Source of the DNA: Octopus sinensis | Taxonomy: Eukaryota | NCBI RefSeq assembly: GCF_006345805.1 | Contig: NC_043009.1 | Span: 40,486,001 to 40,550,000 of the forward strand | Direction: 5' to 3' | DNA: 64,000 nucleotides | Made by a program: the position numbers and the translations under genes | Part shown: piece by piece, positions 1 through 64,000 of the stretch | Numbering within the stretch: the stretch's first letter is position 1 | Layout: each line of letters begins with the position of its first letter | The notes under the pieces: model-generated | What the model was told of the DNA's origin: nothing | The model's database searches: none | Seen by the model: only the letters and a program-made list of their open reading frames with translations

Positions 1-712
1 ATATATATATATATATATGTGGGTGTATACATATGTATGTATATACATATATGTATATATATATATATACATATATATACATATATATACATATATATAT
101 ATATATGTCTACGTGTAAATATGTATATATAAACACACGCATATATATATGCATATATATATATATATATATATATGTTTGTGTGTGTGTGTATGTGTGC
201 AGTTCCGCATACGTATATGTGTGTGTGTATCTCTATATTCAAAGTACTTTATGGAACTTATATGTATGCATATAAGTTTGTCCATATGTGTGTGTGTGTG
301 TGTGTGTGTATGTGTGTGTGTGTGTAATATTTATGTATGCATCTATGAATAACGTATCTCGAGAAAATATTTACATACTAACATTTATGTTTTTGCTCTG
401 AATTTGTTTTTCAATTTAGTTTTCTGAAACTATTCAAAAGGTCGTCAATGTATCCATAGATATACACACACAGTCATGCACAAACATTCATACATATACG
501 CACATCACATAAGCACACACACACACACGTACAAACACCTGCTCACACGTGCATGCACATATCTACATATGTGTGTCTGTGTGTATGTGTATGAGCGTCT
601 GTGTCTATGTATGTATGTATGTATATGCTAGTGTATGTTAAATTGTTATCCTTGTTATATATATATATGTTGTATGTGTGTGTATGTATATATATTATAT
701 ATACATATATAT

Positions 713-781
<69 letters not shown>

Positions 782-907
782 CATATATATATACATATAT
801 ATACATATATACATATATATACATTTACATAAATACACACGCACACACATCTATATAAGATCTTATCCATCCGCATGTTTGTCTATCTGTCTATCTATCT
901 GTCTGTC

Positions 908-945
<38 letters not shown>

Positions 946-1060
946 GATAATGTATATATGTTTATATACATGCGTGTGTATTTATACATACACTTATGAT
1001 TATGTATTTTCGCATATGCATATATGTATATTTATATTTACATATATATATACATATATA

Positions 1061-1117
<57 letters not shown>

Positions 1118-1846
1118 ATTACGTTTGTATCTGTATGTATGCGTCTGTGCATGTGTATGTGTGAGTCTGTATGTGTGTGTGTGTGTGCGTCTGTTTGTCT
1201 CTGTGTGTTCTGCGTAGTATTTTATGGAACGGTGCGTGTATATTCATATGGGCATAAAAGTCTATGTATATATGTGTGCGTCTATGCGCGTGCGTACATG
1301 ATTGCCTATGCGCATGTGTGTACGCTGATGCGTATGGATATCTCGATATGTTAATATCCTAGGTCTTGCATATACCTGTGCTTCTATGGGTCTGCATTGT
1401 ATATTCGTCTATATTTACGTATTGATTCGTGTGCTTCTGTATGCTTACACTTACCCACACATATAATTGCGTATGTATAAATGCTTACACAGGCCTGTGT
1501 GTGTTTGTGTATGAGCGTGTCTATGTATGAGCCTGTGTGCTTGTAGGTGTTTGTGTGTACTTATGTACATGGGCGTGAATGCGACGTTGTTTATACTTAA
1601 ATTTCTGATGCATTTTGCCTGAGGCTTTCCTGTTACTGCAATAACGTTTTCTCTGCGTTTACATAGAGTTTTTCAAAATTTTTTTTTTCTTCTTAATCTT
1701 CTTCGTTCTCTGCACTTGCATCGTTTTTGTTTGTTAGTTATGATCATCGTGGGATGTATTTGGGATAGTAATACTAGTAGTGATGGCGACAGTTCTGCTC
1801 TTCTTGCTAGTAGTAGTGGCGACTCCAGTGTCATGGGCTTTCTTCC

Positions 1847-1897
<51 letters not shown>

Positions 1898-2092
1898 GTA
1901 TATATATACGTATATATATGCATATATACATGCATATATATACATATATATATATATATAGATAGATAGATAGATAGATAAATAGATATATATGTACGTA
2001 TATATATGCATATATACATGCATATATATATATATTATATATATATATGTACGTATTTATATATATGCATATATACATGCATACATATACAA

Positions 2093-2142
<50 letters not shown>

Positions 2143-2718
2143 TTATATATATACATATATATATACATACATGCATATATATATATATATTTATATATAT
2201 AATATATATACATATATACATATATATATATATATACATACATATATACATACATATATATATACACATATATACTACATATGTATAATATATACATATA
2301 CATATATACATATACACACACACAGCGTATGTCTATATAAGTTGTCCATTTTTTTGTTGTTTTTTTTTTCGTTGTTCTTCCTGCAAGTTTTTTGTTCGTT
2401 TTATCCTATGGATAAGCATTTATTACTTATTTAAGTTTTTGCTCTTATATTCAGCTAGTTCTCTTCAATGATGAAATATTCTCCTCTTAAATTCTATTTA
2501 CGTTATTTTTTTTCTCTCATTTATTTATTTTTTTTTTTCCTTTAACTTTTTCCAAAATTGATATCCTTAAAGAATTCATTTCCATTTCTCGTTGTTTATT
2601 TGAACACTGCTCAATATACATCCATCCATCCGTACCTGCATGCATAAATACATACTTACATACGATATTATGTACGTACGTACATATATACATATATACA
2701 TGCATATATATACGTATG

Positions 2719-2754
<36 letters not shown>

Positions 2755-2844
2755 GAGAGGGGCACATACGCACACATATATATGTAGGGAGAGAGAGATA
2801 TATATAGAGAGAATGAAAGAGTGATGGAGAGTGAGAGAGAGAAA

Positions 2845-2863
2845 CATAGATAGATAGATAGAC

Positions 2864-2929
<66 letters not shown>

Positions 2930-2956
2930 GTAGGTAGGTAGGTAGATAGATAGATA

Positions 2957-2993
<37 letters not shown>

Positions 2994-3090
2994 AGAATAG
3001 ATAGATAGATAGATAGATAGATAGGTAGGTAGGTAGGTAGGTAGATAGATAGATAGATAGATAGATAGATCGATAGATAGATAGATAGAT

Positions 3091-3135
<45 letters not shown>
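2845..3135. repeat. (GATA)n/(GGTA)n tetranucleotide microsatellite
   Basis: Directly visible tandem array. Confidence 0.95.
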
Positions 3136-3136
<1 letters not shown>

Positions 3137-3389
3137 AGTATTCAATATATGTTCACACGACCTTGTTCCAGTTCATATATTTGCTTACTTATTTCTGGAA
3201 GCTCATTTTGTTTTAATATTGCAAATTACTCTAGATCATAAATTTTCCCGCTTGTTTTTCTGTTTTTGGTTACGTAACACAACTGTTGCGATGATGACGC
3301 CAACTGAGGTTGAAGCATTTGTCTACAGCTATCCTCTAGTGAGGAAGACATTCAACCATTTTTCACTTAACGGTGTATTGATTATAACT

Positions 3390-3457
3390 GTTCAGGAGTT
3401 TCACGTAACCGATCATCAGCCTGCTGTCTGATGATCCGTTACGTGAAACTTTGAGTA
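3390..3457. ncRNA. Inverted pair of hammerhead-like cores forming a 23-bp-stem hairpin (Penelope-like relic)
   Basis: 3397-3419 pairs with 3428-3450 (1 mismatch, 8-nt loop); CTGATGA-N10-GAAAC reads outward on both strands. Confidence 0.55.
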
Positions 3458-4489
3458 ACACTTTGAAAAGGTTTTCTGCTTCAAGGAAACATTCTGTGTG
3501 TATGTGTGTGTGTGCGATTGATACACTTACAGGAATATAAATATGTATATGTATTTATACACACATATAGACTCATATGTATTCATATATGTATACTTAC
3601 ATGTATGCATATATATATTCAATATGTGTGAGTGTATGTGTTTGTGTTTGTTTGTGCGCGTGCGCGCGTGTGTGCATGTGTGTGAGTGTGTGACTGCATG
3701 CTTGCGTGCGTGTGTGTTTGTATAATTCGATTTTACGTACATTTCAAATGTTTGTTCCAATATTTTCTGGCAACTTCTGAAAGCAATCTTAATGTCTTCG
3801 ATACCGCAATATTGCATCTGTAGTGATCGAATCCTTGGTAAAAAAAATAAAATAAAATAAACCCTCGCTAGTGATTGTTCTAATACACCTTATCACACGT
3901 AGATATTTAGAAGTCAAATATACAAACATTCACATCTTTGATACAGATGTAAGTAAATATGCACACTGATAACTATTGGCAGCTATAGTATTTATGAAAT
4001 TGCGAGCAAGTTCTACTGATATTAGTGGTAGCGATAACGTTGTGTGCTTATCTCTTCACGGAAATCACCGCACCTTTGTTTATTTAGAGAACTCCACGGT
4101 GGGTGGTTAGTTGTTTGCATGTAGCTGTTGGGTTTATTTACTTTTGTCAAGCTCTGACAGTTTGTTTAATGTTTGAGGAGCTGTCTAGCGCATATGGTTT
4201 CGATCCCTGATGTCTATCAGCAATGTTATTCTACTTTGCAGTTTTACTCCTAATGTCAAGAAGAGCAATGCTTGTAAACTTGTAGATGTTGTTGGAATTT
4301 GTGGTACAAAAATGTAACAGTCGTTGCCAACGAGGTAAAAATAACATCCAGTAACTAGTTATCATACACAGCTCAGATAAATATATTACATACCAGTAAA
4401 TATTTAAAAAAAAAATAGACGCTTATCTTCCAAATTCCATCCTTAAGTCCTTTGTTCTAAGAGATTATAAGCGATTGATAACTTTTCTT

Positions 4490-4897
4490 ATTTCTTTATT
4501 GCCCACAAGGGGCTAAACATAGAGGGAACAAATAAGGACGGACAAAGGGATTAAGTCGATTACATCGACCCCAATGCGTAACTGGTACTTAAGTTATCGA
4601 CTCCGAAAGGATGAAAGGCAAAGTCGACCTCGACGGAATTTGAATTCAGAACGTAGCGGGAGACGAAATACCTATTTCTTTACTACCCACAAGGGGCTAA
4701 ACACAGAGGAGACAAACAAGTACAGACAGACGGATTAAGTCGATTATATCGACCCCAATGCATAACTGGTACTTAATTTAATAAAGATGAAAGGCAAAGT
4801 CAACCTCGGCGGAATTTGAACTCAGAACGTAGCGGCAGACGAAATACTGCTAAGCATTTCACCCGGTGTGCTAACATCTCTGCCAGCTCGCCGCCTT
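4490..4897 (-). mobile_element. SINE family B, dimeric copy
   Basis: Two tandem bodies (gagttcaaattccgccgaggtcgactttgcctttcatc...); 20-bp TSD agcgat(t/c)gataacttttctt at 4470-4489 and 4898-4917. Confidence 0.9.
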
Positions 4898-5658
4898 AGC
4901 GATCGATAACTTTTCTTTACTGTTCTCGACCCTGTGTTTTCCTTTCTGCTTCTCACGAAAAGGAACCCAGCTTTCAGGTAAGCCTCATATATTTCACTGA
5001 GGGAAGGCCTTCTTGTCTGAGGTTTTGTTGGTTTTCAGTTATAATCCGTAACATGTGTCTGTAACTCTGTTTTATTTGGGTTGGGTTGTTGATACTATGC
5101 AAAGCCATTTTTATATCTTGGAAGAGGTGGTCAATGTGTGGCCTATAACCTTTGACCTGCCAAGCAATGGGGATTCTATCAAGAGCTTGCGCTCTGCTGG
5201 CATAGCTGGCGTGAGTGACGCAACTTGATACACTCCAACAAGGACTGGAAAATGTAATGACTTTTTCCACATTCTTTTAACTGTTAAGGAATTCGATTAG
5301 GTAAGTATTTGATATTCGTGATACTGGAAATATTTCTTGCCGTGCATTCTGCACTGCAGAGATCTAGTAAAGCATGGACTAACATATTTAATGTTGTGAG
5401 ACGAGAATAATTTCTATTCATCAGAAATGAAAGCTTTAATGTGAAGAAAATATTATTTAATGAAAAGTTTACTTCAAAAATAAAGAGAATTATAAAATTT
5501 CAATTGACAAAAGATTAAATGGATATATTGATGCGTGTGTGTGTGTGTGTGTGAGTATGTATGTGTGCGTGTGTGCGTGAGTATGTATGTGTGCATGTGT
5601 GCCTGCGCATGTGCATGCGTACATGCACATATGCATGCACAGGAAGAGACATTAGTCT

Positions 5659-5815
5659 GTGACGTCGCAACTCATTTCTACAGCTGAGCGAACTGGAGCA
5701 ACGTGAAATAAAGTGTCTTGCTCAAGAACACAACACATAGCCCAGTCCGGGATTCGAACTCGCAACCTCCCGATCGTAAGCTCGACGCTCTAGCTACTGA
5801 GCCATGCACCTTCAC
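5659..5815 (-). mobile_element. tRNA-derived SINE family D (head plus gtgttcttgagcaagacacttt core)
   Basis: A box tggctcagtagc, B box gagttcgaatccc, ACG in the anticodon-like loop; acceptor stem does not pair and the sequence continues into a SINE core. Confidence 0.8.
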
Positions 5816-5982
5816 ACACGCACACACATATATATACATATATATATATACATTCATACATTCATACATACATACCCACATAAATATACATAATATATAT
5901 TTATATAGATATAGATATACAGATAACCAGTGAGCCATGCACATTCACATATATATTTATAATTATATATACATATAATATT

Positions 5983-6129
5983 CGACGGGTTTCTTTCAGT
6001 TTCCATCTACCAAATCCCCTCACAAAGCTTTGGTCAGTCCAAAGCTATAGTAGTCTAAGTTGCCACGCAGTGGGACTGAACCCTGAACCGTGTGGTCGGG
6101 AAGCAAACTTCTTACTACACAGCCACTCC
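5983..6129 (-). mobile_element. SINE family A, 5' half
   Basis: Matches the head of the copies at 6955-7347 and 11981-12417. Confidence 0.85.
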
Positions 6130-6678
6130 CATATACATAAATATATATATATACGTACATACATAAAATATCAGCGATATTTATTGGCAACAAGTGTAAT
6201 CAACGAAATTTTCTGTAAAATTCCGTTGATTACAAAACTTTACAAGATGGGTTTGCTTTCCGAGTTGATTCCCAACATCTCCGTTCCCTTTCGCAACAAC
6301 ATTACACGTATTGTTTCCTAAATGATTGATGAATACTGAAACCGGATGGTGATTAGCATTGAGAATATTTTTACATAATCAATCTAAATTATAAGTGTCA
6401 AGTTGTGTTGAAAGTCATTAAATTATCTTCGGATAAATTCCAATACAGCAATTCCAAGAAATATTTTAACGACCAACTCAAACATTGAAGTCACATTGAA
6501 ACAAATGTTGCACACTGGAAATGAGGGGAGAAGATGAAGACGAGGTTGTATTTTGTTTGGAGAGTTGCAGCTGACCGGCCGACCGCCCCATTACAGCTCC
6601 GGACAACTAGTTGACATGTCGGCGATTCGTTTCTTGTTAATGGCTTTGTATTTATCCATGTCAAAGATAATTATTTAA

Positions 6679-6888
6679 TTCCTTCTGCTACAGGCACAAG
6701 GCCCTAAATTTTGAGGGAGGAAACTAGTCGATTGCGTCGACTCCAATACTTGAGCGACATTTATCAACCCCCGAAGGATAAAAATCAAAGTCGCTCTTGG
6801 CAGGATTTGATCTCGAAGCATAAATCCAGAAGACATTCCGTTAAGCGTTTACTATGGCGTGGTAACGATTTTGCCAGTTCGCCGCCTT
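6679..6888 (-). mobile_element. SINE family B, diverged
   Basis: Head aaggcggcgaactggca and tail ccttgtgcctgtagcagaa on the minus strand. Confidence 0.75.
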
Positions 6889-6954
6889 AAAGACACTTAT
6901 TCGTGACCGTTGATGTAAATTAGCATCGTAATGTTTGTACGACTGACCACGATA

Positions 6955-7347
6955 TACTCTTTTACTTGTTTCAGTCATTTGACTGCGGCCATGCTGGAGC
7001 ACCGCCTTTAGTCGAGCAAATCGAGCCCAGGACTTTTTCTTTGTAAGCCTAATACTTATTCTATCGCTCTATTTTTGCTGAACCGCAAAGTTACGGGGAC
7101 GTAAACACACCAGCATCGGTCGTCAAGCGATGTTGGGGAGGGGACACAGACACACACACACACACATATATAAACATATACATATATACGACGGGCTTCT
7201 TTCGGTTTCCGTCTACCAAATCCACTCACAAGGCTTTGGTCGATCCGAGGCTATAGTAGAAGACACTTGCCCAAGGTGCCACGCAGTGGGACTGAACCCA
7301 GAACCATGTGGTTGGTAAGCAAGCTACTTACCACACAGCCACTCCTG
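6955..7347 (-). mobile_element. SINE family A, full length
   Basis: Pol III A/B boxes (tggctgtgtgg, ggttcagtccc), internal TA/TG tract, gtaaaaga tail; many near-identical copies in the window. Confidence 0.92.
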
Positions 7348-7968
7348 TAGTTTATGGCCATTATCTAGTACATTATGGTTTTTGTTACATTACTGCACTC
7401 AGTACAAGATCTAAAGCTTCACGTGTCAACATTTAGCATGTACCTGCATTTTTGTACGCAAGACCGAGTAAGGCTTATATTGTGGATGACAATCAGTTTT
7501 TCAAACACACGAGTCTCACCGCTCCATACTATTAATTTTTATCCAAGGGAAACTCAAAGCAAAACAAAGAAGGTTGATAAAATCTTAGCATCCGTGTCGG
7601 TGTTAGTGTTGCTGTCAGAAAAGAAAGAGAAATGAATAGCACAAAGCAACTTGGCCGCCCACTTCTAATAATTCTGCCAAATCCACTGATCTGGTTCCGT
7701 ATACTACTTTATAATCACTTCGAAAGAATTAAAAGACAAAATTGGTCTCGTTGGGGTTTGAACTCAGACTGTAAGTTCTCGGAACCAATGCCATGTGGCA
7801 TACTGTCCAACATTGTAAAGGTTTAACTAATTTGCTGCATAATAGTTCAAAGCGGTCATCTTTTTCCGTAAGTCTAGTTTACTGGGTCTGCGCTGAAGCA
7901 AGCTGTCATGACCAAGATTAGTAAAGCTGATCTTTTTTTTCACAATACACCGGAATGATATATGATGC

Positions 7969-8016
<48 letters not shown>

Positions 8017-8195
8017 TATTTATTTATTTATTTATTTATTTATCTATTCATTTCCCTCTCTCGCTCTCTCTCTCCCTATCTATCTATCTATCTATCTACC
8101 TATCTATTTATCTATCTATCTACCTATCTATTTATCTATCTATCTACCTATCTATTTATCTATCTATCTACCTATCTACCTATCTATCTATCTAT

Positions 8196-8402
8196 TTTTA
8201 TTTTTTTATTTTTTATTTTATTTTAATTTTTTTTTGTTCTTTTCTTCCCTTTTACTATCCCTCTTGATCGAAAACCTACGCCACCCCTTTCTTTTTATTT
8301 TTGGTTCTTTTGTTTTTTTGTTCTTTTTTCATCCCCCAAAAGAAAAGCTCTACCTTGTAACTTGTTCCATCTGTGTGCAGCCCTGTGTGGCCAATAAAGA
8401 AA
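8196..8402 (+). mobile_element. 3' UTR fragment of a Tx1/L1-like LINE within (TATC)n
   Basis: Homologous to the 3' end of 31170-31755 (aaaagctctaccttgtaa...gcagccctgtgtggc.aataaagaaa); TATC repeats on both sides. Confidence 0.75.
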
Positions 8403-8475
8403 TATATCTATCTATCTGTCTGTCTGTCCATCTCACTACACGCGCGTGGCACACGCATACACAAATAGTCATTCA

Positions 8476-8621
8476 TAACTTAGCGGTTCCTGCAAACGCC
8501 ATCGATAAAATAAGTACCAGCGTTAAAAACAGGTACCGAGGTCGTTTCGATCGACCATATTGTTCGAATCGATGCCCCAGTATGGTCGCAATCTAATAAC
8601 TGAAACAAGTAAAAGATAAAA
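8476..8621 (+). mobile_element. SINE family A, diverged 3' fragment
   Basis: taacttagcggttc...actgaaacaagtaaaagataaaa. Confidence 0.7.
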
Positions 8622-8659
8622 TGAAGCTTAAGGATACATACATACAAGCATGAATCTTT

Positions 8660-8679
8660 AACATAAATATATATATATT

Positions 8680-8735
<56 letters not shown>

Positions 8736-9083
8736 CATATATATTTATATATATATATATGTATATATATTGTATATATGTATATGTATATATATATGTA
8801 TATGTACATATATATATATGTATATATGTATATATATATATATGTATATGTACATATATATATATGTATGTATATATATACATATATATATATATATGTA
8901 TATATATATGTATGTATATATACATGTATATATATGTATATATACATGTATATATATACGTGTATATTTATGCATATATATATATGAACGTATGTGTGTT
9001 GTATGTATATATATATATATGTATATATGTGTGTATATATATATATATACATGCATATATATATACATGCATATATACATATA

Positions 9084-9146
<63 letters not shown>

Positions 9147-9180
9147 ACATGCATATATATATATACCCACGCACATATAT
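8660..9180. repeat. Compound (TA)n/(TATG)n microsatellite
   Basis: Visible low-complexity array. Confidence 0.95.
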
Positions 9181-10236
9181 GAACACAGTTGTATGAATAT
9201 ATGAGTTATATATATGTCATAACGGAAATTATAAAGCATTATTTCGGTTCTTCATGAATGAGCTACATCTTCAAGAAGAAAAGACAATATAATAATCTCT
9301 TTATTGCTGTTGTATTTATTGTGGTCGTTGTCACTGTTGTTATTGTTGCTGTTGTTGTTTTACAGCTTCTGTTGTTGTTTTCTTGTTTTTGCTTTGTTTG
9401 TATTTCTTTTTTATTTTGTGTTCAACATAATTTAAGTACAACATCGAACAAAAGGAAAGTCACGTGGGCTTCTGATGGGATATCTGAAGCTTCGAACAGG
9501 AAATAGAGATAGAGTTGTTTTTATTTATTATTTATTTCTTTTATATAGTTTCAAATAGTTTTGTTTATCGTTTATTTCTTTGAGAGTGAGAAGTTGATTA
9601 ATGCGGTCGAATGTCGGGAATTATATCAGTATACTAAATGTCCGCAAAGCAGTGCTTTTGATCTGCAGAAAAAGGAAATTGGAACCAAAGTAGAATAGCC
9701 ATGATAAAAAACAAAACAAAAAAAATCTATTTTTAAGAAAAGACAAATTATTGTCTCCATAAAATATACTTTCATTTTCTTGGTTTTCTTTTTCTGTAAG
9801 TGTTAAGTAACAGCAATGCTTCTTCGTATAAATGGAACTGAACAGAATTCTACGTTTTTAAATGGCCAATTTGGGAAAATAGTGAAGCATCCAGAGAATT
9901 ACTGTAGATTTCAATTAGGTTTCGACTTATTATCAAAAGAAAATTAGGCAAATAGATATTTGTTCGTATGTAGGTGTGAGAAACTCTGGCGGGAAGAATA
10001 TAATCTTAAGGCCAGTTCAAATAAGTTGGAGTTATATTTGTTAAGGTTTTTCCACTGTAGTTCCTTGTGGAGAAAATAAGTTCTCACTTAACACAAGAAG
10101 TTGTTAAAACACCGCGGTCAACTCAGAGCGCCTCTTATTGGACTCATGGATGAATTTTCAAACTCGTTATTTCTCCTCTGTAGCAGATACCAAGAGAGAC
10201 AACTCTGAGCTAATACGCATCAAAGAAGATGAGTAA

Positions 10237-10434
10237 AAAGATCAGCAATTTCGGGTGAAAGGTTTAGTTAAATGCATCAACCCCAGTGCTCAACAGGTAC
10301 TTATTTTATCGACCCCCAAAAGGATGAAAGGCAAATTCGACCTCGGCGGAATTTGAACTCAGAACGTAAGAACAGACGAAATCCCAATAAGCATTTTGCC
10401 CGGCGTGCTAATGATTCAGCCAGCTCGCTGCCTT
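10237..10434 (-). mobile_element. SINE family B
   Basis: Family B body; 12-bp TSD gaagatgagtaa at 10225-10236 and 10435-10446. Confidence 0.88.
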
Positions 10435-10504
10435 GAAGATGAGTAAGAATATTGAAGCCTTTTTTTTATTTTGCTAGTAAAATGGTTCTCAATACAGAAA
10501 CCAT

Positions 10505-10862
10505 TTTACTATGAAGGCCAGAAATTTTCAGAGAAGAGGATTATTCTATACAGGTCTTGAGCAAAGTGTGGCCCACATGACCTTCTGAATGGCAAGCCAA
10601 CGAGAAAACGTAATTTGAATTGTTTTTGTACTGCGATCCGCCTAATGATAATTCATGTCTCATGACCTACTTCTCGAAAAAATAAGTTGCCTATGCCCAG
10701 TCTATACCAGGAACCTCGGTACTTGTCTGGTTGGCACTTTATTTTCATCAACTCTAATAGGGATGAAAGGCAAAGTTCACCTGACGGAATTTGAACTCAG
10801 ATCATAGATAGCCATAACAAATCACATTTTTCGGACGATCTATCGATTCCACCAGCTCACTG
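10505..10862 (-). mobile_element. SINE family B, old copy interrupted by a hAT MITE
   Basis: Tail at 10505-10545 and body at 10710-10862 (ggatgaaaggcaaagttcacctgacggaatttgaactcag). Confidence 0.6.
10551..10699. mobile_element. hAT/Charlie-like MITE
   Basis: Termini caggtcttgagcaaagtgtggccc and aagttgcctatgccca resemble Charlie-type TIRs; 8-bp TSD-like ttctatac/gtctatac. Confidence 0.55.
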
Positions 10863-11602
10863 TCCATTACTCCTCCGAAGTAAAAGTAAATAAAAAAAAA
10901 ATCCTTGTTCACTAAGTATTCTATTAGTGTCACATTAAGAGTAGTGTAATAGAGACGTTAATGTTTTATATACATTAGTATCGTGTATAGTATACTGTAA
11001 TGTATACATTATTAGTGTCACACACCATTAATGACATATTCACATTAGTGCCATATATGGAGTGGCACGTTACAGACGTTGGTGTCAAACATATAAACAG
11101 GAATAGTGGTTAATTGATAAGCTGTTGTTTTAACGTAAAAACCGTCTATTTTTCCATTTCGTTTCCATTATATATTTTCTTTATAACTATTTTATCGTTG
11201 TTTAATCTTCCAGTGGTATCGAATCAACAGTGTAAAACGTAATTTTAAGAGGTCTTTCCATTAGCACACACATCCCAGGAGATATTCTGTTAAAACTCAA
11301 CAATATTCGAAACATTACAAACATCTATTGGGTGATCAAATTCTACGAGATGCCTTTGAAAGCTTACATCTATTGCTTCGGTGTGTGATGGTTTTTGTCA
11401 AAAGGACTTTTCAAATAGATAGTTGACTAACGAATGGACATAAAGTGAGTGTGTAGTGTAGGAGAAAGCGATCCGGTTTCAGTGTTTGGTTAGTAGCAAC
11501 TACTTAACGTTAATGCTTTGTTAAAGACCTTAGGGATATGAATGAAGGCCACAAGCCCTACTCCTAATTTACCTTATGCCAGATAGATTTTAATAGATAC
11601 TA

Positions 11603-11860
11603 TTAGGTCGTCAGATAAATTCATTCGCTTTTTTACTTTTCTGTGTATTTTAAGCCTTTCCATCTTTTATTTGAATGGAGACAAAAAAATATTTTTGTCG
11701 TAGTTCTTTATGTTTTTTTATTTGTTTTTGGTAGTTCTATTCTTACTCTACAATTTTCCATATCATTTTTAAAATTTGAATAAATTTTTACCTCTTTTCA
11801 GACATATTACAATGGCGTAGTGAGTAGGAAAAAAACGAACGAATTTATCTCACAACGCAA
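11603..11860. mobile_element. Mariner-like MITE
   Basis: ~32-bp imperfect TIRs (ttaggtcgtcagataaattcattcgctttttt vs rc ttgcgttgtgagataaattcgttcgttttttt) flanked by TA on both sides. Confidence 0.75.
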
Positions 11861-11980
11861 TACAAATTAAAGATAAATACGCCAACGTTGACGACCTGAA
11901 GTCTATTTACGAGTGGATGCTAAACATTTCCTGGCTTTAGGTGAAAACAAAAAACAGGAGAATAAGTTATGATTTTATTT

Positions 11981-12417
11981 AGTGAGTAGCTTGCTTATGA
12001 ACCACATGGTTCCGGGTTCAGTCCCACTGCGTGGCACCTTGGGCAAGTGTCTTCTACTATAGCCTCGGGCCGACTAAAGCCTTGTGAGTGGATTTGGTAG
12101 ACGAAAACTGAAAGAAACCCGTCGTATATATGTATATTCGTATGTATGTATATATATATATATGTGTGTGTGTGGTGTGTGTGTGTGTGTGTTTGTGTCT
12201 CTGTGTTTGTGTCTCTGTGTTTGTCCCCCCAAAATCGCTTGACAACAGATGCTGGTGTGTTTACGTCCCCGTAACTTAGCGGTTCGGCAAAAGAGACCGA
12301 TAGGATAAGTACTGGGCTTACAAAGAATTAGTCCTGGGGTCGATTTGCTCGACTAAAGGCGGTACTCCAGCATGGCCGCAGTCAAATGATTGAAACAAGT
12401 AAAAGAGTAAAAGAGTA
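11981..12417 (+). mobile_element. SINE family A, slightly 5'-truncated
   Basis: High identity to other family A copies. Confidence 0.92.
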
Positions 12418-13703
12418 TACCCTTCTTTCAGATTCACTCGTTTATTGCAATGTTCCTTCAGTTTTTCTATGCTCTATAAAAGAACTTGGAAAGTTGGGCC
12501 TCAAATCAGGACTTTCGCGATACCCTTATAAGTCAGGAACTTTTCAGGACACACTCGTAGTCAATGTATAAAATACACAACTGTCTTCATTTAAAAATTT
12601 AACGAACAGAAAGAAATGAGATCGAACGTGTTGAAAAAATCATCTTTGATTGGGAAATTTTCGTTGATAAATATTCTAAAAATCCAACTTGAATTAATCC
12701 AACGTGTAACCTGTCATGTGTAATTATATAGCTCTGATATTTATGCAATCCATTGAACAAATTAAACAACCTTTAGTCAGTTAACCTATTATATCTAATT
12801 AGCTGACACTTCGCTGGCATTATCCTCCGAAGCTCACAAATCTATAGTTAACCGATTAGATCCGTTTCCACCATATACATATATACGTGTATGCCTGCAT
12901 TCATGTATATATGTGTGTATGTGTGTGCGTGCGTGTGTGTGTTGGGGGCAATTATGTCTGTGTGTGTGTGTGTTTATTTCTGGTTACCTTGGCTTTCACT
13001 AATTTAATTACCGCCTTCGGGTCAGCTGCGGCATAATTCCTTAGAAAAGTCCCTTCTTGTGTAAATATCGTCCCATAGTTAAGGCGGCTTGCTACTTGCA
13101 TATGCCATGAGACATTCAAAAATGTAATAACTTCGACCTCTCGCCCAACATTAACCGAGATGATTCCATTCCGAATAGAACGCTATTTTAGGGTTGTTCA
13201 TTCTGATGAACTGCATTGAAGCACGCCACACACACACATACACACACACGTGCGCACACTCATATACACACATACAATACACAAACAATATACAAACACA
13301 ATTATACACAAACGAACGCGTAGATAGATATAGAAACAATTGTATTATAAATACATTCACATACAAGCTTATGATCACAGCCGCTCTACAAGGGAGTAAT
13401 TCATAAAATCAGTAATGAATACAAATACATACAACATACATGCATACGCAAACACACAAACACACAGATAGACTCACAAACACACACATACATACACACG
13501 CGTACACATATGCATACACACACGAGCGAAGGCGCATGCACGCTTAAGCAAAGACAGAATGACGCAGAGGTACATGTGCGCTGGAATATACGCACAAAAA
13601 TTACATGCACACACACTTGTATAAAGCTGCATACAGAACCTTAGTTTTACACACACACACACACACACACACATACTTCAAACATATTCATGATCAGAAA
13701 TAT

Positions 13704-13855
13704 TGTGTGGTAAGTAGTTTGCTAACCAACCACATGGTTCCGGGTTCAGTCCCACTGCGTGGCATCTTGGGCAAGTGTCTTCTGCTATAGCCCCGGGCCG
13801 ACCAATGCCTTGTGAGTGGATTTGGTAGACGGAAACTGAATAGAAGCCTGTCGTA

Positions 13856-13906
<51 letters not shown>

Positions 13907-14099
13907 TTGTGCGTCTGTCTTTGTTCCCCTAGCATTGCTTGACAACCGATGCTGATGTGTTTACGTCCCCGATAGAATAAGAGACCGATAGAATAAGTAC
14001 TGGGCTTACAAAAAGTCCCGGGGTCGAGCTGCTCGACTAAAGGCGGTGCTCCAGCATGGCCGCAGTCAAATGACTGAAAAGAGAAAAGAAAAAAGAGTA
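13704..14099 (+). mobile_element. SINE family A
   Basis: High identity to other family A copies. Confidence 0.92.
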
Positions 14100-14290
14100 T
14101 GTATATACATGCATACATAAGCTTACGGTAACTCACACATTAATGCACAAGTTAACCAATTAGATCCTTTCCACCACATACATATATACGTGTATATTCA
14201 CACACGCACACATACTCACACACTCACTCACTCACACACTCACACACACACACATCATTTGCACTCTTAAACATAAATACACAGAGAACT

Positions 14291-14718
14291 CGCACAGTGG
14301 CTGTGTGGTAAAAAGCTTGCTCCCCAACCACATGGTTTCGGGTTCAGTCCCACTGCGTGGCACCTTGGGCAAGTGTCTTCAACTATAGCTTTGGGCCGAC
14401 CAAAACCTTGTGAGTGGGTCTGGTTGACGTAAACTGAAAGAAGCCCATCGTATATATGTATATGTGTGAGGGGGATGCGTGTGTGTTTATGTATGTATTT
14501 GTTATTTGTCTCTGCGTTTGTCACTCCACCAGCATTTGACAACCGATGTTGGTGTGTTTACGTCCTCGTCACCTAGCGGTTCGGTAAAAAGAAACCGATA
14601 GAATAAGTACTAGGCTTATAAAGAAAAAGTCCTGGGGTCGATTTGTTCGACTAAAGGTGGTGCTCCAGCATGGCCGCAGTCAAATGACTGAAACAAGTAA
14701 AAGAATAAAAGAATAAAA
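14291..14718 (+). mobile_element. SINE family A
   Basis: High identity to other family A copies. Confidence 0.9.
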
Positions 14719-15390
14719 TACATACATAAACACACACATTCATGCAGATACCCACACAACACACACAAACCTACACGCACGGGCAAACACACGCACGGGC
14801 AAACACACACGCACTCACGAACCTACACGCACGGGCAAACACACGCACACACTCTCAAACACAAACGTACGCACAAACCTTTAGAATGTATTTATCAGAA
14901 ACTCCCAAATATATTGTTGAATTTGTGAATTCGCGGCCATTACGCCATATTGTCTGCTTGTGTTTTCCTTTCATTTTCTCTTGCCTGGTTTGTTTTCGTG
15001 AGAGAGACAGTGTGTTTCTAAGAATAGGTCTGAACAAAGTGCCATTATTATATTATTTTATTTTATTTTATTTTATTGCCATTTATATTCCTTTGAATCC
15101 AATCGCAGTCGTTATTTTCTGCGTGAAATAATCCTTAAACATCAAATAACCCGAACGCTTACATTGGGAGATTCGGTCCATATTAAATATGCATATCAGC
15201 AGTTTTATACATATACGAACGTTCATACATATATATATATATATATACACACACTTACAGACAAACACAAATGCATATATACATACACACATGTATGCAT
15301 GCATATACATATATATACATACACAGACACACACATATACATATACACACACACATATATATATACTCACACACATACATACATATATAC

Positions 15391-15427
<37 letters not shown>

Positions 15428-15480
15428 CGGACAAACACACATATATATGAGAGAGGGACAGACAGACATATATATATATT

Positions 15481-15672
15481 CCTTTACTCTTTTACTTGTT
15501 TCGGTAATTTGACTGTGGCTATGCTGGAGCACCGCCTTTAGTCTAGCAAATCGACCCCAGGAAGCCTAGTACTTATTCTATCGGTCTCTTTTGCCGAACC
15601 GCTATGTTACGGGAACCTAAACACACCAGCATCTGTTGTCAAGCGATGTTGGGAGACAAACACGGAACACAA

Positions 15673-15751
<79 letters not shown>

Positions 15752-15932
15752 TGTGTATCCGTGTTTGTCATTTTTAGTTTCTGTCTACCAAATCCACTCA
15801 CAAGGCTTTGGTCGGCTCAAGGCTATAGTAGAAGACACTTGCCCAAGGTCCAAAAGTGCCACGCAGTGGGACTGAACCCGGAACCAAGTGGTTCGTAAGC
15901 AAGCTACTTACAACACAGCCACTCCTACGCCT
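15481..15932 (-). mobile_element. SINE family A with expanded internal (TA)n
   Basis: High identity to other family A copies. Confidence 0.9.
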
Positions 15933-16038
15933 ATATATATATATATATAATACACGCACGTAAGTATATGAGTATGTATACCTTTATTTTGCATCCATTC
16001 ATACCTATAGTTATATGCATACATTCACACATATATAC

Positions 16039-16069
<31 letters not shown>

Positions 16070-16300
16070 TGTATGTATGTATGTATGTATGTATGCATGT
16101 ATACATGTGCATGTTTGCGGGAATGTGTGGGTTTGTGGGTGTGGGGTGTTGTCAAGCATATATATAGTTATGAGGGCATGTGTTTTTTTTTAATTTCAAT
16201 GTGCGTCAGTGCGTATTTGTGGAAGTGTGTGTAGTGTATACAAATATAAATCTATGTGCCTACGCGTATGAGTGTATGTGTGTGTGTGTATGTGTGTGTG

Positions 16301-16367
<67 letters not shown>

Positions 16368-16504
16368 ATTTACGTTTAGATATGTAGGTTTGTCTGAATC
16401 CATTTACGTAGAGGGAGTGGGTGGGGGTAATGGTTGTGATTAACATATATTGCGAAATAGAATCTATGCATTGTCTCCATGTAGAAACGTACACATGTAG
16501 AGAT

Positions 16505-16701
16505 ATGATGGTTGTGCTGACGATGATGATGACGACAATGACGACGACGACGACGATGACGAACTTGATGAAGGCAGTGGTGTTTTTGAAGGCAGTAATG
16601 GTTACGATGACGACGACGACACCAACGGCGATGTTCAAGAAGGTGATGATGGTGATGATGATGATGATGATGATGATGACGACGATGACGGTGACGATGA
16701 C

Positions 16702-16739
<38 letters not shown>

Positions 16740-17040
16740 CGATGACGATGATGACGATGATGATGATGGTGATGACGATGGTGATGATGATGATGATGTT
16801 GATGATGGTGGTGGTGGTGGTGATGATGATGATGATGATGATGATGATAACTCTGTTGATAACGACGACGATGATGATGATAACAACGACGACGACGATG
16901 ATGATGATGATGACGATGATGATGATGATGACGATGATGATGATGATGATGATAATGATGATAATGATGATAACAATGATTGTGAAGGTGAGGATGATGA
17001 ATAATGATTGTAATGATGGTGATAATGATAATGTTGATGG
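16505..17040. repeat. (GAT/GAC/GGT)n trinucleotide array
   Basis: Visible; source of the poly-M, poly-D and poly-S ORFs. Confidence 0.92.
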
Positions 17041-17296
17041 AATTGGGTGTACGGTTGAGGGTGGCGTTCGTGGTGATAGCAGTAGTCGTAGTGAAAATGA
17101 CTATGATTTTTTTTATTATATAAGCTTAAATATCTGAATATGTGTACAATATGTGTGTGTATGCATGTATTTATGTGTGTGTATATCTCTCTATATATAC
17201 ACACACGCACATATGCATGTATGCAGTATACAAATGTATATATATATTTTTACAAATACACACACACACACACATTTATATATATAATTGTATATG

Positions 17297-17329
<33 letters not shown>

Positions 17330-17471
17330 ATGCGTGTGTGTGTGCGTGTACACACATATATGCATGCATGCAGTATACATTTACTTATATATATTTTTAC
17401 ATATACACATACATATATATGTATATATACATATATATATGTATATATAATATATATAGATATACACACAC

Positions 17472-17504
<33 letters not shown>

Positions 17505-17584
17505 TATATATATATACATATATACATATATATACATATATACATACAATGGTGCCTTGTGTACCACTACTCTATATTTATAAA

Positions 17585-17616
<32 letters not shown>

Positions 17617-17628
17617 AGTATGTATGTA

Positions 17629-17729
<101 letters not shown>

Positions 17730-18530
17730 GTTCATGCCCGTATACCTGCGAGAGTGCGTATTTATGTATGTATTTACGTGTGCATGTATACAATAATAAG
17801 CAATTCTAGATTTCAATTAATTCTGATTCGCCGTTGTTTAATAAGAAATCTGATAGAAAGAAAAAAAGACAAAAGCATAAACCGAAAGAAAAAAAAATTA
17901 TATATAATAGAAAAAGAAAGAAAAGAGAAGAAAAGAAAAGAAAAGAAAAAGGAAAAACAAATCATGTTAGTTGGAGATCTATTGCAGTGTGTTCTCGAGT
18001 TATAAAGACTGCAATAAAATATATCGGTTTTTGGCCTTTATTAAAAGTCTGTGAGTAACGAAGTCCGCCATAGCTTGTCTGAAACCATACTTTTATCAGA
18101 CAGAACCACATTTAGCAAAACAGTTATTTTGATTAGGTAGAAATTATTTGGCTGCAGGGAAGTGACTTTAGAATTAACTATTGTTGCTAGAGAACTTAGA
18201 AAATGGTAAAGATCACTACAAGGTCTTGTCTTATTTTTAGATTGTTATTAACTTCACAGTTAGAGTGATGTTGTGTCTACTTCCTCTTCACTTCGAATTA
18301 GCTGTGTATGCGTGTGTACAGATCTGTTGTACGGATGTGTGTGTATAGGTGTGTGTATACGTAAGGAACTGTGTATGTGTATGTGTTTGTGTGCATATGT
18401 ATGTGTGTGTCTCTGTGTACGTGTATAAGGTGTATGTGTGTATGTATGCATACATGTATGTATGGTATGTATGTAGGAATGTATGTACACACACGAATCT
18501 ATATATATATATACATACACGCACACACAC

Positions 18531-18567
<37 letters not shown>

Positions 18568-18796
18568 CTCATATATGTTTGTATCTATGTGTGTGTTTAT
18601 TATATACATACATATATATACATATATATATATACACATATATATATAAGCTCATATATGTTTGTATCTATATGTGTGTGTTTATTATATGCATACATAC
18701 ATATATATACATATATATATATATACACACACACATACATATATATACATATATATATATACATATATATATACATACATACATACATACATACAT

Positions 18797-18856
<60 letters not shown>

Positions 18857-19679
18857 TATATTCTCATTATAATAATAATATAAATCGTGTTTCTTGTTCA
18901 GAAGAAATTGTGTGTGCATCAGTATGCACGCGCGCGGCGCATCTGCATGTATGTATGTGCGCGCACGCACATTCAGTTAACTATATATCTATATTGAGTT
19001 TTTTTTGTGCAATAATTATTTACAATTTGTTAATCTACGAAGTTGTGTTTTCAATTCCAGTGGGAAAGAAAGTGCTAACGGTTGCTGTTTTCTCTTTATA
19101 TCACAATCTCATCTTTTCCTTCTCAGTTTCTGAAGGAATAAATACAGAGTTTTGTCTTCGTGTGTATGTAGACAATTATGTATGTGTCTGCGTGTATGTG
19201 TGTCTGTATCTGTATATGTATACGCACACACACAGAGACATATATATGTGTATGTGTGTCTGTATATACACATATATATATATGTATATATATATGTGCA
19301 TATGTGTGTCTGTGTGTCTGTATGTGAATGTATGTGTGTATATATGTATATATATATATGTGTGTGTGTATATATTTATATATATGATGTATAAAATTTG
19401 CATCTACGTGCTGATAATGACATATACATCCACACGCATATATATACATATATATATATTAAATATTAGTGTATGTATATATATTATATGATACACATAT
19501 GCCTGTATATATATATATATATACATATATACTTTTTTGTATTTAGTAGTGGTGATGGTGGTGGTGGTGGTGGTGGTGGTGGTGGTGTTGAAGGCGGTTG
19601 TATTGCAGCGAAAAACATTTGTAGCATTACTTGGCATGATCAAAGCACAGAACGCGCGCGCGCACTCTCTCTTTCTCTG

Positions 19680-19710
<31 letters not shown>

Positions 19711-20099
19711 TACATACACGCACACACACACATTTCGTATTTAAACAAACGCAGCAAGAATTATACCAATTATGATTTGATTGCGACTTTAATGACTTTC
19801 GCAAAGTGATTAACATCACAAGAGGTGGAGACTATCAAAAGTCAGATTTACAAATTTAGTTTACCAAAAAAAAGTCTGAGGAAGCCTGTAGGTGGTTGCT
19901 CAAATTTCTAAAAATAACAACTAAATTTCACTTATATCACACACTACAATCCTCATACATGAAGTGATACATTGGAATAATGTGGTTCGAGATGCTCAGT
20001 ATAAGAACAATAAATGAGGTGGTCATGTTTGGAAAGCTTTTGATCGTAGATCTAAATGATACTAGCTTTTTTATAGAGTGACAGAAATAATTCTTGTTT

Positions 20100-20640
20100 T
20101 GGGGAGCAAGACCAGAAAAATTTTAGTAAGAAAAGATGTATTCCATTACATCGGCGCCAGTACTTGCCTGGTACTTTATTTCATCGACCTAGACGTGATT
20201 TGAACCCCGAATCTAAAGAACCAGAAGTCCCGCTGTGCATTTTGTTTGACTCTGCCAGCTTACTGCTTTAATGGTCATTTCTACTATTAAAAAAGGATCT
20301 GAAATTTTAAGGGAGTGGCTAGTTAATTACATTGGCCCCTATTGCTTGACCACTACTTATTTCATGGACCCTGAAGAGATGTAAGGCAAAGTCGAATTTG
20401 AACAGAATTTGAACAAAGAATGTAGATGCATGAAATTCTTCTAGACATTCCAAAAGTTCGCTTTATGGTGATAGTAATAATTAAAGTTTCTAAAGTTATC
20501 ACTTGCTCAGAATTTGGCAGGAAGAGTACATTTGATTAGAGATATTCCGGTATATGACTGCTACTTTTATTTTATCGACCCTAGAAGACATAAAGGCTAA
20601 GTTGAACACAATGGGATTCGAACACGAAAACGTTAAGAGA
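20100..20640 (-). mobile_element. Cluster of about 3 highly diverged SINE family B fragments
   Basis: Repeated tacttattttatcgacc...aaggcaaagtcga...tttgaac motifs. Confidence 0.55.
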
Positions 20641-20994
20641 AATAACGAAATATGAATAACCTTTTGTTTACTTTGCCGCAAGGGCGACGGATGAGGATAA
20701 ATTAGAGGGAAAATATAGACCAGTGAGCTTTACACTGATGAATCATGCGTGTTATGAAGACAAATCGGTGAAAATATTCACGCTCGAATTTGCTAGAATA
20801 TATTGAGGAGGAGTGGATACATTATTTCTACCAAAAATAAATATGATATGAAATATCTCAGAAAGGGCGCTATCTTGATCCAGTCAAGGAACCTCACAGA
20901 CCCTGGAGTAATCTGCGTAATCATACGCCAGTAGCGCCTCTTCAGGTGTTTGTTTTTACCCATATTTCTCTAACTATTTTATTATACCGTATAA

Positions 20995-21198
20995 AAGGGC
21001 AGAGGATTATCGAAACCGTTAGTACGTCGGACAAAATGCGATGAAGTATTTAGTTGCGGCTCTTTGCGTTCCGATTTCAAATACTGCTGAGGTCAGCTTT
21101 GCCTTTCATGCTAAAATATCGGTCATGCAGTGGGGTAGTGGTATCGACTAAATCTCAGTCCTCCAATCTGCAGTCCTTGTGCTTGAATTAGAAACCCA
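20995..21198 (+). mobile_element. SINE family B, diverged
   Basis: ttcaaatactgctgaggtcagctttgcctttcat...ccttgtgcttgaattagaaa. Confidence 0.6.
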
Positions 21199-21289
21199 TT
21201 ATACTGTTAATAAGAAAACTGTTTGGCTGAGAAGTCCTGTTGCGTTCCAAGATGGGAAAGAGACGAATGATTCATTGATCTAAATTGAT

Positions 21290-21620
21290 TAATTTAATCA
21301 AGACATTTTCCTTTTCTATTCATAAAATAATCGCATTGGCAAATTGTTGATCCCTCGGGCGTAAAATTCTTTAGATTTCAAAACAAAGAAACACTCGCTG
21401 TAGTTTCTAACCTCTTCACATTGAAGAAACAATTCATAAGCAATTGTTGCAATGATCTGATAGTTAGATGAAATAAAGTCAGGAGAGTGAGGAGGGTGAC
21501 ATAAATCTTTGTATTTAGTACCATAATCTTTTCCTAAGTGAGTTGAGCGAAATGTGGTCTTGCATTATCGTGGAAGAGCAACATTCTTTCAGGATTGACC
21601 AACGATGTACAAATATATCT
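21290..21620 (-). pseudogene. Mariner transposase C-terminal remnant
   Basis: Minus-strand HDNARPH (21552-21572), HPPHSPD (21478-21498; cf. HPPYSPDLAP) and EFYARGINNLP (cf. FY..GI..L..RW), with stops and frameshifts. Confidence 0.85.
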
Positions 21621-22489
21621 TGCCGCTTCCATTGCTAAAGAGCTCTTTTTGAATTCATACAGCATGCAGTTTCTGATATGGGTCTGGCCTAAACTCATTT
21701 TGAAAGGGTAAATATTAATACATATTTAACCATTTAATATGGTAAGAAGAGAAATAACATTAGAATGTAAAAATTAATTCTTATTTTACCTTAATTACTG
21801 AAAACGTGCCTTCCAAGTGATCATGGCAAAACAGCGACAAGACTTTCTTTCCAATCAAATACTTTCGAGATTTTTGTATTTCGAATATCAGATTCGGAAT
21901 CCTGAAGTAAATAAATAAATAAATAAATAAATTCAATTTTTTTCTCTTTTCTTTTTATTTTGGAACTGAAACACTTTTCATCTAAAAATAAACATTATTA
22001 ACGAATCTCAATCTAGTACTTTATCGATGTATTTATATATTAATTACAATGAGATGAAGAACACGACAATTTTGTAATGTAATGGCCGTATTAGTTTTCG
22101 AAATAATGGAAGTATTTTGTAATTCATTAATGAAAGCTTTCGTATTGTAATCTTTCACTTTCTGAAAACTTAAAAGGCTGTCGTTTCAATTTATTCAGGA
22201 TTGAAATGTAATTTCCGAATGCAATCAAAACATATATCTGTACATCTCAAATGCAAAGAAATATATCTATATACAAAAAGCATATCTTATATTCGTAAAT
22301 GCACACATGGAAAATATAGAAGGCAGTTTTGAAATATCCTAACTTTAATCACTATCTGTTTTTCTTTCTTTTGTAATATTTTGTTTGTTTTGTTTTTGTT
22401 TTCTTTACTAATTATTGCAGATTATGATCTCTGATGTTTAAAACATAAAAATTCGAAAGCCGATCGTGTATTTAAAAGCATAATAGTAA

Positions 22490-23620
22490 AATTCAGAGCG
22501 GCGGGAGGTTAAAATATCGACTCTTAAACGTATATGCACCAGACAAATGCCTTCCCGCAGATATGGTATCCGGTCTATAGGCATAGCTGAAAGTAAGCTC
22601 ACTTATCTGGTCACACGTATGAAAGACCCATACTTCCGTTGTTTGTGTCGCTCGTTTGAGCGCATAAAAGGTGTAGTTTAAGTGGGAACAATCATAAATC
22701 TCTGGTTTCCTGGATGGTTGTATAATTTGTTGTTGATACACGTTATGAAGATTTGTCAGTACGTAAGAAATATACCTTAATCATATTTAGCCACCTAAGG
22801 TGAAGAAGACGGAGAGTTAATAGGGGAAAAAATCGACAATATATTCAGGGAAAATCTAGACGTCAATGAAAATCAACCGATCGGTGTCTCACTGAGAATT
22901 TTCAGCTCTGGAATTATAGACAAATTGTAAAAATACGTGGTCGAGCAGTGAAACTAGACTCTAATAGTATGGCAGTGCCGTCAACTGATGCTGTTTGACA
23001 AACGCGCAGAACCTTGAAACCAATGCCATAATTGCTGCTATACAGAAGCATGCCGAACAGCTGTTATCCCGTGAAATACGATTCTGGGTGTTAGCGGAGT
23101 CTATGATGAAAATAGCAAAGCCGCATTTCTTTGATCGGTAAGGGTGGATTAGCATTTATCTGTCAATCAGATGGCTTTGGCAAGAAGTGATAGTATGACA
23201 AATGAGATTGAACTGACTAAAGAGAGGCACTTCTCTCTTCAACGAAGCCCACATCAACTCTTTAAAATAATACTGGAGGAGAAAAAGGTGAAGATAGAGA
23301 GGGAAGTACATTTCTCCAAGAACTTTGTTGAAAGAGCGTGATGTAACGTGTATAGCCTAGTCTTAACATATGGCAGTAAACTGGAAATTACAGGTAACAG
23401 AACACATTTTTTCTTTTGGTACTAAGGTTAATCTAAGATGTGCCGAAGTCCTTGGTCTACCTAGGTCGATGTCATTCTCATGGGACTAGTTTTATATTAT
23501 AAAGGTTGCTTTTTCTTTTTTTTTTTTTTTCATTAGACTTTATTTTATTCTTCGGCGCGTCTATGTAACATCTATCACTGCTTCTTTGAATTTGCCCTCG
23601 TAATGTCCGTCCGACCTTGT
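22490..23620 (+). pseudogene. Degenerate, internally deleted Tx1/L1-like LINE
   Basis: APE-like LLNVYAP at ~22521-22541; KVKIEREV and SKNFVER at ~23285-23336 align with KVRVERQV and SECFKKRW of the 31.6-kb copy; T-rich 3' UTR follows. Confidence 0.5.
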
Positions 23621-23640
23621 ATTTAAAGTATTAATATTTA

Positions 23641-23678
23641 TTTCAAATTTTGGTACAATTTCAGTAGAGAGGGTGAGT
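23641..23678 (-). mobile_element. Orphan 3' tail of SINE family B (left inversion breakpoint)
   Basis: tttcaaattttggtacaa..tttcagtagagagggtgagt matches the tails at 26866-26912 and 61610-61670. Confidence 0.65.
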
Positions 23679-24164
23679 AACAAAATGTGTAAGACCGCCA
23701 TCTTGCATAGAAATCAAAATCTTCAATATTCTCCCAAGTACTGATCACTGTCCAGATTTTATCTTGCAGCATGGTGAGGTACCTTTCAGCATTCTTGGTA
23801 TTGCAAAGGATAAAAGGACTCACGATCCTGTCCGAAGTTATTCCACACAATAGAGTTACCTTGTACCAATTCTGCATTTTTTCAGAGGTAATACGAGGAT
23901 CTTCTCCTGCCCAGTAGTGGCAATTGTGACAGTTCACAAACCCACCGATGTGCAATACTGCTTCATTACTCCAAAGGATATTTTCTAAGAGATCAAACTA
24001 CGTTTGTAGTGCTTCTAAATTTCAAATAGTTAATCGATCTGAAAAAAAAACAACAACGTAGAATCAATGCCTATACATTAAAGAACAACAAATTTGAGGA
24101 AAAAAATTATAGTTAATACATAAATTATAAGTATCTTAAAATAGGGAGTTACATTTCAATCACG

Positions 24165-24168
<4 letters not shown>
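23679..24168 (-). pseudogene. Tc1/mariner-superfamily transposon, 5' half (TIR plus N-terminal part of the catalytic domain)
   Basis: ILWSNEA..HIGGFVNCHNCHYW..EDP..KVT.LCGI...NAERYLTML..MQDGG..HF; TIR at 24107-24163. Confidence 0.85.
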
Positions 24169-24202
<34 letters not shown>

Positions 24203-24204
<2 letters not shown>

Positions 24205-24358
24205 TTCAAATTCCGCCGAGGTCGACTTTGCCTTTTATCCTTTCGGGGTCGATAAATTAAGTACCAGTTACGCACTGGGGTCGATGTAATCGACTTAATC
24301 CCTTTGTCTGTCCTTGTTTGACCCCTGTGTTTAGCCCTCTGTGGGTAGTAAAGAAATA
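24203..24358 (+). mobile_element. SINE family B, 5'-truncated, inside (TA)n
   Basis: Near-consensus body and tail; (TA)n on both sides. Confidence 0.9.
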
Positions 24359-24380
24359 TATATATATATATATATACATA

Positions 24381-24471
<91 letters not shown>

Positions 24472-24621
24472 AAGGTTAGGAGAGAATGAGGCTAGTGTGC
24501 TCTGTTAAATGTCTTAAGTATATTCATGATCGACTTCCTCCTAGTTTATTGAGGGAGAAGTTAGGCATAAGAGGAATTAAATGCTGCGTACAAGAGAGAA
24601 GATTGCGCTGATGCACATATA

Positions 24622-24653
<32 letters not shown>

Positions 24654-25601
24654 GTATTCTCTTTCTTAAAACTGGTGCGTATTTTAAATTGCATGTAAAT
24701 TAGTATATTTGTAAATTACATGTATTAGTATATACTTACTATGTATATTATGCATATGTGTATACATATACCTTTATATATCCATATACATATGGATATA
24801 TATATATATGTATACATACACATGTATACATACACATGTATACATACATATATATATGTAAATATACATACATGCATATATATATATACTCACACCAGCA
24901 CACATACCTGTATGTATAGGTATCTATCTGTCTGTCTGTCTATCTCTCTCATTATCTATCTATCTATCTATTTGTCTATCTATCTATCTCTATATATATA
25001 AACACACATATGTATATATGTATATATGTATGCATAGAGGTGCACAAATGTGAGTGTGTGTCTGTTTATACATACGTGTACATGTAAACTTGAATAAGTT
25101 CTGGGACACGCATCAGGATATTTTCGACGAATCATATAATTATACAGCAAAGAAAGTAAATATTTCTATCTCTATGTTAAACCAACAGCTAAATGACTCT
25201 ATTATACATTTACAAAACACACTTAAATTTCACAAACTTCTCTTGAGATTGATGATTCACTGTTTCTGTCTAGAAAAAGCCAATTTTTTTCAATTTTTTT
25301 TTCACAATTCTGCATTGAGTTAAGACCGTAGTTTTTTTTTTGTTTCATTTCTTTTTTATGTTTTATGTCTTTTAAAAAAATTATTTGTTTAGTGTTTGTA
25401 TTCCGTGTACTGATACCTTCTTTACAGTTATAATCAAGGAGAGTCGTAGTTATAATAACGACACAAATATGTTAAGCTTTCGTGTTTGCTTGTCGCTTAT
25501 GATGGTTTTTATAGCGTAGAATTCACCTTTAACGGGAAAGATAAGTACTACTTGTCTACCATTGAACCTGACCTGAAAACACAATAGCCTTATCCTCTTA
25601 A

Positions 25602-25639
<38 letters not shown>

Positions 25640-26160
25640 AAATTCACACCAACACGGAAATACACACACAAATACACGCACACATCATACACAGTCAAAC
25701 ACAATTGTATATTCAGCCGTGTATATACACATATACAATATTTACATGTAGAGAAATTTTAAAAGGAAAATAATTTGGAATATAATATATGCAGGTGACA
25801 CGTAACATTTTATTTATTTATTTATTTATGGCTAAAATTGCTTCCTACAGAGTAAGATGGTCTGTCAAATAAGAAATACGCACACAGAGGCGTCATTTCT
25901 CAATCGTATACCGAGATACACATATGTGTGTATGAACGTATACGTGCAAACCTGTACATGCATATACGCACACACGTAGACACACATACACTTATATATG
26001 TACGTATATATGTATGTATATATAAATATGTATATACGTATATATATATATACACACACACACACACATATATATATATACATATGTATATAAAGATACG
26101 CAGTTGTGTACATATATATATATATATGCATGTATATATCTATGCATGCGTAAGTATAAA

Positions 26161-26198
<38 letters not shown>

Positions 26199-26199
<1 letters not shown>

Positions 26200-26409
26200 T
26201 CTTTACTCTTTTACTCTTTTACTTGTTTCAGTTATTTGACTGCGGCCATGCTGGAGCACCGCCTTTAGTCGAGCAACTCGACCCCGGGACTTATTCTTTG
26301 TAAGCCCAGTACTTATTCTATCGGTCTCTTGCCGAACCGCTAAGTGACGGCGACGTAAACACACCAACATCGGTTGTCAAGCAATGCTAGGGGGACAAAC
26401 ACAGACACA

Positions 26410-26451
<42 letters not shown>

Positions 26452-26622
26452 CATATATACGACGGGTTTCTTTCAGTTTCCGTCTACCAAATCCACTCAG
26501 AAGGCTTTGGTCGGCCCGAGGCTATAGTAGAAGACACTTGCCCAAGATGCCATGCAGTGGGACTGAACCCGGAACCATGTGGTTGGTAAGCAAGTTACTT
26601 ACCACACAGCCACTCCTGCGCC
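26199..26622 (-). mobile_element. SINE family A, full length
   Basis: High identity to other family A copies. Confidence 0.92.
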
Positions 26623-26629
26623 TATATAC

Positions 26630-27080
26630 TATCTACTATAGGCACAAGGATGAATTATTGGGGTCGAGGGCTAGTCGATTACATTGGCCTCGGTGTTCCA
26701 CTGGTATCTATTTTATCAATCCTGAAATCATGACAGGCATAAGTCGACCTCCGCAAAATTTGAACTTAGAACGTAAAGCCGGAAGAAAATGCCACTAAGT
26801 AGTTTGTCCGGTATGTTAACGATTTTGCCAGACCGGTCTTTTAATTGTTTACAATAATATTGGTTTCAAATCTTGACACAATGTCAGTAATTTCGTGGTA
26901 GGTGGTAAGTCGATTACGTAAACCCTAGTACTCAGCTGGTACTATTTTATACAGCTGGTACTATTTTATAAGGCAAAGTCAGCTTCAGACGAATTTGAAC
27001 TCAGTACGTAAAGATAGTCGAAATGCCACTATGCATTTCGACCGGCGTGCTAAAGATTCTGTCAGCTCTCTAGCTTCGCC
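26630..27080 (-). mobile_element. Two diverged SINE family B copies in tandem
   Basis: Family B tail/body/head motifs at 26630-26835 and 26860-27080. Confidence 0.7.
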
Positions 27081-27094
27081 TTAGTCTGAACATT

Positions 27095-27180
27095 TTAAAT
27101 CCGCGGTCGACATTGGCTTACATCATTTCGGGGTCGATAAAATAAGTGATAGTTGAGCACTGGGGTCGATATAATCGACT
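27095..27180 (+). mobile_element. SINE family B body lacking its tail (right inversion breakpoint)
   Basis: catcatttcggggtcgataaaataag...ctggggtcgatataatcgact, ending abruptly. Confidence 0.75.
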
Positions 27181-27577
27181 CCGTGAATGGCTATATGCCT
27201 ACTGTCCTGGGAGATGGATGGTTCGTCGAGGACCGTATGACTGGCCGGTTAGAAGACCTGATTTAGCACCCAGCGCATTTTTTCTTTAGGGTTGCTTAAA
27301 GGAGCATGTCTACTCTACCAAACCAACGACTTGGAGGAACTTGACTGGCGAATACGAAAAGTTATGTCTTCTATCCCACAAGAGTTCCTGATGAAATCAG
27401 TTGATGCAGTTCCCGGGCGGTTTCAGAAGCTGATGGTGAATGCTGATGCCTATATCGAATTTTAGATAAAACTCTATGCTATACGCCTTCTTCACATACT
27501 CATTTTTTTTTAACACTTATAGTTAATAAAGAAATTATAAGTATTTTAAAATAGAAAGTTACTTTTCAACCACCCTG
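27181..27577 (+). pseudogene. Tc1/mariner-superfamily transposon, 3' half (transposase C-terminus plus TIR)
   Basis: REWLYAYCPGRWMVRRGPYDWPVRRPDLAP..FF..GCLKEHVY..LEEL..RI..MSSIPQEFL..IEF* (cf. WPPRSPDL); TIR 27517-27577 ending caccctg followed by TA. Confidence 0.87.
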
Positions 27578-27593
27578 TATATATATATATATA

Positions 27594-27749
27594 TTCTCTC
27601 CTTGTTTCTCTCCTTGTTTTTTCTGTGTCCCTTCCTGTAGAAGAGCGTAGGCTCGAAACGTAAAAGACTTTTTCTATTCCTGAGCGTTATACTAATACAT
27701 CTGTTTGTTTTGTACACCACCTGTCTTCGTCTTTTGTTTTTTTCGTGAA

Positions 27750-27752
<3 letters not shown>
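27594..27752 (+). mobile_element. Short Penelope-like fragment with a minimal hammerhead-like motif, inside (TA)n
   Basis: gaagagc-gtag-gctc-gaaacgta at 27640-27662 (stem II, GAAA, palindromic ACGT); TA repeats on both sides. Confidence 0.55.
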
Positions 27753-27795
<43 letters not shown>

Positions 27796-28077
27796 TTCTG
27801 AGTGTGTTTGTGTGTGTGTGTGTGTGTATGGAGTGGTTATAAATTTGCCTATATGTGTGTGATCCTAGAAAGTTAATTCTATGTCGACTATTTTAAATTA
27901 ACTATTTCCCGCAAGATGGCTTCATCTAACTGAATATAAAATGTATCGGCTTTTCTATTTGTTGATCTGTTTCTGAAAGTTTCATATCTAATCCCCTGTG
28001 ACGGATAGCCTTATGCATTTCTTTAAAGAGAACTTTCAGCGCCGCAAGACTTATATATATATATATATATATATAAT

Positions 28078-28120
<43 letters not shown>

Positions 28121-28279
28121 ACACACGTGTATGTATGTATATAACACAACAATACATAAATACACGTATGCATTCTATGTCTATATGTGTGTGTGGTTTG
28201 TAGGTGTGTGTGCGTTTGCGTATGCATATATACATACATAATACATATACGTGTATATATATATTTATATATATATATA

Positions 28280-28379
28280 NNNNNNNNNNNNNNNNNNNNN
28301 NNNNNNNNNNNNNNNNNNNNNNNNNNNNNNNNNNNNNNNNNNNNNNNNNNNNNNNNNNNNNNNNNNNNNNNNNNNNNNN
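28280..28379. other. Assembly gap (100 N)
   Basis: Run of N between (TA)n and (GATA)n. Confidence 1.
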
Positions 28380-28439
<60 letters not shown>

Positions 28440-28675
28440 TGCAAGTTGGTAGGTAGGTAGATAATTTAGCTGTTTCTTTGGCGAATAGAATACAAGTCTG
28501 TATATATAGTTTTTGCTTAGATTTAACTATCTCCGAAGACATATATATATCCGAAGACATATATATCCCAACACGTGTTTGTCTTTAATTTCCTTTAAAG
28601 TTATTCCATTCGAGTTATTGCTTTCTAAAGATGACAAACAACGCCATCTTTAAAACACGTCAGAACACTAACTTG

Positions 28676-28740
<65 letters not shown>

Positions 28741-30009
28741 TACGACATTTTATTTTTCACGGGCAAAGATAATGTTAAATAATAATTAATTAGTTATGCA
28801 TTGAAATATCAGTAAATGAATCGGCGTTTCTTGTGAAAATGTGTTTCTTTTCCAAGCAGTCAGTTAATTTTTCATTCTTATTCTTTCTTCCTTCCTTCAT
28901 TCCTTCCTTTCTTTCCTTCTTTCTCTTTCTTTCTTTCTTTCTTTTTCTTTCTCTCTCCCTCTCTCTCTCTTATCATGTTGGACGTTGGTGGATCTATTTT
29001 GGAAGATGCGAAGCGCGAGTCTTTTTACAGACTTTTTTTTTCTTTCTGGCAACAGCAATAAAATAGCATGGCAAATAAAAATGCCAGAAGAGAAAGCATG
29101 AAGAATGGAAAACAAAAAAGCAAAAAAAAACCCCAAAAACACAAAAAAAAACAAAAAGAGAATATAAAATATAGAAAGATAGAAATAATAATAATAATAA
29201 TAATAATAATATGAAAAAGATGATAATGATGATGAGGAGGAGGAGGAGGAAAGTAAAGAAACAAATAGAAAAATGAAAGAATAAATAAATAAATAATTAA
29301 ATAACGGTAACACAATTGCACTATTTCTTTACTCTGACAATAAATGTGTTCTTCCTACGCCGAGTTCTAAAAATGTTAGTTTGCACTCGTAATGTTATAA
29401 AAGCCAGAAAACTAACTTTCTCTCGGAAATAACTTAGAATTTTGTAATTTAATTTGGTCATCACTTTCACTGGAACCAACTTTTAAAATTTGGAAGGTTT
29501 CTTTGTGTACGCCATAGCTGTGTACACACAAGAGAGAATTGGAAAAATCAAAAACCTTCGACGTCTTTTTATTCAGTCTTGTAAACGAATAGGAATCTTG
29601 CAAATACGTTCAGCAATCTGTCTTTGAATATTCTACACGAAAACCAAACAAATTCGCTCTAAAATGTTATTGTCCTTACCATAACACTGTTTCAAAACAG
29701 GCAGCAGAATAACAATAATAAGAAGAACATAATAATAAAAAGAAAACGAACGAAATAATTCAGTTAATATAGCGATGTTTTCTATTTGTTGTTGCTGTTG
29801 TTGTTATTGACGTTGTCGTCGTCGTTATCGACAATTCTTTTACCATTTATGTTGTAAATGAGTATATTTCGGTTTGGTTTGTTTGTTGCCATCTACTATC
29901 TCACCTTTAAACACAATTCATAGAATTTGAAAGTCTTCTATTCAATATTCTTTCGTCAAGTCGAATTGTTGGGACATTTAAAATATGCTACTTCATTAAA
30001 ATTACATCA

Positions 30010-30059
30010 TGACCTTTACTCAGTGTTACGAGATGACCTTTTGTGTGAATTTGACCTTT
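30010..30059 (-). promoter_or_regulatory. Cluster of three AAAGGTCA (NBRE-type nuclear receptor) sites
   Basis: TGACCTTT at 30010-30017, 30034-30041 and 30052-30059 with unrelated spacers. Confidence 0.35.
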
Positions 30060-30415
30060 TGCTAATATACTGAACTAAATTATCAAGAAAAACTAGCGCT
30101 TTTTATCTATAGATGTGATGAAGCCATCTCCGACAATTATTCTCCACTCCTTTCTCTCTTTCACACGCACTCTCTCTCTCCTCTCTCTCTCTCTCTCTTT
30201 CTCTCTGTTTTTCTTCTCTTTCCCTTCCTTATTCTCTATTTATTTCTATTTCATTCTGCTGTTTATCATTACTTACAAAACATATATGAATCTATTAGTA
30301 CGAGGTTGGAATAATCCAGCAAATAAAATATATATATATACATATGTGTGTGGCGCATGTATATATATATGCATATGTAAGTATGTATATATATATATAT
30401 GTATATAATATATGT

Positions 30416-30455
<40 letters not shown>

Positions 30456-30464
30456 ATAGATATA

Positions 30465-30517
<53 letters not shown>

Positions 30518-30555
30518 GTAAATATATTATATATATATATAGTAAATATATATAT

Positions 30556-30594
<39 letters not shown>

Positions 30595-30741
30595 CACACA
30601 TATATAGATGTATATAATGTATATACAGAGGGAGGGAAGACAAGAAAGAGGCGGCAAGTGAAGGGAGAGCGATACAGATACATGCATATATACAAACATA
30701 CATACATACATATATATATATATATATGTATGATAATATAT

Positions 30742-30773
<32 letters not shown>

Positions 30774-30778
30774 ACATA

Positions 30779-30819
<41 letters not shown>

Positions 30820-31068
30820 AATTATACATATATAGATATGTCTGTATGTTTGTATGTATATGCATACAAAAACACATACTGGGGCACATGCATACGTGAG
30901 TATGGGTGTGTGCGAATATTTGTTTATTACTGTGGGAATGGAAATAAGGTTGTCGTTTATTAACCCTTGTACCCTTTAAAAGAGGTTTATACTGCACGAA
31001 TGTGTGTGTGTGTGTACATATATGTATGCATACATAGGCATGATTATATCTATGTATGTTTATAGATG

Positions 31069-31168
<100 letters not shown>

Positions 31169-31169
31169 T

Positions 31170-31857
<688 letters not shown>

Positions 31858-32457
31858 TGTAGGTAGGTAGGAAAGTAGGTAGGTAGGTAGGTATGTAGAT
31901 AGATAGATAATGCTTTGAGGAAAGCAAAATATTATTGGCTAAATTCTTCACTAAAGGAATTTTACTGGGAGCTCTTATTCTGTCATATCAAACATCAGAG
32001 AGACACACGCACACACACACAAGTATATACATATGCGTGTACGTGTGTGTGTGTGTGTGTAATACAAATTCAGTAATGATATAGAGACTTACTGACGAAG
32101 ATTATGGTCATGTCTGCCGGACAGTGGTCCCGATTAGTTTCTATGGCGATGTAGGAATTTCTGTATATTAATAACCTTGTCTAGCATTTGCCTATAGGTT
32201 TCCCAAGAAGCCATTTCAATATATGTGACAGAACCTCGGCAACAGTTGAAATAATAATGAATAGATATACATGCATACACACACACATACACATACACAC
32301 ACGTACACGCACACATACATATATACATATATATGAATATGTATGTATTTATATAGTTATGCATGTATATATATATATGTAAATATGTATGTAGATAGAC
32401 GCAGAGAGAGAGATACAAAGAGACAAAGAGAGATTCATATATTTGTAAATACATAGA

Positions 32458-33105
32458 TCTTTTGTATGTTACTTGTTCCAATCATTGGACTGCAGCCATG
32501 CTGGAGTACCTCTTTGATAAGAGTTTAGTGGAATAAATCGACCTCAGCACTTATTTTTGAGACTGTTACATATACTATTCGTCGTTTTTTGGCGAACTTG
32601 GTAAAAGATGAACATACAAAAGAAACCGATACAATGAGTACAAGGCTTTAAAAAATACAATACTGGGGTCGATATGTTCGACTAAACCGCTTTAAGGTTG
32701 TGCCCATGGCCGCAGTCAAATGACTGAAACCAGGAAAAAAGAAAAACAATAAGTAGTAGGCTTACAAAGTATAAGTCCTCGGGTCGATTTGTTTGACTAA
32801 TAGCAGTGCTCCAGCAAGGCCGCAGTCAAATAACTGAAATGAATAAAAGAATTAAAGAATAAAAAAACATATGTGTGTGTGTGTACATCTCTTTGTATGT
32901 ATGTTTGTTCCCCTACCTTCGCTTGACAACCGATGTTGGTGTGTTTATGTTCCGTAAACTAGCAGTTCGGCAAAAGAGATCAATACATGAATAGGCTTAC
33001 AAAGAATAAGTCCGGCGAGGGGGGGGGATTCTTCGACTAAAATCCTTTAAGGTGGTGCTCCAGCATGGCAGCAGTCAAAATAACTGAAACACGTAAAAGA
33101 AAAAA
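32458..33105. mobile_element. Cluster of SINE family A 3' fragments (one minus, three plus)
   Basis: Repeated ggggtcgat...cgactaa...catggccgcagtcaaa.(g/a)actgaaa. Confidence 0.75.
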
Positions 33106-33665
33106 ACAAATTAATATTCTCACTCGCGCACGCGCACACATCACATTGTTTGGAACATTAAATATCGAGAATAAGGTCACGTGTGTGAAGAGAGTAAAAT
33201 CGTATTGGATGATAATTACACTAAAATTTCAGCAGCTAACTACCACATTCATTAGAGTGTATCACAAAATAACATGTGGTAAATGTTCCGAGTTTCTGCA
33301 TTCTAAGTTCAAATCAAAGAGATTTCTCCGAAAGCAACATGTATGTATATACGTCATTATACAGTTCATTTCAAGGTGTCTTGCCAATAGGGAAAAAAAC
33401 ACATATGTATGTATGTATGTGCAGATTTGTATGTTTTATGCATGTATTCTCAATCATATAGTTGCATATCTAGACATGCTTATATATATTCAAATGATAA
33501 ACTTCTGCAAAGTTTTACAGATTTATACAGTTCCAGTGATGGATTGCATCTGTAGTCTTCGAATTAGCTTTCTCCTTTCTGGTTATGAGAATCCTAATTT
33601 CTCAAGATTGGTATTTAGGCAGTGTTACATATCCCAGGGCCCCAGTATGTATGTGTGTCTATCTA

Positions 33666-33702
<37 letters not shown>

Positions 33703-33831
33703 ATGTATGTATGTATGTATGTATGTATGTATGTATGTATGTATGTATGTATGTATGTATATGTGTGTGTCTCTGTGTATATATATATGTGCGCATGTGT
33801 GTGGATGTATGTATGTATGTATGTATGTATG

Positions 33832-34135
33832 TCATTATTCAGTTTATTTCAAGATTTCTTGCCAATGGAGAAAGAGCTGATTTCTAACCTAGATCCGAGG
33901 TTTAACATCAACAACAGGGTATTTTTGTTTGCGTGTATGTTAAGAGAGTACATATGGTGGCACCTGTTCCTCCTGCCAGCCAGCACAGTTGTCTAGTATG
34001 TAATAAAATGTATAAAGCTTGGCTGGTCTTAAAAATCATACAAGGGCATCACATGGCAACAATCATGAATCATTTCAGTAAGTATTCTTGGCAATGGCTT
34101 TTCTCGTGTAACGAGGATGCCGCCGTGATGTAATG
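33832..34135 (-). mobile_element. Unclassified retroposon 3' fragment flanked by (CATA)n
   Basis: End ttggcaagaaatcttgaaataaactgaataatgac-(atac)n shared with 33353-33398 and 47825-47902. Confidence 0.55.
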
Positions 34136-34304
34136 ATGTCATGTATGTATGTATGTATGTATGTATGTATGTATGTATGTATGTATGTATGTATGTATGC
34201 ATGCATGTATGTATGTATGCATGCATGTATGTATGTATGTATTATGTATGTATATATGTATATATATAAATATATACTTGTATGTATGTATGTATATATG
34301 TATG

Positions 34305-34338
<34 letters not shown>

Positions 34339-34873
34339 TGTATGCATATATATATATATATATATGTATGTATGTGCAAATTTGTATGTTTCATCATGCA
34401 TATATTCTCATGCATATAGTTACATATCTAGACATGCTTATATATATATGTATATATGTGCGTATGTATGTATGTATGTATGTATGTATGTATGTATGTA
34501 TGTATGTATGTATGTTTTACTGCAGACAAAGAGTATTGTTTAAAAGTCAGGTATTTCTAAAACTGTTATCAGTATGACATATTAATAGTTGAGCGTGTGA
34601 TAACATGGAATGCGTGGGAAACTATTTTTATAACAGGAAAAAGAAATGTCTAAAAGAAAATCAAATGCGTGGTGTGAGGAAGATTTTATTTGTCAGTTTT
34701 GGTATCTTTATTTCTTTATATATTTTCCGAAATGTATGGAGAAATTGGAACGTCTTAAAATATTAGTGATTGCAGAACGGAACTTTTTACTACATTTCTC
34801 CTTCATTTACCATCTCTGAATTTTACTCACTCCCACTCACTCCGTTTATTGCTTTCGTCTTCTTTCAGCGTGT

Positions 34874-34936
<63 letters not shown>

Positions 34937-35429
34937 TGTGTGTGTGTGGTGTGTGTGTGTGTGTGTGTGTGTGAGTGAGTGTGTGTGTAACTGTTCGGAC
35001 TTTAAGTATATGCCTATTAGTATTGTCAATTAAAGCACATTCACCGTTTAGGCTACCTGATGTCACCCACAATTACGATATAATTTTCACTAGATCTACG
35101 TCAGGAAATCTGCAGTTCTTGTTGAGTTGTGTACGTCTATACATATATATGTTCATGTCAACGAGTGTATACCTATCCTTCTTAATTTTAACTTTGACAA
35201 GTTTTATTCATTATCCTTTTTGCTATATAGTCACTGTCAACTATAGCTAGTATCATTTGCGGGCAACAAGCCCCCAAATCATTCTACCCGCTGTCAGTGT
35301 ACCCACATAAAACGAGCGAGAACAACATGCTAGGGAGAACTCAGTATATCTAGTGGGATATTTTTTTACACCAAGCACCTGAAGAAACATAGCCTGCGCT
35401 TGCTCATGCAACACAAATATAGACACAAT

Positions 35430-35490
35430 ATCCTATCCCTAAGGGATAGCTGCAGGATGGGTCGAAACGATCGTCGTGGTGAATAAGGAT
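35430..35490 (+). other. Degenerate Penelope-type minimal hammerhead motif
   Basis: gaaacgatcgtc at 35464-35475 (GAAA, palindrome, GTC) followed by aataa; CUGANGA box is degenerate. Confidence 0.35.
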
Positions 35491-35532
35491 TCGTACTAAA
35501 TCCATCTTCTGTTTCCTGCATCAATTATATAT

Positions 35533-35696
35533 GGAGTGGCTGTGTGGTAAGTAGCTTGCTTACCAGCCACATGGTTCCAGGTTCATTCCCACTGCGTGGC
35601 ACCTTGGGCAAGTGTCTTCTACTATAGCTTCGGACCGACCAAAGCCTTGTGAGTGGATTTGGTAGACGGAAACTGAAAGAAGCCTGTCGTATGTTG

Positions 35697-35727
<31 letters not shown>

Positions 35728-35997
35728 TATGTGTGTGTGTGTGTTGTGTGTGTGTGTGTGTGTGTGTGTATGTATATGTATGTGTGTATATGCTTGTGTG
35801 TCTGTGTTTGTCCCCCAACATCGCTTGACAACCGATGTTGGTGTGTTTACATCCCCGTAACTTAGTGGTTCGGCAAAAGAGATCGATAGAATAAATACTA
35901 GGCTTACAAAGAATAAGTCCTGTTGTCGATTTGCTCGACTCAAGGCGGTGCTCCAGCATGGCTGCAGTCAAATGGCTGAAACAAGTAAACGAGAGTA
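35533..35997 (+). mobile_element. SINE family A, full length
   Basis: High identity to other family A copies. Confidence 0.92.
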
Positions 35998-36272
35998 AAT
36001 GATATTTATATGTGTGTGTATGTTTGTGTGTGCGTGTGTATGTGTATGTATTATCTATGTATGTATTCAGAGTGTGAGAGAGAGAGAGGTGAAAATACGA
36101 AATAAAGTGGCACTTAAAACAATTGTTAGGAGCTATACATGCGTGTGCGCGCGCACGCGCGTGCGTGTGTATTTCACTTAGTCATTGTGATATTAATAAC
36201 CTGGTGTGGAAATCAATATATAAATGCTTCAGAACGAAGCTTTAGTAAAGTACAGACTGGTAATAAAAAATA

Positions 36273-36399
36273 AGATGACAAAGAAATAAACAATTATCTT
36301 ATGAACGTATATACCTTACAGCTGTTTGAGCTATAAGACGCAGAGGACACCTGCAGCAGAAACAGCTGTCAACTAAGATAATTTTTCTCTTTGTCGTCT
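36273..36399. repeat. ~127-bp imperfect palindrome with paired (g/c)aaacagctgt hammerhead-like ends
   Basis: agatgacaaag..aattatctta..acagctgttt / aaacagctgt..taagataatt..ctttgtcgtct. Confidence 0.6.
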
Positions 36400-36411
36400 C
36401 ATATATATATA

Positions 36412-36826
36412 TACTCTTTACTCTTTTACTCTTTTACTTGTTTCAGTCATTTGACTGCGGCATGCTGGAGCACCGCCTTTAATCGAGCAACTCGACCCCG
36501 GGACTTATTCTTTTGTAAGCCCAGTACTTAGTTTATCGGTCTCTTTTGCCGAACCGCCAAGTAACGGGGACATAAACACACCAGCATCGGTTGTCAAGCA
36601 ATGCTAGGGGGACAAAACACAGACACACAAACACACACACACGCATATATATATACATATATACGACGGGCTTCTTTCAGTTTCCGTCTACCAAATCCAC
36701 TCACAAGGCATTGGTCGGCCCGAGGCTATAGTAGAAGACACTTGCCCAAGGTGCCACGCAGTGGGACTGAACCCGGAACCATGTGATTGGTAAGCAAGCT
36801 ACTTACCACACTGCCACTCCTGCGCC
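36412..36826 (-). mobile_element. SINE family A, full length
   Basis: High identity to other family A copies. Confidence 0.92.
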
Positions 36827-36858
36827 ATTATATATATATAAACATACATATTATTTTG

Positions 36859-37320
36859 TTCTTTTACTTGTTTCAGTCATTTGACTGCGGCCATGCTGGA
36901 GCACCGTCTTGAAGGGTTTTCAACGAAAAAAATCGCCCCCAGGTCTTATTCTTTGTTAGCCTAGCACTTGTTCTATCGGTGTCTTTTGCTGACCCGCTAA
37001 GCAACGGAGACGTAAGCACACCAACATCGGTTGTCAAAAGGTGATGTGGGTCAAACACAGACACAAAGGTACACATAGATACATATATACATATATATAT
37101 ATGTCTCTGTGCTTGTTAGTGTGTGTATGTGTGTGCGCGTTTGTGTGTGTGTGTGCACGACGGACTTCTTTCTGTTTCCGTCTACCAAATCCACTTACAA
37201 GACCTTGGTCGGCCCGAGGCTATAATAAAAGACACTCGCCCAAGGTGCCACGTAGTGGGACTGAGCTCAGAATCAAGTGGTTACAAAGCAAGCTTTTTGC
37301 AGCACACCCACGTCTGCACC
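36859..37320 (-). mobile_element. SINE family A, older subfamily
   Basis: Same architecture, more diverged. Confidence 0.85.
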
Positions 37321-37451
37321 TATATATGTATATATATATTATATATATGTGTGTGTGTATATATATATGTATATATATATATATATATACATATATATTA
37401 TATATATATGCATATATATATGTATATATATATGTATATATATATATATAT

Positions 37452-37825
37452 TACTCTCTTTTACTCTTTTACTTGTTTCAGTCATTTGACTGCGGCCATG
37501 CTGGAGCACCGCCTTTAATCGAGCAAATCGCCCCCAGGGTTATTCTATCGGTCTCTTTTGCCGAACCGCTAAGTGACGGGGACGTAAACACACCAGCATT
37601 GGTTGTCAAGCAATACTAGGGGGACAAACACAGATACACAAAACATATACACACACACTTATATATATATATATACATATATCGACAGGTTCTTTCAGTT
37701 TCCGTCTACCAATCCACTACACGGCATTGGTCGGCTGGGGCTATAGCAGAGACACTTGCCCAGATGCCACCGTGGGACTGAACCCGGAACCATGTGTTGG
37801 TTAGCAAGCTACTTACCACACAGCC

Positions 37826-37828
<3 letters not shown>
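37452..37828 (-). mobile_element. SINE family A with many 1-bp deletions
   Basis: Family A sequence with indel-rich 5' half. Confidence 0.88.
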
Positions 37829-37879
<51 letters not shown>

Positions 37880-37958
37880 TATATATATATAGATATATAT
37901 ATATATATCTACATATATATACTATATATATATAATATACATATATATACATATATAT

Positions 37959-38011
<53 letters not shown>

Positions 38012-38095
38012 ATATATACATATATTATAATATATATATACATATATATTAGATATATATATATATATATAATATATATAATATATAGATGCATG

Positions 38096-38158
38096 TAAGT
38101 GTGTGAGTCAGAAAGTATTGCTCAGAAAGATTGCGTTACTTTCTGGCTCACCCTCATA
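38096..38158. mobile_element. Collapsed mariner-like mini-MITE (two TIRs only)
   Basis: taagtgtgtgagtcagaaagtattgc vs rc tatgagggtgagccagaaagtaacgc, 20/26 identical, TA ends. Confidence 0.55.
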
Positions 38159-38396
38159 TATGTGTGTGTATGTGTCTGTATGTGAAATATATAGGTACTT
38201 AGATATACGCATATAATTAGTTTTTACATAAAATGACTTTCTTTCCTGACTGATTTCCAACTTACATATGCAACCAGTCATATTGTCTTTCATGCTAACT
38301 ATTTTGAATCACACACACACACACACACACACCACACACAAACACACATGCACACATACACATGCACACACAATACATACTCTCACACACATTGTG

Positions 38397-38460
<64 letters not shown>

Positions 38461-41400
38461 ATATAGTTTGTTTGTGTTTGCTTCAGTATTTGCGCTTGCA
38501 ATGTCCTTACGCGTGTGTCAGGGGTCGTCAAGTACAGATTCTGGGGTGTTTTTTTTTTCCTGTTTTAATATATTTTTTATGTTATGCGATGAAGTAAACG
38601 AAAAAGTAACAACAACAATAAAACAAAAAAATAACATTTCCCTCTCAACAATTTTTGCTTGCTAAGATAATTAACGAAACCTTATCTGGATAGATCTAAC
38701 TAAAATATTACGAATATACACCAAACAAACTAGTGAGAGAGCCCAGCGAAGCATACATAATGTTGAATCAAGTTAGATAGACGTTGAGCATACTTAAAAT
38801 GATACATCATAACCATATGTCTTTCTCGTTTTCTTAAGAGATATTGTTGTCTTATGCCAGAAAAGAAAATTGAAAATTATACGCTGTTTATTAATGTTTT
38901 GGTGGCTGATTAATAATAGTCGAATTATTAAAATAAACAGCAACAAAAAATAAGGAATTTAGTCTCTTAAATCTGTCCAAAGTTGTTTGTTTTAGTAAGT
39001 ATATATCTTTGGTTTCTTGCGTGTTCCTGTCCTTAAAGTTCTCTAATATGAATAAAATTGCTAATTTCACGTTTGGCTGAAAATATCTCTCGCATTGTAA
39101 ATTATTTTCTATCGTTGGTTATTCCCTTCTTAGATTCATTTTTCCTCAACGTCCACTGAACGAGATTGCAGTAAGTGGGGGAAAGAAAGAGAGTGTTTTC
39201 GAAAGAGCTAAGCATACCGTTTTGCAAAATTCTCTTTTCAAATTTGTTCCCTCTTGTACGTGGCCACAATGTTGTCACATACCAAACCCCTTCGTTTATG
39301 TTCAATATCCTTTACATCAATGGACGACAGATGTTTGGCTCGCTTCCCAAAACTGAAAACTTTGATTTGATATCTAATACAGCATAAAATGCCATTAAAT
39401 AGAGAACGAAGATATATATTCTTTGCTTTTTCTATGAGTTTCTGCTATAAACGTTTGTTACGCGAAGGATATTAGCCTGCCATAGCTTAATAAGTGTCGC
39501 GACAATGATTCTGAACTGCAAGAATAACGGATGTAAGGATTAAATAGAACCATTTCTTTGTGACTGGCGGCGATTAAGCTACTGATCTCACGTTGAAGAA
39601 CTCGAAGCAACTTGAATCCTACCATTAATAATCTTAGGACTGAAAACTAATTTCAACGGCCCCACCTCTTTCAGTGAAGATCATGACATTGTCTCTCCAC
39701 ATGCAATGAAAATATAATAAAACCAAAATAAAACAATAATAATATATATTCATTTCTTAGAAAGAACAGAATTTCTTATTTTATTCTGTTGAAAATCTTA
39801 AGATTCAAATATCTTCACAGTTAAGTATTTTTTTTTTTTTTACGTTTCACTTTTTCCTTTTATTGATCTTCCACACTTTTCTAATAAAGTTTATCTCGCC
39901 ATAAGCTTGTTATCTACTAACCTCTGGCAACCAAGCTTTTCTTCCCACAATTCTTTTATATTTTTTTTATTTGTTCTATTTTTATTTTTATTTTTCTTCT
40001 TCCTTTATATTTCTTTGAACAATTTCCTATATTATGATCAGTTGTTATGTCTCTCACAAGACACACATCTTTATTCTGATGTCGAAAAATCTACGTTTTC
40101 TATTTGTATGTAGCACAACCGAGATGAATAGGTCCAGCTACATTTGGCTTTCTCTGATCATAGGCCATAAGTCTACTTCATGATCAGAACAATTTATTGA
40201 CTCTCTTTTTTTTCTTTCTATGTGGGAAGCAAATGGCCAAATACTTATAAGGCATTGTCTGTATAGCCCAAGGTCAAGAAATTCTGAATGTGCTGAACTA
40301 TTCCAGCTATGACTATACCGTTTTCTTTATTTTTCTTTTTTTTTCTGCCCATGGTACTGCATCATCCCATTCTGCCCATAGGACTGCATCTTCTTTTTCT
40401 TATAAATGTAGAGAGTGACTGTGTGAAGATTTGACTGTTATTTTTAGCTAGTCGAATGACCGCATAGAAGCTACTCCATTGGATCATCCCATTACAATGC
40501 AGATGCCACTGATTTTGTATGGGTGAATCGGCAAAGCGGTCAAAGTGCATCGCGGAAATTAACTACGAATCTTTACGCTCTGAATTCAAATCACAGAGAG
40601 ACCAGTTTCGTTTTCCATCCTTCTGAAACCTATAAAATAAAGTACCAGTCAAACTCTGGGCTCTGTTTTCTTAACTAACCCTTCCTCCCTAAATTTCTGG
40701 CCTTGAGAGTATGTAAATATAGGGTTGACGAGGTGAACATGGAAACCTGAAACAATGTCTTTAATAAGAGTGGGAAAATGAGTTGAGAAATATGACTTTA
40801 GAGAACACAGAAGCCAAACATGTATCTGGGTTTCACCTAAAAAGCTGGTAATCTATATGAATATAAACCTTTGAGGGGGATTCTATCATGCATAAAATCT
40901 TGTGCAAATCTCACGAAATAAGCGACTGTCAGGGTTTTATAACGCCTCCTTTTCACGGAAATGAAAGCTTTACAGTCGCCGCAATTTTAGTCTTTGGTTG
41001 AAAGAAAACTAAATAAGCAAATAAATAAAGACTAAAAACAGAAAAACTAGATTATTATGTAGAGTATGATTCTAGAGGGGTTTTGGTTGTATTTCTAGTT
41101 ACTCAAACGACCGTATAGAAGCTCCAGCAGGGGATTATCACATTATAATGTAGATATCATAGACTTGGTAAGCACTTCAGCTGGAAGGAGACTGGTTGAA
41201 TCGGTAAAGCAGATAGAAAGCATCACGGGAAAATTAGCTTCGGATTATTGCACTCAAATCTCACTGAGATCAGTTTTGATTTTCATCCCTTTTGGTTATT
41301 CTTGTAGTTGTTTATTATCTATATATTTCTTTCAACGTCTCATCCAGGATGTACCTCTTTTTAACATTTATGTGGACTAGTTCTTCCCTGATTAAATATC

Positions 41401-41511
41401 AATGTAAATTACAAAAGAAGGTTAGAAGGAATATATTGGATCATGGCGCATCATCAGCTATATTTTCTACTGGTTGAGAATATAATGTTCTATTTAAGTT
41501 TTAATCCCAAC

Positions 41512-41677
41512 TGTTGTGTGGACGCCCCCAGACGATGAAGTAGACTAGCCCAATACGTAGATATAGAGGGAGAAGTCTAGTCGTCGGACTAGAGTAAGTA
41601 GGCTAGAACGGAGCAGACTAGAACAGAGAAGTAGAGAGTCGAGTTGAGTAGAAAGCATCCGAACGTGCGATATAACA
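41512..41677. mobile_element. Possible solo LTR
   Basis: TGTTGTGT...ATATAACA termini; 5-bp flanks ccaac/caaac; GC and purine richer than flanks. Confidence 0.45.
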
Positions 41678-41788
41678 CAAACGATGGTTTTTTTCGAAAA
41701 TGTGTTAAAATTATAATAGTACTAAAATGTAATTACTGATTTAATAGTACAAAATAATAAATAGTAGTTTCACGATTTTATTTCTTTA

Positions 41789-41808
41789 TCGTAATATATA
41801 AAACAGAA

Positions 41809-41841
<33 letters not shown>

Positions 41842-41900
41842 ACGTTCCCTATGAATACGAAAACTGAGTTACCGATTTTGTCATATGAAAAGATTCAGTA
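41789..41900 (+). mobile_element. Possible Helitron-like 5' end
   Basis: tc.taatatataaaa, then (TG)n, then aaactg..ttaccgatttt, an arrangement typical of non-autonomous Helitron 5' ends; no 3' CTAG end located. Confidence 0.3.
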
Positions 41901-42952
41901 ATCTTTCGGCTACCAAATAAGGTATGCTTTTTGCACAACAACTCTTTTTTACAACAAAAATAACCTTGAAAACGAAGTTAGGTCGCACAATTTTGAAGTC
42001 TTTAGCAAATGGAAGCAACTGCGCCTGAACCATGTCTTACATAGAGCATAAGGAGAAAATGTTTAAAATTCATGGAGTTTTACCAGGAATGAAACTTCTA
42101 AAATTCAGATAAGTACTAAAATATATAAGTACTAAAACACAAGTACTATAATAAGTATTAAAATACAAATACCGTTTAAATATTGCCTTTTTCTTGTTTG
42201 TTAGAAAAATAACGACGCCTAACACTTCCTTGGCATTTTCTATTTTCTCCTTTGTTAGATCAAAATGTTCACAAGGTGGCGCTATGTCCAGGTTAAGAAT
42301 CAATTTTTCTAAGTCATAATGGATCTAAAATCAACTCCTTCCGTTCCATGATAATTATTTATTCGTTCGAGTTTTGTTTGAATCTCATCTCCCTTGGTAC
42401 CTAATCCTGAACACACGGTTGCGTACAGAGAAAGATGTCTGATAATGTCACAACGACATCTTAATTAAGTGTCAGAGAAGGTTTAATTTCATCTGTGAAT
42501 TATGATCAAATAAATACATAAATAAATAAAATAAATAACAACATTTTAAACCACTTCCATTCTTTAATTCATTTTCTCTCCCCAATTTCCCCATACGCTT
42601 CAAAAACCCTTTGCTTATTTCATTCGTACGTGTCAAACGCACTGATAGTAAATTCTATTTTTTTAAAAAAGGAATAAAATGATGCAATATTAAAAAAAAA
42701 AGACAGAAAGCAGTTGTAAGGTTGGTGAATGCAATAAACGTCAAGTTCATACCACTTGACAAAGTTATAACTGTAATTAGATAGTATTGATTAATTTTAC
42801 AACTGTGTCAATCAACAATTGCATTTCTAATTGATACTTCGATTCCAATTTCAAAAAAAAAAATCACAGAGCGAACGTATTAATAATAATGATAATAATA
42901 ACAACAATAAAAAATTATTGCGGTAACAATAATGATAATAGCAAAGGAAGTG

Positions 42953-42989
<37 letters not shown>

Positions 42990-43136
42990 AAGAAGAAGAA
43001 GAAGAAATGTAGCAGAACTCTTATAAAGGAAAAGAGTTGTTTCAGATTCTAAGAATATCTTGCCTTGTTGCGAAAGCGTTGCCTAAGAATTCACTGATAA
43101 GGACAGTTCTTTCGAGATTTTTCCTATTTTTCTTCA

Positions 43137-43193
<57 letters not shown>

Positions 43194-43859
43194 TTATTTG
43201 ATTTTCTTCTTTTTTTTCTTTTTTTTTGACGTTAATTTGTCAAACGATTTTTTTCTGTCAAAAATAATTTTTGAAAAATTACAAATAATAAATTATAACT
43301 ATAACTTTATTTAACATTATGCACGCACGCTTATATTATATATATATATATATATATAATATATATACATAGAAAGATAGATAGATATGTACATGCATAC
43401 ATATATATGTGTGTATATTTAAATATTATTATTTTATTATTATTATCATTATTAATATTGTTATTGTTGTTATTGTCATTATTATTATTATCATTATTAT
43501 TATCATATACACATACATACATGTATGCACATATATGTACATCAATAAATCTATAAATACGCACACATACACATATTTATATTTCAAATATATGTGTGTG
43601 TGTATATATATATATATTTATATATTCATATATATACGCATTCACACACATACATATGTATATATATATACATATATATATACACTCTCACACACTCATA
43701 TATACATAAATACATATATATTGAGTGAGACATACACACACACACACACAGATATATATATATATTATATATATATATATTATATTATATATATATATAT
43801 ATATATCCATACATGTATGATAATTATCAAACATTTTCTCCTTCCACTCTATCGGCTTG

Positions 43860-44167
43860 ATGTCATCGTTCTTGTCGTTGTCATTGTCATCATCATCACC
43901 TTCAATATCAATCGTCATCATCAACGCCATCTCCATCGTCATTATCATCATCATCATCGTTCTCCTCCTCCTCCTCCTCCTCATCATCATCATCATCATC
44001 ATCATCATCGACCACCGTCATTGTCGTTGTTATGACTGGTTTTACTGTTACTTGGTTTTCTTGTTATTGTTAGTGTTGTCTTTTATTCATTTAGTTCTTG
44101 TTACGTTTATTATTCTCCAATGTCTTCAGCCTGAGTAGCCAATGCAAGAAATCATTATTGCTATAAC

Positions 44168-44229
<62 letters not shown>

Positions 44230-44782
44230 TAATAATAATAATAACAATAGTCACAAACTCGTTAACAGCGATATTTTGCCCGTCGCTACCGTCTGAGTTC
44301 AAATTCCGCCGAGGACGACTTTGCTTTTCATCCTTTAGGGATCGATTTTAAATAAGTACCAGTTGAATACTGGTGTCGTTGTAATCGACTCATCCCCTCC
44401 CCAAAAATTGCCCCCCTTGTAAGCAAAATTTTAAGTCATTATTATTATTATTTTTTTTATCCTCAGCATTGTTATTGTTGTTGTTATTATTATTATTATT
44501 ATCATTATTATTATCATTATTAATATTGTTATTGTTGTTATTGTCATTATTATTATTATTGTTATTATTATTATTATTATTAGTAGTAGTAGTAGTAGTA
44601 GTAGTAGTTGTTGTTGTAGTAACAGCAGCAGATGTTGTAGTACTAATAACTGAGTTAATGTTACTTTTTTTTCCTCACTATTTTTTTTTATTTCTTTCCA
44701 CACTAACTAACAGAGCTAGAAGGCATCAACGAATTTAACAACACCGACATTAACATCGGCACCACCTCAATCATCATCATCG

Positions 44783-44824
<42 letters not shown>

Positions 44825-45395
44825 CCACCACTACCACCACCACCACTATCATCATCATCATCATCATCATCATCACTGTTATCACCATTGCCATCATGAC
44901 CATCATCATAATCATCATCCCCTCCACCACCACCATCATCATCATCATCATTATCACCACCATCCTCCTCCTCCTCATCATCATCATCGTCGTCGTCGTC
45001 TCATTATCATCATTACTTTTCATCGTCATCACCATTATGATCGTCATCATCATTATGAACACCATCATCATCATCATCAACATCATCGTCATCATTGTCA
45101 TCATCATCATCATCATCATCATTACTTTTCATCATCATCACCATTATGATTGTCATCATCAATGTTATCACTATTACCATTATGACCATCATCATCATCA
45201 TTATGAACACCATCATCATCATCATCATTGTCATTGTCATGGCATCATCATCATCATAGTTGTTGTCATCGCCATCATCTCCATCAACAAAAAGACGAAG
45301 AAAAAGTAGGAAAATAACAAAAACAAGGAAGAGAAGAAGAACAAGAAGAGCAAGAAGACCAAGAAGAACAAGAAGAACAAGAAACAACAACAATA
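43860..45395. repeat. Large compound trinucleotide field (CAT/TAA/TTA/GTA/CAC/GAA) with an internal duplication at ~45009-45075 and ~45118-45225
   Basis: Visible arrays. Confidence 0.9.
44258..44434 (+). mobile_element. SINE family B, 5'-truncated
   Basis: gagttcaaattccgccgaggacgactttgc...aatcgactcatcccctccccaaaaattg. Confidence 0.8.
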
Positions 45396-45952
45396 ATGGC
45401 ACCATTCACGTTGGTAGACGCTTCTTTTACTGTTGTGAAAATAGTAACAGCATTGCTCTTTACCAAATATCAACTCTAAATCCATCTACTTTCTCTCTCT
45501 CTCTCTTTCTCTCTTTCTCTTTCTCTATTTCTCACTTTCACTTTCTCTCCCCCTCTCCCCCTCACTCACTCTCATTCCATCTTTAATCTCGTAATCTCTC
45601 ATCTGTATATAATGAGTCGACGAAACGAAAGAACAACAACAATCACAACAGCAATAACAACCACACTTTATAATAACAACAATATAATTTATCAGTTGAT
45701 GGTTACTGGGGTGCGTGTGCGTGTGTGTGTGTGTGTGCGTGTGTGCGTGTGTGTGTGTATGTGTGTATTCACATTCGTACATAGTTGAGCATATACATAA
45801 ATATATGCACACATATGCGTATAGGTAGCTATACACATAATATATACAGAGGTACATACATACATATGGTGTATACATATATACATGCACATATATGCAC
45901 ACTCATATATATACATGTGTGTATGTATATATACATGTATATATATATATTA

Positions 45953-45995
<43 letters not shown>

Positions 45996-46231
45996 TATGT
46001 GTATATCAGTATATCATATATGTATATATATATATGTATATATACATACATACATATATACATATATACATATATATGTATCCATATCAATATATTTATC
46101 TATATGTATATATGTGTGCGTGTGCGTATGTATGCATGTTTGTATATATATATATGTGTGTGGTGTGTGTGTATGTTGTGTATGTGTGTATATGTATGTA
46201 TATATGTATAAGTATATAGTGTATATATGTG

Positions 46232-46303
<72 letters not shown>

Positions 46304-46346
46304 GAAATGTGTGTACGTGTGTGTGTATATCTGTGTGTGTGAGTGT

Positions 46347-46397
<51 letters not shown>

Positions 46398-47344
46398 CGT
46401 GTGTGCGTGTGTGCGTTTCGAAGGTGCTTTTCTTTAATGTTCTTTATTATTATTATTATTCTGAAGAAAACAAGTAACTGTTTCTTTAGTCGTTCGTTTG
46501 ACTGGCGGTGTTTCTGTAGATAAGACACGGCTGTACGAGACAGATGAAGTATTGTATTGAAATGGAGGCAAGACAGGGAGAGAGAGAGAGAGAAAAAAAA
46601 ACTGTTAAATATGTGTTTACGAGAAAAGAATTACATGAAGAAATAATAATAGATAATCTAGATATGTTATGTTCATGGAAAGAGTAGCTATTCATTTCTC
46701 TGTTTGTTCCTTGCTCAGTTCATTATTTTATGCATTAATTAAACCTTTTTATGGCTTTTATATTCCCCCATTTTCTATATCGTTTCCAATCTTTGTCGAT
46801 GGTGAAGTTAAGTACCCAAGACGAAAAATGGGTACAGACAAATTGTCTGACGATTAGATAAAGATAAAATATCGGAATGTGTTTTGCCGTCTGCATCTCG
46901 CAATTTTCTTTCTTATTAGCTGCCGTAAATAGAATCTTGATGTTGAAAACGTAAATGGGAAAGAAAGTATTTTAATATTTAGATGTATGTTGTTTAAAGG
47001 GAAAATGAAAGGCGTGAGAGACGGCGAAATAATACAGTACATTAGTTAGCTGGTCGTGTTTGCGTACACAAACTAGTTATAAACTATTCATACATATTAC
47101 TTTGTACGCTCCCAATTGCGCGTGTCTGGATCAAGACGTGTATGTGTGAGTCTACGACACTTATATGTGCGTGTTGTAGTATGTATATGCGAAAGCTATT
47201 TTCTACAGACAGAGAAATACATAAAAAATTGCATAGAGAAATAAAAGCACGCATGCCTGAGCATGAGTTCATACTTCAATATTTATATATAAGTACGATG
47301 ATTACTGAAGGTGTATTACTAGACACAAACACAAACATGCGTGC

Positions 47345-47392
<48 letters not shown>

Positions 47393-47573
47393 ACACACAC
47401 ACATATATATATATGCAAACATGCACACATACAATACTTACAAATATGAAATATATATATACATTCATACATATATAAATGTATAAATACTTACATATCA
47501 GTATATATGTGTGTGCGTGCGTGCATGTGTATATGTGTGTCTGTATATATATATATAATAAGGATGGTATACA

Positions 47574-47617
<44 letters not shown>

Positions 47618-47824
47618 CTTACATCCGAACATCAATGCATACATTCATGTATACATACATATATACAAACTAACATATACATACACACACATATTCAAAT
47701 ATACTTACATACCTATTACATGCATACATGTATGCATCCATGAATGCATACATACATACATACTACATACATGCATACATACATACATAGATATATGCAT
47801 ACATACACACATACATACATACAT

Positions 47825-47902
47825 AATGAAGGAACCTTGGATATACGTTAGAAACCGGTTCTTTCTCCATTGGCAAGAATTCTTGAAATAAACTGAATGA
47901 TC
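47825..47902 (+). mobile_element. Retroposon 3' tip within (CATA)n, same family as 33832-34135
   Basis: Reverse-complement match to 33832-33910. Confidence 0.6.
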
Positions 47903-47996
47903 ACACACACACACATATACATACATACATACATACATACATACATACATACATACATACATACGTACGTACGTACGTACGTACATACATACATAC

Positions 47997-48620
47997 GTTA
48001 AGGTTGTCCTTTCGTAACCGAGGAAGGCCATCATTGCCAATTAGGAACATTGTGTCCTCAGACAAAATTGTACCCTGCTTCGTGGTTAATGATCCCAGCT
48101 CTTGATAAACATACACACCAGCATATGTTGCAGGCCTAGTTCCACCAATCCTTCTTTTACTCATTCCCTGCATTGGTGGCGATGACAAGTATTACTTTCA
48201 TAATTGACCTTCGATATTTCCCATGCTTTCGACAAAAACTTTACAAAATCCGTAAACTGTAGTCTCGGTTTCTACGAAGAAATTCATCATATAACATCAG
48301 CTTAGGGATCCTCTGATCATTCATTCGAACAAGGTGTCCAGTCCATCGTAAACACTGCTTCTGTACCTCTGCCTTAATGTTTAAGACGTCGAATTTCCTT
48401 ATGACCCCTGTGCCAAGTGCCCACAAGGACCAGCCAGCATTCAGAATGTGTCTAAGACATCTCTGATGGAAGTGTTCAAGTAGCCTTACATGATGCCTGG
48501 AAAGGGTCCATGTCTTACGTGAGTAAAGGAGCAGCGTCAGCGCACAGCCACACTACACAGCAACTTTTGTTCACCTTGTGGCTATCATGTTGGAACCAGA
48601 CACAAAACTCAAGAGCCTTA
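47997..48620 (-). pseudogene. RTE-clade LINE 3' remnant
   Basis: LLLYSRKTWTL..HVRLLEHFHQRCLRHIL and LRWTGHLVRMNDQRIPKLMLYDE; ends in a (TATG)n tail. Confidence 0.85.
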
Positions 48621-48889
48621 CTTACTAAATAAACAGACTGAATATTTTTCTGATCTTCTAAACCGTGAGTTGGTTGTAGATGATACTATTCAACACGGAC
48701 AAGTCATCAGTCTATCGAGGCTACATATATTTCTTAACTCATTGCACAAAGTAGCATACTCAACTTAGCTAATCATCAGGCCGAGTTTACCTTAATTACA
48801 TGAAGGTTACATTGCCGCTTAGAATTAACTAACTGTAGATGTGAATTGAGATTATATATGTATATATATATATATATGTTTGCGAGAAA

Positions 48890-48945
48890 GACTGTTTCAA
48901 TGAAGTCGCGTCTTGTCGACAAGACGCGACTTCGTTGAAACAGTC
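48890..48945. repeat. 56-bp near-perfect palindrome
   Basis: gactgtttcaatgaagtcgcgtcttgtc|gacaagacgcgacttcgttgaaacagtc, one mismatch. Confidence 0.95.
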
Positions 48946-49089
48946 CTCCACGCAAAGCAAATTAAATAAGATTTGGGATTTTTTGCGGAGGAGTATTAGA
49001 TGATCGAACGCCACGCATCCTTTTCCAAGTAAGTTTTTATCTATATATACATACATACGTATACACATATATTCATACACGCATCTGTA

Positions 49090-49166
<77 letters not shown>

Positions 49167-49509
49167 TAGACACACACACAGATACACACACACACACACA
49201 TACACACACACGCACGCACACATAGTCAGCATGGTTCATGTCTATACTATTGACATCAGCATCATCAACAACAACAGCATAACTCTATAAAGAGTGACGC
49301 AACCTCTCTGTTGTCGTTCTGTCAACTAGAAAAAGCAGTTAGCGCTTCCTCAAATTACACGCTACCGCATTTTATAAACGTTTCATTGGATAACATAATA
49401 CTAGATACTGTACGTCTCAAAATGAGACAAATGTAGTGTTAGACTTGTTTCGATCGGAGATCTGCTTGAGTAAGTTAGAGCCTGGAGTTGGACAACAACA
49501 CCTGCTACT

Positions 49510-49561
<52 letters not shown>

Positions 49562-50023
49562 GTAATACTAATACTGCTACTGCTGCTGCTGCTGCTACTT
49601 TAGTCTACGACTACATAGGTACATATAATCAACGTAATAGTTGAACTTATAAATGAAACATAGAAACTCGCCAGTTTCCGCCTAATCGAGCCTAAAGTCA
49701 ATCAGCCAACACGATATTCTTTATTGTACCAAAACATCAGAGAAATAAATTCAGGCGTTGAGATATTTCCCTGTATATTGTGGAAAAAAACATTGTTTTA
49801 TAAGGTTTAAAACAGCCCAAGCAAATCTCTCCGCGTTTATCAGAGAATGAGGTTTACAATGACAGGAAATATATAACTGCGTTTTTAACAATGCTTCCAT
49901 TTGAAAGAAATTATGTTTAAAGGTATGAAACAGCCTAGGTAAGTCATTCTGTGTTACTCAGAGCTTTATCAATGATTCCAAATGTTTATTGTGCTTTTAG
50001 CATATTTTTTCTTGGTCCCTAGG

Positions 50024-51154
50024 ATTCTGATGCCTTGGACCAGAAATATGATGCTTACAACCTTCAGAGGAATCCGAAATTTTCTTCCTATGTCATCTTT
50101 TGCTATATAAATTTTGTACATCTCTGACATTTCGAACCAGTTACTCGTTTTCCATGACGCATAAGTGACCGAAATCATAACATTGCCGCTGAAACGGGAC
50201 GCGGCTCCGTTGCGGGGTTCCAAGCCAGCAATCTTCAGGGGAGGGGAAAAATTTATTTACATGACGCTAGTACTTGACCGGCACGTTATTTTTCGACCTC
50301 GAAGGGATATGAACCAAAGTTGGCCTCGGCGAGATTTGAACTCAGAGCCAGAAGAAAAGCTGGTAATCATTTTGTTGGTTGTGCTAATGATTTTGCTTTG
50401 CTTTTAGTATTGTTCTCATTTAAATAAAGTGGGGCGTTGGTGTATTTCTCTGGAAAAGAATTTGTGCTAAGAAGTTTAAAACAGCCCACGTAAAGTTCTC
50501 TGGCGCTAATCAGAGAATGAGTTTAAAAAAAAAAACACAGACAAGAATTATTTAATTATGGTTTTACTATAGCGTCTATAAAAAGCAAACAGTTTCAGAC
50601 GCTGAGAAGTTTTGTCAAAAGTGAATACTTTCAGAAAAGGTTCAAATGGTTTCGATGGTCAGAGCCATTCAATGAACTGACACAGTTTTTAGTAGTAAAT
50701 ATTTTTATCAGATGACACATTAACAACGACAATCACTAAGACACGTCCATTATTTATGTACTCATAAGCAAAAAAATGAAACAAATAGAGAGAGTGAGAG
50801 AGAGGAGGCGAAAAACACAGAGAGGTGAAAAACCTCTCAAGACGTTGCGTCAAACACTTTAGAACACATTAAAACACATCTCTCTGTATTTATAAATGAG
50901 AGAGCTGTTGAATATTAAAAGTGACAGGAACACCACCAAGTCATTGTAATGTGATAAAAAAGGAGAAAAAAATGGTTATTATCTTTTTATGCTGAGCTGG
51001 AAAATATTAGTTACATCAATGGCAGCTGATTCTAAATGTCAGAGAGGTACAAAATTTATATAGTAAAAGATGACGCAGGAAAAAAAACATAAGCAAAAAT
51101 TTCAGATTCCTCTGAAGGTGTAAGCATCATACCTCTGGTCCAAGGCATCAGAAT
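50024..51154. repeat. ~120-bp inverted repeat pair (50024-50136 and 51030-51154)
   Basis: attctgatgccttggaccaga..tatgatgcttaca.ccttcagaggaatc.gaaatttt..tcatctttt.ctatataaattttgtac.tctctgacattt present on opposite strands. Confidence 0.85.
50210..50400 (-). mobile_element. SINE family B, diverged
   Basis: gccagcaatc..ggcctcggcgagatttgaactcaga. Confidence 0.6.
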
Positions 51155-51385
51155 TACGTTGGGTAGCAAACTAAAATTATCGAATAGGAAAAACTGTGAA
51201 CCAGAGCATTGCACTCAAATTACAGATTTTCACACATATAATTCTATAATTTTTGCTCAAACTGTAGATTTTTATTTTCATATTAATAATGTACAAGGTG
51301 ATGTTATGGAATGATTACATTTTGATATGGGCTTTTGAGCGAAAATGGTAGATTCGCATTTTAGTATCAATATAAGAAACTGATA

Positions 51386-51937
51386 AAGGCGGTGACCTGG
51401 CAGAAACGTTAGCACGCCGGCGAAATGCTTAGCGTTCTGAGTTCAAATTCCGCCGAGGTTGACTTTGCCTTTCATCCTTTCGGGGTCGATAAATTAAGTA
51501 ACAGTTACGCACTGAGGTCGATGTAATCGACTTAATCCCTTTGTCTGTCCTTGTTTGTTCCCTCTATGTTTAGTCCCTTGTGGGCAATAGAGAAATAAGG
51601 AACGTTAGCACGCCGGGCGAAATGCTTAGCGGTATTTCGTCTGCCGCTACGTTTGAGTTCAAATTCCGCTGCTGTCGACTTTGCCTTTCATCCTTTCGGG
51701 GTCGATAAATTAAGTTTGTCTGTCCTTGTTTGTCCTCTCTGTGTTTAGCCCATTGTGGGTAGTAAAGAAATAGGTATTTCGTCTGCCGCTACGTTTGAGT
51801 TCAAATTCCGCCGAGGTCGACTTTGCCTTTCTTCCTTTCGGGGGTTGATAAATTAAGTACCGGTTGCCTACTGGGGTCGACCTAATCGACTGGCCACCTC
51901 TCCCAAAATTTCGGGCCTTGTGCCTAGAGTAGAATAG
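51386..51937 (+). mobile_element. SINE family B, trimeric copy
   Basis: Three bodies in tandem inside one 17-bp TSD aatataagaaac(t/c)ga(t/a)a at 51369-51385 and 51938-51954. Confidence 0.9.
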
Positions 51938-52646
51938 AATATAAGAAACCGAAAATATTTTGGGAAACAAATCTGCATTTGAAACTATTTATTGAAACTT
52001 GAGTTATCTTGCAAATCTGACATAAATTCAGAAACCTAAGAAAAATGTGTACTTGCCAGTAAAATATCTTCAACATCCGGTTAATAGAAATTATACTCCT
52101 TGTTTCAAAGGAAATTACCAAAAAGCCTTTGAATAAACTGTTTAATTTAAGAAGGAAACGGGATCTAGTGACACTAATGGTTAAGGATGAAGGGTTTAAC
52201 AGTGAATTGAAATTGGGCCATCACCTTGAAAAAGTTGAATACGAAATAAGGATTTCTGATTTAGATACAAGGCCAGCACTTATAGAGGAGATAGGGTACT
52301 AGTCGATACTATCGACCTTGATACTTGAAAGGCATTTTATTTTCTGCATATACAGATACGATATATTAATCCCCTCTAATTTTGATTCAAGGCCAGGAAT
52401 TTCTAAGGAGAGGAAATTTGTCGATTACATCAATTTCAATGCTCAACTTGTACCCATTTTATGGGTGAAAGTTAAAGTTGACTTCGGCGCAGAACGCAGA
52501 CGGTAAATAATCTGAAGAAACGCCAAATAATAATAACTAGCATCAGAATTCCATCATTCACGTTTCTAAACAATTTGGATGGTCTTTTTATCCTTTGATT
52601 TAAGATTGCACAACCTTGGAAACTAAACTCAACAACAGTATGAGTA

Positions 52647-53340
52647 GAAATTACTATAATTTGGTTGGTGTTTTTCTGATATATTTTATCGACAACATAA
52701 CTTTGCGATTTCAGTTCTACCCTAGTATGATACGATTTTTGCAGTATTAAGTACCATTTCTAAGCTATTCCCTAAATCAGCAACTTTATTAAATGCAAAA
52801 ATCAGAAACGTGTGTTTGAAGGCGAAATCATATCATTTTGGTTAATGATTTTATCATTTATTTTATGTACTACATAACCTTGCAATCTAAATTCTACACT
52901 TGAATGTTACGACATTCTTATTATTAAGTCATATTTCTACTCTGTTCCCTAAGTCATCAACTTTATTTTTGTAGATAAATCAGAAATGTATGTTTGAAGT
53001 GGAAATCGTTATAATTTTGTCTGTGATTTTGTCATTTATTTTATGGACTATATTAACTTTGCGAGCTAAATTCTATACTCGTATGATACAACTTTTTATA
53101 TTATTAAACCCCACATCCAGAATGTTTCTTAAGCCGTCAAACTTATTAACTACAAAACAGAAAATGTATGTTTGAATTACTATAATTTGGTCGGCGGTTT
53201 TGTCATTTATTTTATGGACTACATAATCTTGAAGTCGAAATTCTATTAATTGTATTAAGCCCCCTATCTACGCAATTCGCCAAACCGTCAACCTTATGAA
53301 GTACAAAAGTCAGAAAACGTTATGTCTGAAGTGGAAATAT
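52647..53340. repeat. Degenerate ~177-bp tandem repeat, about 4 units
   Basis: Units start at 52647, 52824, 53002 and ~53174; shared tcatttattttatg.acta and cagaaa.gt.tgtttgaa. Confidence 0.85.
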
Positions 53341-54316
53341 CGCAGTTCAAAATCAGCGGTATATAACTGGATAGAAAGATAGAAAATGATGAGACAAGCG
53401 AACTAATGAATTACAGATATATTTTAGATTGTCAGGGATGCTTTATGCAACGAAAAAAATAATAATTATTAAATGAGTTGGTCTAAAAGCCAGACATTAC
53501 ATATACATCAGCTTCTGAATTAGATAGCTTACTTGATAAATGATAGTTAAAAGCCACCAGGGTTATAGTTGTCGCTGCAACAGACTTTAAAATAATGTAA
53601 ATGATGATAAAAGTTAAGAAAAGTTTTTGCCAGACTTGTCTTTCTTCGCAAGATGATTCTGTGATGTTTAAACAAGCTTGCACATCTGTCTTCCACACAG
53701 ACATCAATCATGATGTAACGATGTAACGAAGGAGATGCTACAACGGCCTATCTCGTTCTATATATATAAAAGGAATCTACCAAAGAGGTTATTGTTACAT
53801 CTGACTTAATCTATATTAGATATAAAGTGATGACGATGTATCTTTCTAAAAATGTAAATATAATGTAAATATGAATGCACGTATGGATGTATATGTATGT
53901 ATGTGTGAGTGTGCGTGTACGCGTGTGTGTGTGTATGTTTGTATGTAGACGCAGCCTCAGCTATTTGTTTAAGAAGATCGCTTCTGAATCAAGAAGTACT
54001 AAGTTCAATTCCACTTTGTGCTATTTTGAGCAATGGTGTTTTACCATTCCTTCGGGTCGATCCGAACCTTCCAAGTGAAACTCAGTTGGCGGAATTAGAG
54101 AAGCCTTTATTTCCAAAGTGTTCAACGAAAATTTTATGCTAAGAATGCAAGTATCTATGGTATACTCAACCATCAAAATTATAAATAGGGTGTTAAGTAG
54201 ATCGAAATCATCTCCTAAACTGTATCGAGATCATCTCCTAAACTGCCGGAGATCCATTTAATAACTTTGTAACTTACTTAACAAGCTGTGCGCGCACACA
54301 CACACTCACAGATATG

Positions 54317-54882
54317 GATCTAGGACTTTTCGTCTAAATCACTTTGGTGTAATGCACTATGGTCTAAAGGACTTTAGTCTAAAATGTTGTTGTTTGTTCC
54401 CTCTCGAACCACGCCTGGTTTCTCGGTTTCCTTGGCGTATAGGTTCCCCAACTGGACGGGACGCCAGTCCGTCGCAGGTGAGCTGCAAGATGCAGGAGGA
54501 AAGAGTGAGAGAAAGTTGTGGCAAAAGAGTCAGCAGAAGTTCGCCATTACCTTCTGCCGGAGCCGCGTGAAGCTTAGGTGTTTCGCTCATAAACACACAC
54601 ATCGCCCGGTCTGAGATTCGAACCCGCGATCCCTCGACCGCGAGTCCACTGCTCTAACCACTAGTCTAAAATGACTTTTGTATAAATACACTATAGTCTA
54701 AAGACCTTTTTGTATAAATGCCCTTTTTTGTCTAAACTCACTTTGGTTTTGTAACTATTTTACCTATAAAATCATTAAAAAAATGTAAAAGATCTAAATA
54801 ACTATATTCTAATAACCCTTTTTGTCTTTAGACGAAAATGTTTTTAGACCAAAGCGTCTTAGACGAAAGTGCCTTAGACTAA
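54317..54882. mobile_element. Foldback-type MITE with ~15-bp subterminal repeats, interrupted by a SINE
   Basis: cacttt(c/g)gtctaa-like units on the left and their complements (ttagac(g/c)aaa) on the right. Confidence 0.6.
54387..54661 (-). mobile_element. tRNA-derived SINE family C, 5'-truncated
   Basis: Matches 58181-58482; 12-bp TSD tagtctaaaatg at 54375-54386 and 54662-54673. Confidence 0.92.
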
Positions 54883-54899
54883 ATATATATATATATGTA

Positions 54900-55123
54900 T
54901 GTGTGTGTGTATATGTTTGTGTGTCTGTGTTTGTCCCCCTAATATCGCTTGACAACCGATGCTGGTGTGTTTACGTCCCCATCACTTAGCGGTTCGGCAA
55001 AAGAGGCCGATAGAATAAGTACTAGGCTTACAAAGAATAAGTCCTGGGGTCAATTTGCTCGACTAAAGGCGGTACTCCAGCATGGCCACAGTCAAATGAC
55101 TGAAACAAGTAAAAGAGTAAAAG
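54900..55123 (+). mobile_element. SINE family A, 3' half
   Basis: High identity to other family A copies. Confidence 0.9.
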
Positions 55124-55430
55124 CGTATATACACACACACACATATATATATAGATAGTTCGCGTCTAAATTAACATCGTAGAACACAAAGGGAAAAAAC
55201 GAAAAACTTTGAACAGTTAAATCAAAGGATATGAAAATGAAGATCCCGAAGGAACTGCACTGGTATTATAGTAAGGTTGCAATTTCAGCAGTTACTAATC
55301 GATGCAATAGAAACATGTGTAGGTCTATTTGAAACTGTAGATATATAAAAAGTAGTTAAAGGTAACGCTATGCTACTTCGTAATAATCCTTATCCTTATT
55401 ATTATCATCATCATCATTATTATTATTATT

Positions 55431-55961
55431 GAGTGAGAGAGCAGTGCATGCCATCAGAGTGACACTGGGGTAAAATATTCGAAGCCCAGTATACCCATCA
55501 TGACAACCCGTCTGATAAGGGTACAACCGTATGTGCGCGACATGGTGATCTCATATCAAGATAAACAGCACATGACCTTGCAGGTGAGGCCCAGTTAGAA
55601 TTTTCTTTTGGTCGAGTAACCCATCCCGCTCAAAAGGTCCCTGAATAAGGGTTGTTTAAGAATGTTGAACGAAACACCCATGTTTCCAGAGCTGAATTAT
55701 TCAAACCCCTTAGAATCCTTCTCAAGACATGGCTATGATGATCCCCCTTCTGCTTGTGACCAGAGATGCACATATCGTCAGCCACTAAGAGACATGCTCA
55801 ACTGGTTAAGGTCAAACAACTGACAAGCAAATCTGTAGTATTGAGCAGAATATTTGCTGTAGCCCATCTTTTATACCAAGACAAAACAATGTACACGAAA
55901 ACACTTCCAATCAGTTAAGATTAGAAGCCATGAGAGCCACTGCCTGGTATTGCATCAGGGC

Positions 55962-55963
<2 letters not shown>
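55431..55963. mobile_element. ~530-bp unclassified element inserted in (ATT)n
   Basis: GC-richer unique block bounded sharply by ATT repeats on both sides. Confidence 0.55.
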
Positions 55964-56047
<84 letters not shown>

Positions 56048-56070
56048 GTACCGTGTGTGTGTTCGTATGT

Positions 56071-56120
<50 letters not shown>

Positions 56121-56137
56121 TGTGTGTATGTGTGTGT

Positions 56138-56510
56138 GTGGTTAGAAACCTCGTGTTGCAGCTAGGTATTTCCGAGTTCTGTCCCACTGTGTGGCACTTG
56201 GGACATGTGTCTTCCACAATAGCCACAGGTCAACGAAAGCTTTGTGAGTAAAATTGGCAGACGGAAACTTTATGGGAGCCCGTCGTTTATATAACTGTGT
56301 GTCTGTGTGTGTGTATCTATGTCCATATATCTGTTCCCCACCATCGCTTGGCAACTGCTGTTAACTTGTTTACGTCTGGGTAACATAGCGCTTCAAAAAA
56401 AGAAAAAGAATAAGCCCTGTGGTTGATTTGCTCGAGTAAACTCCTCAATCTGGTACCTCAGCATGGCTGTAATCCAATGACTGGAAGAAGTAAAAGAAAA
56501 AGATAAAAGA
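56138..56510 (+). mobile_element. SINE family A, old diverged copy
   Basis: tcccactgtgtggcacttgggaca...cagcatggctgtaatccaatgactggaagaagtaaaaga. Confidence 0.75.
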
Positions 56511-56521
56511 TATATGCTCAG

Positions 56522-56716
56522 AAGCAGGAAGAAAGAGTGAGAGGAAGTTGTGGTGAAAGAGTACAGCAGGGTTCGCCACCATCCCCTGTCAGAGCCTCGT
56601 GGAACTTTAGGTATCTTCGCTCAATAAACACTTACAACGCCCGTTCTGGGAATCGAAACCGCGATCCTATGACCGCGAGTCCGCTGCCCTAACCAATGGG
56701 CCATTGCGCCTCCACA
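56522..56716 (-). mobile_element. tRNA-derived SINE family C, related subfamily, 5' part
   Basis: Head gtggaggcgcaatggcccattggttagggcagcggactcgcggtc..ggtttcgattccc. Confidence 0.85.
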
Positions 56717-57819
56717 TATATAATTGTGCATGAATACACACACACACAAACACATACCTTCACTCAGCGGTTATATAAACCTGAGCGCGGAACTTTAACT
56801 ACTGATCTACCATTGCAATTTATATTTTCAAACTATATATTTTCTGAATACAGAAAGTAACTCTTAAAAGGAAGAGAAATACTTGTGAATCAACACCGTT
56901 GGCGATAATAACGTAAAGGTTTACTGTCACTAAACATTTTATGTCTGAAATCATTTCCACCATGAACCCTGTTAAATGCATCAGTCAATTTTACTGCAAG
57001 GTATTTTTACAGATAATGCTTCTTGTACGAAAATATATTACCATTAGCCTGCTTGTCTGCGACAAAATAGAACTACGCCATCAACAGATTAGCAAACGAA
57101 AGATACTAGACTAACATTGGAACATTCGTATTTTTGTTGGTTGTTTTTCGTGTATGCATAGACATTATATACCTATTAGAAATTTAGAAATGTCTTTCGA
57201 TAGAAAGAAGGGTTAAAACTACGACATTCTCTTTAATAACTATAGAAGTTGCGAAGAAATATTCTAGAGATATCTTTGCAAATAATGTGGTAACAAAAAT
57301 ATTGCAAAATTCTGTTTGTTTGGTAAGGAAAGAATAAAAAAAAACAATTGAATAAATCTATAAAACAATGAAACCCATTTAAAGCTTCAATTATTTTCTG
57401 ACATGTCTGTCATTTACAAAAACCAAAGCAATAAGAACAAATGCAAATGGAAGTTCCAATAAAAATAAAATCAATTGACAGGAATCAGAAGCCAATCAAA
57501 TCGAAAGAGTGAGAGAGTGAGAAGAGAGAGAGAGGGGGAGAAAGAAATCTTTGAAAGCAAAAGGTGTTTAAAGCTGATATAAAGTTTTCCAGTAAAATAA
57601 AGACATAATATACGAAAATAAAATTCTTATTTTCTTTCTATTTTGTCTTTGTCACATTGAAATTTCGGTTTTAGATTTCAAGAAAATGTGGAATTGCTAT
57701 CAAATTTATCCATAAATATTTTAGCGAAATATTAGTCAATTGAGATGTTAGATATTTCATTGAGTTGTTGGTTCACTTATAGAGCACACAGTTAATGTCA
57801 CTATTGCTATCTTAATTTC

Positions 57820-59050
57820 TATATTGACCAGTCTAGTAACCCCATCTTCCAGACATCTTTTAAACATTACTCTTTTTCGTAAACTCTAAATTCTAATCTT
57901 TGGTCTAACTGGCAAAGCATATCAGCTCAGCGTCGGTATAACTGGCAAAGTCTACCAGCAAAACATTGGTCTATCCAGTAAGCATGATTGTCTAAACATT
58001 TGTCAGTTCTGTTCCCTTCTATTTATCTATCTGTCTGTTTGTCTGTCAGTCTTTATGTTATAATTTTCATATTATGATATTATAATAGCATAACGTCATT
58101 AACGTTAAAAAATACCTGTCATAACAAATTAAACTTACTTGTCTTCTATCGCCTATTCTCTATCGCTGTAGTCTTTCATTGTGGAGGCACATGGCCTAGT
58201 GGTTAGAGCAGCGGACTCGTAGTCGAGGGATCGCGGATTCGAATCCCAGACCGGGCGATGTGTGTGTTTATGAACGAAACACCTAAGCTCCACGCGGCTC
58301 CGGCAGAAGGTAATGGCGAACTTCTGCTGACTCTTTCGCCACAACTTTCTCTCACTCTTTCCTCCTGCATCTTGCAGCTCACCTGCGACGGACCGGCGTC
58401 CCGTCCAGGTGGGGAACCTATACGCCAAGGAAACCGGGAAACTGGCCCTTATGAGCCAGACATGGCTCGAGAAGGAACAAAATAGTCTTTCATTGACTTT
58501 CATGGTCTTTCATAACTTCTCTTACTAACGGCATTTAACCACACATACATTATCCTAGTTTATAATAAACACTTTCATCCAAATATTTGTCTGTCTAATA
58601 AATACTGCCATCCAAGTGTTGGCTACTAGTAAACGATATAGCTTAAGTATTGGTCAGCCTAGTAAAAATTACCACATAAACATCGGTCAATCTATCAAAC
58701 TTTATCATCAAAGCGCTTGTGTACCTGGTAGACATTGTCATATAAACATTGGTCTATCTAGTAAACACTATCACCTTAACATTTGTCTCGTAAACACTAT
58801 CCGCTCAACGTTAGTCAGTCTAATAAACGTCACCTTCAAAACATTTGTCCATTTATGACACTGTTATATAAACATTGTCTACCAAATAAACAGTATCACC
58901 TAAATATTGCTCTATCTTGTTAGAACTATCCTTTAAATATTGTCTGTCTAGTTAATACAAACTACTAATTATTGGTCTATGTAGTAAACTCTGTCATCTA
59001 CATATTTGTCAATATAGAAAAATTATATGTTTTAAACTTTGTCTAGTTTG
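57820..59050. repeat. Degenerate ~34-bp minisatellite, interrupted by SINE C and unique sequence
   Basis: Unit such as taaacattggtctatctagtaaacactatcacct repeated across 58580-59050 and 57820-58010. Confidence 0.7.
58181..58482 (+). mobile_element. tRNA-derived SINE family C, full length
   Basis: A box tggcctagtgg, B box gattcgaatccc; TSD tagtctttcatt at 58169-58180 and 58483-58494. Confidence 0.93.
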
Positions 59051-60510
59051 TAATAATTATAGTCTAATTAATATTTTCTTCTGTTTTATGTTAAATTAGC
59101 AACCGCTTAGGCGAAATTTTGTGAAAATAATTACTATATATATAAATACGGAAATTTGAAATGAAAACTTGTAATTGTTCCAATGCTAAATCAGAAACCG
59201 CTAGCCTCTAGTATGTTAATTTTAATTTCCGATATAATGCTTCTGAAAAGCAGTCTTGAAAAATCAAAATTGAAATACAGAAATGAAAGAATTTTTGTCA
59301 CAAATTGCCTCCACAGTTTCTTTAAAAGTACATGAAAGACGTTGGTTATAAAGTCTTCCAGTCATTACACAGTTGGCTTTGAACAAACCGCGCAAGATCC
59401 AGTATTGTATGAAATACAATATAATGAAATATAATATAAATTTTACAAATATCTGATGAGGATCAATTATGTCAAGACTGTTTCATGTAGAAATTTAGAA
59501 ATTTTCAGTTATCTCTGTTTATATATGAAAATAATAGTATATTTTCCAGTCACCTCACTCTCCATAGCTGCGGCTTTTAAATATATAACTGTAGTTATTT
59601 GCATTATAAATGTTTCTGGTAAAGTACTGACTTTACATCATTACAATCTTCATAACTAGGGCTTTCAAATTAATAATTGAATTATCTACGCACATGTTAC
59701 AACTATTATGAATTACGCTGTATTCTACATATACACGCAAACACACAGACACACACACATTTATATATATGTATATCATGTATATATATATCGTGTGTGT
59801 GTGTGTGCGTGTGTACTTGTGTCTGTGCGTGTTGCATTATATTTGTATTTTATAAAACATCCTAATTTCGAGTCCATTTCACAGAGAGTTATAAATGAAA
59901 CTTTAAAAACTCATTTAGCATACATCTTACCCAACAGCAAAGCTATATAAATTGTGTAAGAAAATAATCCGCTTGAAATTCATGTTTTTCTGTCACGCTT
60001 TACACGTTATCCACCGGAAACGAAATTTAGCACATTATATTTTCTCGTTTCTTAAAATTTTTAATTTTTTAGAACATATTTTTTATGTTTTATTTTCACT
60101 TCTATCTTTTTTATATTTCTTTTTGTAAGGTACAGGAAGATCATCTGCAGTTTTTAAGTTGGCAATTCAATGGCGTGAAACACTCGTGGGAATACTTATA
60201 TAAATTTCAAAACCACACTATCTTATTTCCTTCAAACATTGTTACTTGTGGTGCCACGAAGGAGAACCAGATTCCATTCCCTAAATGCCGAACAGGCAGA
60301 CCAGTCTAAGTTTCAGTTTGGAGCCTTTTCACTTCATTTGCATCATTAACACTCTCGGAAAAACATATAAACTCACATAACTTGACCTCTTCTACATAAA
60401 TGATTTCTGGGGTAATGATCACGTAACGGAATATGTATGTATGTATGTGTGTGTGTGTGTGTGTGTGTGCATACATGTGTATTCGTGTGTGTATGTATGC
60501 ATGTTTGTGC

Positions 60511-60545
<35 letters not shown>

Positions 60546-60560
60546 ATATATATATCTATA

Positions 60561-60602
<42 letters not shown>

Positions 60603-60603
<1 letters not shown>

Positions 60604-60648
60604 TTACACATTTTAAAACGTTTAAATACATACATACATATATATACA

Positions 60649-60711
<63 letters not shown>

Positions 60712-60760
60712 AGATGTATATATATGTACGTGTGTATTTAAACGTTTTAAAATGTGTAAA
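60603..60760. repeat. ~158-bp palindrome centred on (TA)n
   Basis: tttacacattttaaaacgtttaaataca... mirrored by ...tgtatttaaacgttttaaaatgtgtaaa. Confidence 0.9.
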
Positions 60761-60996
60761 GGAAATTCCATGAATATATGTATGAACCTAATATCTACAT
60801 AATTTGTGTCTTTAGTAGATATGTGTGTGTATGTATATATATGTGTGTGCGTGTGCATGTGTGCATGTGTGAATTTCCTTTGAACGTGTGGATGTATGTG
60901 TGTATGTATATATATATATATAATTATTAGTGGTGAATTTTCTTTCGTTTATTAGCAAAATGTATGATCATACATACATTCATATTTTAATATATG

Positions 60997-61032
<36 letters not shown>

Positions 61033-61088
61033 CGTGTACGTGCACATACGTACACACTCGCATTTACACACACTCAAACACACACACA

Positions 61089-61122
<34 letters not shown>

Positions 61123-61609
61123 TACACACACACATACACTCACACACTTGTAGACATTCGTTTTCGCGTATATTAGCAAAAAGAATATTCAGCGTTCTTT
61201 AAAGCAAAAAGAAATAAGGAAGGAAATGGAGAAATCGTTAAGGAGAACAGCATTTAGGCACGGCAAATATGTAGTAAATAGTCAGTGCTTTCTAGTTTCG
61301 GAGAATCTCTTTTTGGTTGAGATCTGGAAACAAATCATCTTGCCGTCACGTTTTCGTCCTCTTTATTACCGACATGGCACGTTATTCCTGCGCAAAGTAC
61401 CTATATAAGGAGAAATAGATTGCATCCATGATGCTCTGCAACTGGGTTAATACGAAGATTTTAAAACATCGGATGTACTTAAAACCGTTACTCAACTGTT
61501 TTATAAGTGCTTAGTTTTGTGACCGTGATGATGACGATGATGATGGAGGCGGTGGTGGTGGTGGTGGTGGTGGTGGTGGTGGTGGTGGTGGTGGTGGTGG
61601 TAATGATGA

Positions 61610-61960
61610 TTTCAAATTTTAACACAAAGTCAGCAATTTTAGGTGAGGTGGGGGGGTGGAGGGGGGTAAGCCGATTACATCTACCGCAGTGTTCAACTGG
61701 TACTTATTTTATCGACCTTGATAAAAGGATGAAAGGTAAAAGTCAAACTCGAAGGAATTAGCAAATCAGAACGTAAAGGCGGACGAAATGCTACGCGGCA
61801 TTTCGTCCGGTCTGCTAACGATTCTGTCAGCTCACCGCTTTTATAATCATTTCTACAATAGGCACAAGGTCTGGAATTTGGGGGGGTAGGGAGGTTTGTC
61901 TGAAAGTTTGAGGGTAGGGCTGTTAGTCGATTGTATTAACTACAGTGCTCAATTGGTATT
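61610..61960 (-). mobile_element. SINE family B copy plus a second tail fragment
   Basis: Family B tail/body/head at 61610-61840; tail fragment at 61848-61960. Confidence 0.75.
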
Positions 61961-61989
61961 GATTTACTTTATCTGGTGTGATATTATTA

Positions 61990-62300
61990 TTCTTAATTCT
62001 TTTCAAGGTTACTTTAGCAAATTTGTGTAAACCTAATTTCCTACTTATTTCTTTGGTAAATCCATGCGCTATCTGTAGTAGTGTTTCTAGTTGCTTATCA
62101 TTTGCAGCTTACAGCTTGAGATCATCCATATACAAGAGATAGCTGATGGCTTTACCATAATAGTTGTATCCACATGCAGTTCTGTTTAGCATATCGGTTA
62201 AGGGCGTTAGTGTCAGACAGAAAAGGAGCGGAGAAAGCAAGTCTCCTTGGAATTTGAAATATTCCTCTTCTAATGGAAATGACTTTAGTTTTTGAGAAAT
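61990..62300 (-). pseudogene. R4/Dong-clade non-LTR reverse transcriptase remnant
   Basis: FQGDLLSPLLF (QGD at 62241-62249), ISYLLYMDDLKL (YMDDLKL at 62112-62132), LGLHKFAKV; stop and frameshift present. Confidence 0.85.
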
Positions 62301-62506
62301 ATCACACGTAACCAGAGCGATGAAGAGATTGTAGAAGTCGAAGACGACAATGACTCCTCTGGTAATTTGTACACTTGGCCTAATACCTTAACTACTACCT
62401 CAGAAGCTGAAGAATATTGAAACACGCATTACTGAAGTTGGACTACAAAAAGTAAGAATGTAGCAAATAAGCATGGTCTTTATCTCAAACATTTTTATTT
62501 ATTTTT

Positions 62507-63006
62507 TTATGCGCCTTTTTCAAGCCTAGCCAGGGTCATGGGCCCAGGTTTCCCGGTTTCTATGGCGTATGTCCCCCCCCCGTCCATCGCAGCGTTACTC
62601 AAGAAACAGGAAGAAAGAGTGAGAGAAAATTGGGACGAAAGAGTACAACAGGGGTCACCACCACCCACTGCCGGAGCCTCGTGGAGCTTTAGGTGTTTTC
62701 TCTCAATAATCACACAAAACGCCCGGTCTGGGAATCGAAACCGCGAGTCCAATGCCCTAACCACTGGGCCATTGCGCCTCCACTTTGCCCTTTTAAAACC
62801 TATCTAGGCTCATGGGCCCGGTTTCCCGGTTTCAATGGCCTATGTGTTCCCCAGCTGGACAGGACGCCAGTCCATCGCAGCGTTACTCATTTTTGCCAGC
62901 TGAGTAGACTGGAGCAACGTGAAGTGTTTTGCCCGGTCGAGGAATCGAAACTACAATCTTACACTCATGATGCTGACACCCTAACCACTAAGCCACGCGC
63001 CTCCAC
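62507..63006 (-). mobile_element. Two tRNA-derived SINEs: family C variant (62507-62783) and a C/D-like chimera (62800-63006)
   Basis: gtggaggcgc heads; shared gaaaccgggaaacc tail; second copy carries the cacgttgctccagt..actcagctg core seen in family D. Confidence 0.75.
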
Positions 63007-63019
63007 TTATCTCAAACAT

Positions 63020-63660
63020 AATGTGGGGAAAATTCATGGTAGTAGGGAAAGAGAAAGTAAATGTTAACATCAAACTAAGCAGTGAGAGGCTCGAACAGGT
63101 TGAATTGTACAAGTATCTTGGAGCTCAAATTTCTGATAAAGACACATGTAAGAAAGAAATTAGGACACGGCTAGACATAGCAAGAACGCCTGTGAAAGAG
63201 CTTAAAAACATCTGGAACAGCAAAAAGTGCTGCAACTAAGTTAAAACAAGACTAATATGAAGGCTCATTTGGACGATAAGCATTTATGGTTGCGAAGGAT
63301 GGGGAGTGAACAAATTTGAAGAGAACATAATCACTGCGTTTGAAATGTGGATGTTATGAGTTTCTCACGAGGAGCATCGAACAAATGAAGGGGTGTTACA
63401 AGTAGGCGAGAGACAACAACCCCTGAACATTAAGATAAAAAAAGGTCTTCTGTTCTAGTCATATTCGAAGAAGTAGGGATCTAGAAAATATTATCACAGA
63501 AGGAAGAGAAGCGGGTAGTAGATCAAGAGGCAAGCAAAGAACGCAATGGGTGGAAAATATCATGAGCTGGTTTGATAATAGTGGCAAGGCGGCTGAAGAA
63601 TTTCGTTGTTGTCATCAATGCTCTGGAGGAATACGATACATGAAGATGACGATTGCTGGC
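63020..63660 (+). pseudogene. RTE-clade LINE remnant
   Basis: LEQVELYKYLG..I..EIRTRL..LKNIWNS..YGCEGW..AFEMW..RTNEGVL..RSRGKQRTQW, with stops. Confidence 0.85.
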
Positions 63661-63664
63661 ATGC

Positions 63665-63790
63665 CAGAAATGTGCAATCCGGCACCTTGCGAGAATCCTA
63701 AGGAAGATTTTTTTTAGCTTTTGAGGAGACTTGTTGTCACCAGACCGCAAGATAACATGCCTGCTAACATAATGCAGCATGTAATAGTTA
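63665..63790 (+). mobile_element. Probable R4/Dong 3' end abutting (TAA)n
   Basis: QKCAI..LARILRKIF (cf. QK..LLGTARILRKVL), short UTR, then a (TAA)n array. Confidence 0.55.
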
Positions 63791-63818
63791 TAATAATAAT
63801 AATAATAATAATATAATA

Positions 63819-63857
<39 letters not shown>

Positions 63858-63870
63858 TAATAATAATAAC

Positions 63871-63948
<78 letters not shown>

Positions 63949-64000
63949 AATAATAATAATAATAATAATAATGATGATGATGATGATGATGATGATGATG
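63789..64000. repeat. (TAA)n/(GAT)n microsatellite running off the window end
   Basis: Visible array. Confidence 0.95.

What the first reader, a model, noticed from the sequence alone, without database searches (positions are those of the whole stretch)
23641..27579. ~3.5-kb inversion shown by two reciprocally broken transposable elements
Seen: the left junction (23676-23679) joins a minus-strand SINE-B tail to the minus-strand 5' half of a Tc1/mariner transposase ending at MQDGG..HF. The right junction (27178-27181) joins a plus-strand SINE-B body ending aatcgact to the plus-strand 3' half of the transposase starting REWL..PGRW. Flipping 23679-27180 restores both the SINE (aatcg-act-caccc) and the transposase (QDG..HF...REWL). 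The two ~57-bp TIRs now lie as direct repeats (24107-24163 and 27517-27577), as an inversion predicts. ACT is present at both junctions. Inference: an inversion between non-homologous repeats by end joining or microhomology, not by ectopic recombination.
Basis: partly seen in the sequence, partly recalled or inferred. Interest (0 to 1): 0.75.

Follow-up and report, generated by a model that had tools for sequence, protein, structure and literature searches.

The report
Small inversion cutting two dead transposons
Two dead jumping genes are cut and cross-joined at the two ends of a 3.5-kb stretch of this animal genome, so the stretch was very likely flipped long ago, likely by ordinary end-joining repair of two DNA breaks, a known kind of rearrangement with no sign of a gene affected.

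Summary
Real, and of an ordinary kind. The 5' part of a Tc1/mariner copy (minus, 24167-23678) and its 3' part (plus, 27182-27577) are consecutive on 32 intact genomic copies, with 8 nt missing and no overlap; both are about 10% from the family majority. The SINE body (27100-27181) and tail (minus, 23678-23633) belong to one subfamily. Contigs bridge the left junction in 3 of 4 runs. They carry the right junction in 3 of 4, with only 28-29 letters on the SINE side. Three organism labels are involved, so misassembly is very unlikely and the event is old. The un-inverted allele was not seen. One correction: the word at both junctions is ACTC, not ACT. It is best read as a 3-4 nt duplication of SINE sequence plus an 8-9 nt loss from the transposon, with 0-1 nt of true microhomology. 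That suggests a staggered break repaired by end joining. Human HsInv0379 (PMC4591017) is a direct precedent. No host-gene domain was found in the window. No earlier scan note matched this place or these words.

The parts
23633..23678 (-). 3' tail of the broken SINE (left outer side; begins with the duplicated ACTC)
   Evidence: Aligns with tails of intact family copies, with an internal deletion of about 9 nt; score far above null
23675..23678 (-). Left junction word ACTC; the A at 23678 fits both the transposon and the SINE
   Evidence: Sequence; family columns; bridged by contigs of X1, X3, X11
23678..24167 (-). 5' part of a non-autonomous Tc1/mariner copy (TIR to just after the QDG motif), 10.2% from the family majority
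   Evidence: ESM Atlas first hits transposase, score 0.94; no Pfam hit
24107..24167 (-). 5' TIR, now a direct repeat of the 3' TIR; last four bases decayed; followed by (AT)17
   Evidence: 50 of 57 identity to 27517-27573
23679..27177 (.). Core of the inverted segment (3,499 bp; up to 23675-27181 with the shared word): transposon half, SINEs, microsatellites, short stretches without a copy in the DNA held
   Evidence: In-script reversal improves 31 of 32 family alignments
24200..24355 (+). Passenger SINE with the other (TAATCC-type) tail
   Evidence: blastn to many window copies
26195..26630 (.). Passenger high-copy repeat
   Evidence: 85-91% to its best copies in the window and loci
26855..27080 (-). 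Passenger SINE, head-to-head with the broken SINE; 19-bp tandem duplication at 26933-26970
27100..27181 (+). Body of the broken SINE (no head found upstream), ending in ATCGACTC
   Evidence: body motif of the subfamily that carries the tail found at the left junction
27178..27181 (+). Right junction word ACTC; transposon resumes at 27182
   Evidence: Sequence; exact junction 18-mer unique in G000; carried by contigs of X3, X4, X10
27182..27577 (+). 3' part of the Tc1/mariner copy (REWL... to TIR), 10.7% from the family majority; third catalytic D replaced
27517..27579 (+). 3' TIR with its flanking TA, running into a (TA)n tract

Best explanation
A dead Tc1/mariner copy and a SINE are each cut and cross-joined at the two ends of a 3.5-kb stretch, which was very likely inverted in one germline event, likely when two DNA breaks were repaired by non-homologous end joining. 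Shown: the four half-elements, their complementarity on the family sequences, and both junctions in contigs of several runs. Inferred: before the event the SINE lay on the minus strand at the left and the transposon on the plus strand at the right. The SINE break was staggered by 3-4 nt and both overhangs were filled in, so (A)CTC now stands on both sides. The transposon break lost 8-9 nt. The ends were joined with 0-1 nt of microhomology. The elements were bystanders: neither break is at an element end, so neither transposition nor ectopic recombination is needed. The event is younger than the transposon insertion and older than the split between the alleles of runs X11 and X3. It likely has no function.
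For: 8 nt gap and no overlap on 32 distinct intact copies; equal divergence of the halves, 50/491 and 43/403. Reversal improves 31 of 32 alignments. TIRs direct here, inverted in intact copies. SINE tail beats the nulls and fits the body's subfamily: 6 of 10 copies with the body pattern carry this tail type, against 10 of 78 without. Rough chance that two independently broken pairs would meet this closely: about 8e-4. Left junction bridged in X1, X3, X11; right junction carried in X3, X4, X10; X3 has both. Both exact junction 18-mers are unique in G000. For the duplication reading: T is the family letter at both key columns, and this copy's T>C rate is 9 of 293, so two such changes have p about 0.001. 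C after ATCGACT is the minority letter among SINE copies with this tail type (3 of 16), yet it stands on both sides here.
Against: The un-inverted allele was seen in no run; the loose-end tables were cut (151 and 142 rows not shown), and X12, which holds the smallest share of words among the runs laid, has no listed piece across either junction. The right-junction contigs have 28-29 letters on the SINE side, under the tool's 31-letter rule for bridging. X1 may be the assembly's own sample. The junction reading rests on two bases of a copy that is 10% diverged; a small deletion before the event could give the same text (3 of 32 copies have a 3-nt deletion at this spot and one a longer one). One junction pair cannot separate end joining from a replication template switch.
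Confidence: 0.7

Rival explanations
1. Same inversion, joined by microhomology: this transposon copy had mutated to ACT and TC near its break, and these annealed with the SINE's ACTC; only 5 nt were lost.
For: ACT ends the transposon's 5' part in register with the family's ATT, and TC precedes its 3' part in register with TT. Microhomology of 2-3 nt is typical of alternative end joining (established knowledge).
Against: It needs two T>C changes at exactly these columns; no clean case in 32 copies; p about 0.001 at this copy's rate.
Confidence: 0.12
2. Same inversion, made by two template switches at a stalled replication fork (FoSTeS/MMBIR), the 3-4 nt being copied twice and the 8-9 nt skipped.
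For: 18 of 21 human non-homologous inversions carry small deletions or insertions that the authors say may come from one FoSTeS/MMBIR event (PMC6748972, passages). The stretch is rich in microsatellites.
Against: No templated insertion and no third junction were found; true microhomology is 0-1 nt on the preferred reading.
Confidence: 0.1
3. The breaks were made by topoisomerase II (4-nt 5' overhangs); the SINE overhangs were filled in and the transposon ends trimmed. This is a special case of the best explanation.
For: Trapped TOP2 gives 2-4 bp duplications by fill-in and end joining, together with deletions enriched at 6-8 bp and with rearrangements (PMC8795545, passages). The junctions show 3-4 nt gained and 8-9 nt lost.
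Against: One event; any two close nicks give the same; the duplication may be 3 nt; that paper concerns mutant enzymes in yeast and tumours; no consensus site was tested.
Confidence: 0.1
4. Misassembly or chimeric reads.
For: Repeat-rich region with an N gap at 28280-28379; no listed contig spans the whole segment.
Against: Both junctions occur in contigs of other studies and organism labels; the joins are reciprocal to the base.
Confidence: 0.01
5. No inversion: two separately truncated transposon copies and two SINE fragments happen to lie side by side, or the junctions spread as a composite element.
For: Truncated copies are common; L046 is interrupted within about 10 nt of the same site by another repeat.
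Against: Reciprocal fit of both pairs, about 8e-4 by chance; equal divergence; both exact junction 18-mers unique in G000.
Confidence: 0.01
6. Ectopic recombination between inverted repeats.
For: Several SINE copies of both orientations lie inside and near the segment.
Against: The breaks join a SINE to a transposon; the shared word is 4 nt.
Confidence: 0.005

Closest known systems
Human inversion HsInv0379 (Puig et al. 2015, PMC4591017; passages seen)
   Same: Breakpoints inside non-homologous transposable elements, no microhomology, assigned to end joining; ancestral order read from the abruptly interrupted elements.
   Different: 415 kb, clean breaks, polymorphic, disrupts a gene; both breaks in L1 copies. 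Here 3.5 kb, a small duplication and deletion, a SINE and a DNA transposon, no gene found.
Human non-homologous (NH) inversions (Giner-Delgado et al. 2019, PMC6748972; passages seen)
   Same: [quoted passage not shown]
   Different: Those are polymorphic and genotyped; here only the inverted form was seen.
Staggered-break inversions of Drosophila (Ranz et al. 2007, PMC1885836; PMC7487137; passages seen)
   Same: Inverted duplication at the breakpoints from filled-in overhangs followed by end joining; may affect only one of the two breaks.
   Different: Their duplications cover genes or other long non-repetitive sequence; here 3-4 nt.
Visitor/DD41D family of Tc1/mariner (named in bioRxiv 10.1101/2022.10.13.512200; passages seen)
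   Same: Intact copies show 41 residues between the second and third D; TIRs of about 60 bp; TA-rich target.
   Different: Copies held are about 0.7-0.9 kb and degenerate; no tree against reference transposases was built.

Membership tests
Non-homologous (end-joined) inversion | Two reciprocal junctions with the inner segment reversed | tested here: met
Non-homologous (end-joined) inversion | No long inverted repeat at the breaks | tested here: met
   Shared word 4 nt; none of 6 nt or more at the breaks
Non-homologous (end-joined) inversion | Junctions present in raw data, not only in the assembly | tested here: met
   Left bridged in 3 of 4 runs; right carried in 3 of 4 runs but with 28-29 letters on one side
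Non-homologous (end-joined) inversion | Un-inverted arrangement seen in an outgroup or second allele | tested here: inconclusive
   Not seen in the 6 runs laid; X12 has no listed piece across either junction; tables cut
Staggered-break inversion | Inverted duplication of originally single-copy sequence at the two junctions | tested here: inconclusive
   ACTC at both junctions, assigned to the SINE by family letters; only 3-4 nt and no ancestral allele
NAHR inversion | Long, highly similar inverted repeats at both breaks | tested here: not met
TOP2-derived rearrangement | 4-nt duplication from filled-in 5' overhangs, as a statistical excess | not testable with these tools
   One event, 3 or 4 nt; needs a catalogue
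Tc1/mariner superfamily | Terminal inverted repeats | tested here: met
   Inverted in intact copies; 50 of 57 identity in this copy
Tc1/mariner superfamily | DDE/D transposase homology | tested here: met
   ESM Atlas 0.94 to transposase clusters, one with DDE_3 on 19% of members; WSDE and QDG motifs in copies. Pfam and PDB gave nothing for the degenerate pieces
Tc1/mariner superfamily | TA target-site duplication | tested here: inconclusive
   Both ends run into (TA)n tracts and the 5' end is decayed
Visitor/DD41D | 41 residues between second and third D | tested here: inconclusive
   9 of 32 copies measurable: 3 exactly 41, six at 36.7-41.7 through indels; L043 41 in translation; third D replaced in the window copy
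Visitor/DD41D | Placement in the DD41D clade on a transposase tree | not tested
   No reference transposases fetched

The most novel reading that the evidence does not exclude
The junctions are a germline fossil of topoisomerase II breakage: a 4-nt duplication at one break and an 8-9 nt loss at the other, close to the two halves of the TOP2 indel signature. Reciprocally broken repeats would then give an outgroup-free catalogue of micro-inversions in octopus-type genomes in which that mechanism could be counted.
Probability: 0.1. Interest if true: 0.45.

Novelty: new member of a known kind. Interest (0 to 1): 0.25.

Why it matters
Little as a single locus: the segment holds repeats and no gene domain was found. 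Its value is as a clean worked example. Both breakpoints are resolved to the base and polarised without an outgroup, and they show that repeats at inversion breakpoints can be bystanders. It is also a shared derived marker across at least three organism labels. Chromosome-scale octopus comparisons report inversions from whole-genome dot plots (PMC10700109, passages); my two octopus searches listed no paper on base-level breakpoints of small inversions. A genome-wide screen of this type could measure how often end joining rather than ectopic recombination makes them.

Tried and rejected
Pfam on three stop-free transposase pieces gave one irrelevant weak hit (E 0.16); the PDB sequence search gave one chance hit (E 0.35). 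The repeat finder was swamped by microsatellites. Run X12 (organism D) was laid twice in the hope of seeing the ancestral allele; it has no listed piece across either junction, which proves nothing. The one-mismatch hit to the right-junction 18-mer (L062) is a chance match with neither element around it. The three one-mismatch hits to the left 18-mer are at chance level (control 15) and were not read. Survey for other inverted copies of this family: none of 58 loci (54 distinct) had non-TIR parts in opposite orientation; the two flags are one locus and are TIR matches. These loci were the best hits, so intact copies are favoured and flanks are only 1.5 kb. For the two without a 3' half (L046, L055), 10 kb downstream held none. 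A cruciform cut was considered, because the SINE break lies at the foot of a 6-bp palindrome, but such a cut should duplicate the palindrome, not four bases. A SINE- or transposase-driven event was rejected because both breaks are internal. Paper searches that gave nothing usable. Supplements were not read; breakpoint tables there could hold closer precedents.

Full report
Setting. The window is G000:C13:40486001-40550000 of a 2.72-Gb animal genome. The window is dominated by microsatellites and short repeats. Of 139 stop-free frames of ordinary composition, 3 had a Pfam hit at E 0.01 or better: a mariner HTH, a reverse transcriptase piece and a weak coiled coil below cut-off. Short exons would be missed, so an intronic position is not excluded.

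The transposon. The minus-strand stretch 24167-23678 and the plus-strand stretch 27182-27577 each find many genomic relatives at roughly 75-85% identity (40 candidates scored in each). In 32 distinct copies that reach the break from the 5' side, the two halves are consecutive: the family majority has 8 nt between them and there is no overlap. The halves differ from the majority by 50 of 491 and 43 of 403 positions, as expected for one copy. The TIRs, inverted in intact copies, are direct repeats here, 50 of 57 identical. Reversing 23679-27177 in a script raised the local alignment score for 31 of 32 copies; L046 lacks a 3' half. The ESM Atlas places the 5' piece with transposases (0.94); Pfam and PDB did not recognise the degenerate pieces. 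The D-to-D spacing points to 41 residues (3 of 9 measurable copies exactly; 23 of 32 not measurable), the number that names Visitor/DD41D; no tree was built.

The SINE. The body at 27100-27181 matches a very common family. Among 88 copies in the DNA held, tails diverge right after ATCGACT. The sequence outside the left junction, read on the minus strand, matches one tail type: score 42.2 against 20.2 +/- 3.0 for random window pieces (1 of 1000 reached it) and 0 of 500 shuffles. The body carries a pattern that goes with this tail: 6 of 10 copies with it have that tail, against 10 of 78 without. Body and tail join with no gap.

Is it in the DNA? Both exact junction 18-mers occur once in G000. 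Of 24 runs listed, 12 hold part of the left region, from 6 studies and 4 organism labels. The left junction is bridged by contigs of X1 (label A, possibly the assembly's source), X11 (label C; 0 substitutions and 1 gap over 546) and X3 (label B; 11 substitutions and 16 gap letters over about 540); X12 (label D) has no listed piece across it. The right junction is carried by contigs of X3, X4 and X10 (all label B, three studies); all start at 27153, where a 31-mer graph would branch in a high-copy SINE (inference), which leaves 28-29 letters on the SINE side, below the tool's 31-letter rule; X12 again has none. X3 holds both junctions. So the structure is real and predates about 2% divergence at this locus. 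The un-inverted order was not seen, but the loose-end tables were cut.

The junctions to the base. Left, minus strand: transposon ...ATTTTGTT, then ACTC, then SINE tail ACCC. Right, plus strand: SINE ...AATCG, then ACTC, then transposon CGTGAA. The family transposon has A-T-T where the left junction has A-C-T, and T before CGT where the right has C. T stands in 28 of 32 and 30 of 32 copies; the lone C at each column lies beside a deletion. This copy's T>C rate is 9 of 293, so two such changes would be a 0.001 coincidence. The SINE supplies both C's with one change, T to C after ATCGACT, seen in 3 of 16 copies with this tail type. The economical reading is therefore that (A)CTC of the SINE is present twice, the transposon lost 8-9 nt, and microhomology is 1 nt at the left and none at the right. 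This is inference from few bases; an earlier small deletion in this copy could imitate it (one search shows deletions at this spot in other copies).

Mechanism. Shown: cross-joined halves, no repeat homology at the breaks, breaks internal to both elements. Inferred: two breaks 3.5 kb apart, the SINE break staggered by 3-4 nt and filled in, the transposon ends trimmed, the segment re-ligated reversed by end joining (0.7). Rivals: microhomology joining (0.12), template switching (0.1), misassembly or coincidence (0.01 each). Topoisomerase II as the cutter is a special case (0.1): it leaves 4-nt 5' overhangs, and trapped enzyme gives 2-4 bp duplications and 6-8 bp deletions (PMC8795545, passages), but one event cannot show it.

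Known kinds. HsInv0379 has breaks in non-homologous L1 copies, no microhomology, end joining as mechanism, and its ancestral order was read from the interrupted elements (PMC4591017, passages). Nearly half of 45 common human inversions are non-homologous, most with small indels (PMC6748972, passages). Staggered breaks with filled-in overhangs are the leading model in Drosophila (PMC1885836; PMC7487137; passages). Searches for octopus breakpoints listed no base-level study; supplements were not read. Earlier scan notes held nothing for this place or these words; the genome-wide look-up listed other SINE and retroelement findings (8 of 187 shown).

Verdict. Observation confirmed, with a correction to the junction word; interpretation supported; a new member of a known kind, interest 0.25.

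Noticed in passing
window 21319-21725 (-): Remnant of a second, different mariner element about 2 kb left of the inversion: Mos1-type HTH (Pfam HTH_48, E 2e-6) followed within the same short frame by an HDNARPH motif, so internally deleted.
   Followed up: no
window 62112-62387 (-) and 62985-63714 (+): LINE reverse-transcriptase piece on the minus strand (RVT_1, E 3e-4) near LINE-like frames on the plus strand (LINE label recalled, from no call); possibly two elements or another rearrangement.
   Followed up: no
L046:1500-1100 (minus strand): Another copy of the same transposon is interrupted within about 10 nt of the same site by a T-rich run and a different repeat; its 3' half is not within 10 kb.
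   Followed up: partly
window 27170-27181 and 23675-23678: The SINE break falls at the point where the family's tails diverge (after ATCGACT) and at the foot of a 6-bp palindrome with a 3-nt loop; may be coincidence.
   Followed up: no
L003, L008-L012, L014, L016, L018-L022, L024-L027, L030: A large subgroup of the transposon family shares one internal deletion (about 0.74 kb elements), i.e. a non-autonomous derivative that spread on its own.
   Followed up: no
window 24030-24100 (-): Between the 5' TIR and the catalytic frame lies a T-rich stretch ending in TTTTCAG that looks like a splice acceptor; the family may have had an intron or be internally deleted.
   Followed up: no
window 27594-27790 (+): A further short repeat follows the transposon's TA tract; it also occurs in several other transposon loci held (L026, L028, L029, L035, L055), perhaps through a shared preference for (TA)n targets.
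   Followed up: no
window 23614-23616: Contig of X1 reads three adjacent different letters here at full depth; a second allele or an assembly error.
   Followed up: no
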